A DNA stretch of 64,000 nt, taken from assembly GCA_046314355.1 (NCBI GenBank), contig JBKBWQ010000001.1, positions 992,001-1,056,000 on the forward strand, given 5' to 3'. This document shows positions 1-64,000 of this stretch, in pieces. The DNA is from Candidatus Altimarinota bacterium. GTDB taxonomy: Bacteria; Patescibacteriota; Gracilibacteria; 1-14-2-50-48-13. Numbering within the stretch: the stretch's first letter is position 1; each line of letters begins with the position of its first letter. The notes under the pieces were generated by a model. That model was given only the letters and a program-made list of their open reading frames with translations, was not told the DNA's origin and did not search any database. The position numbers and the translations under genes are program-made.

Positions 1-155
1 GAGAAAAGAGTCTTTCCAACTGTATCATCAATAACCTGAACTGACAAACCTCTATTACTTCTAAACACAGAAACTCGTGGTCTTTCAGCAGAACCCGATA
101 CATGTGTTCTCACTCTAGTTTTTCTTCGTAGACGTGCTACAACTTTGCTGCTCAT
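1..155 (-). CDS. rplR: 50S ribosomal protein uL18 (5' part, runs off window)
   Basis: Hand translation [44 protein letters not shown]; follows rplF as in the spc operon. Confidence 0.95.
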
Positions 156-179
156 AACGTATAGAAACAAATAGTAAAT

Positions 180-725
180 TTATTTTCCAGCAGATTTACC
201 TGCCTTTCTAATAATATGCTCACCCTTATAACGAATTCCTTTACCCTTATATGGCTCAGGAGATCTTAACTCTCTAATATCAGAAGCAACCTGTCCTACA
301 AGTTCTTTATCAAAACCAGTAATTACAATAGTGTTCTTCTCATCTGGATCCATAGTAAAGGTTACTCCAGTTGGAGCAGGAACTTCTACTGGATGAGAGT
401 ATCCGAGAGAGAGAACAAGTTTTGCTCCCTGTACCTGAGCTTTATATCCTACTCCATGAATCTCAAGCTTCTTTTCAAATCCCTTACTTACACCTTGTAC
501 CATATTTGCGAGAATACTTCTAGCAAGCCCTTGGAATTTAGGAGCATCATCGACTTCTTTCCTTGTTACAGTAAGAACATCTCCATCAAGTTTTACTTCT
601 ACATATGCAACCGGGAACTCATAAGAGAGCTCACCCTTGCTACCTTTCACATGTACGACACTGTCTTGAACAGTCACTGTACATCCTGAAGGAATCGTAA
701 TAATTTTTTTACCAATGCGTGACAC
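180..725 (-). CDS. rplF: 50S ribosomal protein uL6
   Basis: MSRIGKK start, GVGYKA, PEPYKGKGIRY; GTG start. Confidence 0.98.
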   Translation of the reverse strand: MSRIGKKIITIPSGCTVTVQDSVVHVKGSKGELSYEFPVAYVEVKLDGDVLTVTRKEVDDAPKFQGLARSILANMVQGVSKGFEKKLEIHGVGYKAQVQGAKLVLSLGYSHPVEVPAPTGVTFTMDPDEKNTIVITGFDKELVGQVASDIRELRSPEPYKGKGIRYKGEHIIRKAGKSAGK

Positions 726-748
726 GGCGGTAGTGGTTAAATATAAAA

Positions 749-1141
749 TTAGTATACTTCACAGAGAACTTCTCCTCCTAGACCTGCATGATGAGCTTCA
801 TAGCTCGTCATTAGACCTTTTGAAGTAGAAATGATTGCGAGTCCATAACCATTGTTTACTGGCTTAATCTCTTGAGCCTTCTTATATACTCTCTTTCCAG
901 GAGTACTAATTCGATCAAAATCTGGTCGAATATCATCTATACCCTTCTCTGGAATAGTAAGTAGAAGATTTTTCTTTACTCCAATAGTTTCAACATCTAC
1001 TGATGCAAGATATTTATTCTTTTCAAGTATCTTTGCAATACCAAACTTAAGGTTTGAGTAAGGCAACTTTACAAGAGTCTTTCTGGCCTTATACGCATTT
1101 CTCAGTCTCGTGAGCAAATCTGCGATTGGATCTGTATTCAT
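749..1141 (-). CDS. rpsH: 30S ribosomal protein uS8
   Basis: DPIADLLTRLRNA, STPGKRVY, STSKG, GGEVLC. Confidence 0.98.
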   Translation of the reverse strand: MNTDPIADLLTRLRNAYKARKTLVKLPYSNLKFGIAKILEKNKYLASVDVETIGVKKNLLLTIPEKGIDDIRPDFDRISTPGKRVYKKAQEIKPVNNGYGLAIISTSKGLMTSYEAHHAGLGGEVLCEVY

Positions 1142-1176
1142 ATGAGTAGTTAAAAAATTTTTGTAAAATATAATGC

Positions 1177-1401
1177 TTACCAGCTTGCTTTTCGAATACC
1201 TACGATATCTCCGACAGATGCCTTTTCTCTAAAGCATATTCTGCACATCTGGAAAGCTCTTAAGTATCCTCGATTTCTTCCGCAAAGATTACATCTATGA
1301 TAAACCTTTGTTGGCATTACTGGTTTTTTTCCTGCCTTTACAGCTTTTGCTACTGCAGATGCATGTCTTGCCGTCTTAACTACGAGTGCTTTTCTAGCCA
1401 C
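1177..1401 (-). CDS. rpsN: 30S ribosomal protein uS14 (Zn-binding type)
   Basis: RCNLCGR...MCRICFRE, C-terminal KASW; operon position. Confidence 0.97.
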
Positions 1402-1426
1402 AGTGTATTAGATTTATAAATTAAAA

Positions 1427-1975
1427 TTACTTTTTTTGAAATGGAAGTCCCATGTGAATAAGAAGAGCTTTTCCTTCATCAGCAGTTTTCGCGCTTGTAG
1501 AAAAAGTAATCTGAACTCCGTGGATCATAATATCATCATCCTGTCTGATCTCTGGAAATACTGTCTGTTCCTTTAACCCGATTGAATAATTACCCTGTCC
1601 GTCAAAAGATTGAGTAGAAAGTCCTCTAAAGTCTCGAACTCGTGGAAAGATAACATGAACAAGTTTTGCAACAAATGCGTACATCTTTTTTCCTCTGAGT
1701 GTAACCATAAGACCTACAGGCATCCCCTGTCTAAGCTTAAAGTTTGAGATTGCTATCTTTGATTTTTTCACAACACACTTCTGCCCAGTAAGGATAGTAA
1801 GGTTGTTTGCAACAGCAGAGAAATCTTTGCTTTTCTGCATCATTGAACCAATTCCAATACTTACTACAACTTTTTCAAGATGAGGAAGTGCGTGAATATT
1901 TTTTTCATTGAGCTCTTTAGACAATCCTTCTCGGATGTTCTCTTTCAGCTCTGCCTGATAGGAAGCTTTTGCCAT
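1427..1975 (-). CDS. rplE: 50S ribosomal protein uL5
   Basis: FKLRQG, VTLRG, PRVRDFRG, FDGQGNY, FPEI. Confidence 0.98.
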   Translation of the reverse strand: MAKASYQAELKENIREGLSKELNEKNIHALPHLEKVVVSIGIGSMMQKSKDFSAVANNLTILTGQKCVVKKSKIAISNFKLRQGMPVGLMVTLRGKKMYAFVAKLVHVIFPRVRDFRGLSTQSFDGQGNYSIGLKEQTVFPEIRQDDDIMIHGVQITFSTSAKTADEGKALLIHMGLPFQKK

Positions 1976-2006
1976 AATTCTTTAAAGTAATATATAATGA
2001 GTAAAC

Positions 2007-2330
2007 TTATTTCTTTTTTGGAGCTTCAATCTTTGCACCAGTTTTCTTTGCAATACGTACTGTTTTTTTCTTTTCATCACGGTCAATCTTGATTCGTGAT
2101 GCTTTTTTTTCTTTAGAGTCGTAATACATTACATTAGAAACATCTATCCAGTTCTCCATTTTCTTAAGCTCACCTGGATTACCCATGTTCTTTTTTACAT
2201 GTTTTGTTACTACATTTACTCCTTCTACTTTTACTTTATTCGTATCGTGATCGGCAGCGATAATAACAGCGATTTTTCCTCTATCCTTACCTCTCATGAT
2301 TTTCACGGTATCGTTTAATGTAAGTTTCAT
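2007..2330 (-). CDS. rplX: 50S ribosomal protein uL24
   Basis: KOW motif DTVKIMRGKDRGK, VEGVN, IDVSNV. Confidence 0.97.
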   Translation of the reverse strand: MKLTLNDTVKIMRGKDRGKIAVIIAADHDTNKVKVEGVNVVTKHVKKNMGNPGELKKMENWIDVSNVMYYDSKEKKASRIKIDRDEKKKTVRIAKKTGAKIEAPKKK

Positions 2331-2362
2331 ACTGATGTTACAAAGATTATAAATGAAATATA

Positions 2363-2731
2363 TTACAACACTTCAGGCGCAAGAGAAATGATCTTCTGAA
2401 ATCCTTTAGTTCTAAGCTCTCTTGGAATTGGTCCAAATATACGTGTTCCTTTAGGCATAAGATCTGCTCCGATGATTACAGCAGCGTTATCATCAAATCG
2501 AATGTAGCTTCCGTCTTTTCTTCGGATTTCTTTCTTACATCGAACAATAACAGCCTTCTGAACAGACTTTTTCTTTACAACTCCTTTAGCAGAAGCCTCC
2601 TTGATAGAAACCACAACAACATCTCCAACCTCAGCATATCGTCTCTTTGATCCTCCAAGAACTTTAATACACATAGCCTCCTTTGCTCCACTGTTGTCCG
2701 CGATTCCCATTCGTGATTGTACCTGAATCAT
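2363..2731 (-). CDS. rplN: 50S ribosomal protein uL14
   Basis: ADNSGAK, FDDNAAV, GTRIFGP, SLAPEVL. Confidence 0.99.
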
Positions 2732-2764
2732 ATTATTCTTTTAAAATTAAGTATATACGAGTAA

Positions 2765-3019
2765 TTATTTTACAACTTCGACAAGCTCCCATCTCTTGAG
2801 CTTGCTTAATGGTCGAGTCTCTTTAATTACAACAACCTGTCCAGAAGCACATTCATTATTCTCGTCGTGAGCATAAAACTTCTTTGAAATCTTGTATCGT
2901 TTCTGATACTTAGGATGTACCTTGTAGGTATCTACCTTAACTACGATAGTTTTATCCATCTTAGTAGAAAGTACTACTCCTTTTTTAGTTCTAATTTGTG
3001 GTGCCTGGTTCTGTGTCAT
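2765..3019 (-). CDS. rpsQ: 30S ribosomal protein uS17
   Basis: [22 protein letters not shown]; ATG at 3019 preferred over the TTG at 3034. Confidence 0.96.
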
Positions 3020-3051
3020 AGTGACTTGTCGCAAAAAATGTAAGTGTAAAA

Positions 3052-3456
3052 TTATTCTGTAAGGAACTTTGTCTGAAGAGGAAGCTTATGAGAAGCTAGT
3101 CTAAACGCCTCTCGGGCAGTAGCTTCATCAACACCGTCAATTTCAAAAATGATTTTTCCTGGTTTTACTGCTGCTCTATAGAACTCTACAGAACCCTTTC
3201 CTGATCCTTGCGGAGTCTCTGCTGCTTTCTTAGTAAAAGGACGATCTGGAAAAATTCTAATCCAGATTTTACCACCTCTTTTAAGATATCTTGTCATAGT
3301 TCGTCGTGCAGCCTCAAGCTGACGAGAGCTAATATATCCTCTTGTTGTAGCCTTAAGAGCGAATGATCCGAAACTTATAGTACTTCCTCTATTTGCAAGT
3401 CCCTTTAATCTTCCTCGTTGTGCTTTACGATATTTAGTTTTTTTCGGTGCTAACAT
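3052..3456 (-). CDS. rplP: 50S ribosomal protein uL16
   Basis: [28 protein letters not shown]. Confidence 0.98.
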
Positions 3457-3533
3457 AAGAACTTATGTAAAAAATTACTCGATTAATGTATAGTTAGAAT
3501 AGCAATAAGTCAATAGCAAGTTGGCTTGCTGAC

Positions 3534-4193
3534 TTAAGCTTCATTAGAAACGGTCTGTGCTTTTTTCTTAAACTTTTCTCCCTTATAGATCCATACCTTG
3601 ATTCCGATTGCTCCATATGTAGTATGTGCAGCCACATGCGCGAAATCAATATCTGCTCGGAATGTATGAAGTGGGATATTTCCATCTTTGAAGAACTCTT
3701 TTCGTGCGATTTCTGCTCCATTGAGTCTTCCACCTGCTTTGATCTTAATTCCAATTGCTCCAGCCTCTCTACTCTTTTCAATAGCTGCCTTTACTGCTCT
3801 TCGATATGGGATTCTTTTCTCAATCTGCTGAGCAATAGATGCTGCTACTAACTCTGCATCAAGTTCAGGTTTTTTAATTTCCTTAATATTGATAGTGAAG
3901 ACTTTGTTAAACTTTGTCTGTAGAGCAATTCGAAGTTTATCAATATTATCTCCTTTTTTACCAATGATCATTCCTGGTTTAGCAGAGAATACATTGACGA
4001 CGATACTTTGAAGAGATCTTTCTATTTCAACCTTGGAAACTCCGCAGTTTTTCAAAATAGTTTTAACGAGTTTCTTAATTTGGATGTCATCATGAAGGAA
4101 CTGAGCAAAAGTTGCTTTTGGAGCATACCAACTTGATCCCCAAGTTCTCGTGATACCAAGTCTAATTGAATGTGGATTAACTTTCTGACCCAT
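3534..4193 (-). CDS. rpsC: 30S ribosomal protein uS3
   Basis: MGQKVNP, GRLNGAEIAR, PLHTFRADID, GIKVWI. Confidence 0.98.
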   Translation of the reverse strand: MGQKVNPHSIRLGITRTWGSSWYAPKATFAQFLHDDIQIKKLVKTILKNCGVSKVEIERSLQSIVVNVFSAKPGMIIGKKGDNIDKLRIALQTKFNKVFTINIKEIKKPELDAELVAASIAQQIEKRIPYRRAVKAAIEKSREAGAIGIKIKAGGRLNGAEIARKEFFKDGNIPLHTFRADIDFAHVAAHTTYGAIGIKVWIYKGEKFKKKAQTVSNEA

Positions 4194-4208
4194 GGTGTAA
4201 ATTAATAA

Positions 4209-4532
4209 TTAGATACCTACCTCTACAAAAATATGTGACGTTCTCTTCAAGATTCTTCGTGCTCGTCCTCTGGAGACTGGATTAATTCTTTTAAGAGTTG
4301 GTCCTGGAACTATGAGAAGAGACTTGATAACAAGTTCATCCTCTTTCTGTGCAAAGTTATTTACTGCATTTGCAGATGCAGACTTTACTGCTTTGTAAAC
4401 TTCCATAGCTGGTTTCTTATTAAGAAACTTAAGTTCAGCCAAGGCAGTCTTTACTTTCTTATTTCTCACAAGGCCGGCCACAATGTTGACCTTTTTAGGA
4501 GAAATCCGAACATACTTTCGTACTGCTTTCAT
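4209..4532 (-). CDS. rplV: 50S ribosomal protein uL22
   Basis: RISPKK, SASANA, KRTSHI. Confidence 0.97.
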   Translation of the reverse strand: MKAVRKYVRISPKKVNIVAGLVRNKKVKTALAELKFLNKKPAMEVYKAVKSASANAVNNFAQKEDELVIKSLLIVPGPTLKRINPVSRGRARRILKRTSHIFVEVGI

Positions 4533-4563
4533 CGTCTCTGGAGTAAAAATTTAATTGGTGATA

Positions 4564-4854
4564 TTATTTCTTTAAGTTTCCGGTCATTCTAGCAAGCTGA
4601 CCTCCATGTCCTCGGAATTTTCTCGTAATTGAGAATTCACCAAGTCTGTGACCAACCATGTTTTCTGTACAAAAGACAGGAATGAATTCCTTACCATTGT
4701 AGACACCGAGAGTAACTCCAACAAAATCTGGAGAAATCACACTGTCTCTTGACCAAGTTTTAATAATCTTCTTTGCATTTTCATTGCGAGCTTTCTGTAC
4801 CTTTAGTAAGAGTCTTTCATCAATGAAATATCCTTTTTTAGAGCTTCTAGACAC
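4564..4854 (-). CDS. rpsS: 30S ribosomal protein uS19
   Basis: [23 protein letters not shown]. Confidence 0.98.
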
Positions 4855-4879
4855 GGCTTATAGGTGTAAGAAATTAAAA

Positions 4880-5707
4880 TTAACGTTTTTTCACGATAAG
4901 CTTCGTAGAAGCTTTCTTTTTTCTTCGAGTCTTTACTCCAAGTGCAGGCTTACCCCAAGGAGTCTTCGGATGCTTAAGACCGATTGAGTTTGACCCTTCT
5001 CCTCCTCCGTGTGGATGATCTACAGGGTTCATAACTTTACCTCGTACTTCAGGTCTCTTTCTCATCCATCTTGATCGACCAGCCTTACCAATCACCATAT
5101 TTCCATGATCGATATTACTAAGCTGTCCGAGAGTTGCGTAACATACATTTCTAATATAACGAGTCTCACCTGAAGGAAGTGCTACAAGAGCAAGCTCGCC
5201 TTCCTGACCTAGAACCTTTGCAGAAAGTCCAGCACCTCGTACAAGCTGTCCTCCCTTACCTGGCTGAAGTTCAATGTTGTAGACTGCATATCCTTCTGGA
5301 ATATGCTTAAGCTGCATTCTATTTCCCGTCTTATACTTTACTTTCTCTCCGCATATGATCTGATCTCCAACTTTCATATCGATACCAGCAAGTACATATC
5401 TCTTTTCTCCATCAGCGTAGAAGACTAGTGCAATAAATGCAGATCTATTTGGATCATACTCGATTGCTTTAATAGTACCAGATATATTGAGCTTATCAGT
5501 CTGAAGAAAATCAACCATTCGATAAAGTCTTTTATGTCCTCCACCTCTGTGTCTTACAGTGATTTTTCCCTGATTGTTTCGTCCTGCGTTATTCTTCTTT
5601 GATACAAGAAGCGCCTTTTCTGGTTCTTTCTTTGTAAGACCTGAATAGTCTACCACGGACATCTGTCTTCTTCCCGGAGTAAAGGCTCTATACTTTTTAA
5701 TTGCCAT
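4880..5707 (-). CDS. rplB: 50S ribosomal protein uL2
   Basis: RHRGGGHKR, EYDPNRSA, MNPVDHPHGGGEG. Confidence 0.99.
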   Translation of the reverse strand: MAIKKYRAFTPGRRQMSVVDYSGLTKKEPEKALLVSKKNNAGRNNQGKITVRHRGGGHKRLYRMVDFLQTDKLNISGTIKAIEYDPNRSAFIALVFYADGEKRYVLAGIDMKVGDQIICGEKVKYKTGNRMQLKHIPEGYAVYNIELQPGKGGQLVRGAGLSAKVLGQEGELALVALPSGETRYIRNVCYATLGQLSNIDHGNMVIGKAGRSRWMRKRPEVRGKVMNPVDHPHGGGEGSNSIGLKHPKTPWGKPALGVKTRRKKKASTKLIVKKR

Positions 5708-5733
5708 ACGAGTATGTAGTTACAAATGGATAA

Positions 5734-6012
5734 TTATTTAAGCTTTTCAAAATCAATTTCTTTTGAGTTCTTTGCAAGAAATACAAGAGCTTTTTTCTGT
5801 GCCTGTCTTCTTGTAAGAGTTTTTCCTCTTCCAACGATACGTTTTTTAGATTTTACTGAAAGTATTGCAACCTTAGCTACAGATACTTCAAATGTTTTTT
5901 CTATTTCTTTCTTTACTTCAATCTTATTCGCAGTAGTAGGAACTTTAAAAGTATAAACCCGTACAGCCTCCAAGAGAGATGTCTTTTCTGAAACAATAGG
6001 TGTGAGTTTCAT
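5734..6012 (-). CDS. rplW: 50S ribosomal protein uL23
   Basis: PIVSEKT, YTFKV, ANKIEVK, KKALV; ATG at 6012 avoids overlap with rplD. Confidence 0.93.
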   Translation of the reverse strand: MKLTPIVSEKTSLLEAVRVYTFKVPTTANKIEVKKEIEKTFEVSVAKVAILSVKSKKRIVGRGKTLTRRQAQKKALVFLAKNSKEIDFEKLK

Positions 6013-6025
6013 TCTATATAAAAAA

Positions 6026-6646
6026 TTATTGAGTAACATACATTCCTTCGAATTTCTCCAAAGCTGCTTTTGTAAAAATAACACGCTCGTTAATGAGAAG
6101 ATCCATTACCTTTACTGAGTCAACACTCTTAACAGAAACATTAGCTACATTTTTTATAGCTTTAGTGATTGCAGAATGAGGAAGATCATAGATAATAGAA
6201 GACTTTCCCTGAGGGAGAAGACTAAGCATTTTTACTGTATCCTTAGATTTAAGAATATCCTTATCAAAAGAAATTACAGAGAGCTTTCCTTCTTTTGCAA
6301 CAAGTGAAAGAGCACTGAAGAGAGCAAGTCTCTTTTCTTTAATAGGCATTTTCTTAGAAAAATTTCTAACTCCTCTAGGTCCAAAAGCAACTCCGCCTCC
6401 TATAAAGTGAGGATTAGTTGTTGATCCTTGTCGTGCATTACCAGTACCTTTTTGTCTAAAAGGTTTCTTTCCTCCACCTCTTACCTGAGCTTTTGAAAGA
6501 GTAGACGCGAGATTATATCTCTTGTTACTTTCATTCACCCTAAGGGCCTTATGCATAGCCGGAGCAGATTCTTCTATGTTAAAAATATCGTCAGATACCT
6601 TAATCTTAGATGCAACTCCTTCTTGTGAAAATAATTGTAGTTCCAT
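6026..6646 (-). CDS. rplD: 50S ribosomal protein uL4
   Basis: GGGKKPFRQKGTGNARQGS, GGGVAFGP. Confidence 0.98.
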   Translation of the reverse strand: MELQLFSQEGVASKIKVSDDIFNIEESAPAMHKALRVNESNKRYNLASTLSKAQVRGGGKKPFRQKGTGNARQGSTTNPHFIGGGVAFGPRGVRNFSKKMPIKEKRLALFSALSLVAKEGKLSVISFDKDILKSKDTVKMLSLLPQGKSSIIYDLPHSAITKAIKNVANVSVKSVDSVKVMDLLINERVIFTKAALEKFEGMYVTQ

Positions 6647-6651
6647 GAAAC

Positions 6652-7218
6652 TTAAAATGATATATATACTGTACTACCCTGACTTCCTGGCACTGCTCCT
6701 TTTACAACTAAGAGTGAGTTCGTTGTATCAATATCGAGTAGAGGTACTCCTCTAAGAGTAACTGTATCTGTACCCATATGTCCTGGCATTTTTCTACCTG
6801 GTCGAGTTCTTCTTGGTTTTCTGTTACCAATAGATCCAATTGCTCGGACATATTTAGCACCATGAGAACCTCGTCCTCCCTTAAAATTATGTCTCTTCAT
6901 ACCTCCTTGGAATCCTTTACCTTTTGAAACTCCTGTAACACGTACCTCAGAAACTCCATCAAGAATATCAACTCCATACTCAGCATCTTTTTCAGCTCCT
7001 TTTCCCTCAGTAAGAGGAAACTGCTTAATTTCTCCAAAATTCTTTTTAGATTCAGAATACTTAGTACCCACTACCACTGCGTCAACATTGTCGTTCTCTT
7101 TTGTCTTCACCTGTAAAACCTTATGGTTTTTCACATGAAGAATGGTTCCAGGAATAAAATGTCCTTTATCATTCTTCACTTGTGTCATTCCTATTTTTTC
7201 TGCGATTAAACCTGCCAT
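6652..7218 (-). CDS. rplC: 50S ribosomal protein uL3
   Basis: KIGMTQ, SKGKGFQG, KMPGHMG, KGAVPG. Confidence 0.98.
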   Translation of the reverse strand: MAGLIAEKIGMTQVKNDKGHFIPGTILHVKNHKVLQVKTKENDNVDAVVVGTKYSESKKNFGEIKQFPLTEGKGAEKDAEYGVDILDGVSEVRVTGVSKGKGFQGGMKRHNFKGGRGSHGAKYVRAIGSIGNRKPRRTRPGRKMPGHMGTDTVTLRGVPLLDIDTTNSLLVVKGAVPGSQGSTVYISF

Positions 7219-7243
7219 AAATAAAGAAACTTAAAAAAAAGTA

Positions 7244-7564
7244 TTATTCTGCTATCATTTTTATCGAAATATCTACACCGGACTGTAGACTCAAATTCTG
7301 AAGTGCATCAACTGTCTTAGGATTGATTTCAGTAATATCCAAGAGACGAACGTGCGTCTTCATTTCAAACTGATCTCTAGCATCTTTATGCTTAAAAGTA
7401 GATCGGTTGACTGTAATAAGCTTTCTATTAGTTGGCATAGGAATTGGTCCTATAACAATAGCGCCTGTTCTTTGAGCTGTGTCTACAATCTGGTTTACAC
7501 ATTCCTGAATAATATTTTTATCAAAAGCCTTAACTTTGATTCTAATTTTTTGACTTTTTGCCAC
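7244..7564 (-). CDS. rpsJ: 30S ribosomal protein uS10
   Basis: IRIKVKAFD, GPIPMPT, HKDARDQFE. Confidence 0.98.
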   Translation of the reverse strand: MAKSQKIRIKVKAFDKNIIQECVNQIVDTAQRTGAIVIGPIPMPTNRKLITVNRSTFKHKDARDQFEMKTHVRLLDITEINPKTVDALQNLSLQSGVDISIKMIAE

Positions 7565-7578
7565 AGTGCGTGCTAATT

Positions 7579-7620
7579 AAAAAATGAAGCCCTATACCAG
7601 GGCTTGCGCCCGGTATAGGG
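7579..7620 (-). terminator. GC-rich hairpin between tuf and rpsJ (terminator/attenuator-like)
   Basis: Minus strand CCCUAUACC-GGGC-GCAA-GCCC-U-GGUAUAGGG followed by CUUCAUUUUUU. Confidence 0.6.
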
Positions 7621-7635
7621 TAAGTATATTAACGA

Positions 7636-8838
7636 TTACTCGATAATCTTAGTAATAACTCCAGCTCCAACAGTTCGTCCACCTTCTCGGATTGCAAATC
7701 GAGTTCCCTCGTTCATCGCGATTGGAGAACCTAATGTTACATTCATCTTAGTGTTGTCTCCTGGCATAACCATCTCAACCCCTGGAAGAAGTTCAATCTC
7801 ACCAGTAACGTCAGTAGTTCTGATGTAGAACTGTGGTTTGTATCCCTTAAAGAAAGGAGTATGTCGTCCACCTTCTTCCTTAGTAAGTACATATACCTCT
7901 GACTCAAACTTAGTATGAGGCTTGATTGATCCTTTATGAGCAAGAACCTGTCCTCGCTCAATTTCCTCTCGCTCAATACCTCGGAGAAGTACTCCAACGT
8001 TATCTCCAGCCTGTCCCTGATCAAGCTCCTTTCGGAACATCTCAACTCCAGTAACAACGATTTCTCGAGTCGGATTGATACCGATAAGCTCAACTACCTC
8101 GCCTACCTTTACAATTCCCTGCTCAACTCGTCCTGTAGCAACAGTTCCTCGTCCCTTAATAGAGAATACATCCTCTACTGGCATAAGGAAAGGCTTATCG
8201 AGTACTCGCTCTGGTTGAGGAATATACTCGTCAACTGCCTTAAGAAGCTCAAGAATTGGAGCAGCTGCAGTCGCATCTGCTGGATTTTCAGTAGCCTTAA
8301 GAGCAGATCCCTTAATAACTGGAAGAGTATCACCTGGGAAATCATAGCTAGAAAGAAGTTCTCGAACCTCCATCTCAACTAGATCAAGAAGCTCAGGATC
8401 GTCCACCATGTCTACTTTATTCAAGAAAACAACAATGTACGGAACGTTAACCTGCTTAGCAAGAAGGATATGCTCTCGAGTCTGAGGCATAGGACCGTCA
8501 GCTGCAGAACATACTAGGATAGCTCCATCCATCTGTGCAGCACCAGTAATCATGTTCTTCACATAGTCAGCATGTCCAGGACAGTCAACGTGTGCATAAT
8601 GTCTTGTAGGTGTCTCGTATTCAGAATGATGAGTAGCAATAGTAATACCTCTCTCTCTCTCCTCTGGAGCACTGTCGATGTCAGCATAGTTCTCTACCTT
8701 TGAATTGTAACCCTGATCCTTATGAGAACCACAAACCATTGTGATCGCAGCAGTCAAAGTTGTTTTACCGTGGTCAACGTGTCCGATAGTACCGATGTTG
8801 ACATGTGGTTTGCTTCGTACAAACTTTCCCTCAGCCAT
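7636..8838 (-). CDS. tuf: Elongation factor Tu
   Basis: [28 protein letters not shown]. Confidence 0.99.
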
Positions 8839-8918
8839 GAGTGTAGTGTGTTAAAATATAGTATTAAAGTAGGAATTTACAGTAAATGTATCCAAACTAC
8901 TGTTAATAAGCGATAGCT

Positions 8919-8947
8919 AGACTATCAAAAATAAAATACTTTGACAA
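8919..8947 (-). promoter_or_regulatory. Putative sigma70 promoter of the tuf-S10 transcript
   Basis: Minus strand TTGTCA-17 bp-TAGTCT with extended TG. Confidence 0.55.
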
Positions 8948-9211
8948 GCCTTTTTTTAGTTTTTTTACCGGTATCTGAAAGCTGTAGAAAAATTTTTATA
9001 TAAATCACATAATTTTAGGAATAGAAGTACTTCTATTCTGTTTCTATATCTAGGACGCGCCTCTAAAGAAAATCTCAGTATGAACATTATTTTTATTCAG
9101 AAAAATAAAGGTGCATATAATAGTATGAATGTCGTTTTAAATATTATTTTTACAAATAATAAATTTTGTATACAGCTACCTACAATTTTTCCTACATTGT
9201 GCTTTGTTTTA

Positions 9212-9240
9212 TTGACATTTTATACACAAACGAATAGAGT
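9212..9240 (+). promoter_or_regulatory. Putative sigma70 promoter of rsmH-ftsL
   Basis: TTGACA-17 bp-TAGAGT. Confidence 0.55.
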
Positions 9241-9293
9241 ATTTCTCGATAATACATATCAGAAATCCCACTGCACTTACCAAACTATTCCCT

Positions 9294-10238
9294 GTGGAAC
9301 ATATGCACATTCCCGTATTAAGGGATGAAATTGAGACATTTTTTTCTTTTAAAGAAAACACTGTCTACGTAGATTGCACAGTTGGTTTGGGTGGACACCT
9401 ACTATCTTTTATAGAGCGAATAGCTACCTTAAAAGAGTGTGTTGGTATCGATATGGATACAGCTCATTTACAAATCGTGAAAGCAAAACTAGATATTGAT
9501 ACTCATAGCAAAGTAGAGGTACATCTTGTGCATAGCAGATTTGAGAATGCTAAAAGTGTACTTGAAAACTTGAACTTAAAGGGCAAGGTCACATCAATAC
9601 TACTTGATCTCGGGATCTGTTCAACTCACGTAGATCATGCTGAGAGAGGTTTTTCATTTAACAAATCTGGTCCATTGGACATGAGATTTGATATCACCTC
9701 AGGACTTACTGCGGCTGATATTGTGAATACATTTTCAGAAAAAGATCTGACTCATATCTTGTTTGAGTATGGAGAAGAAAAACGTGCAAAACAGATTGCA
9801 GCTCTCATTTTAATGCAGAGAAAGCAACAACCGTTTAGTACTACAGATGATTTGAGTTCTCTAATCGCCAAGCATATTCCAAGCTTTGAAAAAAAGCATC
9901 CCGCTACACGCACCTTTCAGGCACTTCGCATTGCAGTGAATGGAGAACTCAAACAAATCTCTCATATTATGAATGACATGTATGAAATACTAGCCCCTGG
10001 AGGAAGAGTAGCAGTAATAAGCTACCATTCCCTTGAGGATAGGATAGTCAAACAGTCTCTAAAGGAATATGCTAAATCCTGTATATGTCCCTTAGAGCTA
10101 CCAAGATGTGTCTGCAGCAGACAACCAAGAATGAACATATTAACAAAGAAACCCATAGAACCAAGCTTTCACGAAATCCAGCAGAACAACCGCTCCCGCA
10201 GTGCGAAACTCCGGGTTGCAGAAAAATCCCTCTATTAA
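9294..10238 (+). CDS. rsmH: 16S rRNA m4C1402 methyltransferase
   Basis: HIPVL, DCTVGLGGH, DLG, RGFSF, PLDMR, HPATRTFQALRIAVN, SYHSLEDR; start may be the ATG at 9303. Confidence 0.97.
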   Translation: MEHMHIPVLRDEIETFFSFKENTVYVDCTVGLGGHLLSFIERIATLKECVGIDMDTAHLQIVKAKLDIDTHSKVEVHLVHSRFENAKSVLENLNLKGKVTSILLDLGICSTHVDHAERGFSFNKSGPLDMRFDITSGLTAADIVNTFSEKDLTHILFEYGEEKRAKQIAALILMQRKQQPFSTTDDLSSLIAKHIPSFEKKHPATRTFQALRIAVNGELKQISHIMNDMYEILAPGGRVAVISYHSLEDRIVKQSLKEYAKSCICPLELPRCVCSRQPRMNILTKKPIEPSFHEIQQNNRSRSAKLRVAEKSLY

Positions 10239-10259
10239 CATTTAATTCAATCATAAAGA

Positions 10260-10619
10260 ATGGCAGCACTCCTTCTCACAACTGGTTCATCCGGAAAACA
10301 AGGTATTAAGAAAAAAACCCTTGCTGAGAGAGTAAGTATTGGTGCTAATTCACTAGTGATTGTGATTATATCTTTGATATGCATGGTAAGTGTTTCATAC
10401 TTACTTCATTCAAATAAGAGTTCAGCTAAGGGATATGTACTTGAACAATTACAGAAAGAGCAAAGAAATTTAGATCAAGACTTAAGTTTTTGGGAGCTTA
10501 AAATAGCCAGAGCAAAATCACTTGAGGCCTTAGAGAAGAGTTCTATTGCACAAAGTATGACAAAAGCAAAGAAGTTAGAGTTTATCAGAGGAGATACGGC
10601 AGTAGCGGTTAATAAATAA
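10260..10619 (+). CDS. FtsL-like bitopic coiled-coil protein
   Basis: One TM helix followed by a heptad coiled coil; directly after rsmH, the usual ftsL position. Confidence 0.65.
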   Translation: MAALLLTTGSSGKQGIKKKTLAERVSIGANSLVIVIISLICMVSVSYLLHSNKSSAKGYVLEQLQKEQRNLDQDLSFWELKIARAKSLEALEKSSIAQSMTKAKKLEFIRGDTAVAVNK

Positions 10620-10632
10620 TTAATAAGTATAT

Positions 10633-10983
10633 ATGAAGAAAGAAATGCATAAACGTAATGAACCTTTTACGTGTATTTTTTGCGGAAAAGATGTACAGCC
10701 AGCAACAAAGAGCTCAAGAAACCACTGTCCATATTGTCTACATTCACTTCATGTGGATGAAAGTACTCCAGGAGATCGACAAAGTCTTTGCGAAGGAATT
10801 ATGCAGCCCACAGGTGTCCAGTTCAATGGCAAGAAACAACAATATCAAATAGAATTCACCTGTGAAAAATGTCATCATAAGCATATGAACATACTTGCAG
10901 ATGATGATGATGCAGGATTAATTGGAGAATTAATGGCTAAATCGAATATGAGAACTGTTGAGAGTAAAAGACATACTAAATAG
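10633..10983 (+). CDS. RNHCP domain zinc-binding protein
   Basis: FTCIFCG, literal RNHCPYCLHSLHVD, PGDR, CEKC. Confidence 0.9.
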   Translation: MKKEMHKRNEPFTCIFCGKDVQPATKSSRNHCPYCLHSLHVDESTPGDRQSLCEGIMQPTGVQFNGKKQQYQIEFTCEKCHHKHMNILADDDDAGLIGELMAKSNMRTVESKRHTK

Positions 10984-10985
10984 AC

Positions 10986-11185
10986 ATAAAGGACTACGAC
11001 TAGACAGTCCTTTATTCTCGAAGAAAGTAAAATGATAGGAAAAGTTGAAATTAATACAGTCTACAAAGCAATATTTGAACCCTTGTGAAAAAGATTCAAA
11101 GTTTCAACAATTTTATTTAGACTGACGAATAAAATTGTTGATTATATAAGAGTCTAGGCAACGTGATATTGTTTCTCTACCCTAA
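10986..11185. ncRNA. Candidate structured RNA of unknown family
   Basis: Three hairpins plus a loop-complementary 7-mer in a non-coding gap; see findings. Confidence 0.4.
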
Positions 11186-11381
11186 CTATATTATATCATA
11201 TCAAGTACATATGATGAGTGTTCTTTGTTCAATATTTCTACTAAAATATTTAGCATCTCTCAAATATAAACTACTATCTTACTATCTTCTTTATTCCTAG
11301 CAATAACACTCCCATTGACTATACTGCACAATCCTTAAAATGATATGTAGCAATTCTATTTTTCTAAACACACAACTGTGT

Positions 11382-12575
11382 ATGAAGAACATTTATAAAA
11401 TAGCAACAGGTTCAGTCCTTACGCTTTCTCTCGTGTTTGTAACAAGCTGCGGACAGCCTCCTAAAGCTGACTCTAATAGCGTCCTTACAGATGCCAGAAC
11501 TAACTTTGCAAACTATATTACTGGCAATTTTGCTACTGATATGCATCTTTCTGAAAGTGGTCAGAGCAAAGGAACATTTACTGCAAACATTACAAGTGAG
11601 AGCGATAAGCTCAATGCAAAAGTAAATGGTACATTTGATGGATCACAGCAGGCAGTACAGAGCGGAACTGGGATGACTCTTAACTCACAGGTAGGGTTGA
11701 ATCTTTCTGCAAATGTAGATAGTACTTCTTTCAAAGGTGAAGGAAAACTTGATGCTGAGCTTCGTGTTCTTGGAGAAAAGCTTTATGTAGTATTGAACGA
11801 TCTCACAGTAAATAGTGCTGATCAGGCTATCCAGACAAACTTTGACAGCCAGATTAAGCCTTTCCTTACTCTCTATAGTAAGAAATGGTTCTTCCTTGAT
11901 CTTGTTGCATTGGGAGGAAGCAGTGCTCAGGTAAAAATCGACGCTGCCGCATATGCAAAAATTGCAGAGCAGGTTAAAGCAAAAGAACTCTTTGATGTAG
12001 TCTCTGAGCTTCCATCTGAAGAAGGTATGTATGTATATAGAGTGAAGCCAAATAAGGAAGGTGTAAAAGCTCTCCTTACTACAGCTGCTACTGTATTAAA
12101 GACACCTAGTATGCCGTCTGATGAAGAGATGAATAAACTTGTAGATGATCTCTCTGCTGAGAACATTACACATAAGCTCTATATCTCTGCTGATAAGGAG
12201 TATAAGAAGTTTGTTACTACAGGAACAATCACTGAAGGAACAGATGTATCTGATATCAATTCTACTATCAACTCAAAGAAAAGAGGAGATATTGAATGGA
12301 CTCTTGTAAACTCTACTAAGTCTAACGGTAGCGAAGATGCTATTACTCTCCATCTAGAGAAGACTGGAGATAAGTATGCAGCAAAGGTAGATGCAAAGAT
12401 GGGATCATCTAAGAGTACTGTTGCTCTTGATGCTAACGGCGACTTCACAAAGAAGGATACAAAGATTGAGGCACCAACAGATGCTCAGGACATCATGGGT
12501 CTTGCTGCAGCACTTTATGGAATGAATTCATCTAGTACTACTGCACCAGCTACTGACGCAGTTCCTGCTCAATAA
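11382..12575 (+). CDS. Predicted lipoprotein, unknown function
   Basis: Signal peptide MKNIYKIATGSVLTLSLVFVTS-C with lipobox; ATG at 11382 chosen over 11340. Confidence 0.8.
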   Translation: MKNIYKIATGSVLTLSLVFVTSCGQPPKADSNSVLTDARTNFANYITGNFATDMHLSESGQSKGTFTANITSESDKLNAKVNGTFDGSQQAVQSGTGMTLNSQVGLNLSANVDSTSFKGEGKLDAELRVLGEKLYVVLNDLTVNSADQAIQTNFDSQIKPFLTLYSKKWFFLDLVALGGSSAQVKIDAAAYAKIAEQVKAKELFDVVSELPSEEGMYVYRVKPNKEGVKALLTTAATVLKTPSMPSDEEMNKLVDDLSAENITHKLYISADKEYKKFVTTGTITEGTDVSDINSTINSKKRGDIEWTLVNSTKSNGSEDAITLHLEKTGDKYAAKVDAKMGSSKSTVALDANGDFTKKDTKIEAPTDAQDIMGLAAALYGMNSSSTTAPATDAVPAQ

Positions 12576-12591
12576 GCTTAAAAGAAATCTC

Positions 12592-12629
12592 AAAAAGCCA
12601 CGTTTCCAAAAGAAACGTGGCTTTTTTTT
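12592..12629 (+). terminator. Intrinsic terminator (possibly bidirectional)
   Basis: AAAAAGCCACGTTTC-caaaa-GAAACGTGGCTTTTTTTT. Confidence 0.9.
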
Positions 12630-12674
12630 AGTAATTTACTAGTATTAGTCATGTAAGTTTACCCTTCATGCACT

Positions 12675-14564
12675 ATGGCTGATTCAGAAGCAATACATAT
12701 AAAGTCTATACTCGAAAGACTCCCCTCTTCTCCTGGTGTTTATCAAATGCTTGATAAGGACGGGAAGGTTATTTATATAGGAAAAGCAAAGAACCTTCAG
12801 AAGCGTGTACGCTCATACTTTCTTAAACAGAAAAATCGAGCAGCAAAGGTAGAAAAAATGGTGAGTGAGATTTGTGACATCAAATATATAGAAGTAACTT
12901 CCGAACTCGAAGCTCTGGTATTAGAAACAAATTATATAAAAGAATATAAGCCAAGATTTAATATCTTGATGCGTGATGACAAAAATTATCAGTATATTAA
13001 GATCACAAAAAATGAGGATTATCCGCGTGTATACACCACAAGAAGACTATTGAAAGATGGAGCTCTTTATTTTGGACCAAAAACAAGCTCATCAAGTGTA
13101 TATCAAACTCTTAAGCTTCTGAGAAAGTTATTTCCATACAGAACATGTAATCTTGAAATAAATGATCTCGGAGATAGTGTAGAGATAAAGAACAAAACAA
13201 TTAAAATTCCATGTATCTATTACCATATAAAGCGGTGTTTAGGTCCTTGTATTAAGCCTTGTAAAAATGAATATGATGAGCTTATTAAAAACATGGCAGA
13301 TTTTTTGAGCGGAGAATATAAAGATATTGTACTCTCTCTCGAGAAAAAGATGGCAGAACAAGCAAATAATAGAAAATATGAACATGCAGCTAAGACACGG
13401 GATATGATCTATTCCGTAAAGAATCTTATGGAAAAACAGCTTGTCGACCAGGCAGATATATCAAAATCACAGGATATCATAGGATGTACGAAAAAAATCG
13501 GAAAGATATTTATTAACCTATTTCAAATCAGATATGGAAAACTGATTGGACAGGAGAACTTTGTCTTAGAAGATTCTGCAAACAAAGATGATAATATAAT
13601 GGAGAGTGATGAGGTACTGCAAACATTTCTTCTGCAATACTATGATGCAGCTACCAGCATTCCTAAAGAAATTATTTTGCCTGAAGAAATTACAGACAAA
13701 GATCTTATAGAAACATGGCTTGAGAATAGACATCCTGGACAAAAGATAAAGCTTCATATACCTCAGCGGGGCACAAAGAATCATCTCGTGGAACTTGCAG
13801 AGCAAAATGCCATATCTTATGCAGAGCAGTACAGGATAAAATGGCAGACAGATCAATCACGCACAAAGGGTGCTTTAAAAGTGCTTGCAGAAGCGATTGA
13901 CCTTCCTTCTGAACTAAAACGTATTGAATGTTATGATATTTCACACTTAAGCGGTACATCCACGGTAGGATCAATGGTAGTCTTTAAAGATGGTCTGCCT
14001 TCAAAAAAAGATTATCGTAGATTCAAAGTTAGACAGACAAAAGAAGGTGAAATAGACGATTTTAAGTCTCTGCAGGAGGTACTATCGCGAAGACTAAAAC
14101 GTATCAAAGAACAAAGTGAGGAAGAGCATGAAGGAGAATCCCTTTATGAGATACCAGATCTAATTATTATTGATGGAGGAAAAGGACAGCTCAGTTCAGT
14201 CATGGAGATTGCTGAGAAACTCGAAGTTGGCATTCCAATAGTGAGTCTTGCTAAGCGTGAAGAAGAGATTTTTCTTCCTGGGCAAAGTATTCCTATCCTT
14301 CTTCCAAGAGAATCAGAGGCACTCTACCTCATACAAAATATTCGGGATGAAGCACATCGTTTTGCGATTACTTATAATCGTAATCTAAGAAGCAAAAATC
14401 TCATCAAATCTCTACTTGATGAAGTGCCTGGAGTAGGACCTGTAGTCAAAAAGAAGCTTCTGAAAGCATTTGGTGATCTGAATGGAATCAAACAAGCTAC
14501 CGAAGAACAAGTAGCAGAGATAATTGGTCCCGCACTTGCACACACTGTCAAAGAATATATTTAA
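12675..14564 (+). CDS. uvrC: Excinuclease ABC subunit C
   Basis: GIY-YIG (PGVY...IYIGKAKNL), ECYDISH, IDGGKGQL, RDEAHRFA, C-terminal HhH. Confidence 0.98.
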   Translation: MADSEAIHIKSILERLPSSPGVYQMLDKDGKVIYIGKAKNLQKRVRSYFLKQKNRAAKVEKMVSEICDIKYIEVTSELEALVLETNYIKEYKPRFNILMRDDKNYQYIKITKNEDYPRVYTTRRLLKDGALYFGPKTSSSSVYQTLKLLRKLFPYRTCNLEINDLGDSVEIKNKTIKIPCIYYHIKRCLGPCIKPCKNEYDELIKNMADFLSGEYKDIVLSLEKKMAEQANNRKYEHAAKTRDMIYSVKNLMEKQLVDQADISKSQDIIGCTKKIGKIFINLFQIRYGKLIGQENFVLEDSANKDDNIMESDEVLQTFLLQYYDAATSIPKEIILPEEITDKDLIETWLENRHPGQKIKLHIPQRGTKNHLVELAEQNAISYAEQYRIKWQTDQSRTKGALKVLAEAIDLPSELKRIECYDISHLSGTSTVGSMVVFKDGLPSKKDYRRFKVRQTKEGEIDDFKSLQEVLSRRLKRIKEQSEEEHEGESLYEIPDLIIIDGGKGQLSSVMEIAEKLEVGIPIVSLAKREEEIFLPGQSIPILLPRESEALYLIQNIRDEAHRFAITYNRNLRSKNLIKSLLDEVPGVGPVVKKKLLKAFGDLNGIKQATEEQVAEIIGPALAHTVKEYI

Positions 14565-14575
14565 TCAAATCTTTC

Positions 14576-15928
14576 GTGGAAATCTTACAATACATATGCG
14601 CATTTCTAGTATTTTTACTGGGAACTTACGCCCTCTTTAGAAACCAGCTTATTATTATCTATATAGGCTTTTTTCTTACTTTACTTGGTCAGCTTGGAAG
14701 ACTTCCTATTCCTATTACAGATATTGGTATACTAATTAGTGATCTCTTTATACCTTGGATAGTCATGTTATGGTTTTTAAAAGAGCTTTTTATTTCAAGA
14801 TCACTGCCTAAGACATCTTTCGGCAGATACATACTTCTATTTCTTCTCGCTGCTTTACTATCATTAGTAATAAATAGTATTGGTCTTCCTGCTTCAGAGC
14901 TTCTTTCCAGCGGCTTTTATCTAGTGCGCTTAATTGCATACCTTCTTTTTTACTTTCTTTGTTTCCAAGTATTACAAAATCCGGAGAATAGAAAAAAAAT
15001 GCTTGGCAGCCTTTATATTACTTCCATTGGATTAGCCATAGCGGGACTTATACAATATTTTCTAGTACCTGACTTTACATCCATGGCGCAATACGGCTGG
15101 GATCCGCACATTGGAAGACTCCTTTCCACATGGTACGATCCAAATTATATTGCTGGTTTCTTCGCTGTCATTATAGGAATACTCACAAGTGCCTGGCTTA
15201 TGAAGAAAGATAAGTGGCTTGATATCTACACTCCAGTAGCAATTATACTTCTATTAGTAGTTTTTGCGCTTACTTTTTCAAGAAGTGGTCTAGTTGCGTT
15301 AGGAGTTGTTGTGCTCTGTATTAGTATACTGAAAGCAAGATCTCTTCTTATTATAGGACTGCTCGGTCTTCTTATAGCAGTTGGTGTTAATGACCGTGCG
15401 CAGGAAAGAGCAATGGGGCTAGTCAACAGTGCTCTCTCAGTAGTTACTGGTTCTCTTGATTATGATCTGGATGCCACATCAAAACTACGTGTCGAGTCTT
15501 GGAATCAATCTATCAACCTTATCGACGGCAATTATCTGACAGGAATAGGATATAATACAATTCAGTATAAAAAACTTACAAAGGGACTAATAACAAGTGA
15601 CAGTATCCACTCTGGAAGCGGTTCTGACTCAAGCTTACTTAATATCTTTATTACAACAGGATGTATTGGGCTTCTACTTTACATGATATTTTATATCCAA
15701 CTTCTTTCTGCAAGTCTTAAACTATACCGCCAAAAAGATATTCCAGATCACATAAGAGGATATGCACTTGGAATATTCAGTTTGATTTGTGCGCTGTTAC
15801 TTCATTCATTCTTTGTAAACAGCCTGCTACTTCCTTTTTTCATACTTATAATGATGCCGTTATTCGCACTGCTTGATCACTATAATATTGAATTTGCACC
15901 TAAAAAATTACTAGAATCTCTTAAATAG
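14576..15928 (+). CDS. O-antigen ligase/Wzy_C-like polytopic membrane protein
   Basis: Many TM helices, R..STWYDPN, LTFSRSG, R...W, GIGY. Confidence 0.8.
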   Translation: MEILQYICAFLVFLLGTYALFRNQLIIIYIGFFLTLLGQLGRLPIPITDIGILISDLFIPWIVMLWFLKELFISRSLPKTSFGRYILLFLLAALLSLVINSIGLPASELLSSGFYLVRLIAYLLFYFLCFQVLQNPENRKKMLGSLYITSIGLAIAGLIQYFLVPDFTSMAQYGWDPHIGRLLSTWYDPNYIAGFFAVIIGILTSAWLMKKDKWLDIYTPVAIILLLVVFALTFSRSGLVALGVVVLCISILKARSLLIIGLLGLLIAVGVNDRAQERAMGLVNSALSVVTGSLDYDLDATSKLRVESWNQSINLIDGNYLTGIGYNTIQYKKLTKGLITSDSIHSGSGSDSSLLNIFITTGCIGLLLYMIFYIQLLSASLKLYRQKDIPDHIRGYALGIFSLICALLLHSFFVNSLLLPFFILIMMPLFALLDHYNIEFAPKKLLESLK

Positions 15929-16705
15929 AATGTTAACGAACATTCCAAGCATCGTATATCCAATAAGAACCTCTGCACCTGAGAGAAACCGCTGTACAAG
16001 TGTATGAGCTGCAAATTCAGGGCTACCTAAAGTTGTAAAATTGAGGATACTATAATAAATATAATCAAATCCAAATCTAGTTTCACCCGGAATGAGCTTC
16101 GCTGTTGCTGTAATATCTACTAGATAGAACAGTATTGAAAAGATAAAGATACTAAGCATCACAGTAATCATCCATCTTTGAATACTTAGTCCAAATTTTG
16201 TAGTGGACTGCAGAATTGAGTAACCAAGATATTTCAAAAACTCATGTTCCAGAAGGAATCTATTTTTTCTAAATATCATCTTTTGATAATATGATCTGTC
16301 TTTTGCTTCCACAAATCCATTGTGTGTATAGAGAGACTCAAGTGTTGCATAATACCTTTCCATAAGCTTATAGAATGCCTTTAGCTGACTGACTTTTATA
16401 CTTCGCTTTCTATCATCCTCTTCGTGCATAATTTCAAGCTTATAGTGCTGCTCCTGAGTAGTAAAATGCTCAGTCATATGCTCATAGTAGGTCTTCGCTA
16501 CAGGGTTTTCAAACGGTATGTGACCTTTAAAAAGCAGTCTTAATAGCAAGTAATAACAGTCGCCACGTTTTTCATGATCATTTTCAGCTGCATTTTTCAG
16601 CTGTTCTTCTATAATATGCTGAGCTTCCTGCACATTTGGATCTTTTGTATGATATCCTTCAATGACTGCAATTGCGTCTGAAAATGAGGAAAGTGATGAT
16701 GACAT
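15911..16705 (-). CDS. Two-TM ion-channel-family (Ion_trans_2-like) protein with soluble N-domain
   Basis: TM-pore helix YYSILNFTTLG-TM; ATG at 16705 chosen because a promoter lies at 16736-16764. Confidence 0.7.
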   Translation of the reverse strand: MSSSLSSFSDAIAVIEGYHTKDPNVQEAQHIIEEQLKNAAENDHEKRGDCYYLLLRLLFKGHIPFENPVAKTYYEHMTEHFTTQEQHYKLEIMHEEDDRKRSIKVSQLKAFYKLMERYYATLESLYTHNGFVEAKDRSYYQKMIFRKNRFLLEHEFLKYLGYSILQSTTKFGLSIQRWMITVMLSIFIFSILFYLVDITATAKLIPGETRFGFDYIYYSILNFTTLGSPEFAAHTLVQRFLSGAEVLIGYTMLGMFVNILFKRF

Positions 16706-16735
16706 AGGATAGGGAAAAAGAATGCGTATCAAAAT

Positions 16736-16764
16736 AGTATATCAGAGATGATACACAGGAACAA
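16736..16764 (-). promoter_or_regulatory. Putative promoter of the channel gene
   Basis: Minus strand TTGTTC-17 bp-TATACT with extended TG. Confidence 0.45.
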
Positions 16765-16791
16765 GGGGGAGGGGGTATAAAAAATAACTAA

Positions 16792-16900
16792 GCTCAGTAA
16801 TTGGGCTCTTATTATTAGACTCACATCATTAAGGCTGCAATTAGAGCCAAATTAATGAGCCTCAATATGCGTCCCTAATTATTGAGCCCAATTACCGAGC
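16792..16900. repeat. Long inverted-repeat element
   Basis: GCTCAGTAATTGGGCTC ... GAGCCCAATTACCGAGC (16/17 complementary) with inner stems. Confidence 0.7.
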
Positions 16901-16963
16901 GTTACTTACTCACTTACTCAATTACTCTTTTACTCTTTCCCTCTCACTTCTCCTCTTTTTTCC

Positions 16964-16992
16964 TTGCACTCTTTTCTACATTATGCTACATT
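16964..16992 (+). promoter_or_regulatory. Putative tRNA promoter
   Basis: TTGCAC-17 bp-TACATT with extended TG, 12 bp before the tRNA. Confidence 0.55.
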
Positions 16993-17004
16993 TTTGCGTG
17001 CTGT

Positions 17005-17080
17005 GGGTTGGTAGCTCAGTCGGTAGAGCAGCGCCCTCTTAAGGCGATGGTCGTGGGTTCGATCCCCACCCGGCCCACCA
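17005..17080 (+). tRNA. tRNA-Lys (CTT)
   Basis: 76-nt cloverleaf: D arm GCTCAGTCGGTAGAGC, anticodon loop CT-CTT-AA, GGTTCGATCC, encoded CCA. Confidence 0.97.
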
Positions 17081-17287
17081 GAATTTTCTAGGAAAATTCA
17101 AGTAATTAGTAACTAGTACTTAGTCTTTAGGAGGCTCTTTTTGTGATAATACACTGTAAGAAAATTCTCCTAAGTACTCAATACTCTCACTATCACTCAC
17201 ACTCCAAGCCCAAGAGTCTCAAACATGACATTTGAGCCTTTTCATACTCATATGCTACAATAGATAGACTTCTCTTGATATTCCCAA

Positions 17288-18163
17288 ATGCGCACCTTTC
17301 AAAATAAAAAAACATTTTGGCTCCTTGCTCTGCTTTTCGTCAGTATTATTTGGGGTACAAGTTTTCTAGTGATTAAACATATCCTTCTAGATGTGTCACC
17401 ATTTAGCTATCTTTCACTTCGGTTTGGAATAGCATTTTTGATTATGCTGCTACTTTACTACAAGAAACTTCGTCATCCTGGAGACCTTTTTTCTTGGGAA
17501 GGACTTATTTCTGGTGTGTTACTCTCAGGAGTGTATATTTTGTCTTCTATAGGTGTAGAATATACTAGTGCTTCAAATGCAACATTTATCACGAATCTCT
17601 TCATGATCTTTACCCCATTTATTGAGGTAGTATTTGCAAAGCATAAATTACAAAGAAAATATCTTTATGCTAGTTTCTTAGGAATATTAGGATTTTTCTT
17701 TATTAGCGGTCTTTCTGATCTTGTTTTTAATGTAGGTGATGGTTTAATGCTGTTGAGTGCAGTGTTTCTATCTATTCACTTTGTTTGCACCGAAAATTTT
17801 ACTCAAAGACGTTCTCCAGAAAATCTTGTCACCACTGAAGCTGGAGTAGTATTTATAACTGCTTTAATCATTGGAACTCTACATGGATCCTTAGCACTTC
17901 CATCCAATATTGATACATACTTACCTATTGCTTACCTTGCTATCTTTTCAACTATTTTAGCATTTGAAATCATTGCTCAGGCAGAGAAGTATATTGAAAG
18001 TACTCAAACAGCAATAATTATTTCACTGCAGGGAGTTTGGGCACTTTTATTCGCTCTAAGTCTTCAGCTGGAAGTACTAACGATACACAAAATTATAGGT
18101 GTAATCATCATGACAGCTGCAATTCTTGTCGCAGAGGCATCTATTAAGAAGACTCCTATATAA
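17288..18163 (+). CDS. EamA/DMT family transporter
   Basis: IWGTSF, LRF, TSASNATFI, GDGLML; about 10 TM helices. Confidence 0.92.
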   Translation: MRTFQNKKTFWLLALLFVSIIWGTSFLVIKHILLDVSPFSYLSLRFGIAFLIMLLLYYKKLRHPGDLFSWEGLISGVLLSGVYILSSIGVEYTSASNATFITNLFMIFTPFIEVVFAKHKLQRKYLYASFLGILGFFFISGLSDLVFNVGDGLMLLSAVFLSIHFVCTENFTQRRSPENLVTTEAGVVFITALIIGTLHGSLALPSNIDTYLPIAYLAIFSTILAFEIIAQAEKYIESTQTAIIISLQGVWALLFALSLQLEVLTIHKIIGVIIMTAAILVAEASIKKTPI

Positions 18164-18222
18164 GACGTATTGCAGTTCTGTAGATCCACGCTATACTTTA
18201 GATAATTTCACATTCCTCTTGT

Positions 18223-18474
18223 ATGAAGTTTCTTTCTTCCCTCTTTGTAGTTATTCTGTTACTCGGCGTAGGTTTTCTGCTTTTTCAGACCTCTATTGTG
18301 CCTCTTTATTCTCAGGAAAAAAGTATCAACAAATCTCTGATTTTTGTTGAAAAGTTTTCTTTTGAAGATAGAAAAGATGCATTCATTGCAAGACTTCAGT
18401 ATTGGTTTCGAGCCGATGATAGCTTTACTACAGCAAGCGGCAATACAATGACCTCAAGTGGTATCTCATTTTAA
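18223..18474 (+). CDS. Small membrane-anchored hypothetical protein
   Basis: N-terminal hydrophobic helix; fits the gap on the operon strand. Confidence 0.6.
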   Translation: MKFLSSLFVVILLLGVGFLLFQTSIVPLYSQEKSINKSLIFVEKFSFEDRKDAFIARLQYWFRADDSFTTASGNTMTSSGISF

Positions 18475-18482
18475 AAGAAAGT

Positions 18483-18605
18483 ATGAAATATATTATTCAA
18501 TCCCTGATCCTTTTCATATTACTGGTTATTTCGATACTTTTTCTTCTTCCAAGTATATCTGATTCTAGAATAGAGATCGATGTACCTACATATACGCAGA
18601 AATAA
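18483..18605 (+). CDS. 40-aa membrane microprotein (absent from the ORF track)
   Basis: Hand translation MKYIIQSLILFILLVISILFLLPSISDSRIEIDVPTYTQK; starts 8 bp after the previous gene. Confidence 0.5.
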   Translation: MKYIIQSLILFILLVISILFLLPSISDSRIEIDVPTYTQK

Positions 18606-18665
18606 CTTCTGGACAATAAAACACATCCTGCATTAGACTGAAATTGAATATTTATAACATGCACT

Positions 18666-19679
18666 ATGGAAATATTTTTCACTATTTTTGGAGTCCTGGC
18701 ATTCATACTTTTATACATGCGTATCAACGCATTAGGCAAAGAAAAAGATACTGTTCAAAAGGAGTTATCACAAATGAGAACACTACTTGATACAAAGCTC
18801 TATCAGCAGACAAATACAATAGACACGCGTATTCAGGCAAGTACGAACAATATGCTAGAGCTTACACGTACTATGGCTGAGGTAAAAGAATCCAATAAAA
18901 AGATTCATGAGCTTGGAAAAGATATTGCTTCACTAAGTGATATTTTAAAGTCCCCGAAACTTCGGGGGAATCTTGGAGAGTATCTATTAGAAGAAGTACT
19001 TAAAAATTATCTACACCCTGAACAATTTTCTCTTCAATACGGCTTTAAAAGCGGAGAGAAGGTTGACGCTTGTATTCATCTTTCTGGATCTCACATCCTC
19101 TCTATAGATTCCAAGTTTCCACTTGAGAATTTTCAGAAGTACCTTAATGCAGATGAGAGTGATAAAGATGCCTATTACAGACAGTTTTTGAGAGATGTGA
19201 AAAAACATATTGATGCTATCTCTACTAAGTATATTCTCCCCCAGGAACAGACCTTTGATTTTGCTCTTATGTATATACCGGCAGAAAGTATTTATTATGA
19301 TCTTATGGTGTCTGGACAGGAGTCTGAGTTAACCACTTATGCATTTAGCAAAAAAGTCATCCCTGTTTCCCCTTCAACCTTATTTACATACGTACAAATA
19401 CTTCTTTTAGGCTTTAAAGGTTTGAAGATTGAGGAAAACGCAGAGAAAATACTCCGTAATATATCTCAGCTGCAAAAGTATATTGAGAATATGAGTATAG
19501 AGTTTGATAAATTAGGCAAGCATCTTGGAAATGCCCAGGGAAGCTACCAGGCGACAACAAAAGCACTCTCCCGGGTAACACTTGTAAGTGACGCAATGGA
19601 GAAAGAGATCGAGGAAGAAAAGCCTGAACTAGAATTACCCGCTGCCCGAAAGGAGAATATCCAAGTCGAAATACTATAG
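18666..19679 (+). CDS. rmuC: DNA recombination protein RmuC
   Basis: N-terminal TM and coiled coil, RGNLGE, IDSKFP, KYI, FALMYIPAE, VSPST. Confidence 0.93.
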   Translation: MEIFFTIFGVLAFILLYMRINALGKEKDTVQKELSQMRTLLDTKLYQQTNTIDTRIQASTNNMLELTRTMAEVKESNKKIHELGKDIASLSDILKSPKLRGNLGEYLLEEVLKNYLHPEQFSLQYGFKSGEKVDACIHLSGSHILSIDSKFPLENFQKYLNADESDKDAYYRQFLRDVKKHIDAISTKYILPQEQTFDFALMYIPAESIYYDLMVSGQESELTTYAFSKKVIPVSPSTLFTYVQILLLGFKGLKIEENAEKILRNISQLQKYIENMSIEFDKLGKHLGNAQGSYQATTKALSRVTLVSDAMEKEIEEEKPELELPAARKENIQVEIL

Positions 19680-19686
19680 AAAATTT

Positions 19687-20184
19687 ATGAGTACCAAGCT
19701 CTCAACGTTGAAAACTTTTCTATCAAGTAAAGACTGTTTTACTCTCGATGATTTCAAAAGCTTTCCTGCTGTATTACATTTAGCTGTCTTTAAAGAACCA
19801 TTTTTAAGTTTGATCTTTAGCGGGACTAAAACTTTGGAGTCACGTCTTTCAAAGCACCGTTCTCCGCCTTATCAAAAAGTGTCTCCTGGAGATATTATAC
19901 TTTTAAAAGAATCCTCAGGACCTTTAAAAGGATTTTGCACCGTGAAAAATGTGGTTTATCTTGGTCCTCTTACGACTCAAGAGATGCACATGACTGTAGA
20001 TCAATATAGTAAAGATCTCTGTCTTACAGAGGATTTTAAGAGAGAAAAGAAAGAAAGCAGATATATTTCTTTATTTGAATTAGAAAATATTACTTCAGTG
20101 CATCTAGTCTCTATTATAAAAAAGGATCCTCGTTCCTGGATCAAAATAACAAATCCTTCAAATAACGCTCAGGAGATTTCATAA
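19687..20184 (+). CDS. ASCH/PUA-like domain protein
   Basis: PFLSLIFSGTKTLESR (GxKxxExR), GDIILL. Confidence 0.8.
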   Translation: MSTKLSTLKTFLSSKDCFTLDDFKSFPAVLHLAVFKEPFLSLIFSGTKTLESRLSKHRSPPYQKVSPGDIILLKESSGPLKGFCTVKNVVYLGPLTTQEMHMTVDQYSKDLCLTEDFKREKKESRYISLFELENITSVHLVSIIKKDPRSWIKITNPSNNAQEIS

Positions 20185-20881
20185 AATCTTCCATCAAAGT
20201 AAAGTTTTCTACCTCCTCCTTCTTTTTTCTAAAAATACCTTTTTCAGAGAATTCATAAATCCAAGCATTTGGATAAGAGAGAAGAATAGGGGAGTGGGTA
20301 GCAATAACAAACTGGGATGCTTCCTTTTCACATAGTTCATGGATTCTGGATAGAAGAGTCATTTGTCTTTTTACAGATAAGGCTGCTTCAGGCTCGTCTA
20401 GTATGTAGATTCCTTGTCCTCCAAGCCGGTGTTCAAGAAGAGCTATGAAACTTTCTCCGTGAGATTGATGGTGAAGACTTTTTCCACCATAACTATCTAT
20501 TATTTTTGGCTGCATCACTGGATCATCATCCAGTTCTCGTATATGTGTTGCCACATTGTAATAGCTCTCTGCTCGCAGAAAGTAACTGTCTCTCGCCCGA
20601 ATAATCCCCTTTGCTACAGTTAAGTACATATCTAAGTTTGATGTAGTTTCTTCAGTAGAAAAATTCATATTTCTACTGCCTCCCTCCGCATTTAATCCAA
20701 AGGACTTTGCAAGCGCCTCAAGGAGAGTAGATTTTCCAGATCCATTTTCCCCTACAAAGAATGTAACCTTTGGGTGGAATTCTATCTTCTCAAAGATTTT
20801 TATTGAAGGAATAGTAAAAGGGTACTCGTTTTCGGGATATTCGTCCTTTTTTCTGATTGAGACTAAATACTGTTCTTTCAT
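20141..20881 (-). CDS. Stand-alone ABC-type ATPase (COG3910-like)
   Basis: GENGSGKST, SHGESF signature, ILDEPE, ATHSP. Confidence 0.9.
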   Translation of the reverse strand: MKEQYLVSIRKKDEYPENEYPFTIPSIKIFEKIEFHPKVTFFVGENGSGKSTLLEALAKSFGLNAEGGSRNMNFSTEETTSNLDMYLTVAKGIIRARDSYFLRAESYYNVATHIRELDDDPVMQPKIIDSYGGKSLHHQSHGESFIALLEHRLGGQGIYILDEPEAALSVKRQMTLLSRIHELCEKEASQFVIATHSPILLSYPNAWIYEFSEKGIFRKKKEEVENFTLMEDFMKSPERYLKDLLF

Positions 20882-20884
20882 ATA

Positions 20885-21403
20885 TTATTTTGGAAAGTGG
20901 ACCCAATCTTTTACTTTCTCTAAACTTAATTCCAATCTGTCGGAGAATTCCTCATCTTTAATATGTAGTGATATATCATTATTAAAGTGTTTCAAAAACT
21001 CTTCGTGTTGTTCGTAGAGTAGAGTTATGCGTTCAGTGGAATCGGCATATCCTTTTGCGATATAGAGTTTTTCAAAAAATGTACGACTTAAATCAATACT
21101 GATAATAAAAATATTATAATCATTCTCTATAAGTATCTGTTTCAAATATTCCCAGCGCCCATCAATGCTTGAGGCAAAGACAAAAGAATATTCTGATGTA
21201 AGTAGATCATACATCCTTTTATCTCTTTTAATAGCAAACTCATTCTGATCCACATCAAAATTCATATGATCCTCAATTAGCTCTGCCATAACTGCATCAT
21301 TATCAAAAATAGGTACTCCCAGGTTACAGCTAAGAAACTGGACAATAGGTATTTTTGAACTCCCTACCATTCCTGCAAAAAGAATACAGAATTTCTTAAT
21401 CAT
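20885..21403 (-). CDS. Small P-loop kinase-like protein
   Basis: ILFAGMVGSSKIP, a degenerate Walker A; size of a nucleoside-kinase fold. Confidence 0.55.
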   Translation of the reverse strand: MIKKFCILFAGMVGSSKIPIVQFLSCNLGVPIFDNDAVMAELIEDHMNFDVDQNEFAIKRDKRMYDLLTSEYSFVFASSIDGRWEYLKQILIENDYNIFIISIDLSRTFFEKLYIAKGYADSTERITLLYEQHEEFLKHFNNDISLHIKDEEFSDRLELSLEKVKDWVHFPK

Positions 21404-21411
21404 AAAAATAT

Positions 21412-23091
21412 TTACGAATTAATCCTCACATCTACCATCCTGACCTGCAGACTCTTTTTCCCCTGCCACTCATTAATATCCAGCTGAAAAGCGATGTCTA
21501 GACTTTTGTTTTTCATATCCTCTACATATTCTCCAAAGCTGAATCCTACTCCTCTAATACCATTTTGGAGTTCAAAAGATAGATGTTTTCCCTCAGCTCC
21601 CATAGTACGAAGTCCTAAAAGTTCAATACTCTCGAGTACAAAAGTTGGTTTCTCATTTCCAATACCAAAGGGTTCTAGCGTTGTCAGTTCGTCAAAAGTC
21701 TGCCAGGATAATTCATCTAACTTGATATCCGATTCAAGTCTTAATTTTCCTTTTAGCTCCTTATCTCCAAGTTCTCTTTTAGCTATTTCAAAAAGCTTTT
21801 CTCTCATCAAAGGATAGTGCTCTTTTTTGATACTAAATCCGGCTGCTCCAGGATGACCCCCAAAGTGTTCAAATAAATCTCCTACTTCAGTAATAGCTTC
21901 AATGATATTGAATTCTTCTACACTTCTACAGGAAGCGACTAAGTCATCTCCTTTATCTGCTAGTACTATCACTGGCTTTGCAAATTTTTCTACCAAACGG
22001 CTCGCAATAAGACCATTTATACCAGAATTCCAGTTAGGAGAATCTACAATGATCATTTTTTGTGTTCCGTCTTCCTTTGCCAAACGTTCCATCGCTTCCT
22101 TTGAAAAATCCTCTGTAATTGTTCTTCTTTCTGCATTCAAAGCATGAAGCTTTTTTGCAATTTCATCAACGCTATCTGTCGTATTGAGAAACAAATGAAG
22201 TGCATCGTATGCAGAGTCTAGACGTCCAGCGGCATTGAGTCTAGGAGCTATCATAAAGGCTACCCCAATAGCATTCAGAGACTTTGGGTCTACTCCTGCC
22301 ACGTCCATAAGTACCTCTAGTCCTCGTATTGGTTCTTCCCGCATGCCTTGAAGACCAATCTTTACCATAGCTCTATTCTCTCCTATCAGAGGAGTACAGT
22401 CTGCAATCAATCCAATAATCGCAATCTGGTAAAGATTCTTTACAAAAGCATTTCTCTCTGCTCTGTCTAGAATAAATGCACTTCCTAAAGCCTCGGCAAG
22501 TTTAAGAGCCACTCCAGATCCAGATAATTCTTTAAATGGATATGGACAGCCTTCAAGTTTGGGATTGAGTGTAGCAACAGCTTTTGGAAGCTTATCCTTT
22601 GGGGGAGGAGTATGATGATCTGTAACTATGATGTCCATTCCTAAATCATTTGCATAAGCTATTTCACGAGCTGCAGCGATACCGTTGTCTACAGTGATAA
22701 GAACTTTTACATTCAGCTCCTTGAGTTCATCAAGAAAATAATTCTTTAAGCTATAGCCATCTTTCAAACGATGCGGTATACGGTAGGAAACCTCTGCACC
22801 AATCTTCTTCAGCATACGTACAAGTACTGCAGTAGCTGTTACACCGTCTGCATCGTAATCTCCAAATATAACTATTCTTTCTTTATCCTTAATCGCTCTG
22901 TCTATTCTGTCTACTGCTTTCTCCATATCTTCCATCAGGAAAGGGTCATGGATACATTCCTCCGGAGAGGGCAGCAAAAAGCCTTCTCTATCTGATTCAG
23001 AGAATATACCTCTATTCTCGTAGATCTTTGTCATTACATCCTTCTCAGGATCTCTCTGCTTTATTATCCAAGTCTTATTTAAAAGTGACAT
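21412..23091 (-). CDS. recJ: ssDNA exonuclease RecJ
   Basis: GDYDADG, TVDNG, TDHH, PRLNAAGR, GGHPGAAG, LEPFGIGN. Confidence 0.98.
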   Translation of the reverse strand: MSLLNKTWIIKQRDPEKDVMTKIYENRGIFSESDREGFLLPSPEECIHDPFLMEDMEKAVDRIDRAIKDKERIVIFGDYDADGVTATAVLVRMLKKIGAEVSYRIPHRLKDGYSLKNYFLDELKELNVKVLITVDNGIAAAREIAYANDLGMDIIVTDHHTPPPKDKLPKAVATLNPKLEGCPYPFKELSGSGVALKLAEALGSAFILDRAERNAFVKNLYQIAIIGLIADCTPLIGENRAMVKIGLQGMREEPIRGLEVLMDVAGVDPKSLNAIGVAFMIAPRLNAAGRLDSAYDALHLFLNTTDSVDEIAKKLHALNAERRTITEDFSKEAMERLAKEDGTQKMIIVDSPNWNSGINGLIASRLVEKFAKPVIVLADKGDDLVASCRSVEEFNIIEAITEVGDLFEHFGGHPGAAGFSIKKEHYPLMREKLFEIAKRELGDKELKGKLRLESDIKLDELSWQTFDELTTLEPFGIGNEKPTFVLESIELLGLRTMGAEGKHLSFELQNGIRGVGFSFGEYVEDMKNKSLDIAFQLDINEWQGKKSLQVRMVDVRINS

Positions 23092-23228
23092 AGTGCGTTG
23101 TTATCATTCTCTTTTATCTTAAGCATTCTCTGTGTAATGTAAACGTATTCAAAATGTAAGTGTATATAATTTCTTACAACATCTAAGAATATAAGAATAC
23201 TTATCTCTTCTCAAGGATCGTATTTCAA

Positions 23229-24413
23229 TTATACTACCCCTCTATAATCTGGTTCATTCTTATTATGAATATGTATCTGAGCGCTATTCATAGTTTTGAT
23301 AATCCAATTTTTATAAGCCGGTTCAACGAACTCTTTGATATATTTCAAAATAACAATAGGTGAATCACCTTTTCTCTCCATGTCTCGGCGTATTCTTCTG
23401 ATTAACAGTTCAAACATTTCTACTACGACTGCAACCCGGATAATAGTTGAGTGCGGTATGTTAGAAGGATCAGGAGAGAATTCTTCTAATAAATCAAAGA
23501 TTCCTTCTGCAAACAAATATTCTTTTGGTTCAATGTCTTTTGTACCCACAGGGCTGCTTATATTAAAATCATATCTAGGTGATGTAGTCTTTCTACCATG
23601 CAGAAGATCTACCAGACACTGTACAAACTCTTCTGATTTTAAAGCATTAGGATTATCAAAATCAGGCTTTTTACCTTTAAAAATCTTTTCTTTCTTCATC
23701 TGCTTTTTTCCTTTGTAGAAATGATCTGTAGAAAGTTCAACTGCACGGTCTTCATGTCTTGCAAATAAAGCTTTTGTAAGCTTCGTCTTTCCACCAGCGG
23801 ATGGTCCTCCGATAAGTAAGAGCAGTTTACCTAATGTCTCTTCTGGATTTTGGACTTCTAATTCGGCAATGAGATTTTCTATTTGTGCGAGACCTTCTTT
23901 CATACTTACAAACCTATCTTTATAGGTTTCAAAATACACTTCTTCCTCTTCGGTCGCATATTTAAAGTAATTCCGGTCATCCATCGTCAAAGTATCTATC
24001 CACTTTTGACGTGTTTTGCTTCTTGTTTTTGCATGTCCAATAACAGCACCATTTAATACATCTCCCCGTATACTAATTATCTCCAAAAGATCTCCTTTCT
24101 TTTTCAACTTTTCTCTTTCTATTGTGAGATGAATATCTTCCCGAGCTCTCCCCCGGATACTTTGTATAGCTTTTTCTGCTAGCTTCATTTCATAAGTATC
24201 ATTTCTCTTTACATCATTGATAATCAGCGTATCTCCTTGCAAAAGAGCGTATATTTGCTCTTTTGTATTTCCAGCTAACCCAATAGTTAATTTTTCTACT
24301 TTCTCATCTTCATATTGATTTATTTCCAACTCAGCATTGGGACGCAAAGAAGTAGCTGCTCCAGATTCCATACTTGGTAAATTAGTAGGTATTTTATGAA
24401 AAATAACAGACAT
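23229..24413 (-). CDS. Uridine kinase/PRK-family protein with long N-terminal extension
   Basis: GGPSAGGKT, DHFY, FDNPNA, PRYDF, EGIF, RRIRRD in the C-terminal half. Confidence 0.8.
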   Translation of the reverse strand: MSVIFHKIPTNLPSMESGAATSLRPNAELEINQYEDEKVEKLTIGLAGNTKEQIYALLQGDTLIINDVKRNDTYEMKLAEKAIQSIRGRAREDIHLTIEREKLKKKGDLLEIISIRGDVLNGAVIGHAKTRSKTRQKWIDTLTMDDRNYFKYATEEEEVYFETYKDRFVSMKEGLAQIENLIAELEVQNPEETLGKLLLLIGGPSAGGKTKLTKALFARHEDRAVELSTDHFYKGKKQMKKEKIFKGKKPDFDNPNALKSEEFVQCLVDLLHGRKTTSPRYDFNISSPVGTKDIEPKEYLFAEGIFDLLEEFSPDPSNIPHSTIIRVAVVVEMFELLIRRIRRDMERKGDSPIVILKYIKEFVEPAYKNWIIKTMNSAQIHIHNKNEPDYRGVV

Positions 24414-24518
24414 ATGACCATTTTCAAGAGAACATTTTTAATTCTTTTTTCTCTTTTCCTAACCCTAAATTTTAGGTAAGTTTAAAGCATCAGTCCCCAG
24501 TTTTTTGTCTTCACAGTT

Positions 24519-27500
24519 ATGTTCGTACATCTCCATAATCATAGCTACTATTCTCTTCTAGAAGGTCTTTCTAGTCCTGCAAAGCTTGCTGCACGTGTGA
24601 AAGAATTAGGACAGCCTGGCTGTGCTATTACTGATCATGGTGTGATGTATGGTGCAGTTGAATTTTATAAAGCCTGCAAGGAGCAGGATATTACTCCTAT
24701 TATCGGATGTGAAGTGTACGTTGCTGCCACAAACCGTTTTGATAATTCTCCATCTACAGGAACAAAACGTCACAATCTTGTATTAATAGCTGAAAATCAC
24801 ACTGGGTATAAAAATCTTCTTCAGCTTACAACAAAAGCTTTTACTGAAGGATTCTACTATAAGCCTAGAGTGGATTTTGAAATTTTGAAAGAACACTCAG
24901 AAGGGCTTATTTGTCTTTCAAGTGATATCCGAGGAGAAATCTCTCAAAGTATTCTTATGGGAAAGAATGAAGAAGAGCTAAAAGCATTAATTGAGAAATA
25001 TCAGGAAATTTTTGGAAAGGAAAACTATTTTTTGGAAGTAATGGATCATCCCGATATTGAGGATCAGGATAAAGTAAATAAACGTATTATTGAACTCGCT
25101 AAAACCTATGATGTACCTTTAGTAGTGACCAATAACTCTCACTACGCAAAGCCGGAGGATATGGAAGCACATGAGATCATCCTGTGTCTACAGAGTGGAA
25201 AAGACTATGACGATCCTTCCCGTTTTAGTATGCGAAATGGCAATTACTCTCTGCGCTCAGAGGAAGAGCTCCGAGCAATATTTCCAGATATTCCTGAGGC
25301 TTTCGATAATACAGTGAAGATAATGGAGAGATGTCACTATGATTTTCAGTTTGGCGTAAATCTCATTCCAAGCTTCAAAGTCCCTGAGGGAGAAGGTTCA
25401 GAGGAATTATTTTTTAGAAAACTTTGCTGGATAGGAACTATAGAGCGATATGAGCTTCCCTTTAGTGAAGCAGATCTACCTATTCTCGTAAACAAAGCTG
25501 ATAGCGGAGGTCTTGGAAAGAAACTTGGAGATACTTCACCTGAAGAACTACACGAGTTTACTGAGAAATCATATTCTGAAGAGAAAAGAAAGCTTCTTGA
25601 AAACCTTAATGAAAAGCAAAAAGAGATAGTAGACAGACTAGAATATGAAATGTGCGTAATTAATGAAATGGGCTTCTGTACCTATTTTCTTATCGTAAGT
25701 GATTTTATCATGTGGGCTAAGGATAATGGAATTGCCGTTGGACCAGGTCGTGGATCTGCAGCGGGTGCTATCGTTGCCTATGTACTAAAGATTACGGACC
25801 TTGATCCGCTTCCACATAGTTTGCTTTTCGAGCGATTCTTGAATCCTGCCCGAGTATCAATGCCGGATATTGATACGGACTTTGAGGACGTACGACGTCT
25901 CGAAGTACTAGATTATGTGACAGAAAAATACGGTAAACAGAATGTAGCACAGATCTGTACATTCGGATCACTTAAGGCAAAACAAGCAATAAAGGATACA
26001 GGGAGATCTCTCGGAATTCCTTATGGAGAGATGGATAATCTGGTAAAAAAAATTACGGAAAAGCTTGGAACAAAGCTAAAAGACATTATTGCTTTCAATC
26101 CGGAGATAAAAGAAGCAATGCAGAATCCGACATATAAACGTGTCTTTGACCTAGCTGTGAATGTGGAGGGAGTAGTCAGGCAGCTTGGAGTGCACGCATG
26201 TGCAGTAGTTATTTCAGAAAAACCTCTCACAGAATATACTGCTCTGCAGTTTCCGCCGAAGGATAAAAAATATCTCGTAACGGGATATAATGCAAAGCCT
26301 CTTGAAATGCTTGGACTGTTAAAGATGGACTTCTTGGGACTTCGAAACTTAACCATTCTACAGCAGGCAATAAAGGTTATTGAAAGAACAAAGGGTGTAA
26401 CAATAGACCTAGGTAAACTTCCTTTGGATGATAAAAAGACTTATGAACTTTTTGCTAGAGGAGACACAAAGGGTGTCTTTCAGTTCGAGTCGGAGGGTAT
26501 GAGAAAATGGCTTCGTGAGTTAAAATCTACATGTTTTGAAGATATCATCGCCATGGTATCAATGTACCGCCCTGGACCAATGGCATGGATACCTGTCTAC
26601 ATTGGTAAGAAACATAACCTTAAGATTCAGTTTCCGTCCCCAGAAGCAGAGGAGAATTTCAAAAAACTTGAGCTGGTACTTGATAAGTACCCTGATGTTC
26701 GAAAGATTCTTGAGAATACAAATCTTATTCCAATCTATCAGGAACAGATTCTACAGCTTGCACAGAAATTTTCAGGATTTAGTCTTGGTGGAGCAGACCT
26801 CCTTCGAAGAGCGATTGGTAAAAAAATCGCAGAGGAGCTTCTTGCTCAGAAAGAAAAATTCATTGAAGGTGCAAAAGCCATTGGAAACTCACCTGAGGAT
26901 GCAAAGTTTATCTTTGAAAAGGGTATTGAGCCATTCGCAGACTATGGATTTAATAAATCTCACGCTGCCTGTTATGCCCTTATTGCTTATCAGACTGGAT
27001 ATTTGAAGGCCCATTATCCTACGGAGTTCATGACTGCCCTATTAAGCACTGTTGAAGATAACACAGAGAAACTTCTCATACAGATTGAAGACTGTAGCGC
27101 AATGAACATTGAGATTCTACAGCCAGATGTAAATGAATCTCTCGTTCACTTTACAGCAGTGAAAGACGGGCAGATCCGCTTTGGACTTAACGCCATCAAA
27201 GGGTTTGGTCTTGAATCCGCAAGAGAGATTGTAAGGTGCAGAGAAAAAGCTGGAGCATTCACTTCAGTGGAAGATTTTATTAAAAGAGCACCGAAATCTA
27301 TTATTACACGAAAATCCCTTGAAGCATTGATTCTTGGAGGAGCTCTTGATTCCTTAGGTGAAGATAGAAAAGTTTTATTTTCAAATCTTGAAACGCTCAT
27401 TGAATACTCAAAGGAACATCACGATAAAGAGGCAAGAGGACAAACAGATATTTTTGCTGCTTTTGGAGGAGATAGTAGTCAAAATGGTCTTCAATTACAG

Positions 27501-28283
27501 CAATGCGAGAAATCCGTAATACTTGAAAGACTTCATTGGGAAAGACAGTATCTTGGCTTTTATGTTACTGGTCACCCATTACAAGGTCTCAATCAATATA
27601 TTGCCAAAAATGCTAAATTAATCGAAACTTTTACAGAGAAGGATGCTAATAAAAAGTTCGTTATTGTAGGCTTCATATCAAAAGTCAAAAAACTCATGAC
27701 AAAAAATAAGGAGTTTATGGCTTATGTTACTATTGAAGGTACTTCTTCTTCTATTGCTGCAATTGCTTTTCCTAAAGCATATACTCAAAATAACCTTCAC
27801 ATTCAGGAAGAGAAGTTCGTAAAAGTCTCAGGAAAATTTGATATACGTGATGGTGAAGCTCAATTTATCATCTCTGAGATCCGTGGAGTAAATATTGAAC
27901 TTATGATTGAGAATGCCAAAAGAGATAATCTTTTTAATCAAAATGAAAAGAGATCTCTTGGAGTATCTCAGCTGCGCTTTGGAGTGAATGCACCTGAAGA
28001 AGCAGAAAACACAGCTGAAGATTCAGACATTGCCGAACAAATGGTGCAGCAGGCAACAGGAGGAAAGAAACTTGCAGAACATATCAAGATATCTACTGAA
28101 GCGCAGGAGGTACACATTAGTCTAGAAGTTCCTGATGTAGAAATATTAAGTACCCTAAAGAATTCACTAGGAAATATGCAGGGGAAAAACTACTGTGTAA
28201 TTCTAAATATTCAGGGACAAAGAATAAAGACTCCATTCTTTGTGGATTCACAATTACAGCTGGAGGAAGCGTTGAGTACTTAA
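24519..28283 (+). CDS. dnaE: DNA polymerase III alpha subunit
   Basis: HLHNHS PHP domain, GPGRGSAAG, FERFLNP, PDIDTDF, KMDFLGL, YGFNKSH. Confidence 0.98.
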   Translation: MFVHLHNHSYYSLLEGLSSPAKLAARVKELGQPGCAITDHGVMYGAVEFYKACKEQDITPIIGCEVYVAATNRFDNSPSTGTKRHNLVLIAENHTGYKNLLQLTTKAFTEGFYYKPRVDFEILKEHSEGLICLSSDIRGEISQSILMGKNEEELKALIEKYQEIFGKENYFLEVMDHPDIEDQDKVNKRIIELAKTYDVPLVVTNNSHYAKPEDMEAHEIILCLQSGKDYDDPSRFSMRNGNYSLRSEEELRAIFPDIPEAFDNTVKIMERCHYDFQFGVNLIPSFKVPEGEGSEELFFRKLCWIGTIERYELPFSEADLPILVNKADSGGLGKKLGDTSPEELHEFTEKSYSEEKRKLLENLNEKQKEIVDRLEYEMCVINEMGFCTYFLIVSDFIMWAKDNGIAVGPGRGSAAGAIVAYVLKITDLDPLPHSLLFERFLNPARVSMPDIDTDFEDVRRLEVLDYVTEKYGKQNVAQICTFGSLKAKQAIKDTGRSLGIPYGEMDNLVKKITEKLGTKLKDIIAFNPEIKEAMQNPTYKRVFDLAVNVEGVVRQLGVHACAVVISEKPLTEYTALQFPPKDKKYLVTGYNAKPLEMLGLLKMDFLGLRNLTILQQAIKVIERTKGVTIDLGKLPLDDKKTYELFARGDTKGVFQFESEGMRKWLRELKSTCFEDIIAMVSMYRPGPMAWIPVYIGKKHNLKIQFPSPEAEENFKKLELVLDKYPDVRKILENTNLIPIYQEQILQLAQKFSGFSLGGADLLRRAIGKKIAEELLAQKEKFIEGAKAIGNSPEDAKFIFEKGIEPFADYGFNKSHAACYALIAYQTGYLKAHYPTEFMTALLSTVEDNTEKLLIQIEDCSAMNIEILQPDVNESLVHFTAVKDGQIRFGLNAIKGFGLESAREIVRCREKAGAFTSVEDFIKRAPKSIITRKSLEALILGGALDSLGEDRKVLFSNLETLIEYSKEHHDKEARGQTDIFAAFGGDSSQNGLQLQQCEKSVILERLHWERQYLGFYVTGHPLQGLNQYIAKNAKLIETFTEKDANKKFVIVGFISKVKKLMTKNKEFMAYVTIEGTSSSIAAIAFPKAYTQNNLHIQEEKFVKVSGKFDIRDGEAQFIISEIRGVNIELMIENAKRDNLFNQNEKRSLGVSQLRFGVNAPEEAENTAEDSDIAEQMVQQATGGKKLAEHIKISTEAQEVHISLEVPDVEILSTLKNSLGNMQGKNYCVILNIQGQRIKTPFFVDSQLQLEEALST

Positions 28284-28310
28284 GTCCTTAAGGTACTTTT
28301 TCAACTTTGA

Positions 28311-28760
28311 CTATCCTATTTCATCTAGCTGATCAAGCAAAGCCTCTTCGTGTTCTTCTTCAACTCTCTGAGCAACATGCTCCTGCTTTTTCAGCATTTC
28401 TTTCTTTGTCCTTTGTGCTTCATAATTAATCCTCTGTGTGTCTCCAAAGGTCTGGGGAGGAGCAACTGCATACTGCTGCTGTATTTCAATAAGTTTTTTT
28501 CTTTCTGTAGTTAGAATATCACGAAGTTTATCTACCTGCTCCAAAGTCATCAAAGGTAGCAATCGCAGCCAATATTGTTTTTCTTGAAACGTCAAAGAAG
28601 GAGTCTCAAAAAGCATCTGTACCACGTCTGGATATGTTGTAGCAATAATCGGAGATGTAATTGCCTGCAAAGCATGGAGCTCCTGGATCCGAGGATCAAT
28701 TGGAGCGGCTACTGCAGTAGCGCCTGTACTCTGTGCTATTGGTTGTCCCTGAGACTGCAT
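28311..28760 (-). CDS. Hypothetical protein, helical/coiled-coil
   Basis: Fills the gap cleanly on the minus-strand run; EKQYWL..LP.M core. Confidence 0.7.
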   Translation of the reverse strand: MQSQGQPIAQSTGATAVAAPIDPRIQELHALQAITSPIIATTYPDVVQMLFETPSLTFQEKQYWLRLLPLMTLEQVDKLRDILTTERKKLIEIQQQYAVAPPQTFGDTQRINYEAQRTKKEMLKKQEHVAQRVEEEHEEALLDQLDEIG

Positions 28761-28785
28761 AGATGAGAATTATTATATCAAAGAA

Positions 28786-30024
28786 TTATACCATAGAAGC
28801 ATGCTCTCCTGCAAGTCTGCCCGTTGCCCAGCTAGCCTGAAGATTAAATCCTCCTGTAAATCCATCAATATTCATAATTTCACCAGCAAAATAGAGTCCA
28901 GGACATATTTTTGACTCCATAGTTTTAGAATCAATCTCAGCAAGATCTACTCCTCCAGCCGTTACAAATTCATCTCCAGCGCCTCTTCCTATGACGGAGA
29001 ATGGACATCTTTTTAAGAGTTCAATAGTTTTATGAAGTGTTTTTTTAGGAATCTCAGCATTCATTTTCTCTGGCGAAATCTCTAAGAGCTCACAAAATAT
29101 TTCTGCAAGTGACCACGGCACATACTCATGCAAAGTAGTCAGAATAGTTTTCTTATGGTTATTTTTCACATATTCAGTCAATTTCTTTTCCAGCTCCTCA
29201 TGAGAGATATCTGGAAGCACATCCAGCATGAGTTTCATAGGATGGGCTTTATCATACTTTTCAAATGCACTTAAAGCAGACATAGCAAAAATAGCAGGAC
29301 CGCTAATACCTTTATGAGTAAAGACAAAAGGTCCTACAAACTCATAGTTTTTCTCACCTCTAATGTAGAATCCTGCTCTCTGGAACGAAACTCCCGCAAC
29401 CTTAGCTGTCCACTTCTCCTCTGTAACAAAGGAACTTAAACTTGGAGCAAGCATAGAGATCTTGTGTCCTAGCTGCTCTGCAAAGGTATATCCATCTCCA
29501 GTGGATCCAGTATGTCTATAAGCTTGTCCACCAGTTGCTAATACTACTTTGTCTACCACAAGATCATCATGGTCTTTAAAAGTAATCGTAAATTTATTAT
29601 CAATATGGGAAATACTTACCACATTTCTCTTAAACAAAATTTGAGCTTTTTTCTTTTTAAACATATCCTCAAAAACACCAACAATATCTTTTCCATTATC
29701 AGACTTTGGAAATACTCTTAGATCCTTTTCAATTTTGAGAGGTACACCATGTCCCTGAAACCAGTTATAAACTTTTTCAGGAGGAAAGTTATACAGAGCT
29801 GTGCGCAGAAAATTTGTACCTCTTGGGTACTTCGTAAGCAGTACTTTCATATCTCTAATACCTGTAGTCACATTGCATCTTCCTCCACCGGAAATGATCA
29901 CCTTATTTCCTAAAAGAGAATTCTTCTCGATAAGAAATACTTCTACATTTGAAGTATTTCTTTCAAGAATAGTCGCAGCCGTCATCATACCCGCTGCCCC
30001 ACCACCGATAATTGCAATTTTCAT
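28786..30024 (-). CDS. HI0933/YhiN-family flavoprotein
   Basis: IIGGGAAG, SGGGRCNVT, LATGG, TGDGY, FTHKGISGP, VTAGGV, DGFTGGFNLQ; ATG at 30024. Confidence 0.93.
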   Translation of the reverse strand: MKIAIIGGGAAGMMTAATILERNTSNVEVFLIEKNSLLGNKVIISGGGRCNVTTGIRDMKVLLTKYPRGTNFLRTALYNFPPEKVYNWFQGHGVPLKIEKDLRVFPKSDNGKDIVGVFEDMFKKKKAQILFKRNVVSISHIDNKFTITFKDHDDLVVDKVVLATGGQAYRHTGSTGDGYTFAEQLGHKISMLAPSLSSFVTEEKWTAKVAGVSFQRAGFYIRGEKNYEFVGPFVFTHKGISGPAIFAMSALSAFEKYDKAHPMKLMLDVLPDISHEELEKKLTEYVKNNHKKTILTTLHEYVPWSLAEIFCELLEISPEKMNAEIPKKTLHKTIELLKRCPFSVIGRGAGDEFVTAGGVDLAEIDSKTMESKICPGLYFAGEIMNIDGFTGGFNLQASWATGRLAGEHASMV

Positions 30025-30155
30025 AGCGCTGTTCTTACTCACTGAGCTAGACTAGCGAAGTTGAAGTGCCGAAACTCAGCCTTCGGTTACGCTCCACTCA
30101 GGCAATAAATATAATTTTAAATTACTTAATGACCTAATTACTCAATGACTTGAGT

Positions 30156-31190
30156 CTAAGAAAACTGCTTCAAAAATCTCATATCATCTGAGAATAGATA
30201 TCTCGCATCCTCAATCCCATACTTCATCTGTACAAGTCTAGACAATCCGAATCCAAAGGCAAAGCCGCTATACTCGTTTGGATCAATACCCGCTAGTTCA
30301 AGCACACGAGGATGAATCATTCCACATGGCATTACTTCAGTCCATCCAAGTCCTTTACAAAGACCACAGCCTTTTCCGTGACACACTAGACAGTCTATTT
30401 CTAATTCCATTCCTGGTTCAACGAATGGAAAATATCCAGGACGAATTCTAAATTTTACATCCTTACCAAATAGTTCTTTCAAGAAGTCTTGAAGCACCCA
30501 TTCAAGATTTGCAAGAGTAATCCCTTTATCCACCATGATTCCCTCAAGCTGCATAAATGTCGCCTCATGTCTACAGTCTGTAGCCTCATTTCGGAACACT
30601 CTTCCAGGAACAATAGCACGAATAGGAAACTCCTTTGTCTTCAAAATAGTGTTCTGCATACTTGAAGTATGAGTTCGAAGCACAAACCCCTTTTCAAGAT
30701 AAAACGTATCCTGCATATCTCGTGCTGGGTGATCTTTTGGTACATTTACTGCCTCAAAGTTATCAAAGTCAGAGACAATATGCGGACCTTCCCAGACGGC
30801 AAACCCTAGTCTTTTAAAAATATTTATACATTCATTAGCAATAGTTGTGTGGGGATGAAGCCCTCCTTTTTCACTAAAGATTGGATTTTTCTTTCCCGGT
30901 AGCGTCACATCCATCCATTCAGTAGCAACTTTTTCTTCAATAGCTTTGTATTCAATCTCTTTTTTCTTTGCATAAAAAATATCAAGAAGCTCTTTCTTTA
31001 CTCTATTTGACTCACCTCCAACGCTTTGTTTTTCCTCAGGAGAAAGATCCTTCAGTCCTTTCAGGATATTATTAAGAGAACCTGACTTTCCAAGCACGCT
31101 TTTTTCCACTTCCTCTAAAGCCTCCCAAGTCATAGCTTTTTCAAGAGCACCCTTCGCTTCCACATAAATATTTTGAATTTGATCGAGCAT
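30156..31190 (-). CDS. pheS: Phenylalanyl-tRNA synthetase alpha subunit
   Basis: HPARDMQDTF, LRTHTS, FRNE, YFPFVEP, GFAFGFG. Confidence 0.98.
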   Translation of the reverse strand: MLDQIQNIYVEAKGALEKAMTWEALEEVEKSVLGKSGSLNNILKGLKDLSPEEKQSVGGESNRVKKELLDIFYAKKKEIEYKAIEEKVATEWMDVTLPGKKNPIFSEKGGLHPHTTIANECINIFKRLGFAVWEGPHIVSDFDNFEAVNVPKDHPARDMQDTFYLEKGFVLRTHTSSMQNTILKTKEFPIRAIVPGRVFRNEATDCRHEATFMQLEGIMVDKGITLANLEWVLQDFLKELFGKDVKFRIRPGYFPFVEPGMELEIDCLVCHGKGCGLCKGLGWTEVMPCGMIHPRVLELAGIDPNEYSGFAFGFGLSRLVQMKYGIEDARYLFSDDMRFLKQFS

Positions 31191-31252
31191 ACAGTCATAA
31201 TGAATAATACTTGTGTACTATACGAAATGTTCAGTGAAGTTGCAAGGGAAGA

Positions 31253-32227
31253 CTAGTCTATATCTATAAAAACTCTCTGTGCTCTATGATCCGAATATTC
31301 CGCCTGCTCAACATTCTCATGTTTTAAAAGCTCAATTCCTTTCACAAGATTATAATCAATCCTCCACCAGGAATTTCCTTTCATATCCCAGGTAACTGGA
31401 AATACATCACTACTCTGAGAGAATGAATCTTTAGTAACTTCCTGAAGAGGTCTCATCATTCCCATAGTCTTTGAAGTATTAAAGTCTCCTGAGATATATG
31501 CTTTCTCACTTTTTTTCACCCCATCAAGCAGCTGTCTAAACTGTTCATGTCTCCAGTTATAGCGTTCCTTTGTTTCTCTTAAAAACTCTACAGGTTGTCT
31601 ATAAAGTTCTGGCAAAAGATGTATCCTCATATGTACGTTATAGAAATCCACACCTTTTCCATCAAGATTCACAGTAACCCTTTGAAAGTCATTTGGTTCT
31701 CTATACTCTGAATCAGTTACAGCAAGTCTCGATAGAGTCACGAGCTCATGATGAGCAATAATCGTATAGTCAGGAAAATACTTATTAAAGATCTTTGTGT
31801 CTACATTGCCTTTTCCGCGAGGTGGTATCACTTCCTGCAGCTGATAAATATCAGCATTCTGTGATTTTAAGAACTTCATATATTCTTCAGGGTCCTTTTG
31901 ATTCCATAGTGTCGTATTCGAATTAAATACTATGACACTATTATGGGTATCCTGTGGTTCACTACCAAACAACAGTGAGGGATTGAATTCTATGAATAGA
32001 AAACCCAGTAAACTGCAGCTTAACGAAAGCAGAATAGCTATTATATCTTTCTTAAAAAGAGATATCAAAAGACAAATACTCCCAGGCACTAGGAACAAAA
32101 AAGGAGGAATCACAGAAAAGATCTGTAAAACCCAAAAGTGAGAAGCTGCAAAATAGAGAATTATAAAACCCAGCTGCAAAAGCAGCAGCAGTATATAAAA
32201 AGGTGATAGTGATATTTTCTTTAACAT
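31253..32227 (-). CDS. Membrane-anchored endonuclease/exonuclease/phosphatase (EEP) protein
   Basis: N-terminal TM helices, DIYQLQE, GDFN, IDY, SDH. Confidence 0.88.
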   Translation of the reverse strand: MLKKISLSPFYILLLLLQLGFIILYFAASHFWVLQIFSVIPPFLFLVPGSICLLISLFKKDIIAILLSLSCSLLGFLFIEFNPSLLFGSEPQDTHNSVIVFNSNTTLWNQKDPEEYMKFLKSQNADIYQLQEVIPPRGKGNVDTKIFNKYFPDYTIIAHHELVTLSRLAVTDSEYREPNDFQRVTVNLDGKGVDFYNVHMRIHLLPELYRQPVEFLRETKERYNWRHEQFRQLLDGVKKSEKAYISGDFNTSKTMGMMRPLQEVTKDSFSQSSDVFPVTWDMKGNSWWRIDYNLVKGIELLKHENVEQAEYSDHRAQRVFIDID

Positions 32228-32233
32228 GTATCT

Positions 32234-33628
32234 CTACTGAAAGAATTTTAGTAATTCGCTCACATGCTTGATAGGTCTAATATCAACATCCTTCATCTTG
32301 GGCAGGGCAGCAGAGGCTGGTACGATAAATGTTTTCATACCCAATTTATGTGCCTCTTTAATTCGTTTTTCAAGAAAAGAAAGCGTACGTACTTCTCCAG
32401 TCAGCCCTACTTCTCCAAAGGCAATAATACCCTCAGGAAGAGGCTTCTGAAGTTTACTGGAGATAATTGCAAGGATAATGGCAACATCAAGTCCTGATTC
32501 ACGGATGCGAAGTCCTCCGGCTACATTTATATACACATCATAACTATCTAAGTTTATATTTGTATACTTTCCCACCACAGCAAGAAGAAGTTGAAGTCTA
32601 TTGAGATCAAATCCTACAGCAGCTCTTTTTGGATAGCCGAATTTTGTATACGTAGTCAAAGCTTGAACTTCTAGAAGAAATGCTCTTGTTCCCTCTACCG
32701 TAGATGTAATCACGGAACCTGCCACTTCTTTCATTCGCCCTTCCAAAAATACAGAAGAAGGATTTTTTACCTCTTCAAGTCCTTTCTCCGTCATACTAAA
32801 TACTCCTACTTCATCCGTAGAACCAAAACGATTCTTTACAGCGCGAAGAATTCGGAAAGAATGTGATCTTTCACCTTCCAGTAAAAGCACAGTATCTACA
32901 AGATGCTCAAGTGCCTTTGGTCCTGCAAGATTTCCTTCTTTCGTCACATGACCAATCAAAAGTACGGTAATATTTCTAGTCTTGGCAAACTCAAGAAGCA
33001 GTTCTGTTACAAAACGTATCTGAGAAATACTGCCTGATGCGCCTCCAAGAGATTCTGCATACATTACCTGTACAGAATCTATAACAACAAAGGCAGGATC
33101 TTCTCTCTGAGCAGTTGCCAGTGCATCCTCGATGGAATTCATATTCGCAAGAAACACTTTATCCTGCCCCACCTCCATGCGTCTCGCTCTATCTGCTATC
33201 TGCGCCACAGACTCTTCTCCGGAAATATATAATACCTTCTCTCCATGATCTGCCAGTGCCTTACATAATCTCAATGTTAAAGTAGATTTTCCTATCCCAG
33301 GTTCACCGGCTAAAAGACTCATTGATCCCTTTACTATTCCTCCACCAAAGACACGATCTAATTCCTCCACTCCTGTTGTAAATCTATATTTAGAGTTAGT
33401 ACCTTGTTCAGTACCAGATTCGAGAATCGTTGCCACACTCTCGACGGCAATAGCTCTCCCCGCAGAAAACTCTTTTCTCTTTTGCAAACTCCCCGCTAAT
33501 GCTCCTGGTGCCTCATCCATCTCTACATATGTATTCCACTCACCGCAAGAAACACACTGCCCCTGCCACTTAGAGGAAATATTCTGACAATTAGTACATA
33601 TAAACTGATTAACCGATGCTTTTGCCAT
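32234..33628 (-). CDS. radA: DNA repair protein RadA/Sms
   Basis: C4 Zn finger, GEPGIGKST, KNRFG, C-terminal Lon-like domain. Confidence 0.98.
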   Translation of the reverse strand: MAKASVNQFICTNCQNISSKWQGQCVSCGEWNTYVEMDEAPGALAGSLQKRKEFSAGRAIAVESVATILESGTEQGTNSKYRFTTGVEELDRVFGGGIVKGSMSLLAGEPGIGKSTLTLRLCKALADHGEKVLYISGEESVAQIADRARRMEVGQDKVFLANMNSIEDALATAQREDPAFVVIDSVQVMYAESLGGASGSISQIRFVTELLLEFAKTRNITVLLIGHVTKEGNLAGPKALEHLVDTVLLLEGERSHSFRILRAVKNRFGSTDEVGVFSMTEKGLEEVKNPSSVFLEGRMKEVAGSVITSTVEGTRAFLLEVQALTTYTKFGYPKRAAVGFDLNRLQLLLAVVGKYTNINLDSYDVYINVAGGLRIRESGLDVAIILAIISSKLQKPLPEGIIAFGEVGLTGEVRTLSFLEKRIKEAHKLGMKTFIVPASAALPKMKDVDIRPIKHVSELLKFFQ

Positions 33629-33714
33629 GTAGTATGAGATTGATTTGATGTACTCTCATTATACAAAAAAGCATTCCTATCAAAAGGAAAAAGAGAAGAA
33701 AACATTAAAAGATT

Positions 33715-33776
33715 AAAAAATAAGAATTAGGGAAATATCCTAATTCTTATTTCTTAATTCCTATTTCCTAATTCTT
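33715..33776 (-). terminator. Heptamer-repeat hairpin terminator
   Basis: AAGAATTAGG/CCTAATTCTT stem followed by ATTTTTT on the minus strand; five AWTTCYT repeats at 33742-33776. Confidence 0.6.
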
Positions 33777-34592
33777 TTATCCCAAGTATCCTTTTTCCTT
33801 TAAATTCAAATAATGTACTTTTGCTTTTTCATTATATGGCTCAATATCAAGAATTCTTTCAAATACTTTTGCCGCAAGACTATTTGCATCTGTATCAAGA
33901 TAACCTTCACCTAATGCAAATAGGTATTTTGTATTCCGTGTATCAAAACGTACAGCGTGCTCAAATGCATCTATAGCTTCACCGACACTTCCCATCTGCA
34001 GCAGCAATGCTCCAAGCTGGTAGTATCTTGCTGCATTATGCGGATCTCTTTTTATAGCTTCTTTATAAGCTCTTACTGCCTGATCATAATTCTCCTGTGC
34101 TTCTAATACTTTTGCAAGATTTCCATAAATAGATGGATCCTGTACTTTCATTTCCACAAGATGAATATAGATACTCTCTGCTTTGGTATACTTTTTCCTT
34201 TTCATATACACAAACGCAAGCAGGCTATTTACTTCTTCATCGTCAGCATCAAAGGCAAGTGCCTCCACAAGCATTTTCTCTGCATTCTCAAAATCATTAT
34301 TTGAAAGTAGCATTTCCACTTTTCTCAAGATCTTTTGAATCTCCACATGATCATCAGGAGTTACCACATGCTGATCAATATACTCATCTTCTTCATCATC
34401 TATCACAGCTTCTTTTCTTTCAAGAAGCGTTAGTATTTTACTTTTAAATTCTCTAAAAATATGCCTAGAGTCTTCACGAAGTTGTCTAAATTTCCAGATC
34501 TCTTTTATTTTCCATCCTCCTACACTTAAAATTCCTAAAAAAGAAAAGAATGCAAGAATAAGATCAAGCTTAACGAGAATTCCTATACCCAT
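33777..34592 (-). CDS. Membrane-anchored TPR protein
   Basis: N-terminal hydrophobic helix; repeated TPR-type LA/LG...A...A...DP patterns. Confidence 0.85.
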   Translation of the reverse strand: MGIGILVKLDLILAFFSFLGILSVGGWKIKEIWKFRQLREDSRHIFREFKSKILTLLERKEAVIDDEEDEYIDQHVVTPDDHVEIQKILRKVEMLLSNNDFENAEKMLVEALAFDADDEEVNSLLAFVYMKRKKYTKAESIYIHLVEMKVQDPSIYGNLAKVLEAQENYDQAVRAYKEAIKRDPHNAARYYQLGALLLQMGSVGEAIDAFEHAVRFDTRNTKYLFALGEGYLDTDANSLAAKVFERILDIEPYNEKAKVHYLNLKEKGYLG

Positions 34593-34624
34593 GTAACAAT
34601 CGATAAGAAAACAAAATACTCTTA

Positions 34625-35944
34625 TTATTCGTCACTCTCAGACGCCTCCTCTATCATACCTTGAAAATCTTTTGTATCAAGATGTTCAGGTCCGATAAGC
34701 TCGACAAGATGCTCGACTATACTGTCTAACGGCATAATTTCCTGGGTACCTTTTTTCATATCCCGAACGATTATCTTTTTCTCATGCACCTCCATCTGTC
34801 CCATCACAAGGGCATATTTTACATCAATCTTCCCAGCACTCTCAAGCTGTGAGCGGATGCTATCCTTTCCAAGAGCTCCTACTGTTTTTATACCGGCTTT
34901 ACGGAGTTCAGATACGAGTTTTAGTGCAATACGTTTTGCATCCTCACCAAGCTGCACCATAAATACATGAGCTTTGTCCTTTGAAGGAACACGGATATGA
35001 ATCTCTTTCATAAGTTCCGTTACTCTCTCCATTCCAGCAGCAAATCCTACAGCAGGTGTATCTGCACCTCCCATATCTTTGATAAGATTATCATATCTAC
35101 CTCCTCCTCCAAGCTCTATCTCTCTATCTTCTCTTTCCACATAAAATTCAAATATCAGACCAGTATAGTAGAGAAAATCTCTAAGCATGAATGGATCTTC
35201 CTCAAAGGAAATCTCAAGCGTAGTAAGGTATTCCTTCACTTTTTCATAATGCTGTTTGGAATTCTTTGAAAGGAACTGACTCATTTTAGGTGCAAGGTTT
35301 GCAAGGATTTTACAGTCCTCTTCCGTACATTCAATAAGCATCATTGGGGATCTTTCAAAACGTTTTACACATTTTTCACAGAGAGATCTTTCTTTTCCTG
35401 CATAGAAATTTCTAAGAGCTTCCTCATAGGGGATTCTATCCTCTTTGGTTCCAACTGAATTGATACGAAGTTTTACACCTTTTAGTCCCAGATCTTCAAA
35501 TATTCTTTTACACATTTCAATAAGCTGTGCATCAAGAGCAGGGTCCTGCTCACCCAAAAGTTCAAATCCGAACTGATAGAACTGTCTTAGAGAATTATCA
35601 GCAACATCTCTTCTCCATGATGGTTCGATATAATAGTATTCTACAGGTTTTGGAAGCTCCTGCATGTTATGTTCAATATATGCTCTCGCTATTCCAGATC
35701 TCATATTAGATCTTAGGTAGAGAGTTTCAGGACCATCTATTTTAAATAAATGTTCAGCGCACTCCATTTGCAGAGTACCACATGATGAAAAAATCATGCT
35801 CTCATGCTCTAACGCAGGCACACTAATTCTTTTAAATCCTGAACGTCTTCCGTTATAACGAATGACTTTTTTGATAAACGTAAAATATTCATGATCTTCA
35901 GGTAAAAGATCATGCATTCCCGCTACTCCTTGAAAATCAGACAT
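34625..35944 (-). CDS. hisS: Histidyl-tRNA synthetase homolog with altered motifs
   Basis: GMHDLLP, RQFYQFGFE, GGGRYD, GFAAGMER and an anticodon-binding domain are present; RPEGT and RGLDYY are altered; ATG at 35944. Confidence 0.75.
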   Translation of the reverse strand: MSDFQGVAGMHDLLPEDHEYFTFIKKVIRYNGRRSGFKRISVPALEHESMIFSSCGTLQMECAEHLFKIDGPETLYLRSNMRSGIARAYIEHNMQELPKPVEYYYIEPSWRRDVADNSLRQFYQFGFELLGEQDPALDAQLIEMCKRIFEDLGLKGVKLRINSVGTKEDRIPYEEALRNFYAGKERSLCEKCVKRFERSPMMLIECTEEDCKILANLAPKMSQFLSKNSKQHYEKVKEYLTTLEISFEEDPFMLRDFLYYTGLIFEFYVEREDREIELGGGGRYDNLIKDMGGADTPAVGFAAGMERVTELMKEIHIRVPSKDKAHVFMVQLGEDAKRIALKLVSELRKAGIKTVGALGKDSIRSQLESAGKIDVKYALVMGQMEVHEKKIIVRDMKKGTQEIMPLDSIVEHLVELIGPEHLDTKDFQGMIEEASESDE

Positions 35945-36159
35945 ACGTAAATTTTTATTAAGCAATGCATTCTAGGAGTAAAAATAGCTCCTGTACTCAT
36001 TATACCTTTTTTCCGCAAAAAAGCAACGCCGACAATAGTAAAAAAAGAGAAAAATGCTTATTTGCGTATGCATTCCTTATGAGTCAATTCAAAGTATACA
36101 GGAGGCGTTTTACTTCACCATAAAAATGGCTATCATACACCTGATTTATAAGAGCTTAC

Positions 36160-37089
36160 ATGTTGTCTATGATTTCAGTTAAAAACATTTCCAAGTGGTA
36201 TGGATCGACTCAAGCGCTCAAAGACATATCATTTGAAGTCAAAAAAGGAGAAATAGTAGGATTACTCGGTCCAAATGGAGCAGGAAAATCCACCACTATG
36301 AAACTTCTCACAGGATATATGTTTCCAACAGAGGGAGATATCACTATCAATGGGGAAAAAACCTCAGAAAATTCCTTGGAAACAAGAGCAATGATAGGAT
36401 ATCTGCCTGAGAACAATCCTCTTTATATGGATTTTACAGTAGAAGAGACATTACTCTTTCATGCATCCATGAGAGAATTAAAAGGAAAAAAGCTCACTCA
36501 AGCTATTCGAAAAACAGTCAGAAGATGCGGACTGGAAGATGTATTCTATAGTCCTGTCCACACTCTTTCAAAAGGATATAGACAAAGAGTGGGGCTTGCA
36601 ACGGCCATACTCCACGAACCTAAGATTTTAATTTTAGATGAACCTACATCAGGATTAGATCCAAGACAGATTATTGAAATTCGTGAATTGCTTCAGGAGC
36701 TTGGAAAGGAACACACAATTATTTTTTCTACCCATATCATGCAGGAGGTAGAGGCTGTTTGTAATAGAATCATTATTATTAACGAAGGTATGATTGTTGC
36801 AGAAGGAACCCCGGAGACATTAGGACAAAATAAAGAGGGGTTTACTACTTTGAGTCTGAAGACAACACTCTCAGCTGAGGATGCGCAGAATGAATTTGAG
36901 AAAGAATATACAGTTATTGAATCAAAGAGACTCCCTGACAAAACAACAGAAATTATTCTTCAAATAGAAAATGATATTGAGACTCGTCAGACACTTCTCA
37001 AATTTATTGTCAAAAACAAGATTCCTATGCTTGCACTAGTCCCGCAGGAAAGTAATCTTGAGAAAGTATTTCTGCAGCTTACAAAATAA
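36160..37089 (+). CDS. ABC transporter ATPase (GldA-like)
   Basis: GPNGAGKST, LSKGYRQR, LDEPT, STH. Confidence 0.93.
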   Translation: MLSMISVKNISKWYGSTQALKDISFEVKKGEIVGLLGPNGAGKSTTMKLLTGYMFPTEGDITINGEKTSENSLETRAMIGYLPENNPLYMDFTVEETLLFHASMRELKGKKLTQAIRKTVRRCGLEDVFYSPVHTLSKGYRQRVGLATAILHEPKILILDEPTSGLDPRQIIEIRELLQELGKEHTIIFSTHIMQEVEAVCNRIIIINEGMIVAEGTPETLGQNKEGFTTLSLKTTLSAEDAQNEFEKEYTVIESKRLPDKTTEIILQIENDIETRQTLLKFIVKNKIPMLALVPQESNLEKVFLQLTK

Positions 37090-37100
37090 TATATTCATCT

Positions 37101-37754
37101 ATGTTTACTACATTATTCATAAAAGAACTGAGGCATTACTTCAATTCTCCGATAGCATACGTATTCTTGATAGCTTTCTTTGCCATTGGAGGATGGTTTT
37201 TTGTGTATCCTCTTTTTGTCAACAATCAAGCGTCGCTATCCCAATTCTTTGAACCCCTTCCATTTCTCTTAGTTTTTTTTGCTCCAGCTCTCTCAATGAG
37301 ACTTTTCTCTGAGGAACGAAGACAAGGTACACTTGAGACACTAGTCACATTACCAGTTTCAGATAGTACGATTGTTTTAAGTAAATTTTTTGGGGCATTA
37401 GCCTTCATGGCAATTGCACTTATAGGATCTTTTCTATTTGCTGCTCTAGTCAGCATGCTGGGAAATCTTGAATGGGGAGTGGTTGTAGCAAGCTATATTG
37501 GAGCTCTCTTAATGACAGCCAGCATGCTCTCGTACGGAATGTTTATTTCGTCTCTGACTACAAACCAGATTATTGCTTTTATTATTAGCTCAATTATTTC
37601 CTTAGTGCTTGTCATGACAGGTATCTATGCAGAACATTACCAGTCTTTCATTAAAGGGATTATTGATCTGCGTGATGTAGTTTTCTTTGTATCCATCGTA
37701 ATTATGATGTGTCTTCTTACAAAGGAAAGCCTCGACTTACGCAACGTATCCTGA
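37101..37754 (+). CDS. ABC-2 permease (GldF-like)
   Basis: KEL..YFNSPIAY, MRLFSEERRQGTLETL.TLP, SSLTTNQIIA. Confidence 0.88.
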   Translation: MFTTLFIKELRHYFNSPIAYVFLIAFFAIGGWFFVYPLFVNNQASLSQFFEPLPFLLVFFAPALSMRLFSEERRQGTLETLVTLPVSDSTIVLSKFFGALAFMAIALIGSFLFAALVSMLGNLEWGVVVASYIGALLMTASMLSYGMFISSLTTNQIIAFIISSIISLVLVMTGIYAEHYQSFIKGIIDLRDVVFFVSIVIMMCLLTKESLDLRNVS

Positions 37755-37771
37755 TTTTTACTACTGTTTAA

Positions 37772-39322
37772 TTGATATTTATGAAGACACGACCACGTAA
37801 AATATTCTTTGCATCCATTGGCACACTTCTTGTACTAGGAATTCTTATAGCTTTAAATATCGTACTCTCAAGCTCTCCTCTTCGGCTAGACCTCACTTCA
37901 AACAAAGTCTACACATTCTCTGCAATCACAAAAGATGCTCTTTCGGGCTTAGATGATCCTATAATTATCAAAGCATATATTACAGATAATGTACCTGATG
38001 AAAAAAAGGAGGATAAGAAATATTTAGAGAATTTACTTAAGGAATTTAAGGTCTACGGAAAAGGTAAAGTGCAGCTTGAATTCATAAATCCTAATGAGTC
38101 TACGGAGAAAGAGACCGAAGCACAGCAGGCAGGTATAACTCCTCTGCAGTTTAATAAAATCGAAAATGATTCTGTATCAATACAGCGAGGCTACTTAGGA
38201 GTAAGCATCCAGTATGGAGATAAAAAAGAACTCATACCATATATTACTAGTACGAATGGACTTGAATACGATCTTACAAGCCGTATAAGAAAAGTAACAA
38301 ACAAGAACTTACCTGTAGTCGGTATTATACAGGGGTATGGTGCACCTGAGCTATCTGGCTATACACAGGGAGCATACACGATGCAGATGCTTACCCAGGA
38401 GCTTAACAAATCCTATAAAGTACTTCCAGTTGATCTTGCTTCAGCAAACGAAATAGATCCTAGCATTGGTACTCTTATTATTGGAGGCATAAAAGAAGCA
38501 GTTCCAGCAGAAAAGATAGCACTCATTAAAAAGTTTTCAGACAATGGCGGAAACATTCTTGTCAGTCAGAGCAGTGTTGGTATTGATATTTCCCAAGGAA
38601 TTACGGCAAAAGAAATACCGCTTGAGACTCTTAACTCTTTCCTCTCTTCCGAAGGCATTACAATCTCAAAGAATCTTCTTGCGGACAGATCTGCAAAGCA
38701 AATCGGCGTAAGTACACAAAATGGAACTCTTATCATGCAGCAGCTTGTCTCATTCCCTCTCTTACCGCTTATTAAAGATATCACTCCACATCTTATTACG
38801 GAGAAACTCACAGCGGTAACATTACCATTTGCAAGTCCGCTTACTATTACAAATAATACTGGTATTACAACTCTGCTGTATTCAAGCAAAAACAGCAGTG
38901 AGTATACAAATATTAATGTCATCAATCCTATCGAACCGGATTCATTTTTCAACCAGGAATCTGCATCAGGAAGCAAATTTCCTATTGCTCTAATAAAAGA
39001 AAGCCAAAAGAATAATAAAACGGCTTCACTGATCGTAGTAGGAAGCAGCGGATGTATCATAGACCAGCTCCTTCAAGCTTCACAGGATACGACTTGTCTA
39101 AAACTGATTCTCAATGCTGTAGACACTACTCTGCAGGATGCTCGACTGATTGAGGTAAGAAACAAAGGTTTTGAAACAAGATTACTTAGAGAAACAACAT
39201 CTGAAGAGAAACTACTATTTAAAACAATTGCTCTTGGACTACCCTCCTTCCTCACTATCTTAGGAGGACTTCTATACTTAAGATTCAGATATAGTAGAAT
39301 GAAGAAAAATTATTTAAAATAA
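37772..39322 (+). CDS. GldG-like ABC auxiliary (GIFT-domain) protein
   Basis: RLDLTSNKVYTFS, EYDLTSRI, N- and C-terminal TM helices. Confidence 0.88.
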   Translation: MIFMKTRPRKIFFASIGTLLVLGILIALNIVLSSSPLRLDLTSNKVYTFSAITKDALSGLDDPIIIKAYITDNVPDEKKEDKKYLENLLKEFKVYGKGKVQLEFINPNESTEKETEAQQAGITPLQFNKIENDSVSIQRGYLGVSIQYGDKKELIPYITSTNGLEYDLTSRIRKVTNKNLPVVGIIQGYGAPELSGYTQGAYTMQMLTQELNKSYKVLPVDLASANEIDPSIGTLIIGGIKEAVPAEKIALIKKFSDNGGNILVSQSSVGIDISQGITAKEIPLETLNSFLSSEGITISKNLLADRSAKQIGVSTQNGTLIMQQLVSFPLLPLIKDITPHLITEKLTAVTLPFASPLTITNNTGITTLLYSSKNSSEYTNINVINPIEPDSFFNQESASGSKFPIALIKESQKNNKTASLIVVGSSGCIIDQLLQASQDTTCLKLILNAVDTTLQDARLIEVRNKGFETRLLRETTSEEKLLFKTIALGLPSFLTILGGLLYLRFRYSRMKKNYLK

Positions 39323-39344
39323 TATATTTAACTTAAACAATATC

Positions 39345-40247
39345 ATGTCAAAGAAACAACTGGTTGTACTCACATTACTCTTTATAGCAATAGTATCAGT
39401 CGCAGTATTTCAGAAATATGTAGATAATGCTTCTTATAGTCCAAAAAATGAAAAATTTCTATCGGTAAATACTGGTCTAGTTGATAGAGTTACACTTACA
39501 ATGCCAAGCAAGGAGATTATTACTCTGAGCAAGACCGGTACAAATTGGGATATTACTACTCCTATTAACAGCCGTGCTGATAATGAAAAGGTCAATACCA
39601 TACTAAATGAGGCAAAGAATATTGTAACAACTGGCACTATTTCAACGAATAAAGACAAGTTTGATGAATTTCAGGTAAATGAGAAAGGTACACATGTGGA
39701 ATTTTTCCAGAATAATGAAAAGAAGGCTGGATTTTACATAGGTAAAATTTCTGATGATTATGTACATACTTATGCAAGAAAAGATACTGAAGACACAACG
39801 TATCTTGCAAAAGGAATACTTCAGGGAAGTTTTCAGACTCCCCTCGTGACATTGCGAGACAAGACTGTTACAAAACTTAAGCCAGAAGAGGTCTCAGAAA
39901 TTATATTTAAATCCGATACAGATAAGCTGACTCTTTCGAATACGAATAATGTTTGGTCTAGTACACCAAAAAGTGATGTTGCAAATGAAATTATACAAAG
40001 CACTGTTATGGCTCTTCTATCAATAAATGCTGAAAATATTTTAGAAAATTCTCCTATTAAACGTGAAGATCTTCTCAGCTCAGCTGATCTGAAACTCTTT
40101 ATACGCCGCACAAACCCTGATTTAAAAAGTGTCGTACTTTATTTAAAATCTCAGGATAGCAAATTATATGCCGCAGAGGAGTCCTCACAGAATATTTTTG
40201 AACTTAATTCAATCCTTAAGGATGAAATCACAAAAGTTTTTAAATAA
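39345..40247 (+). CDS. DUF4340-like protein
   Basis: N-terminal anchor, W.IT.P...RAD, LRDK; usual fourth gene of GldAFG-like operons. Confidence 0.75.
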   Translation: MSKKQLVVLTLLFIAIVSVAVFQKYVDNASYSPKNEKFLSVNTGLVDRVTLTMPSKEIITLSKTGTNWDITTPINSRADNEKVNTILNEAKNIVTTGTISTNKDKFDEFQVNEKGTHVEFFQNNEKKAGFYIGKISDDYVHTYARKDTEDTTYLAKGILQGSFQTPLVTLRDKTVTKLKPEEVSEIIFKSDTDKLTLSNTNNVWSSTPKSDVANEIIQSTVMALLSINAENILENSPIKREDLLSSADLKLFIRRTNPDLKSVVLYLKSQDSKLYAAEESSQNIFELNSILKDEITKVFK

Positions 40248-40400
40248 GCCCCTACCACGCTTCGTGGGCAATCTTGAGTCTTATTGCTTGAAAAAAAAGC
40301 CATATAGCATATCATGCTTCAAGAATAGCACCTTTGAGACAACATAAAAGTTCTCTCACGAAACATCTTTTCATTTGTATATCCCTTCGTACTTTCCAGT

Positions 40401-43037
40401 ATGGACAAAAAAGAACAACCACTTTCACAGATTCCTAAAGCCTATGATCCAAAGAATGTGGAGCAGCGTCTTTATACATGGTGGAAAAAAGAAGGATTAT
40501 TCGCTCCGAAACCTGGAAAAACAAATGAAAAATTTTCTATAGTTCTTCCTCCTCCAAATGTTACAGGAAATCTGCACATAGGTCACGCTACCCGTCTTGC
40601 TACACAAGATGCGCTTGTACGATATCACAGAATGAAGGGCGATGAGACAGTTTGGATACCTGGCACAGATCATGCTGGTATTTCCACACAGGTAGTAGTA
40701 GAAAAAAAGCTCGCTGAGCAAGGGAAAACACGCCATCAGTTTTCAAGAGATGAATTTGTGAAAAAAGTTTGGGATTGGGTAAAGATCTACAAAAAGAATA
40801 TTACAGAGCAGGAAGAAAGTATGGGCGCAAGCTGTGATTGGAGTAAAGAAAGATTTACTTTCGATGATGATTTTAATAAATCTGTAAATAAAGTCTTTGT
40901 AGACCTGCATAAAAAAGATCTTATCTATCAGGGAGACTATATTGTAAACTGGTGTTCACGATGTGCCACCGTCCTCTCTGATCTGGAAGTTATAAGTACT
41001 GTAGAAAAGAGTAAGCTCTACTTTATACGATATTTTCTCAAAGCTGCAGACAAGTCTGTTATTGTTGCAACAACAAGACCTGAAACTATGCTAGGAGATG
41101 TAGCGATCGCTGTACATCCAAGTGATAAGAGATACAAAGAGTTTATGGATAAAATGCTTATCCTTCCTATTCTTAATAAAGAGATCCCTGTCATTACAGA
41201 TGAGCGGGTAGATATGGAATTTGGTACTGGAGCTGTAAAAATTACTCCTGCACATGACCTCTTGGATTTTGAAATAGGAAGAGATCACAACCTTGGAATT
41301 GTTCCAGTGATCACAACTGATGGAAAGATGAATAAAAGTGCTGGCAAATTTGCAGGACTTGATGTTATCCAGGCTCGTCAAAATATAATTGAGTATCTTG
41401 ATAATATTGGAAATCTTGAGAGCATTGAGGATTATGACAGCAGTATAAAAAGATGTGAGAGATGCAATACTATTGTTGAACCTCTTATCTCTAAGCAGTG
41501 GTTTGTACGGACAAAACCAATGGCAGAGAAAGCTCTTGCAGCAGTAAAAAAAGGAAAAACAGACTTTATACCTGATAGATTTGAAAAAGAATTCGTCAAC
41601 TGGATGGAAAATATAAAAGACTGGTGTATATCGCGTCAGCTTTGGTGGGGACATCAGATTCCAGTATATTATGGATCCAATGGAGAGATGCAGGTATCAG
41701 AGACTGCGCCTGAGAATACTGATAAAGTTACATGGAAAAGAGACGAGGATGTGCTAGACACATGGTTCTCTTCTTCACTTTGGCCCTTTGTGGTTTTTGG
41801 ATGGCCTGAAAAAACTGAAGATTTCAAAAAATTCTATCCAACCTCTGTACTTGAGACTGGTAGAGATATACTTTTCTTCTGGGTATGCCGCATGATGATG
41901 ATGGGTACTGAGCTCACAGGTCAGAGTCCTTTCTCACATGTCTTCCTTGGAGGACTCGTAAGAGATCAGCATAACCAGAAAATGAGTAAAAGTAAGGGTA
42001 ATGGTGTAGAGCCAAAGATCATGCAGGAACAATATGGTACAGATGCACTACGACTCATGCTTACTATCGGGACAACCCCTGGAAATGACTTCCCTATTTC
42101 AGAATCAAAGGCTGAAAATTATAGAAACTTTGTAAATAAGCTTTGGAATGCTTCACGTTTTATACGGATGAATATGTCTGAGACAAAGGACTATGCAACC
42201 ATACAAAAAGAATTAGAAAAGAATTATAAAAAGCTCTCTCTGGCTGAGAGATGGATACTTTCCCGTCTTTCCTCCCATATTACAGATGTCTCAAATGCCT
42301 TTGAAAACTTTATGTTCGGTGAGTCTCTTATGAAGCTCTATGAATTCAGCTGGCATGAATTCTGCGACTGGTATATAGAGATTTCAAAAATTGATAAAAA
42401 TGAATATACAGACATGATTCTCCAATATGGAATCATGACAATACTCAAGCTCTGGCATCCTGTTGCACCATTTGTTACAGAAGAGATCTGGTCCAATTTC
42501 GGACAAAAGGATCCTCTTATCATTTCTGAATGGCCGGAAGCAATCCCTGAATTTAAAGCTTTAGACATCGAAGCAGATTTTGAGATACTGATCAATATCG
42601 TAAAAGGTATCAGAAATATCCGTCAGGAAAAAGGTGTACTCCCTGGAAAACTTATCACAGCCCACTTTGTAGCAGATAAAAAGGAAGAGATCTTACAGGA
42701 ATTTTCTGAAATTATCTGTAAACTTGCTAGACTTCAGGAGTTAAAGATACATAAAGGACGACCAATACTTTCAAAAAAAGTAACATTAATTATTGTACCG
42801 TTTGAAATATATCTTCCATTGGAAGAAATGCTGGATATCGGAAAAGAGAGAGCACGCCTGAAGCTCTGTGTTGCTGATAGCGAAAAAGCTTTAAGAATTC
42901 TCAATGAGAAGCTTTCAAATCAGGCTTTCGTAGATAATGCACCAGAAGAAATTGTTGAGGCTCAGCAGGAAAAAAAGAGATCTCAAGAGGAGGTTCTAGC
43001 TACCTTGAGAATACAATTAGCAGAACTTGAAGAATAA
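40401..43037 (+). CDS. valS: Valyl-tRNA synthetase
   Basis: PPPNVTG.LHIGH, DWCISRQLWWGH, DTWFSS, KMSKS. Confidence 0.98.
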   Translation: MDKKEQPLSQIPKAYDPKNVEQRLYTWWKKEGLFAPKPGKTNEKFSIVLPPPNVTGNLHIGHATRLATQDALVRYHRMKGDETVWIPGTDHAGISTQVVVEKKLAEQGKTRHQFSRDEFVKKVWDWVKIYKKNITEQEESMGASCDWSKERFTFDDDFNKSVNKVFVDLHKKDLIYQGDYIVNWCSRCATVLSDLEVISTVEKSKLYFIRYFLKAADKSVIVATTRPETMLGDVAIAVHPSDKRYKEFMDKMLILPILNKEIPVITDERVDMEFGTGAVKITPAHDLLDFEIGRDHNLGIVPVITTDGKMNKSAGKFAGLDVIQARQNIIEYLDNIGNLESIEDYDSSIKRCERCNTIVEPLISKQWFVRTKPMAEKALAAVKKGKTDFIPDRFEKEFVNWMENIKDWCISRQLWWGHQIPVYYGSNGEMQVSETAPENTDKVTWKRDEDVLDTWFSSSLWPFVVFGWPEKTEDFKKFYPTSVLETGRDILFFWVCRMMMMGTELTGQSPFSHVFLGGLVRDQHNQKMSKSKGNGVEPKIMQEQYGTDALRLMLTIGTTPGNDFPISESKAENYRNFVNKLWNASRFIRMNMSETKDYATIQKELEKNYKKLSLAERWILSRLSSHITDVSNAFENFMFGESLMKLYEFSWHEFCDWYIEISKIDKNEYTDMILQYGIMTILKLWHPVAPFVTEEIWSNFGQKDPLIISEWPEAIPEFKALDIEADFEILINIVKGIRNIRQEKGVLPGKLITAHFVADKKEEILQEFSEIICKLARLQELKIHKGRPILSKKVTLIIVPFEIYLPLEEMLDIGKERARLKLCVADSEKALRILNEKLSNQAFVDNAPEEIVEAQQEKKRSQEEVLATLRIQLAELEE

Positions 43038-43050
43038 TTTACTCTCTTCT

Positions 43051-44064
43051 ATGAATATTCTCGTTACAGGCGGAGCCGGTTTTATTGGGTCAAACTTCAT
43101 TGAATATTGGCTCACTCATCATAAACAAGATACCATTATTAATTTGGATCTTATGACATATGCAGCTAATCCGAGGACTGTACATGCTCACAAAGAACAA
43201 TTTGGTGCACGGTATGTCTTTGTTGAAGGTGATATTACAAATATCCAGACAGTAGATACATTAGTAGAAAGAGTAGATCTCGTTGTACACTTTGCAGCAG
43301 AGAGTCATGTAGACAGAAGTATAGTAACACCAAGAATATTTTTGGAGACAAATGTACTTGGTACACATACTCTGCTTGAAGCTTGTAGAAAATTTGGAAA
43401 AAAAAGATATCATCATATTTCTACAGATGAAGTCTATGGCACACTTCCTCTCAATTCGGATGAGAAATTTAGTGAACTAACACCTCACTCTCCTAGATCA
43501 CCATATTCTGCTTCAAAATCAGCAGGTGATAATCTGGCGCTTGCTTATTATCATACCTACGGCTTGCCTGTAACAATTACTAACTGCAGTAATAACTACG
43601 GACCATATCACTTTCCTGAAAAAGTGATTCCCCTTTATATTACAAGAATTATGCAGAATAAGCCTATCCCTGTATATGGTGAAGGAAAAGCTGTTCGTGA
43701 TTACCTTTATGTTGAAGACCACTGCCGAGCTATTGAAGACGTTATTACAAAAGGTAAAATTGGTGAGACTTATTGTGTAGGTGGTAATTCAGAAAGAAAT
43801 ACCATAGAAATTGCGGAGACTATTCTCTTTAGCTTGGAAGGAAATAAAAACCTCATACGTTTTACAAAAGATAGACCGGGACATGATCCAAGGTATGCTA
43901 TCGATTATTCCAAGATCAAAAATGAACTTGGTTGGGAGCCAAAATATACATTTGAAGAAGGTATCAAGAAAACAATCCAGTGGTATCAGGACAATGAAGA
44001 CTGGTGGAGACCAATTTCGCAGGAAGCAGAGGCTATTGCTGAGAAGTATTTGGCGAATACGTAA
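43051..44064 (+). CDS. rfbB: dTDP-glucose 4,6-dehydratase
   Basis: TGGAGFIG, FAAESHVD, STDEVYG, YSASK, NNYGP, DRPGHD; ATG at 43051. Confidence 0.95.
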   Translation: MNILVTGGAGFIGSNFIEYWLTHHKQDTIINLDLMTYAANPRTVHAHKEQFGARYVFVEGDITNIQTVDTLVERVDLVVHFAAESHVDRSIVTPRIFLETNVLGTHTLLEACRKFGKKRYHHISTDEVYGTLPLNSDEKFSELTPHSPRSPYSASKSAGDNLALAYYHTYGLPVTITNCSNNYGPYHFPEKVIPLYITRIMQNKPIPVYGEGKAVRDYLYVEDHCRAIEDVITKGKIGETYCVGGNSERNTIEIAETILFSLEGNKNLIRFTKDRPGHDPRYAIDYSKIKNELGWEPKYTFEEGIKKTIQWYQDNEDWWRPISQEAEAIAEKYLANT

Positions 44065-44073
44065 AATAATTTT

Positions 44074-44607
44074 ATGAAACAGGCTGAAGCCTATACATTT
44101 TGTCCTCTTTGTAGAGCAGACTTCATATATAAATCCGAATCACTACTTACATGCTCTACATGTAAGTTTAATTTGTATATAAGCCCAAAACCTGCTTCCT
44201 GCTGCATTATTGTTCTGCCGGATGAGAGAATACTACTTACTAGAAGAAATGTAGATCCATACAAGGGAAGCCTTGAACTTCCAGGAGGTTTTTTAGATAT
44301 TGGTGAAAACTTAAGGGATGGGATAAAAAGAGAAGTAAAAGAGGAAACAGGTATAGATATCAGCAGCTCTAGACTTGATTATTTTGATTCTTACCCAGTT
44401 CCCTATCCTTTTAAGGGAATTGAGTATGATGTTATAGTTACAGTATTTATAGCCCGTTTAAACAGCATACCTGACATAACTCATTATGACCCAAAAGAGA
44501 TTCAGGAAATTCTTTTAGTAAAACCTGAAGATATGAATCCTTCCGAAATAATTCTTGCTGCTGATAGAAAAGCTGTAGAAGATTATCTAAAACAATATCT
44601 CACTTAA
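44074..44607 (+). CDS. Zn-ribbon NUDIX hydrolase (copy 1)
   Basis: FCPLC...CSTC, Nudix box GGFLDIGE...REVKEETGI. Confidence 0.92.
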   Translation: MKQAEAYTFCPLCRADFIYKSESLLTCSTCKFNLYISPKPASCCIIVLPDERILLTRRNVDPYKGSLELPGGFLDIGENLRDGIKREVKEETGIDISSSRLDYFDSYPVPYPFKGIEYDVIVTVFIARLNSIPDITHYDPKEIQEILLVKPEDMNPSEIILAADRKAVEDYLKQYLT

Positions 44608-44619
44608 AAATAATCTCAA

Positions 44620-45162
44620 ATGTACATACCTGAGAACAACGCTTTTTCTTACTGTCCTAAATGCGGGAGTACTCTAAGAAAAAAAGAAGAAAACTTACTT
44701 ATCTGTGCTGCATGTAGCTTTAAGTTCTACCTTTCCCCAAAACCGGGAGTAAAGGGAATCGTAATTAGTGAAGACGGGCGAATCCTCATGACTAGACGTA
44801 ATATTCCTCCGTATTTAGGAATGCTTGATCTGCCAGGAGGTTTTATAGAGCAGCTGGAAAATTTTGAAGAAGGTTTAGAAAGAGAACTATATGAAGAACT
44901 TGGGTCAACGCTAGATATAAAATCTATCTCCTATCTGGCGTCTTTTGGACGTCCTTATGGATATCAGAATATTCTCTACTCTGTAGTAGTACCAGTATTC
45001 ATTATCCACTTAAACGACAATCCAGTCTTTGATCTTTTTGATAAAAAAGAACTTCAGGAGGTTATTTTAATCAAACCAGAAGATATAGATATGGATGAAA
45101 TAGGAACTGAAGATTATAAAAATATTCTGCGGAAGTTTATAAAAAATAATACGGGGATCTGA
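44620..45162 (+). CDS. Zn-ribbon NUDIX hydrolase (copy 2)
   Basis: YCPKC...CAAC, Nudix box GGFIEQLE...RELYEELGS. Confidence 0.92.
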   Translation: MYIPENNAFSYCPKCGSTLRKKEENLLICAACSFKFYLSPKPGVKGIVISEDGRILMTRRNIPPYLGMLDLPGGFIEQLENFEEGLERELYEELGSTLDIKSISYLASFGRPYGYQNILYSVVVPVFIIHLNDNPVFDLFDKKELQEVILIKPEDIDMDEIGTEDYKNILRKFIKNNTGI

Positions 45163-45188
45163 AAATTCTCTCTCTCCTAGTTTCCCTA

Positions 45189-45217
45189 TTGAAATTTGAA
45201 GCCTAGCTCTGTATAGT
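45189..45217 (+). promoter_or_regulatory. Putative thrS promoter
   Basis: TTGAAA-17 bp-TATAGT. Confidence 0.55.
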
Positions 45218-45395
45218 ACACATACAGTTTTTGAAACTGCTACTTTTTACCTTTATCTATGAATCAAGTACTCCACCCTGCATCCTGCGGTGAGGTTCAG
45301 GAAATATTCTGCATCTACAGACTGCACACGTGATTGGGCTATTGCCCCAAACATCAATGTGTATATTTTTCCTTACTTGAATATTAAATCTTACA

Positions 45396-47147
45396 ATGGA
45401 CGATAAATTATTTAAAAAACGGCATTCTTACTCTCATGTACTTGCTCAGGCAGTACTGCAGATGTTTCCAGAAGCAAAATTTGGTGTAGGACCCGCTATT
45501 GAGAACGGCTTCTACTATGACATGGAGCTTCCACGTACTCTCATACCTGAAGATCTTCCTCTGATTGAAGAAAAAATGCGTGAGATCATGAAAGCAAAGC
45601 AGGTTTTCGAATATTATGAAGAACCTGCAAATAAAGCTATCGAGTTCTTGAGAGCTGCAAATCAGCCTTATAAAGTAGAGTTAGTAGAAGATCTTGTAAA
45701 GAATGAAGGAATTGAAAAAGTTTCTTTTTATAAAAACGGAGAACATTTTGTCGATCTCTGTGAGGGACCTCATGTAGAAGATACTGGTAAACTTGATCTT
45801 TATGCTTTTAAGCTAGATAAGATTGCAGGAGCATACTGGAGAGGTGATGAAAAAAGACCAATGCTTCAGCGTATTTACGGACTTGCTTTTAATAACAGAA
45901 AGGATCTCGATGCTCATCTCAAAATGATCGAGGAAGCAAAAAAGCGGGATCATAGAAAGCTTGGTAAAGAGCTCGGTCTCTTTACTTTCTCTGAGCTCGT
46001 AGGATCAGGTCTGCCGCTTTGGACTCCCAAAGGAACTATCCTCCGTGAACTTCTCAATGACTTTGTCTGGGAACTTCGAAAGGTACGAGGCTATCAGAAA
46101 GTAGCAATTCCTCATATTACAAAGAAGGATCTTTATGAGACTAGCGGTCACTGGGCTAAGTATGCTGAAGATCTTTTCAAAATAGAGACTCGTGAGAACA
46201 ATCTCTACGCAATGAAGCCAATGAACTGTCCTCATCATACTCAGATTTTTGATTGTGAGCCAAGATCATATCGGGATATGCCGCAGAGATTCTGTGAGAC
46301 TACTATGGTATATCGTGATGAGCAGAGCGGAGAGCTCTCAGGTCTTTCCCGTGTACTTTCTATTACTCAGGATGATGCTCATGTATTCTGCCGAAGAAGT
46401 CAGATAGAGGAAGAGGCCATGAAAATTTGGGATATCATCGATACATTCTATGGTGCCTTTGGATTTGAGCTCAAACCAAGACTTTCACGTCATGATCCTG
46501 AAAAGTTTGAGAAATACAGCGGAACAAAAGAGACATGGAAAATGGCAGAAGATCAGCTTATTAGCATCATCGAGAAAAGAGGTGCAGAATATGTGGATGG
46601 TATCGGAGAAGCTGCTTTCTATGGTCCAAAGATCGACTTTATGTCTAAGGACTCTTTAGGGCGTGAACATCAAGTGGCCACTATTCAGCTCGACTTTAGT
46701 CAGCCTGAGAGTTTCAATCTTTACTGTATCAATGAGCAGGGAGAGAAGGAAAGAGTCACTATGATTCACTGTGCCATCATGGGATCAATAGAACGCTTCC
46801 TGAGCGTATTTATAGAGCATTGTGCTGGTGCATTCCCTGTATGGCTTGCGCCGGTTCAGGTGGCAATATTACCAGTTGCTGAAGTACACACTACTTACGC
46901 GCGAGAAATAAGAGAAATGCTTGAGTCAAATGATATCAGAGTACAGTGGCTTGAGGAGGATAGTCTCGGAAAGCGTATCCGTGACGCAGAGATGGCAAAG
47001 ATACCTTATATGCTCGTTATCGGAGATAAGGAGATAGAAGGCAATACTCTTGCAGTACGAGATTATAAGACTAAGAAGCAGGATGTAATGGAAAAAGACG
47101 CATTTGTAAAAATGCTGCTTGAAAAGGTAAAGACAAGAGCACTTTAA
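45396..47147 (+). CDS. thrS: Threonyl-tRNA synthetase (no TGS domain)
   Basis: DLCEGPH, GAYWRG, RDHRKLG, KPMNCP, QDDAH, FYGPKID. Confidence 0.98.
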   Translation: MDDKLFKKRHSYSHVLAQAVLQMFPEAKFGVGPAIENGFYYDMELPRTLIPEDLPLIEEKMREIMKAKQVFEYYEEPANKAIEFLRAANQPYKVELVEDLVKNEGIEKVSFYKNGEHFVDLCEGPHVEDTGKLDLYAFKLDKIAGAYWRGDEKRPMLQRIYGLAFNNRKDLDAHLKMIEEAKKRDHRKLGKELGLFTFSELVGSGLPLWTPKGTILRELLNDFVWELRKVRGYQKVAIPHITKKDLYETSGHWAKYAEDLFKIETRENNLYAMKPMNCPHHTQIFDCEPRSYRDMPQRFCETTMVYRDEQSGELSGLSRVLSITQDDAHVFCRRSQIEEEAMKIWDIIDTFYGAFGFELKPRLSRHDPEKFEKYSGTKETWKMAEDQLISIIEKRGAEYVDGIGEAAFYGPKIDFMSKDSLGREHQVATIQLDFSQPESFNLYCINEQGEKERVTMIHCAIMGSIERFLSVFIEHCAGAFPVWLAPVQVAILPVAEVHTTYAREIREMLESNDIRVQWLEEDSLGKRIRDAEMAKIPYMLVIGDKEIEGNTLAVRDYKTKKQDVMEKDAFVKMLLEKVKTRAL

Positions 47148-48541
47148 AGTTCATCAAAGAGCTTTCGTTGAGTACTTTGAGAAAGGCGGGTCTGAGACCC
47201 GTCTTTCTTTTTTTCGTAATAAGTAACCATATCTATATCTTGATCATAATAAATATGCTTTCCGCTGCCGTCCTCAGCTAGAGAATACAAGGGCAAACTT
47301 TGTTTTTTATGCTTTTTCATTCTATATGCCTTCGACATAGCAATGCGAGTTTTTACCTTTTTGGTTGTATGATATGTAGGAGATTTTGGGAAAGATACAA
47401 CTTTTTCTTCAGTCTGTTCACGTAATTCTCCTAAAGAGCATATATATTTATATAGAAGCAGCCTTACACTTTCTGAATAATCCTGTGGATGCTGGAGTAG
47501 AATACAAATCATTTTCTTTGTTTCAAAGACATGCTTTTGAAGCATAGAAAGCAATTCATTTACAGAAGGTTCAATATCCCACAAAATCTCAGCAAGCACT
47601 AAGCAGTATTGATCTAATACATCATTGATATCAAGATAAGTTCTCCTAACTTTACGATTTCTATTCTCATCACGCAGTCTTTTTTCCTTCACCTTACTTT
47701 CATGATATGCAAGATCATATACCCATTGAGGCTTTTTCTCTTTACGGATCAATTCCCCTAAGCGGGTCTGCACATGCGAAGTATCAAGCATATGAGTATG
47801 TTTATTCATTTCTAGTTCTTTCATCTGAGTCATTATATCCAGTAGTTTTCCTTTATGCTCAAACATTTTCTCTATGCCGTCTATCCGTTGGATTTGAGTT
47901 TGATCATAAAGATCAAATAGCTGGCGTTTAATATCGTTTTCTCTCAAGAACTCATCAGTCATTTTATGAATAAACTCATGAAACCAGCGCTGGAGATAAA
48001 GAGTATTATCATATCCATGTGCTCCGCCCAATCCCTGTTTTAAGTGATGATGCAAATCTACAAAGGAAGAGATTTGAATATCTTCTACAATAAAAGATTT
48101 TCTCTCCCTCTTATTAGGTACATTTGTAGTAGAGTTAGGCTTTTTCTTCAGACGCTGATCTTTTATATATTCTTCAAATATTTTAGGAGTCTGCGGAATT
48201 GAATTATTTAGATAATGACTGAGATATCTTGATGTAAGCTGGATATTCTCCCCCATATGCATGAGCTCTATCAAAAGAGCACGGTTCTGGAAACGTGCTT
48301 CATTCCATGTCAATCTCAATCCTTTTAATATACTTCTAATTTCTTCTGTAAAAAATTGTGTATAGTTATTAATCTCTTCTCTATCTATACAATCATTCTC
48401 AAGAGCATTTTTATCACTCACTTGATTGAATACTCTTTTAAAAAATTCACTTTTGAGATCATGAAGAGTGTGAATAATTTCATCTGAGCTCTTGGAAAAA
48501 GATTCAGACGGACCATTACTTGAATAAGTATGAATGGACAC
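47144..48541 (-). CDS. Hypothetical soluble helical protein
   Basis: 465-aa ORF with no motif I recognise; upstream TTGACA-17 bp-TAAAAG. Confidence 0.7.
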   Translation of the reverse strand: MSIHTYSSNGPSESFSKSSDEIIHTLHDLKSEFFKRVFNQVSDKNALENDCIDREEINNYTQFFTEEIRSILKGLRLTWNEARFQNRALLIELMHMGENIQLTSRYLSHYLNNSIPQTPKIFEEYIKDQRLKKKPNSTTNVPNKRERKSFIVEDIQISSFVDLHHHLKQGLGGAHGYDNTLYLQRWFHEFIHKMTDEFLRENDIKRQLFDLYDQTQIQRIDGIEKMFEHKGKLLDIMTQMKELEMNKHTHMLDTSHVQTRLGELIRKEKKPQWVYDLAYHESKVKEKRLRDENRNRKVRRTYLDINDVLDQYCLVLAEILWDIEPSVNELLSMLQKHVFETKKMICILLQHPQDYSESVRLLLYKYICSLGELREQTEEKVVSFPKSPTYHTTKKVKTRIAMSKAYRMKKHKKQSLPLYSLAEDGSGKHIYYDQDIDMVTYYEKKKDGSQTRLSQSTQRKLFDEL

Positions 48542-48616
48542 TTTTATAAAATCAAAAATATGTTGAAGTACTTTTACTCCAACATGCGGTGAATGTCAAA
48601 GGAGAGTGAAAATATT

Positions 48617-51600
48617 CTATGTATCTCCATTCACTTTCTTTGCCTTTTCAATAAGAGTTGGATCAATACTTACAGTACGTTCGGATTCATATACAGCATT
48701 TACAGTAAGGGGTCCTAAGAGTGCAGTCGTCATTCCAAGTCCCATTGCGCCGTATCCACCTGCTTTTATAGCAGCTTTATTCCCATTTGCAAAGGCATAC
48801 AATTCTTCTGCTACTCTCTTCCACCCCACACGCTCAGCAACCTTAGCGATTCTTGGCCATTCATGCTGCAACTTTAATGCAAGTTTACCCATTACCCCCT
48901 CAGTCTTTGCAATTTTTTGTATTTTTGCGTACATATTTAATCCTAAACTTGCTCCACCTGTCACCGGTGCACCAACTAGAGAAACTGTATCAAGCGCAAA
49001 TCCGGCTGTTGCCCACAGTCCGCTGGCTACCTGCTCCATTCCTGTCATTTCTCTCCCTGTCACAAGCTGTTTTCCACTAACAGCGCTATAAAGACTAGAG
49101 AGTGCTCCAACATACAGCGGACAAATATCTACAGCAAACTGTGCGATATCCCATCTTGAAACTCCTGAGAATACTTCTGTAAATATTTGCTGAGGAGTTT
49201 CTTCTATCTGTCCTTTTTCAGGACTTGCAAAAGTATTATATGCAATCTTTCCTGTAGCTTCTAAGCTCTTCATTCCTACAAACAACATAGTTGCTTTCAC
49301 TCCTGAGAGAGCGATTGAATGCGGTCCAACAAGAGAAATCTTTGTCGCAAATTTCTTTCGATTATCTAATATCTTTCCAAACTCTTCAGCTAGTTCTGAT
49401 GTTTTTAGGTCTTTAGGGAGATTTTTATGCTGTTCAAATAGGAGAGCAAGAAGAGGATTTTTCTTCTGCTGCACTTTTTTGACTTCTTCTTCCACCATGG
49501 TAGAGATCTTCTTTCTCACCTCATAGCTATCCTTTACACCTCCCTCCTGTTGATGTAGTCGTACAAACTCAGCAGTTTTCTCCTGGATTATCTTTTCAGC
49601 AGCTCTTTCAAATGTATCTAACTCCTGGATAGTACTTTTCATGAGAGTAACTTTCTCAGTATGATTTGGTAGTGCATCAAACTGTTGTTTCGTTACATTT
49701 AGCTTTTGATTGTCATACGCAGTTGAAGAAGTATCGATTTTCCCCATATTTTTTGCAGTCTCTACATTTTTTGTATTCAGTTCCACTTGTTTTGCTTCTA
49801 AAGCTGTAACATCGATATTTGCTTTTTTATTTTTTCCAATTTCTTTTTGCAGCTTATGTTGTTTTGCAAGCTGGTTAATATAGTTCCGTTCTTTTTGAAT
49901 TTGCTCTTCTAATGCCGTGATGATTCTTTCCCTATTTTCAGGTGTGACATCTTTAAGATTAAGTTTTTCTAGCATTTCTTTCGCATGAGGAACAGTCTCT
50001 AGAGATTCACGAGCTGCATCATAAAAAGTGCTACTAAATAGTATCTTCATTTCAGCTTGTCGTAAGTACTGAATAGATTCGTACATTTTCGTAATATTAT
50101 TTCTGCTACTCGCAATCTTTGGATCAGTCATATTCATTTTTGATCCAGCTCTTGATGCTATTTCTCTTACTGTTTCTACATGTTTTTTACTCCAGACGCT
50201 CAGTCTATCACGAGGATTTTTTAGAATACGGTCAAATTCTCTATTCATAAGCGGTGCTAGCATATGTCGGCGCATAATTTCTTCTACTTCTATAAATCCA
50301 GTAATAGGATATGTTGCCATCTGCGTTAGTATTTTTGCTTTTGTTGCAAATTTTACCCCAGAAGGTTTACCGCCTAGAAGTCCAACAGTTACAGATTTGG
50401 CTGCTACCAATGTTGTAGTTCCTAACGCAAATACAGCAACTGGTACAGCACCATTTGCAAGATCTATAAAATACTGGGTATAGTTTGCATCTTGTCCTTT
50501 CATATAATTCCCAAAGGCTTTGAAAGCACCTAAAGTAAGATTTAAAGGACCAAAAAAGTATGTCTGGCTTGCTCCTTCAAACATCCACTCGGTTCCTATT
50601 AGAATTACTCGCCCAGTTCCACTCTTTAACTTTTCAAAGATAGTCTTTCCAAGCTCTTCTTCTGCTTCCTTAGGGCCTCTCATTGCTTTTTGCACATCTC
50701 CACCCATTTCTTTTACACGCTGCGTCATAAGGCCAAATATTTGAGTTTTTTCAATAGCTCCATACCCTGTGATGAAGTTTCTGGCTTTTTCATGTGCAGC
50801 AACCGCATCTAGAGTTGGATCCACACATATATTATACGGTCCTTCTGTCCATATCCCCTTAGCATCCTTTTTTCTAAAACGTACATATCCTTGCTCTGTA
50901 GTAATAGTACTCAAGGCATCAGCTTGCTCCAAAAGATCATGAAGATTTTCTACATCCTCTTTTTTAATTTTCTGTCCAAGTTTTTGAGTTTTTTCAACTT
51001 TCTCTAAAGCAGCTATGACAATTGCATACTTTGTATCTTCCAATAAATCCTGCTGATGTTTAAGATAATCTTTAAAGTTTCTTAAACCTAAAAGATTCTT
51101 TTCTTTCACTAGCTGCTCGGGAGAGTTAATAAGCAGATTTTCTGCAAGAATTTTTGCGAAATTTTTAGTTATGCTTTCAGGCTTTCCTAAATATTCTTCA
51201 AGTTTTTTATCTCTTGTTAAGATAGCAGTAATATCCTTCCACTCGTCCTCATCTGGAATATTATATCCTTGTTCCTGCATCCATTTTATGACATTTCCTT
51301 TCTCCTGATCAATTACTTTTTTTAGCTCTTTACTATCTTTTGGTAATAGAATTTCTTTAGAAAGAAAATATCCTGTCACACCAAATAAAGAGGTAAGACT
51401 GAGCTTATTGATAGTCAGCCAATCAAGTTTAGCTAGTTTTAATACAGGACCTGCAGAAAAGTCTAGACTGTTTTTACCTGCTGAAAAGGCTAATGCACGC
51501 AAAGAAGGAAAAACGATAAAAGCAGCAGCAGCAGTATCTGTATTTACTTTTAACCATGATCCAATAGGCGAGAGGGCCTTAGTAAGATCCTGTCCATAAT

Positions 51601-52837
51601 GTTTCAGAGCTTCAGCTGCTGGTACCTTTTCAATAGTATTATTAGAAATATTTACTGCACTTTGAGTATTTTTTGTTTCAGCAGTTGGGTTATTTACCAC
51701 TTCAGTTGTAGTGCTTTGTGTAGTTGGTAATAGTTTCATAATTGCCTCAGGTAAGCCAAATTTCTCAGCTATCTCTTTCTTTTCATCCTCAGTAAAATCA
51801 ATCTTTTTCTCCGCAAGTAACTGTGCAATACCTTTTCCTCCATCCTTTTTATATGCATTTGTAAATTCCTCTGGAGATACTTTTCCATCAAGTTTTTTGA
51901 TAAAAGTATCTGTAAGCTTATCTCCAAGCAAAGGCTTGAGTGTATTTTCCAGCACTACTTTCAAGGCTTTATCTCCAAAGAAGGAAGTCATCATTTCAAG
52001 AGGATTTTTCCCTGAAAGCATTGTAAGTCCTACAGCTCCGAGTACAGCACCTCCACCGATAAGCCATTTCCAAAATCCTCCATGTTCACTCTTCTCTTCT
52101 TTCTTGCTGCCAAAGAGTGAGGAGATGAATTTTACTGCACCATATACACCTAATCCTACTGCTGCCGTAGTCATAAGTGTACTTTTATTTTCAACTATTT
52201 TATCCCAGATACTTTTTTCAGCAGGAGGTAGCTCCACTTTCTTTTTTTGTAGAAGTGTATCATTATCTGCAATCTTTGCTTTTATGCTCACTGCTACTGC
52301 TACTCCTTTCTGTATCTGATCAATCAAAGGATTCCAATGATCAAATATAAGGCGTGCATTCTGTTTTTGTGCCTCAGTACCGCTAAGTAGATATCCATAT
52401 AGTGTCTGAAGTTTTCCATGAAGTCCTTTAGCTTTTTCAGAAAGTATATAATGCTCTTGAAGTGCAGGATCAAAGAAAAGTCCCCCAGCCTTTAGCTTGA
52501 GATCTTCAGGAGCTATAACATTGTCATTTATTGCTACAAGCTGATGAAGCAAAATAAACGTTTCCTTTTGAAATAATTCAAACTTCTTTTTTTCTTCTGG
52601 AAGTACGGGCACTTTATCAAAGGAAAGATCATCAAAATTAGATTCGATATCAACCTTTTGCTTCGTATCATTCTCTATTTCTTTACTCAGGATATCCATC
52701 TCTACTTTACTTCCAAGCGGTGCAAGCTCAGATTTTGTAGTAAGTTCCACTTGTCTCTGCGCGCTTTCCGCTTTTTGCGAAAGATCCTGATTTGGCACTT
52801 CTGCCTTATTGATATTTTTGTCCTGTTGGGAAGCCAT
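48617..52837 (-). CDS. 1406-aa membrane-associated protein with C-terminal pre-toxin-TG-like motif
   Basis: Long ORF with paired hydrophobic helices and coiled coils; VDICP..G..S...AVSGKQLVTG.EM. Confidence 0.8.
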   Translation of the reverse strand: MASQQDKNINKAEVPNQDLSQKAESAQRQVELTTKSELAPLGSKVEMDILSKEIENDTKQKVDIESNFDDLSFDKVPVLPEEKKKFELFQKETFILLHQLVAINDNVIAPEDLKLKAGGLFFDPALQEHYILSEKAKGLHGKLQTLYGYLLSGTEAQKQNARLIFDHWNPLIDQIQKGVAVAVSIKAKIADNDTLLQKKKVELPPAEKSIWDKIVENKSTLMTTAAVGLGVYGAVKFISSLFGSKKEEKSEHGGFWKWLIGGGAVLGAVGLTMLSGKNPLEMMTSFFGDKALKVVLENTLKPLLGDKLTDTFIKKLDGKVSPEEFTNAYKKDGGKGIAQLLAEKKIDFTEDEKKEIAEKFGLPEAIMKLLPTTQSTTTEVVNNPTAETKNTQSAVNISNNTIEKVPAAEALKHYGQDLTKALSPIGSWLKVNTDTAAAAFIVFPSLRALAFSAGKNSLDFSAGPVLKLAKLDWLTINKLSLTSLFGVTGYFLSKEILLPKDSKELKKVIDQEKGNVIKWMQEQGYNIPDEDEWKDITAILTRDKKLEEYLGKPESITKNFAKILAENLLINSPEQLVKEKNLLGLRNFKDYLKHQQDLLEDTKYAIVIAALEKVEKTQKLGQKIKKEDVENLHDLLEQADALSTITTEQGYVRFRKKDAKGIWTEGPYNICVDPTLDAVAAHEKARNFITGYGAIEKTQIFGLMTQRVKEMGGDVQKAMRGPKEAEEELGKTIFEKLKSGTGRVILIGTEWMFEGASQTYFFGPLNLTLGAFKAFGNYMKGQDANYTQYFIDLANGAVPVAVFALGTTTLVAAKSVTVGLLGGKPSGVKFATKAKILTQMATYPITGFIEVEEIMRRHMLAPLMNREFDRILKNPRDRLSVWSKKHVETVREIASRAGSKMNMTDPKIASSRNNITKMYESIQYLRQAEMKILFSSTFYDAARESLETVPHAKEMLEKLNLKDVTPENRERIITALEEQIQKERNYINQLAKQHKLQKEIGKNKKANIDVTALEAKQVELNTKNVETAKNMGKIDTSSTAYDNQKLNVTKQQFDALPNHTEKVTLMKSTIQELDTFERAAEKIIQEKTAEFVRLHQQEGGVKDSYEVRKKISTMVEEEVKKVQQKKNPLLALLFEQHKNLPKDLKTSELAEEFGKILDNRKKFATKISLVGPHSIALSGVKATMLFVGMKSLEATGKIAYNTFASPEKGQIEETPQQIFTEVFSGVSRWDIAQFAVDICPLYVGALSSLYSAVSGKQLVTGREMTGMEQVASGLWATAGFALDTVSLVGAPVTGGASLGLNMYAKIQKIAKTEGVMGKLALKLQHEWPRIAKVAERVGWKRVAEELYAFANGNKAAIKAGGYGAMGLGMTTALLGPLTVNAVYESERTVSIDPTLIEKAKKVNGDT

Positions 52838-52863
52838 GAAAAGAAAAGAGAAATTATCATAGT

Positions 52864-52893
52864 ATTATAGCACAGAAAGCCTGCTTTTCACAA
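52864..52893 (-). promoter_or_regulatory. Putative promoter of the large protein gene
   Basis: Minus strand TTGTGA-18 bp-TATAAT with extended TGn. Confidence 0.55.
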
Positions 52894-53030
52894 CTGTCCA
52901 ACTTATACATTCATACTGTCTGAAGCTTTATAAAAGACTGTTTATATCTATGTACAACACTTCCGTGTCTACTCCTTTTGCAAAAATACTCAACTACTTG
53001 CAGAATATGCATAGATATTAACCACCACTT

Positions 53031-54569
53031 ATGCCTGCTCGTATTCATTCAGTCGCTGTTGTAGGGCTTCATTCAGAAGGAGTCGAGGTAGAAGTAGACG
53101 TGTCCAGACAAATGCCGGCATTCTCTATCGTCGGACTTCCAGACACAGCTGTGCAGGAATCCAGAGAACGCGTCCGAAGTGCTACAAAAAATTCAGGAAA
53201 TGCTTTTCCAAATAAACGCATTGTTGTAAATCTTGCCCCTGCAGATGTCAGAAAGCAAGGTCCATCCTTTGATCTCCCTATTGCCATAGGTATATTGGTC
53301 GCATCAGAACAGATAGTTCAAGAAGAAGTAAATAATATTCTTTTTGCGGGAGAGTTAGCTCTCAATGGAGAGCTAAGACATATCAATGGTGCTTTATCTA
53401 TAGCGCTCTATGGAAAAAGAAAAGGGTTTAAAGCAGTAATACTGCCTATGATGAATACAAAAGAAGCAGCCCTTATAGAAGGTATTACTATCCTGGGAGC
53501 AAATAACTTAGGAGAAGTAATACAGTATCTTACAGGAGATTCTGAAGCACTCCGTCCGGTAACTTACGATTTAGAAGAACTTAAAAAAGAAGCGCTGCCT
53601 TACGTTTACCAGACAGATATGAAGGATATCCATGGTCAGCAGCAAGCAAAAAGAGCATTAGAGATAGCCGCAGCTGGAGGACATAATATTCTTTTCAACG
53701 GTCCCCCCGGATCAGGAAAGACACTGCTTGCAAAAGCACTACAGTCTATCCTCCCGCCCATGACATTAGAAGAATCTATCGACTTAACATGTATATATTC
53801 CAATGCAGGACTACTTCAAAAAAATATATCCTTAGTTTTCGAAAGACCATTTAGAAGTGTCCACCATACAGCTTCAGGTATATCCATCATTGGCGGAGGT
53901 AAATTCCCTAAACCAGGAGAGATCTCGCTTGCCCATAAAGGAGTACTATTTATGGATGAACTCGCTGAATTTCCAAAGGAAGTACTTGAACTCCTCAGAC
54001 AACCGCTGGAAGATAGAGTAATATCGGTATCCCGAGTACAAGGATCACATACCTTCCCTGCGAGCTTTATGCTCGTCGCAGCTATGAATCCATGTCCCTG
54101 CGGCTACGCCACAGATCCGGAAAAAGAATGTACCTGCAGCGAAATGCAGATAATGAAATATCAGAAGAAAATATCAGGACCTTTTATGGACCGAATTGAT
54201 ATGTTCCTGGAAGTACCCAGATTATCTTTTCAGGATCTACAGAACAAAGAATATGTGCCGGAATCCTCTGAGGCAGTACGAAAGAGAGTAGAAGCAGCTC
54301 GGATAGCACAGCAAAAGCGCTTAAAAAAACATACTCTTAAATCTTATACTACCAACGCAGAGATGAACAACGAGGCAGTACGAAAATACTGCACTCTCTC
54401 AAGTGAAGGAACAAAGCTCATAAAGAAAGCAGTTACCGAGCTCAGGCTATCCACAAGATCCTACTTCCGCTTATTAAAACTTGCGAGAACTATAGCTGAT
54501 CTTGAAGGAAATGATGTCATCGAAGTACAGCATATCGCTGAAGCACTACAGTATAGGAGAAGAGAGTAA
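53031..54569 (+). CDS. comM: ComM/YifB Mg-chelatase-like AAA+ ATPase
   Basis: VGLPD.AV.ESRERV, NLAPAD, GPPGSGKT, PGEISLAH.GVLF.DE, AMNPCPCG. Confidence 0.95.
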   Translation: MPARIHSVAVVGLHSEGVEVEVDVSRQMPAFSIVGLPDTAVQESRERVRSATKNSGNAFPNKRIVVNLAPADVRKQGPSFDLPIAIGILVASEQIVQEEVNNILFAGELALNGELRHINGALSIALYGKRKGFKAVILPMMNTKEAALIEGITILGANNLGEVIQYLTGDSEALRPVTYDLEELKKEALPYVYQTDMKDIHGQQQAKRALEIAAAGGHNILFNGPPGSGKTLLAKALQSILPPMTLEESIDLTCIYSNAGLLQKNISLVFERPFRSVHHTASGISIIGGGKFPKPGEISLAHKGVLFMDELAEFPKEVLELLRQPLEDRVISVSRVQGSHTFPASFMLVAAMNPCPCGYATDPEKECTCSEMQIMKYQKKISGPFMDRIDMFLEVPRLSFQDLQNKEYVPESSEAVRKRVEAARIAQQKRLKKHTLKSYTTNAEMNNEAVRKYCTLSSEGTKLIKKAVTELRLSTRSYFRLLKLARTIADLEGNDVIEVQHIAEALQYRRRE

Positions 54570-56387
54570 CTACTTATAGTCTACTTCATTCAAAAACCAG
54601 ATAGCATCAACTGGAGAATGTAACTTTATTCTAAATTCAGTAAGATTCCCTTCACACTCAAAAGTAATCTTATGATCAGGATCCAAATACTTATCAAATG
54701 CTTTCTCAAGAGGTCGAATAATCTTGGTCATAAAATCACTCTTACTAACGGAGTAGGCTGAAAGAGGCAGCTCTTTACTCTCTATCTGATGAGCCGGTGC
54801 TTTCATAAGAAGGGTAAGAACTTGTATTGCATATACTTGGCTAGGGAGATCGTTGGAGTTAAGTTTGTTACCATTAAGAATAATTTTCTCAGTCACCGTG
54901 TTGATAAGTACTTTTACTTTCTCTAACTCAGCTTTGTCTTCCACTAGCTTTTTCTCATGGTAGTTACTAATCCATGTGTGATTGGAATAATTTTTAAGCC
55001 AATCACTGTAATGCTTCTTCTCACGGTACATTTCTAGTTTTGCTCCTTCGGTACCAATGCCGTCGAGGAGGGAGTCGTAGTCAAGAGATACATTATGGTG
55101 TTTATGAAAATCAGCGTTTATAAAATCCTCATAAAAATAAGGGAAAGAGCTCTTTGAAATAGCGTATAATAGTTTTGCATCACCGGTAATTCCTTTTTCC
55201 TGTAAAAAATATATATTGTCCTCACTAGACAAATCTTCAAAAAATTTATTAAATGTTTTTTCAAACTTACTAAATTTATATGACAAATCATCATCGTATA
55301 TCACATTAAACATATCTCTTAGCTGTTTAAGAGCAATAATTAACTCTTTAATATTATTTGCATCAAAGTTTTCAACAAACCTTTTAATAATATTTGTTGA
55401 ATAGAAATTGATGATGGATAACTTTGATTCTAATATCTCATTTGGTTTATCAACTGAAGAGAAAAATTTATTATTTTCAAATAGTGAAGCATTATCGATA
55501 ATAAACTCATTTATGTATTTTACTTTTTTTTGAACACTGAATCCATATTCTTCATAGTGAACTTGTTTTTTAAATCCCGGATATACGATACCAAATCTAA
55601 TTAACCACTTGGCTTTTTCATTTAAGGCAGTATCGAAAGTATTTCCCCAATATTGTATTTTATCAATTAAATTATACTGTTCTTTATTTAAATAATGCGG
55701 AAACTTAGTATAAGTATCATATTCATTTATACCTATTCGTTTTTCAGTCATATACATAACAGGAAAATTTGATGACACTAAACAATTAAATACTTCACCT
55801 CCACACGCAGGCAGGGAAGTAGAATATTCTAGTAAAAGAAATATCTTCCATAATAATCTAAACACTAAATTAAATAGTGTTTCATTTTTATACGAATCAT
55901 ATTTATTAGATATTAAATCAAAAAATGATTTATCTATAATACTGAATGCCAAAAGAATACAAAGTCCTAATGATGTATATATAGGACATACATCTAACCA
56001 TTCATTTTCTGATAGAATATAGATATCAAGTCCTTCATTATTAAAGTTATCTGAGTAATTCTCTTTCAGAAAATTCGTTAATCGTTTTAATCCTTCTGGA
56101 TCTAAAAATGCATCAATCGGAGTTTCGATGATCTTTCCTCTATGCTGAGAATATGTTTTAAAAGACTTATATCTTATTTCATTAAGTCCATTTTTTCTTA
56201 CACCTACATATGTTCTTAATGGTAGTTTTTGTATTAAAGAAATACCTCCAAAATGAACAGAGAATCCTCCTGCCCAAGCAAAAAGAATTGGTGCTGAAAC
56301 TACAATATCGCATTGTGCAAAAAATTCTTCAAATTCTAATAAAAATTCTTTCTTTATCGATTCAGAATTATTTTTCAGTCGTTCCAT
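54570..56387 (-). CDS. Hypothetical protein with GHMP-kinase-like N-terminus and possible C-terminal winged helix
   Basis: VSAP..FAWAG..SV.FGG resembles the GHMP N-terminal motif; mostly low GC. Confidence 0.6.
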   Translation of the reverse strand: MERLKNNSESIKKEFLLEFEEFFAQCDIVVSAPILFAWAGGFSVHFGGISLIQKLPLRTYVGVRKNGLNEIRYKSFKTYSQHRGKIIETPIDAFLDPEGLKRLTNFLKENYSDNFNNEGLDIYILSENEWLDVCPIYTSLGLCILLAFSIIDKSFFDLISNKYDSYKNETLFNLVFRLLWKIFLLLEYSTSLPACGGEVFNCLVSSNFPVMYMTEKRIGINEYDTYTKFPHYLNKEQYNLIDKIQYWGNTFDTALNEKAKWLIRFGIVYPGFKKQVHYEEYGFSVQKKVKYINEFIIDNASLFENNKFFSSVDKPNEILESKLSIINFYSTNIIKRFVENFDANNIKELIIALKQLRDMFNVIYDDDLSYKFSKFEKTFNKFFEDLSSEDNIYFLQEKGITGDAKLLYAISKSSFPYFYEDFINADFHKHHNVSLDYDSLLDGIGTEGAKLEMYREKKHYSDWLKNYSNHTWISNYHEKKLVEDKAELEKVKVLINTVTEKIILNGNKLNSNDLPSQVYAIQVLTLLMKAPAHQIESKELPLSAYSVSKSDFMTKIIRPLEKAFDKYLDPDHKITFECEGNLTEFRIKLHSPVDAIWFLNEVDYK

Positions 56388-56536
56388 TATTTATAAGAAG
56401 CATCTATTTAATCAAAATCATACAACAAAAAACAATATTTGCAATACTATGATTATATGTAAATATATTAAATAACTTCTTTAATATACTCTGCATCAGA
56501 ATGCTAATTCAAGCTTGTTGTAAAATAATTACAACA

Positions 56537-57256
56537 CTAAAGAGTATTAACTAATTCAAAAATATATCTTTTTTGATTATTTTGAGCATGATAATCAATA
56601 AATTCTTGAGGAATAAAAGATTGTTTTTCACAAATCTCTTTTAATTGATTTTTATTTGGCAAATAAAGTAAATGTTTATTATCTTTACCCCATATAAATT
56701 CTAATACACCTAAATTATCTAATTCGATTCGAAATTTACTAGCATAATCAAGTATGGCATCCATATATTCTTCTTGAAAAGGCAAATCACCAATAATAAT
56801 TTTCTTTTTATCAAATTTATTTATTTCTGTTAATAGATACTCTAAGCCTTCTTTAGAACCTACCTCTGACAATACAGTCCAGTTCATAAAAACAAATAAT
56901 TGTTCTCCTACAAATTTATGAAAATCCGTATTAAAAAAACTTTCATGTTTTATCTCAATACTTGAATTTAATTTAAACTCATTTTTTAATTTCTCAAAAT
57001 AGCCATCTGCAATATCAATAGCTACTGAACCTTTTGGCTTAAAAAGTTTATCTAATTCGTTCACAAAACGTCCTGTTCCAGCTCCTAAGTGTAAAAAAAT
57101 ACTATTTTCAATATTATTATACTTTTTAATTTTTTCACTCATTATTTTTAATTCTTCAGAGCTATTTGTGACATTTTCTATTCTCTCTGCTAAAGCTGCT
57201 TTGTCATAAAACTCCTTCGCTCTCCTAGCCTGTTCTTCAAATCTCTCTTTCTCCAT
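56537..57256 (-). CDS. Class I SAM-dependent methyltransferase
   Basis: FYD, motif I FLHLGAGTGR, VAIDIA; very low GC. Confidence 0.85.
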   Translation of the reverse strand: MEKERFEEQARRAKEFYDKAALAERIENVTNSSEELKIMSEKIKKYNNIENSIFLHLGAGTGRFVNELDKLFKPKGSVAIDIADGYFEKLKNEFKLNSSIEIKHESFFNTDFHKFVGEQLFVFMNWTVLSEVGSKEGLEYLLTEINKFDKKKIIIGDLPFQEEYMDAILDYASKFRIELDNLGVLEFIWGKDNKHLLYLPNKNQLKEICEKQSFIPQEFIDYHAQNNQKRYIFELVNTL

Positions 57257-57338
57257 ACATCACAAAAAAATTAGTTTGATATTGTTTATACCTATTCTCT
57301 ATAAACATCAATAGAAAATGATTTTTTATTTATTCAAG

Positions 57339-58301
57339 TTATCCAATTTCTCTCAAAACTCTCACTCTGTCTTCTACTGCTGGATGGGTAGAGAAGAGAT
57401 TCTGGAATATACTAGTCCTGCTCCCATGATCGCCTAATGGATTCTCGATACACATCTGTGCCACACTTCTATTTTCTATTACTTCTATTCTCGCATCTCC
57501 AGATATCTTCTGTAATGCCGTTATAAGATGTTCACCGGTCTTTGTAAGTTCTACGGATCCTGCGTCAGCAAGGTACTCTCTCTTACGTGATATAGCGAGC
57601 TGTACGATGGTTGTGAATAAGAATCCAAGAATAAATACTACTAACTTAATAGCTAAGATAATAAGCATGGCATTTCCTCCATTTTTATTATCTGAAGAGA
57701 TATTGATATGTGAACGTAAGAATACTTCAGAAACTGTCTGAATTATGCCTACAAATATAATAGCTACTACCATTAACCTAATATCTCTATTCATAATGTG
57801 TGTCAGCTCATGAGCAGCGACTGCTTCTAATTCATCTTTGTTTAATGCATTTAATATTCCTCTTGAAAAGGATATGAGAGCATTTTTTGGGGAGAGTCCT
57901 GATGCAAAGGCATTCATGGATTCATCTTCAATAATATAGAGCTTAGGCATAGGTAGCCCTCTGGAAATACAGAGTCTCTCAACAATATCGTAAATCATCG
58001 GATTATCTTTTCTATCTAGCGGCTTCGACTGAGTCATGGCAAGTATCATTTTCTGATGAAACAGCCATGCTATGAGAAACCATACGGCAACACCGCTGAA
58101 GATATATCCTATAAATGAATACAGCATCTCCCATGCACTCATGGGTGCGGACTCAAGCGGTACTCCTTCTGCACTGACAATTCCAGTAAAGATGAGAAAT
58201 ACCAGCAAACATAAAATACATGGAAATAATGCCAGTAGAATAAGAGAGCGGATATTATTACTCCAGATAAAAGACTGGAGACCAAGTATTTTTTGAGCCA
58301 T
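57339..58301 (-). CDS. htpX: M48 zinc metalloprotease HtpX
   Basis: NAFASG, HELTH, SRKREYLAD, ALQKI, FSTHP; next to lemA. Confidence 0.93.
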   Translation of the reverse strand: MAQKILGLQSFIWSNNIRSLILLALFPCILCLLVFLIFTGIVSAEGVPLESAPMSAWEMLYSFIGYIFSGVAVWFLIAWLFHQKMILAMTQSKPLDRKDNPMIYDIVERLCISRGLPMPKLYIIEDESMNAFASGLSPKNALISFSRGILNALNKDELEAVAAHELTHIMNRDIRLMVVAIIFVGIIQTVSEVFLRSHINISSDNKNGGNAMLIILAIKLVVFILGFLFTTIVQLAISRKREYLADAGSVELTKTGEHLITALQKISGDARIEVIENRSVAQMCIENPLGDHGSRTSIFQNLFSTHPAVEDRVRVLREIG

Positions 58302-58305
58302 ATAA

Positions 58306-58857
58306 CTAGATTTTGATATCTACAGGTTGATCTATCACACTTTTTTCATCACCTACATCAAAGAATTTTTCCTCATGAAATCCAAATACTTTGCATAAAA
58401 GATTATTTGGAAAACTGCCAATAGTAGAATTATACTCTTTCGTAGCATTATTAAAAAATCTTCTTGCTGCCGCTATTTTATTTTCAATATCAGAGAGTTC
58501 CTGCTGAAGAGAGAGAAAATTCTGATTAGCTTTCAGATCAGGATACTGTTCAGCTACTGCAAAAAGTCCATGCAGACTTCCTACTAAAGCACTTTCTTTA
58601 GCAGCTTTCTCTGAGAGACTGCCTGCCTTCATTGCATCCGCTCTCAAAGAAGTGATCTTATCCAATGTATCTTTTTCATGTGCAGCATATCCTTTTACAG
58701 TCTCAACAAGATTAGGGATAAGATCATACCTCAGCTTCATCTGAACATCAATATCCGAGAACGCCTGTTTCCTATTATTTATGAGAGTAATAATACGGTT
58801 GTAAATCACTACAAATAATCCCGCGATCACTACTAGTACAACAATCAATGCATTCAT
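58306..58857 (-). CDS. lemA: LemA family protein
   Basis: YN, IDVQ...RYDLIPNLV, E.YPDLKAN, ARRFFN, FP.N; ATG at 58857. Confidence 0.95.
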   Translation of the reverse strand: MNALIVVLVVIAGLFVVIYNRIITLINNRKQAFSDIDVQMKLRYDLIPNLVETVKGYAAHEKDTLDKITSLRADAMKAGSLSEKAAKESALVGSLHGLFAVAEQYPDLKANQNFLSLQQELSDIENKIAAARRFFNNATKEYNSTIGSFPNNLLCKVFGFHEEKFFDVGDEKSVIDQPVDIKI

Positions 58858-58915
58858 ATTATTCAGCAAGAAAATGATACCATCATTGTAGGCAAGAAGA
58901 GTTTCAAATGCAATC

Positions 58916-59722
58916 TTATGCAAGAAAGAAGGCATTCTGATACCAATCAAGAATACCTGGTGCAAAGAAGTATGCAACTAAAGCTCCAAAACACAAGAAA
59001 GGAGCAAATGGTATAGTAGCTTTAGGTTTATCCTTTAGTAAAACTATATATAGACTATAAAGTGCTCCACTAAATATAGCTGCGTACAGCGCAACAATAC
59101 TATGACCTAGACCAAGGAAACTTCCAAGGAACATTCCAAGATAGATATCTCCTTCTCCAAATGCTTCTTTTTTAAATAAAAGTTTTCCTCCGACTCTAAA
59201 TAAAATAAAGACAGACAGAAAAAATATTATTCCAGAAAGGCTTTCCATAAATGACAGTGGCATTCCCAGAACTGCTGAACTCACTATATAAAATCCAGTG
59301 GCAATGAGTAGCCCTCCAATAGGAAATGCCTGAATATAAATATCAACAATACTAATGTAGACAAGTATAGACACAAATATTAAAACAAGAACAAGCTTAA
59401 TAATGGCCGTTATCTCAAAGGTAAGCAACACGTCCGTAAGAAGAGAAGTTCCAGCAATAACAAAGAGTAGAGCTGTTACACTTTCTACAAAAATATAGAG
59501 AAGAGAAATATTTTCACCGCAGGTTCGGCATTTTCCTTTATAGAAAATAAAACTAAGAATTGGCACCAAATCTACTGCTTCCAGTGTACGTCTGCAGCTC
59601 ATGCATGCGGACCTTCCCCATGCATCTATCTCATGTTCATTGATCACCCGGAAAGCACGGGCAGCCATATAGCTTCCAATACATGCTCCAAGAAGTGCTA
59701 AAAAGATAATTGTAATAATCAT
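58916..59722 (-). CDS. pilD: Type IV prepilin peptidase
   Basis: RSACMSC, VPILSF...GKCRTC, IVD, FGEGD, IPFAPFL. Confidence 0.92.
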   Translation of the reverse strand: MIITIIFLALLGACIGSYMAARAFRVINEHEIDAWGRSACMSCRRTLEAVDLVPILSFIFYKGKCRTCGENISLLYIFVESVTALLFVIAGTSLLTDVLLTFEITAIIKLVLVLIFVSILVYISIVDIYIQAFPIGGLLIATGFYIVSSAVLGMPLSFMESLSGIIFFLSVFILFRVGGKLLFKKEAFGEGDIYLGMFLGSFLGLGHSIVALYAAIFSGALYSLYIVLLKDKPKATIPFAPFLCFGALVAYFFAPGILDWYQNAFFLA

Positions 59723-61206
59723 AATGATACTTGTTGAGTCGATAAATCATTATAGAGTTTCACAGCGTTATCTCCAATGCTTGTACCCTTACCTTTTTCA
59801 TACGCAGCATAGTAATGCACCTTTGCTTCGTCAGTTTTTCCTTCTATCTGATCAAGCTTACCAAGGTTGAGATACAGAGCAGCCATGCTTGGATCTCGTT
59901 TGATACCTCTTTCAAGAGCGGTGCGAGCCTCTTTTACCTTCCCAGCAGCCGTATATGCCCAGCCAAGGAGATTATCTGTCACTGCATTATTTGGAAACTG
60001 TTTCTCTGCAGTTAAAGCAAGTTCTAGCGCCTTTGAGGGCTGCTTTGTAGTCTCAATATAGATCCAGATTGGTTTTACATACGCATCTGGAGAAGCAGGC
60101 TTAGTTTTTGTAAATACTGTAGTGTACTGCTCTAAAGCTAAATCATAATTTTTATTATCAACATACAGATCTGCAAGACGGGATCTGACCTCTATTTCTT
60201 TTTCAAATTGATTACCCACAGCAAGCACATAGAAAGAAATAGCTTTTTCACGGTTTCCACGCCGGTCATGGGCAAGACCAAGTAAATACTGGATATATGC
60301 TTTTGTAGTATCAAGTGTATAAGCAGATTCCAAGGAGGCAAGACCTAGCGAATTCTTCCCAATAAGTAGATAATTGTAGCCTAAAAGTGTCCATGCATCT
60401 CTATAGGATTTATCCGCCAAAAGAATCTGCCGGAGGAGTGGAATAGCGAGTTCTGAATAACCTGCTTCAGTTATAGACTTGGCGTGGAGGGCTTTTAGAT
60501 ATCCATCAGAACCATCTTTAAAAGTTGAAAATACGAGATAGTGGTCTACTAATGCGTGAGCTATACTAGCTTCTTTACTTCCTGGTGCTTTTTCTTTTAC
60601 TTGATTACAATAATTCTCTGTCTCTTCCCGCGAATTTTTGTAAGCACTCAAGATACACTGCATATATAATTTCTGAACATTTGCCTCTGAAATACTAGAT
60701 AAACTCTCAGAGATATCATTTACCGCTTGTTCAGCATTTTTTTCATTCATCATGTGCATTTTTACATCGAGAGTTTTTATGCGCATTGATACATTTTGAG
60801 GATTTTTCTGAAGTAAGGCTGTATAAATTTCTACAGCTTTTTCATAATTTTTCATTTTCATAAAAATATTTGCTCTTTTTTGATCAACAAGTGCAATATC
60901 TGTAGTCTTTTCAGAGGCGCGAGTTAGAGCTGTGAGCGCCTTATCATAGATACCCTGAGCCTCATAGGCATCTGCTGCCTGTATAAGATCAGTAAATGAG
61001 CTTGAGCTTGTAGTAGGTTTGACTGGGGCACTATTCTGATTTGTAGAAAGAGTTACACCCGAATTAGTAAGTGGTAGCGCATTTATCGGTAATTCAATAA
61101 TAGGCTTTCCTATTTTCTGCGGAAAAAAAAGTACTAATACAGCTATAGCAACGATAGCTCCTGAGAGAATATAAAGAATAATATAAACGGAAACAGACTT
61201 ATTCAT
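59719..61206 (-). CDS. Membrane-anchored TPR protein
   Basis: N-terminal TM, low-complexity linker, multiple TPR-like repeats. Confidence 0.85.
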   Translation of the reverse strand: MNKSVSVYIILYILSGAIVAIAVLVLFFPQKIGKPIIELPINALPLTNSGVTLSTNQNSAPVKPTTSSSSFTDLIQAADAYEAQGIYDKALTALTRASEKTTDIALVDQKRANIFMKMKNYEKAVEIYTALLQKNPQNVSMRIKTLDVKMHMMNEKNAEQAVNDISESLSSISEANVQKLYMQCILSAYKNSREETENYCNQVKEKAPGSKEASIAHALVDHYLVFSTFKDGSDGYLKALHAKSITEAGYSELAIPLLRQILLADKSYRDAWTLLGYNYLLIGKNSLGLASLESAYTLDTTKAYIQYLLGLAHDRRGNREKAISFYVLAVGNQFEKEIEVRSRLADLYVDNKNYDLALEQYTTVFTKTKPASPDAYVKPIWIYIETTKQPSKALELALTAEKQFPNNAVTDNLLGWAYTAAGKVKEARTALERGIKRDPSMAALYLNLGKLDQIEGKTDEAKVHYYAAYEKGKGTSIGDNAVKLYNDLSTQQVSL

Positions 61207-62134
61207 AAACAGAAGGTAAGAAGCTCGATATGAAAAAATGTTCTACGGCGAGCTTTTTATTAATAAAAGAGGCAAAATCTTTCTTTAGCTGCAGCAGGTT
61301 CTTATGAACTCTTGTGAGCTCAGAGATAGTATCTTTATCTATTGTACTCATCTTGAACCGTTCTTCAATAGCCATCTCCATTTGGAAGAAAAAAATGTTT
61401 TTTCTAGAGAATACATTATCATCCTTTTCACTATCCTTTGCAGATAAATAAAGAAAATCCAGCATGATTATCCGCTCTGTAAGTGATTTCTTTTTATTAA
61501 ATACTTCCTTTGTATATTCACCTATCTGCTGCCAGACTTTATAAAAATCTTGATCCTGCAGTTTTGCAGCAAGTTCTATCTTTGATCCTATATTTTCCGT
61601 ATCAGGTATAAATGAAGAATACAGATCTTCAGTCATAGTACATGGTACCACTTGTACTCTAGAGATAATAGTAGGTAAAACTTCATAGACAGAACTTGTA
61701 GTGAGTAGAAAAAGGGTTTCCACCGGAGGTTCTTCGAGTATCTTTAAAAGAGCATTTGCAGCCTCATTATTGGCATTATGACTATTGAGACGTTCAATAT
61801 TTTCAATAATAACAATATGCCTTCTCCCTCGAGCAGACTGAGTAAGTTTTGTACGAAGTGTCTTTGACTCATCAATACTGATCCTCTCACCTGTATCAGG
61901 GAGAATATGCATATCAAAATTCTGCTGCAGAGATATTATCTGCGCATCATCAAGCTGAGCTGCTTTCATAGCAAAATACTTTGCCCAATAAATCTGACCT
62001 TCCCATAATCCGCCGGAGATCAAAAAAGCATGAGATCTTAAGTTATCCTGAGTGATTGCCTTTTCAAGCAATGATAGCGGATGCAATGGAGGAAGTTTTC
62101 TTAAGACATCTCCAATTATTGTTTCATATTCCAT
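61199..62134 (-). CDS. holB: DNA polymerase III delta' subunit-like
   Basis: HAFLISG, AANALLKILEEPP, LPTIISR. Confidence 0.85.
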   Translation of the reverse strand: MEYETIIGDVLRKLPPLHPLSLLEKAITQDNLRSHAFLISGGLWEGQIYWAKYFAMKAAQLDDAQIISLQQNFDMHILPDTGERISIDESKTLRTKLTQSARGRRHIVIIENIERLNSHNANNEAANALLKILEEPPVETLFLLTTSSVYEVLPTIISRVQVVPCTMTEDLYSSFIPDTENIGSKIELAAKLQDQDFYKVWQQIGEYTKEVFNKKKSLTERIIMLDFLYLSAKDSEKDDNVFSRKNIFFFQMEMAIEERFKMSTIDKDTISELTRVHKNLLQLKKDFASFINKKLAVEHFFISSFLPSVYE

Positions 62135-63399
62135 TCCTCAGATTGACGTACTAAAAGTGCAGAAGCATCTGCAGGGTTTTTCATAATAGCTTTAATAAAT
62201 CTTTCAAGACGCACTTTATTCTGAGATCCTTTCACCAGGATGATGTCCCCCTGTTCTCTCTGCTTTGCATAAAAAGATGCCGCCTGCAGAGCATCATCAA
62301 AAGCAAAGAACTGATCCTCTGGAAAACCTTGTTTTATTGCTTCTTTGGCAGCGATCTGAGGTCCAGGTCCTACCGTAATAAGCATATCTACATTTTCCGG
62401 TATAAATTTTCCTATTTGAGCATGGAGTTTATTACTCTGATCTCCTAACTCATTCATATTCCCAAACACAAATACTCTTCTCCCGCTTGTCATATTTCCC
62501 AAGAGACCTAATGCTTTTTCAACAGCAAGAGGAGAAGCATTATATGAACTATCTATAATAGTTGTAGCACCTTTTCCAGGTATAAGATTCATCCGTCCTG
62601 CAGGAAGACGGTAATCTAAAAGAGCTTTCTGTATCTTATCAGTAGTCATGCCAAGTCTATACGCAAGCATAATAGCAGGAAGCAGTACTTCCACATGCCA
62701 TGTGCCCAGGATAGGACAAGAAAACATTATCTTTTCTCCATTTATATCGCAGGTAAAAGAGAGACCTTGAATAGAGGATTCAATAGCGTCTTCTTCACCT
62801 ACTTGATGTGATACAGAATACAGTCCTAGCTCCGCAGGATTTTTATACTTTTTTATAAACTGCTGCTGATACGGATCATCTGCATTCATTAATATAAAAT
62901 TATCCTTCTTATGCGATACAGCTCTCTGCAGAATAACGTCTTCTTCAAACATAGCTTCAAGAGAAGGAAACTGTCCCTCAGAAAGATGATTCTCAGAAAT
63001 ACGGGTCATGACTGCAATATCCGGCACTACGATATCTAAAAGCACTTTCATATCCCCCGGCTGATCAGTACCCATTTCAAGGATAAGGAAATCTACCGGT
63101 TTTACATTTAAAAATGTCTTTTTAAATGCTCTAAACAATACTTTCAGCCAGGATTTTGCTGATCCTAGTCCGCTTTTTTCTTCTAAGATAGTAAGATATA
63201 TGCCAAAATCAGTATTATAACTTGAACTACTTTTTAACACTGTAAAATTTTTCCCTAAGATATGAGCAATAGCCTCTTTTGTAGAAGTTTTTCCTACAGA
63301 TCCAGAGATACCTATAATCATCGGAGAAAGCTTTTTAAGCCTCCTGCGTGCCACTACTCCTAAAAGTGAGAGAACTGCTTTGCGAAATATATCTTTCAT
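62116..63399 (-). CDS. murF: UDP-MurNAc-tripeptide:D-Ala-D-Ala ligase
   Basis: GSVGKTSTKE, SYNT, LEMG, GRM, DSSYNASP, MNELG, VKGSQ. Confidence 0.9.
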   Translation of the reverse strand: MKDIFRKAVLSLLGVVARRRLKKLSPMIIGISGSVGKTSTKEAIAHILGKNFTVLKSSSSYNTDFGIYLTILEEKSGLGSAKSWLKVLFRAFKKTFLNVKPVDFLILEMGTDQPGDMKVLLDIVVPDIAVMTRISENHLSEGQFPSLEAMFEEDVILQRAVSHKKDNFILMNADDPYQQQFIKKYKNPAELGLYSVSHQVGEEDAIESSIQGLSFTCDINGEKIMFSCPILGTWHVEVLLPAIMLAYRLGMTTDKIQKALLDYRLPAGRMNLIPGKGATTIIDSSYNASPLAVEKALGLLGNMTSGRRVFVFGNMNELGDQSNKLHAQIGKFIPENVDMLITVGPGPQIAAKEAIKQGFPEDQFFAFDDALQAASFYAKQREQGDIILVKGSQNKVRLERFIKAIMKNPADASALLVRQSEEWNMKQ

Positions 63400-63543
63400 G
63401 AATAATGAGAAAAAACGTGAGTACTTTCATGTTTACCTGAACACATGGAAATGTCTAGGAAAACTAGCCAATAAACTAAAGATAAATATTATTTTGCTCT
63501 CCCAATATACTCTGATACAATATTAGTACATTATTTTCTCCAC

Positions 63544-64000
63544 ATGAGCGCAAAAAAAGCACACGAAGCAATCGTGAACAAAAAGGCATATTTTGATTAT
63601 GAAGTTCTACATGAATTCGAAGCAGGAATTGTATTAGAAGGATCAGAAGTAAAATCTATACGAATCGGTAACGTAAATCTGAAGGGTAATTTTGTGCATT
63701 TCTGGAAAAACAGTTTCCATATAGAAAATATGCACATATCGCCATATAAGTATGCGGCTCAAGAAGTCATCAATCCTTTGAGACAGCGGCGTTTGCTTTT
63801 GAATAAAAAAGAAATTGATAAAATATTAGCTGAAATAAAGCAAAAAGGTATCTCTGCAGTAGTACTTGAGATTTATTTTAAAAAACGGCTTGTGAAGGCA
63901 AAGATCGGAGTAGTTCGTGGTAAGAAACTCTTTGATAAACGTGAAACTCTTAAGAAAAAAGAAGAGCAGCGTTCAACAGAACGTGCTCTAAAGTCTTTTC
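63544..64000 (+). CDS. smpB: SsrA-binding protein (stop codon beyond window)
   Basis: Hand translation NKKAYFDYE...EAGIVLEGSEVKSIR...GKKLFDKRE. Confidence 0.96.
   Translation, partial: MSAKKAHEAIVNKKAYFDYEVLHEFEAGIVLEGSEVKSIRIGNVNLKGNFVHFWKNSFHIENMHISPYKYAAQEVINPLRQRRLLLNKKEIDKILAEIKQKGISAVVLEIYFKKRLVKAKIGVVRGKKLFDKRETLKKKEEQRSTERALKSF

Follow-up and report, generated by a model that had tools for sequence, protein, structure and literature searches.

A full-length histidyl-tRNA synthetase paralog of Patescibacteria with replaced catalytic residues and a conserved anticodon-binding domain

Can a protein that carries both domains of a histidyl-tRNA synthetase (HisRS) and scores as one still charge tRNA-His when residues of its catalytic pocket have been replaced, and what is it kept for if it cannot? 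This question is raised by a HisRS-like paralog (pseudo-HisRS, P0001) encoded in the 64,000-nucleotide stretch of DNA that we analysed, referred to here as the window. The preliminary description reported a HisRS paralog with a remodelled catalytic pocket and no frameshift, and our analysis bears this out: the gene is a single intact reading frame of 439 amino acids plus stop with no internal stops or frameshifts, and the substitutions are all present. The frame is free-standing, with stop codons on both sides, and has alternative starts at 35965 (TTG) and 35917 (ATG). Its features, in window positions, are as follows.

34625..35944, minus strand: HisRS-like paralog P0001, a single ORF with Pfam tRNA-synt_His and HGTP_anticodon matches, 324.6 bits against TIGR00442
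35021..35920, minus strand: class II catalytic-core-like domain (residues 9–308) with degenerate histidine, adenylate and acceptor motifs
35312..35380, minus strand: four-Cys cluster of the insertion domain (C189, C192, C206 and C211)
34700..34966, minus strand: anticodon-binding domain (residues 327–415, Pfam HGTP_anticodon) with E385, R394 and Q401
34628..34684, minus strand: acidic C-terminal tail (LDTKDF..MIEEASESDE), specific to the clade

Replaced and retained residues

By overall sequence, P0001 is a HisRS. Pfam assigns residues 9–308 to PF13393 (tRNA-synt_His, 133 bits) and residues 327–415 to PF03129 (HGTP_anticodon, 46.8 bits), and the best solved relative, S. aureus HisRS (1qe0), aligns with it from end to end (E 5.2e-68). 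The score of 324.6 bits against TIGR00442, the histidine--tRNA ligase equivalog, lies above the cut-off of 286.75, so automatic pipelines would call the gene hisS; a degenerate relative, P0014, carries the NCBI name histidine--tRNA ligase. Thus, P0001 has two of the properties expected of a TIGR00442-type protein, namely a score over the HMM cut-off and a class II core joined to an HGTP anticodon-binding domain, but it lacks much of the third, the set of catalytic and acceptor residues.

We measured this loss by aligning P0001 with 101 canonical HisRS of the same class and scoring 14 positions that handle histidine, the adenylate, A76/C74 and G-1. P0001 keeps 8 of these 14 positions, compared with 13–14 in the 101 canonical relatives, and there are no intermediates. 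In T. thermophilus numbering, mapped via motif spacing and alignments to the S. aureus and E. coli HisRS, Glu64 is replaced by His, Glu81 by Asn, Thr83 by Arg, Arg115 by Val and Gln117 by Asp, and Arg120 has given way to Ser or a gap. Every substitution named in the preliminary description appears in the alignment: L(K/R)PEGT has become LRSNMR, TDIVEKEMY has become (T)LQMECAEHLF, RGLDYY has become RDFLYY, and FRYDRPQKGRYRQF has become WRRDVADNSLRQF, which is one residue shorter. In line with that description, QFGFE, GFAAGMER and the four insertion cysteines are in place, and so is GGGGRYD. Glu81 is a further functional position of HisRS, and its equivalent has likewise been replaced. For the equivalents of Glu64, Thr83, Arg115, Gln117 and Arg120, we take the roles from excerpts of PMC4357726, in which Glu64 and Glu114 are called “absolutely essential for aminoacylation” and Arg120 “invariant.” The same description had called the tRNA-binding architecture intact; this holds for the anticodon domain but not for the acceptor end, where the positions mapped to acceptor-end and G-1 contacts (T. 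thermophilus Arg7, Arg115, Gln117 and Arg120) are substituted.

A considerable part of the core is nevertheless kept in P0001, including the motif-2 and motif-3 arginines, Asp114, Arg122, Gln126 and Glu130, as well as the HisA Arg, Tyr-Tyr, GGGG, Gly-Phe and the Cys4 cluster. Since P0001 is the least degenerate copy of its clade and scores above the TIGR00442 cut-off, it might still bind ATP or histidine, or possess weak activity. The motif-2 Arg reads R, R, R, K and A across P0001–P0005, the K occurring in a relative at 87% identity and the A in one at 74%. The HisA Arg (scored position 12) is missing in other members of the degenerate clade, and the motif-3 Arg is missing in some copies from other families of the class (G021, G024, G025, G035 and G037). 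The four insertion columns hold Cys in 101/101 canonical relatives; within the degenerate clade the cluster, which is predicted to bind metal, is kept in 6 of 20 members, P0001 among them, while the remaining 14 have exchanged all four residues together, for the most part to S, D, S and T.

Assembly errors do not account for these changes. A second assembly (run X1), which may represent the source sample of this locus, shows 0 differences over 33700–36000 at a depth of 19.4 with no variants seen, and LRSNMR is common to four relatives at 93, 87, 87 and 74% identity. X1 is the only sequencing run in which the locus was found; runs X2 and X3 gave no coverage of it, and no RNA run is listed for it.

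A second HisRS and the pattern of constraint

The search for a second canonical hisS that had been proposed was successful: the genome encodes another, canonical HisRS of 469 aa that scores 364.1 bits with TIGR00442 (cut-off 286.75), and whose named best matches are all from Bacteroidota (51–53% identity). The type of this working HisRS differs within the family, with ~27% identity between the enzyme of the genome studied here (G000) and those of G002 and G003. There is one tRNA-His(GUG) gene, in which G-1 and C73 are encoded. HisG (PF01634) gave 0 matches in this 98.3%-complete genome, while the control was found in 14/14 genomes. No Thg1 match was found in the genome, with a weak control that was itself found in only 1/14 genomes, and Thg1-type G-1 addition was dropped as a link. 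We also ruled out an absent stringent factor as an explanation, as RelA/SpoT is present.

The anticodon-binding domain displays a very different pattern from the core. E385, R394 and Q401 sit at the positions mapped to Glu388, Lys397 and Gln404 of T. thermophilus HisRS, the roles of which are taken from excerpts of PMC4357726. This E-R-Q triad is present in 20/20 members of the degenerate clade, and among 13 degenerate copies of the class the three residues are kept in 13, 13 and 11 copies, respectively. It is likewise kept in 36/37 low-scoring representatives from the best 150 matches, a list that is biased toward similar anticodon domains because the profile used to compile it was built from the degenerate clade. 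Among ten of the low-scoring representatives, one cluster bears an organism name, Candidatus Peregrinibacteria. When 17 non-redundant sequences of the clade were compared with the canonical set, entropy was up by 0.5–1.3 bits in segments 41–120 and 241–320, and was equal or lower in segments 21–40 and 321–439. The catalytic segments of the clade are relaxed, whereas conservation of the N-terminal/motif-1 region and the whole anticodon domain equals or exceeds that of true HisRS.

Substitution rates give the same picture. In five family pairs, dN is 0.68–0.82 for the core versus 0.23–0.27 for the anticodon domain; in eight canonical pairs, core dN is 0.6–1.1 times that of the anticodon domain. 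The catalytic segments of the paralog hence change about three times as fast as its anticodon domain, whereas true HisRS shows the opposite pattern. For the whole frame, pN is 0.33–0.35 against saturated synonymous sites in all family pairs, which indicates purifying selection on the ORF; because of this saturation, and with the closer relatives P0002–P0005 entering the comparisons as protein sequences, the dN/dS check that had been suggested yields bounds and domain-wise dN. Invariant columns are numerous in the anticodon domain (alignment A1), and the motif-1 segment, the dimer interface in HisRS, is invariant across the degenerate clade. The acidic C-terminal tail is kept in the clade, whereas canonical relatives end in NLDKYSPGELLY-like tails. 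The clade has fixed residues of its own, and its gain of constraint falls on the anticodon domain and C-terminal tail rather than on the pocket.

Distribution, descent and gene neighbourhood

Among 41 genomes of the same class (Gracilibacteria/Peregrinibacteria), 13 type-1 copies score ≤8/14 and 12 of these 13 have a second HisRS in the genome, compared with 4 of the 25 copies that score ≥12/14; these counts run over related genomes, which are not independent observations. The exception, G001, has a degenerate copy with no second HisRS found in a genome that is 85% complete. Three genomes (G010, G013 and G030) contain the second HisRS with the type-1 copy absent. Within the family, the copies span four genera at ~52% identity, with full-length open frames in G000, G002 and G003 and a match in G001 that holds one TAA near its end.

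The pairing of a canonical with a degenerate HisRS recurs across the Patescibacteria phylum. In other families, 9 of 15 two-match genomes combine a canonical non-type-1 HisRS with a degenerate type-1-derived copy that is full-length with an intact anticodon motif, and full-length degenerate ORFs occur in at least nine other families, in genomes of 0.6–2 Mb. Useless genes normally vanish from such reduced genomes, and the recurrence therefore makes it very likely that the copies are functional. In the tree, which was built by a quick method only, 12 degenerate copies form a cluster that may be due to long-branch attraction.

Two further features lie downstream of the paralog on the same strand.

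33777..34592, minus strand: TPR protein of 271 aa with an N-terminal hydrophobic helix and TPR repeats (Pfam TPR families)
33712..33758, minus strand: terminator-like hairpin after the TPR gene (consensus scan: 20-pair stem, then a T-rich tail)

The TPR gene is separated from the paralog by a 32-nt gap and adjoins it in 4/4 family genomes, and the hairpin may end a two-gene transcript. The preliminary description had linked the two genes by their common orientation. However, the TPR protein is found in 36/41 genomes of the class and follows a canonical hisS in G016, so we regard the adjacency as inherited synteny; the absence of an adjoining TPR gene beside degenerate copies of other families further weakens its case as a specific partner. 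Docking of the acidic C-terminal tail on the TPR domain was considered as a possible contact. No neighbour is common to all lineages with a degenerate copy. A regulatory RNA in the 215-nt upstream region was rejected (fold z-score −0.65, no Rfam family there), and one tRNA is the only Rfam match in the window.

Interpretation and comparison with known systems

We consider it probable, though with ample room for doubt, that the paralog is a retained, non-aminoacylating and probably dimeric tRNA-His-binding pseudo-synthetase, derived from an ancestral hisS that was displaced by an acquired enzyme. The starting point would be a vertically inherited bacterial-type hisS of the Gracilibacteria/Peregrinibacteria-class Patescibacteria lineage, and a HisRS gained by horizontal transfer, of Bacteroidota-like type in this genome, would have taken over the charging of tRNA-His. 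The original copy would have been kept as a full-length, probably dimeric protein in which aminoacylation is gone or very poor at most, and its anticodon domain, including the side chains mapped to the readers of G34, U35 and G36, would be held by strong purifying selection. Its most likely activity would be specific binding of tRNA-His by the GUG anticodon loop with no charging, and candidate outputs are sensing, buffering or handing over tRNA-His. The degeneracy, the second HisRS, the pattern of constraint and the recurrence in the phylum are observations; loss of catalysis, binding of tRNA-His and dimerisation are all read here from sequence patterns. We put forward more tentatively, as a possibility and not as a probable account, that there is a widespread Patescibacteria family of free-standing pseudo-synthetases derived from HisRS that specifically bind tRNA-His at its GUG anticodon but leave it uncharged, provide histidine-auxotrophic, host-dependent cells with a sensor, buffer or hand-over factor devoted to this tRNA, and arise repeatedly when a foreign HisRS takes over; such a family would be a bacterial, tRNA-specific counterpart of the HisRS-like domain of GCN2.

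The complete domain architecture, the TIGR00442 score above cut-off and the many kept residues (motif-2 and motif-3 Arg, Gln126, Glu130, HisA Arg, Tyr-Tyr, GGGG and Cys4) would also suit a working isoenzyme with an unusual active site, for instance a condition-specific or inhibitor-resistant one, that shares the charging of tRNA-His with the second enzyme. We consider this unlikely, given a His in place of Glu64, the replacement of the Arg120, Arg115, Gln117, Thr83 and Glu81 equivalents, the K and A that stand for the motif-2 Arg in relatives as close as 87% and 74%, and an excess of change in the catalytic segments that is opposite to true HisRS. Of the three roles proposed in the preliminary description, a tRNA sensor or binder fits best, with its anticodon residues kept and its catalytic positions drifting, and the other two fare poorly. 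An adenylating enzyme or ligase that has acquired another amino-acid or acceptor specificity, comparable to EpmA or the amino acid:carrier-protein ligases, could explain why pocket residues are replaced instead of deleted, why the five closest sequences all have LRSNMR and why P0001 keeps ATP-binding arginines. Against it, the clade has no new consensus in its pocket and motif-2 loop: it contains RSNMR, RPEYA, RPYYL, RPMHT and RPSST, a motif-2 loop that varies in sequence and length, class II arginines lost in many members, and a gain of constraint that lies outside the pocket; we hold this reading to be very unlikely.

A non-catalytic subunit or regulator that acts via partners, either by pairing with the working HisRS in a heterodimer or by serving some other enzyme as an allosteric subunit in the manner of HisZ, possibly still sensing histidine, has a precedent in HisZ (PMC9437257) and would accommodate the invariant motif-1 segment, the Glu130, Gly-Phe, GGGG and Tyr-Tyr of the imidazole pocket that P0001 keeps, and the conserved new acidic tail. 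Against it, HisG is absent from this 98%-complete genome, the score against TIGR00443 (hisZ) is 137.9 bits versus a cut-off of 271.65, no neighbour accompanies all lineages, and the retention of the anticodon-reading residues is left unexplained. The heterodimer in particular is disfavoured because the prospective HisRS partner varies in type within the family (~27% identity) while motif 1 of the paralog does not vary, and we rate this explanation as quite improbable. Finally, a displaced gene with no function of its own that is on its way to being lost would be expected to shed catalytic residues in combinations that differ by lineage, as is observed under what looks like relaxed selection, and G010, G013 and G030 have the second HisRS with no type-1 copy. 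Such decay is nevertheless very unlikely: full-length frames persist in G000, G002 and G003 across the four genera (with the one TAA in G001) and in the other families listed above, pN is low against saturated pS, and conservation of the anticodon domain exceeds that in working HisRS, with residues fixed in the clade alone.

Synthetase-like pseudoenzymes such as HisZ and the HisRS domain of GCN2 illustrate how translation machinery is reused. If our favoured reading of a tRNA-His-binding pseudo-synthetase is true, the paralog would extend this set by a bacterial member that stands alone and has preserved the part that reads the anticodon, not the amino-acid pocket, and it would offer a clean natural experiment on the fate of a displaced synthetase after horizontal replacement. 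Moreover, since degenerate genes pass the hisS model or receive the hisS name, “hisS present” may indicate the wrong gene, and marker-gene and metabolic reconstructions of Patescibacteria can be misled by such copies.

The paralog resembles canonical bacterial HisRS (TIGR00442; 1qe0, 1kmm, 1adj/4rdx) in its length, in the order of core, Cys insertion and HGTP domain, and in the E, R/K and Q of the anticodon contacts. It differs in the replacement of 6 of 14 positions, including the Glu64, Thr83 and Arg120 equivalents, and in its relaxed catalytic segments, and it is the other HisRS of the genome that presumably charges tRNA-His. HisZ, the HisRS-like regulatory subunit of the short-form ATP phosphoribosyltransferase, acts together with HisG and has no anticodon domain, whereas in the paralog this domain is the best-conserved part; with no HisG found and a TIGR00443 score below cut-off, we reject a HisZ identity on all three counts. 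HisZ has been described as a bacterial HisRS paralog that lost aminoacylation (PMC9437257, PMC5388404) and is the sole bacterial HisRS-like entry in the table of a 2022 review (PMC9437257). Our literature search, which covered openly accessible papers, brought up no account of a pseudoenzyme from bacteria that is HisRS-like, full-length and still equipped with an anticodon domain. The HisRS-like domain of the eukaryotic kinase GCN2, as presented in excerpts of PMC11363354, has the core plus anticodon architecture and keeps GGRYD, with diverged HisA and adenylate elements, and is thought to bind uncharged tRNA; its equivalents of Glu388, Lys397 and Gln404 are lost, its tRNA binding is non-specific and it is fused to a kinase. 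The paralog is similar in combining a HisRS fold, as predicted from its sequence, with diverged catalytic elements, but it is bacterial and free-standing, has no kinase and keeps the E-R-Q triad, a difference that suggests specific binding of tRNA-His. It may work like the GCN2 domain, though it falls outside the GCN2 group.

The HisRS-like paralog and the canonical enzyme of the same genome

Solved bacterial HisRS structures align with the HisRS-like paralog over its full length (best 1qe0, E 5.2e-68), and it scores 324.6 bits against the NCBIfam hisS model (cut-off 286.75) and 137.9 against the hisZ model, below the cut-off of 271.65. Its features are as follows.

Window 34625..35944 (-): HisRS-like paralog, a single 439-codon ORF followed by its stop
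Residues 9-308: HisRS core, PF13393 (Pfam, 133 bits)
Residues 327-415: HGTP anticodon-binding domain, PF03129 (Pfam)
Window 35312-35380 (-), residues 189-211: C-x2-C ... C-x4-C cluster of the insertion domain

An alternative TTG start 21 nt upstream of the ORF would add 7 residues. Window 35931-35926 (-) reads AAGGAG, 8 nt ahead of an in-frame ATG (35917, Met10); neither the annotated ATG (35944) nor the TTG (35965) is preceded by a comparable Shine-Dalgarno sequence. Met10 may be the true start, and the protein would then lack the N-terminal residues that contact G-1 in real HisRS.

We aligned the window protein to its 120 top-ranking relatives in the database and scored 14 positions: the Glu of KEMY, the Glu and Thr of PEGT, six motif-2 positions, the Gln and Glu of RQFxQFGxE, the Arg and last Tyr of RGLDYY, and the motif-3 Arg. 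The role of Glu81 and the ATP roles of the class II arginines are textbook knowledge. The alignment separates into 101 proteins that keep 13-14 positions and 20 that keep 2-8, with no intermediates; the latter are the window protein (8/14) and 19 relatives, hereafter the degenerate clade. In T. thermophilus (Tt) numbering, mapped by motif spacing without direct alignment of the Tt sequence, the replacements are Glu64 to His, Glu81 to Asn, Thr83 to Arg, Arg115 to Val, Gln117 to Asp, and Arg120 to Ser or a gap. The motif-2 Arg, Asp114, Arg122, Gln126, Glu130, the HisA Arg, Tyr-Tyr, GGGG, Gly-Phe, the motif-3 Arg and the four insertion Cys are retained. Passages of PMC4357726 assign G-1 of the tRNA to Arg7, Arg115 and Arg122 of the Tt enzyme, and the imidazole to Thr83, Glu130, Gly304 and Phe305. 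The remodelled catalytic pocket reported in the preliminary description thus holds, given 8/14 against 13-14/14 in 101 relatives, and residual ATP or histidine binding by the window copy is conceivable.

A second canonical hisS, which that description had proposed looking for, is present in the genome (1.69 Mb, 98.3% complete) at G000:C1:421667-423073 (locus L001:1459-2868, -). It encodes 469 aa (364.1 bits, hisS model), and its motifs, of the LRYDLT / WRADRPQKGRYREF / ARGISYY / AGGRYD kind, are intact. Every named sequence among its best matches comes from Bacteroidota (Prevotella, Phocaeicola, Xylanibacter, Flavobacteriales), with identities of 51-53%, compared with only 27-37% to the second HisRS of relatives in the class (Gracilibacteria/Peregrinibacteria, as indicated by named database relatives), making horizontal acquisition likely. 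The single tRNA-His gene has a GUG anticodon and encodes G-1, C73 and CCA.

Other explanations of the substitutions or of the protein were weighed. Assembly error is ruled out, since a separate assembly of run X1, possibly the source data, matches window 33700-36000 with zero differences and LRSNMR is common to relatives at 74-93% identity. A HisZ role is removed by the absence of HisG, which was not found in the 98.3%-complete genome (control positive 14/14). A ligase with new specificity, also suggested earlier, is disfavoured: pocket residues vary across the clade without settling on a new consensus, and many members lack the class II arginines, which argues against a new catalytic specificity.

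Constraint within the degenerate clade

We compared the positional entropy of 17 non-redundant clade members with that of 101 canonical proteins. Clade entropy is 0.5-1.3 bits above canonical in residues 41-120 and 241-320, which contain the histidine loops, motif 2, HisA and motif 3. It is equal to or below canonical in residues 21-40 (motif-1 helix, FTFIKKVVRYHARR), in 121-180, and across 321-439 (anticodon domain and tail); many anticodon-domain columns of the clade alignment are invariant, e.g., GQMEV.EKKII.R.M.KGTQE. In five family pairs (Nei-Gojobori), pS is saturated (0.74-0.82) with pN of 0.33-0.35, and the relaxed core segments have a dN of 0.68-0.82 versus 0.23-0.27 for the anticodon domain. 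Core dN in eight canonical pairs is 0.6-1.1x that of the anticodon domain, so the constraint pattern is inverted in the family.

According to passages of PMC4357726, the anticodon is recognised through Glu386-388 for G34, Gln404 for U35 and Lys397 for G36. The corresponding residues of the window protein, with Tt numbers mapped by motif spacing, are E385, R394 and Q401. This triad occurs in 20/20 clade members and 100/101 canonical relatives, bearing out, together with the entropy of 321-439, the earlier claim of a retained anticodon domain; among 13 degenerate class copies, E and R are each kept in 13/13 and Q in 11/13. The clade-fixed residues K389, K390, R364, Q383 and M384 adjoin the anticodon-reading helix, and the clade has its own acidic C-terminal tail.

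The four insertion Cys are found in 101/101 canonical class HisRS and in only 6/20 clade members, which marks the window copy as the least decayed of the clade; the other 14 have all four swapped as a block, mostly to S, D, S, T. This distribution suggests a putative metal site needed by the working enzyme only.

Distribution across Patescibacteria

The class survey covered 41 genomes, which are kin, and its counts are given without a statistical test. The bacterial-type (type-1) hisS occurs in 38/41 and a second HisRS of another type in 19/41. Where both are present (n=16), the type-1 copy scores <=8/14 in 12 and >=12/14 in 4 (G014, G028, G033, G040); in type-1-only genomes (n=22) it scores 13-14 in 21, the sole exception being G001 (7/14, genome 85% complete). 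Genomes G010, G013 and G030 (98-99% complete) carry only a non-type-1 HisRS, with no type-1 copy at E <= 1e-10; the old gene is therefore also sometimes lost completely. Degenerate orthologs (~52% identity) occur in 4/4 genera of the window's family and form a clade (SH-aLRT 98%, quick tree). The working HisRS of two family members, G002 and G003, is of the MRPEMT / WRYERPQRGRLREHWQ type and only ~27% identical to that of the window's genome, so the degenerate copy has outlived at least one change of working enzyme.

A clade profile searched against 1.84 billion representatives recovered the clade as one representative (716 bits; next match 454 bits). Among the 144 listed representatives with <=2 gaps at key positions, a list biased by the query profile, 99 score >=11/14 and 38 score <=8/14; low scorers with an anticodon domain keep E-R/K-Q in 36/37, subject to the same bias. 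Of 301 Patescibacteria genomes drawn evenly, 35 contain >=2 hisS-model matches. Fifteen of the 35 were inspected, each from a family that does not belong to the class. Nine (G054, G080, G092, G113, G165, G171, G181, G225, G253) pair a canonical non-type-1 HisRS with a full-length degenerate type-1-derived copy whose anticodon motif is intact; the other six comprise two canonical enzymes (2), single genes split by contig ends (3) and an unrelated partial match (1).

Gene neighbourhood and comparison with known systems

The following neighbours were recorded.

32 nt downstream of the HisRS-like paralog: TPR protein gene, 271 aa, N-terminal hydrophobic helix
L082 (G054:C1:231280-235464), 823-1425, 2749-3087 and 3677-4117 (+): example locus of the signal peptidase context described below

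The TPR gene is followed by a terminator-like hairpin and radA, an order common to 4/4 family genomes. The co-oriented membrane TPR gene of the preliminary description is indeed adjacent, but a functional pair does not follow: the protein occurs in 36/41 class genomes, adjoins a canonical hisS (3' side) in G016, and is replaced by different neighbours beside degenerate copies of other families. Adjacency thus marks the ancestral hisS locus. Divergent from the paralog, window 36160-39322 (+) holds an ordinary-looking operon (ABC ATPase, ABC-2 permease, ABC_transp_aux/DUF7088), and GC content at 54001-58000 is 0.30-0.335 versus ~0.37 in the rest of the window. Elsewhere in Patescibacteria, five families have the degenerate gene among signal peptidase S26, LytR_cpsA_psr and YqeY-domain genes, with a HIT-family gene immediately downstream in 3/5. 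YqeY and HIT are both linked to tRNA and aminoacyl-adenylate chemistry.

Our sequence comparisons fit a scenario in which the ancestral hisS was displaced and then retained as a non-charging protein; selection would act on its dimer-forming N-terminal segment and its tRNA-His anticodon reader. Our searches of the open full-text literature turned up no account of proteins of this type, and HisZ is the sole entry of such kind in a 2022 review table (PMC9437257). The closest functional analogy is the HisRS-like pseudoenzyme of the eukaryotic kinase GCN2; unlike the window protein, that domain, as described in PMC11363354, forms part of a kinase fusion and no longer carries the anticodon-specific side chains.
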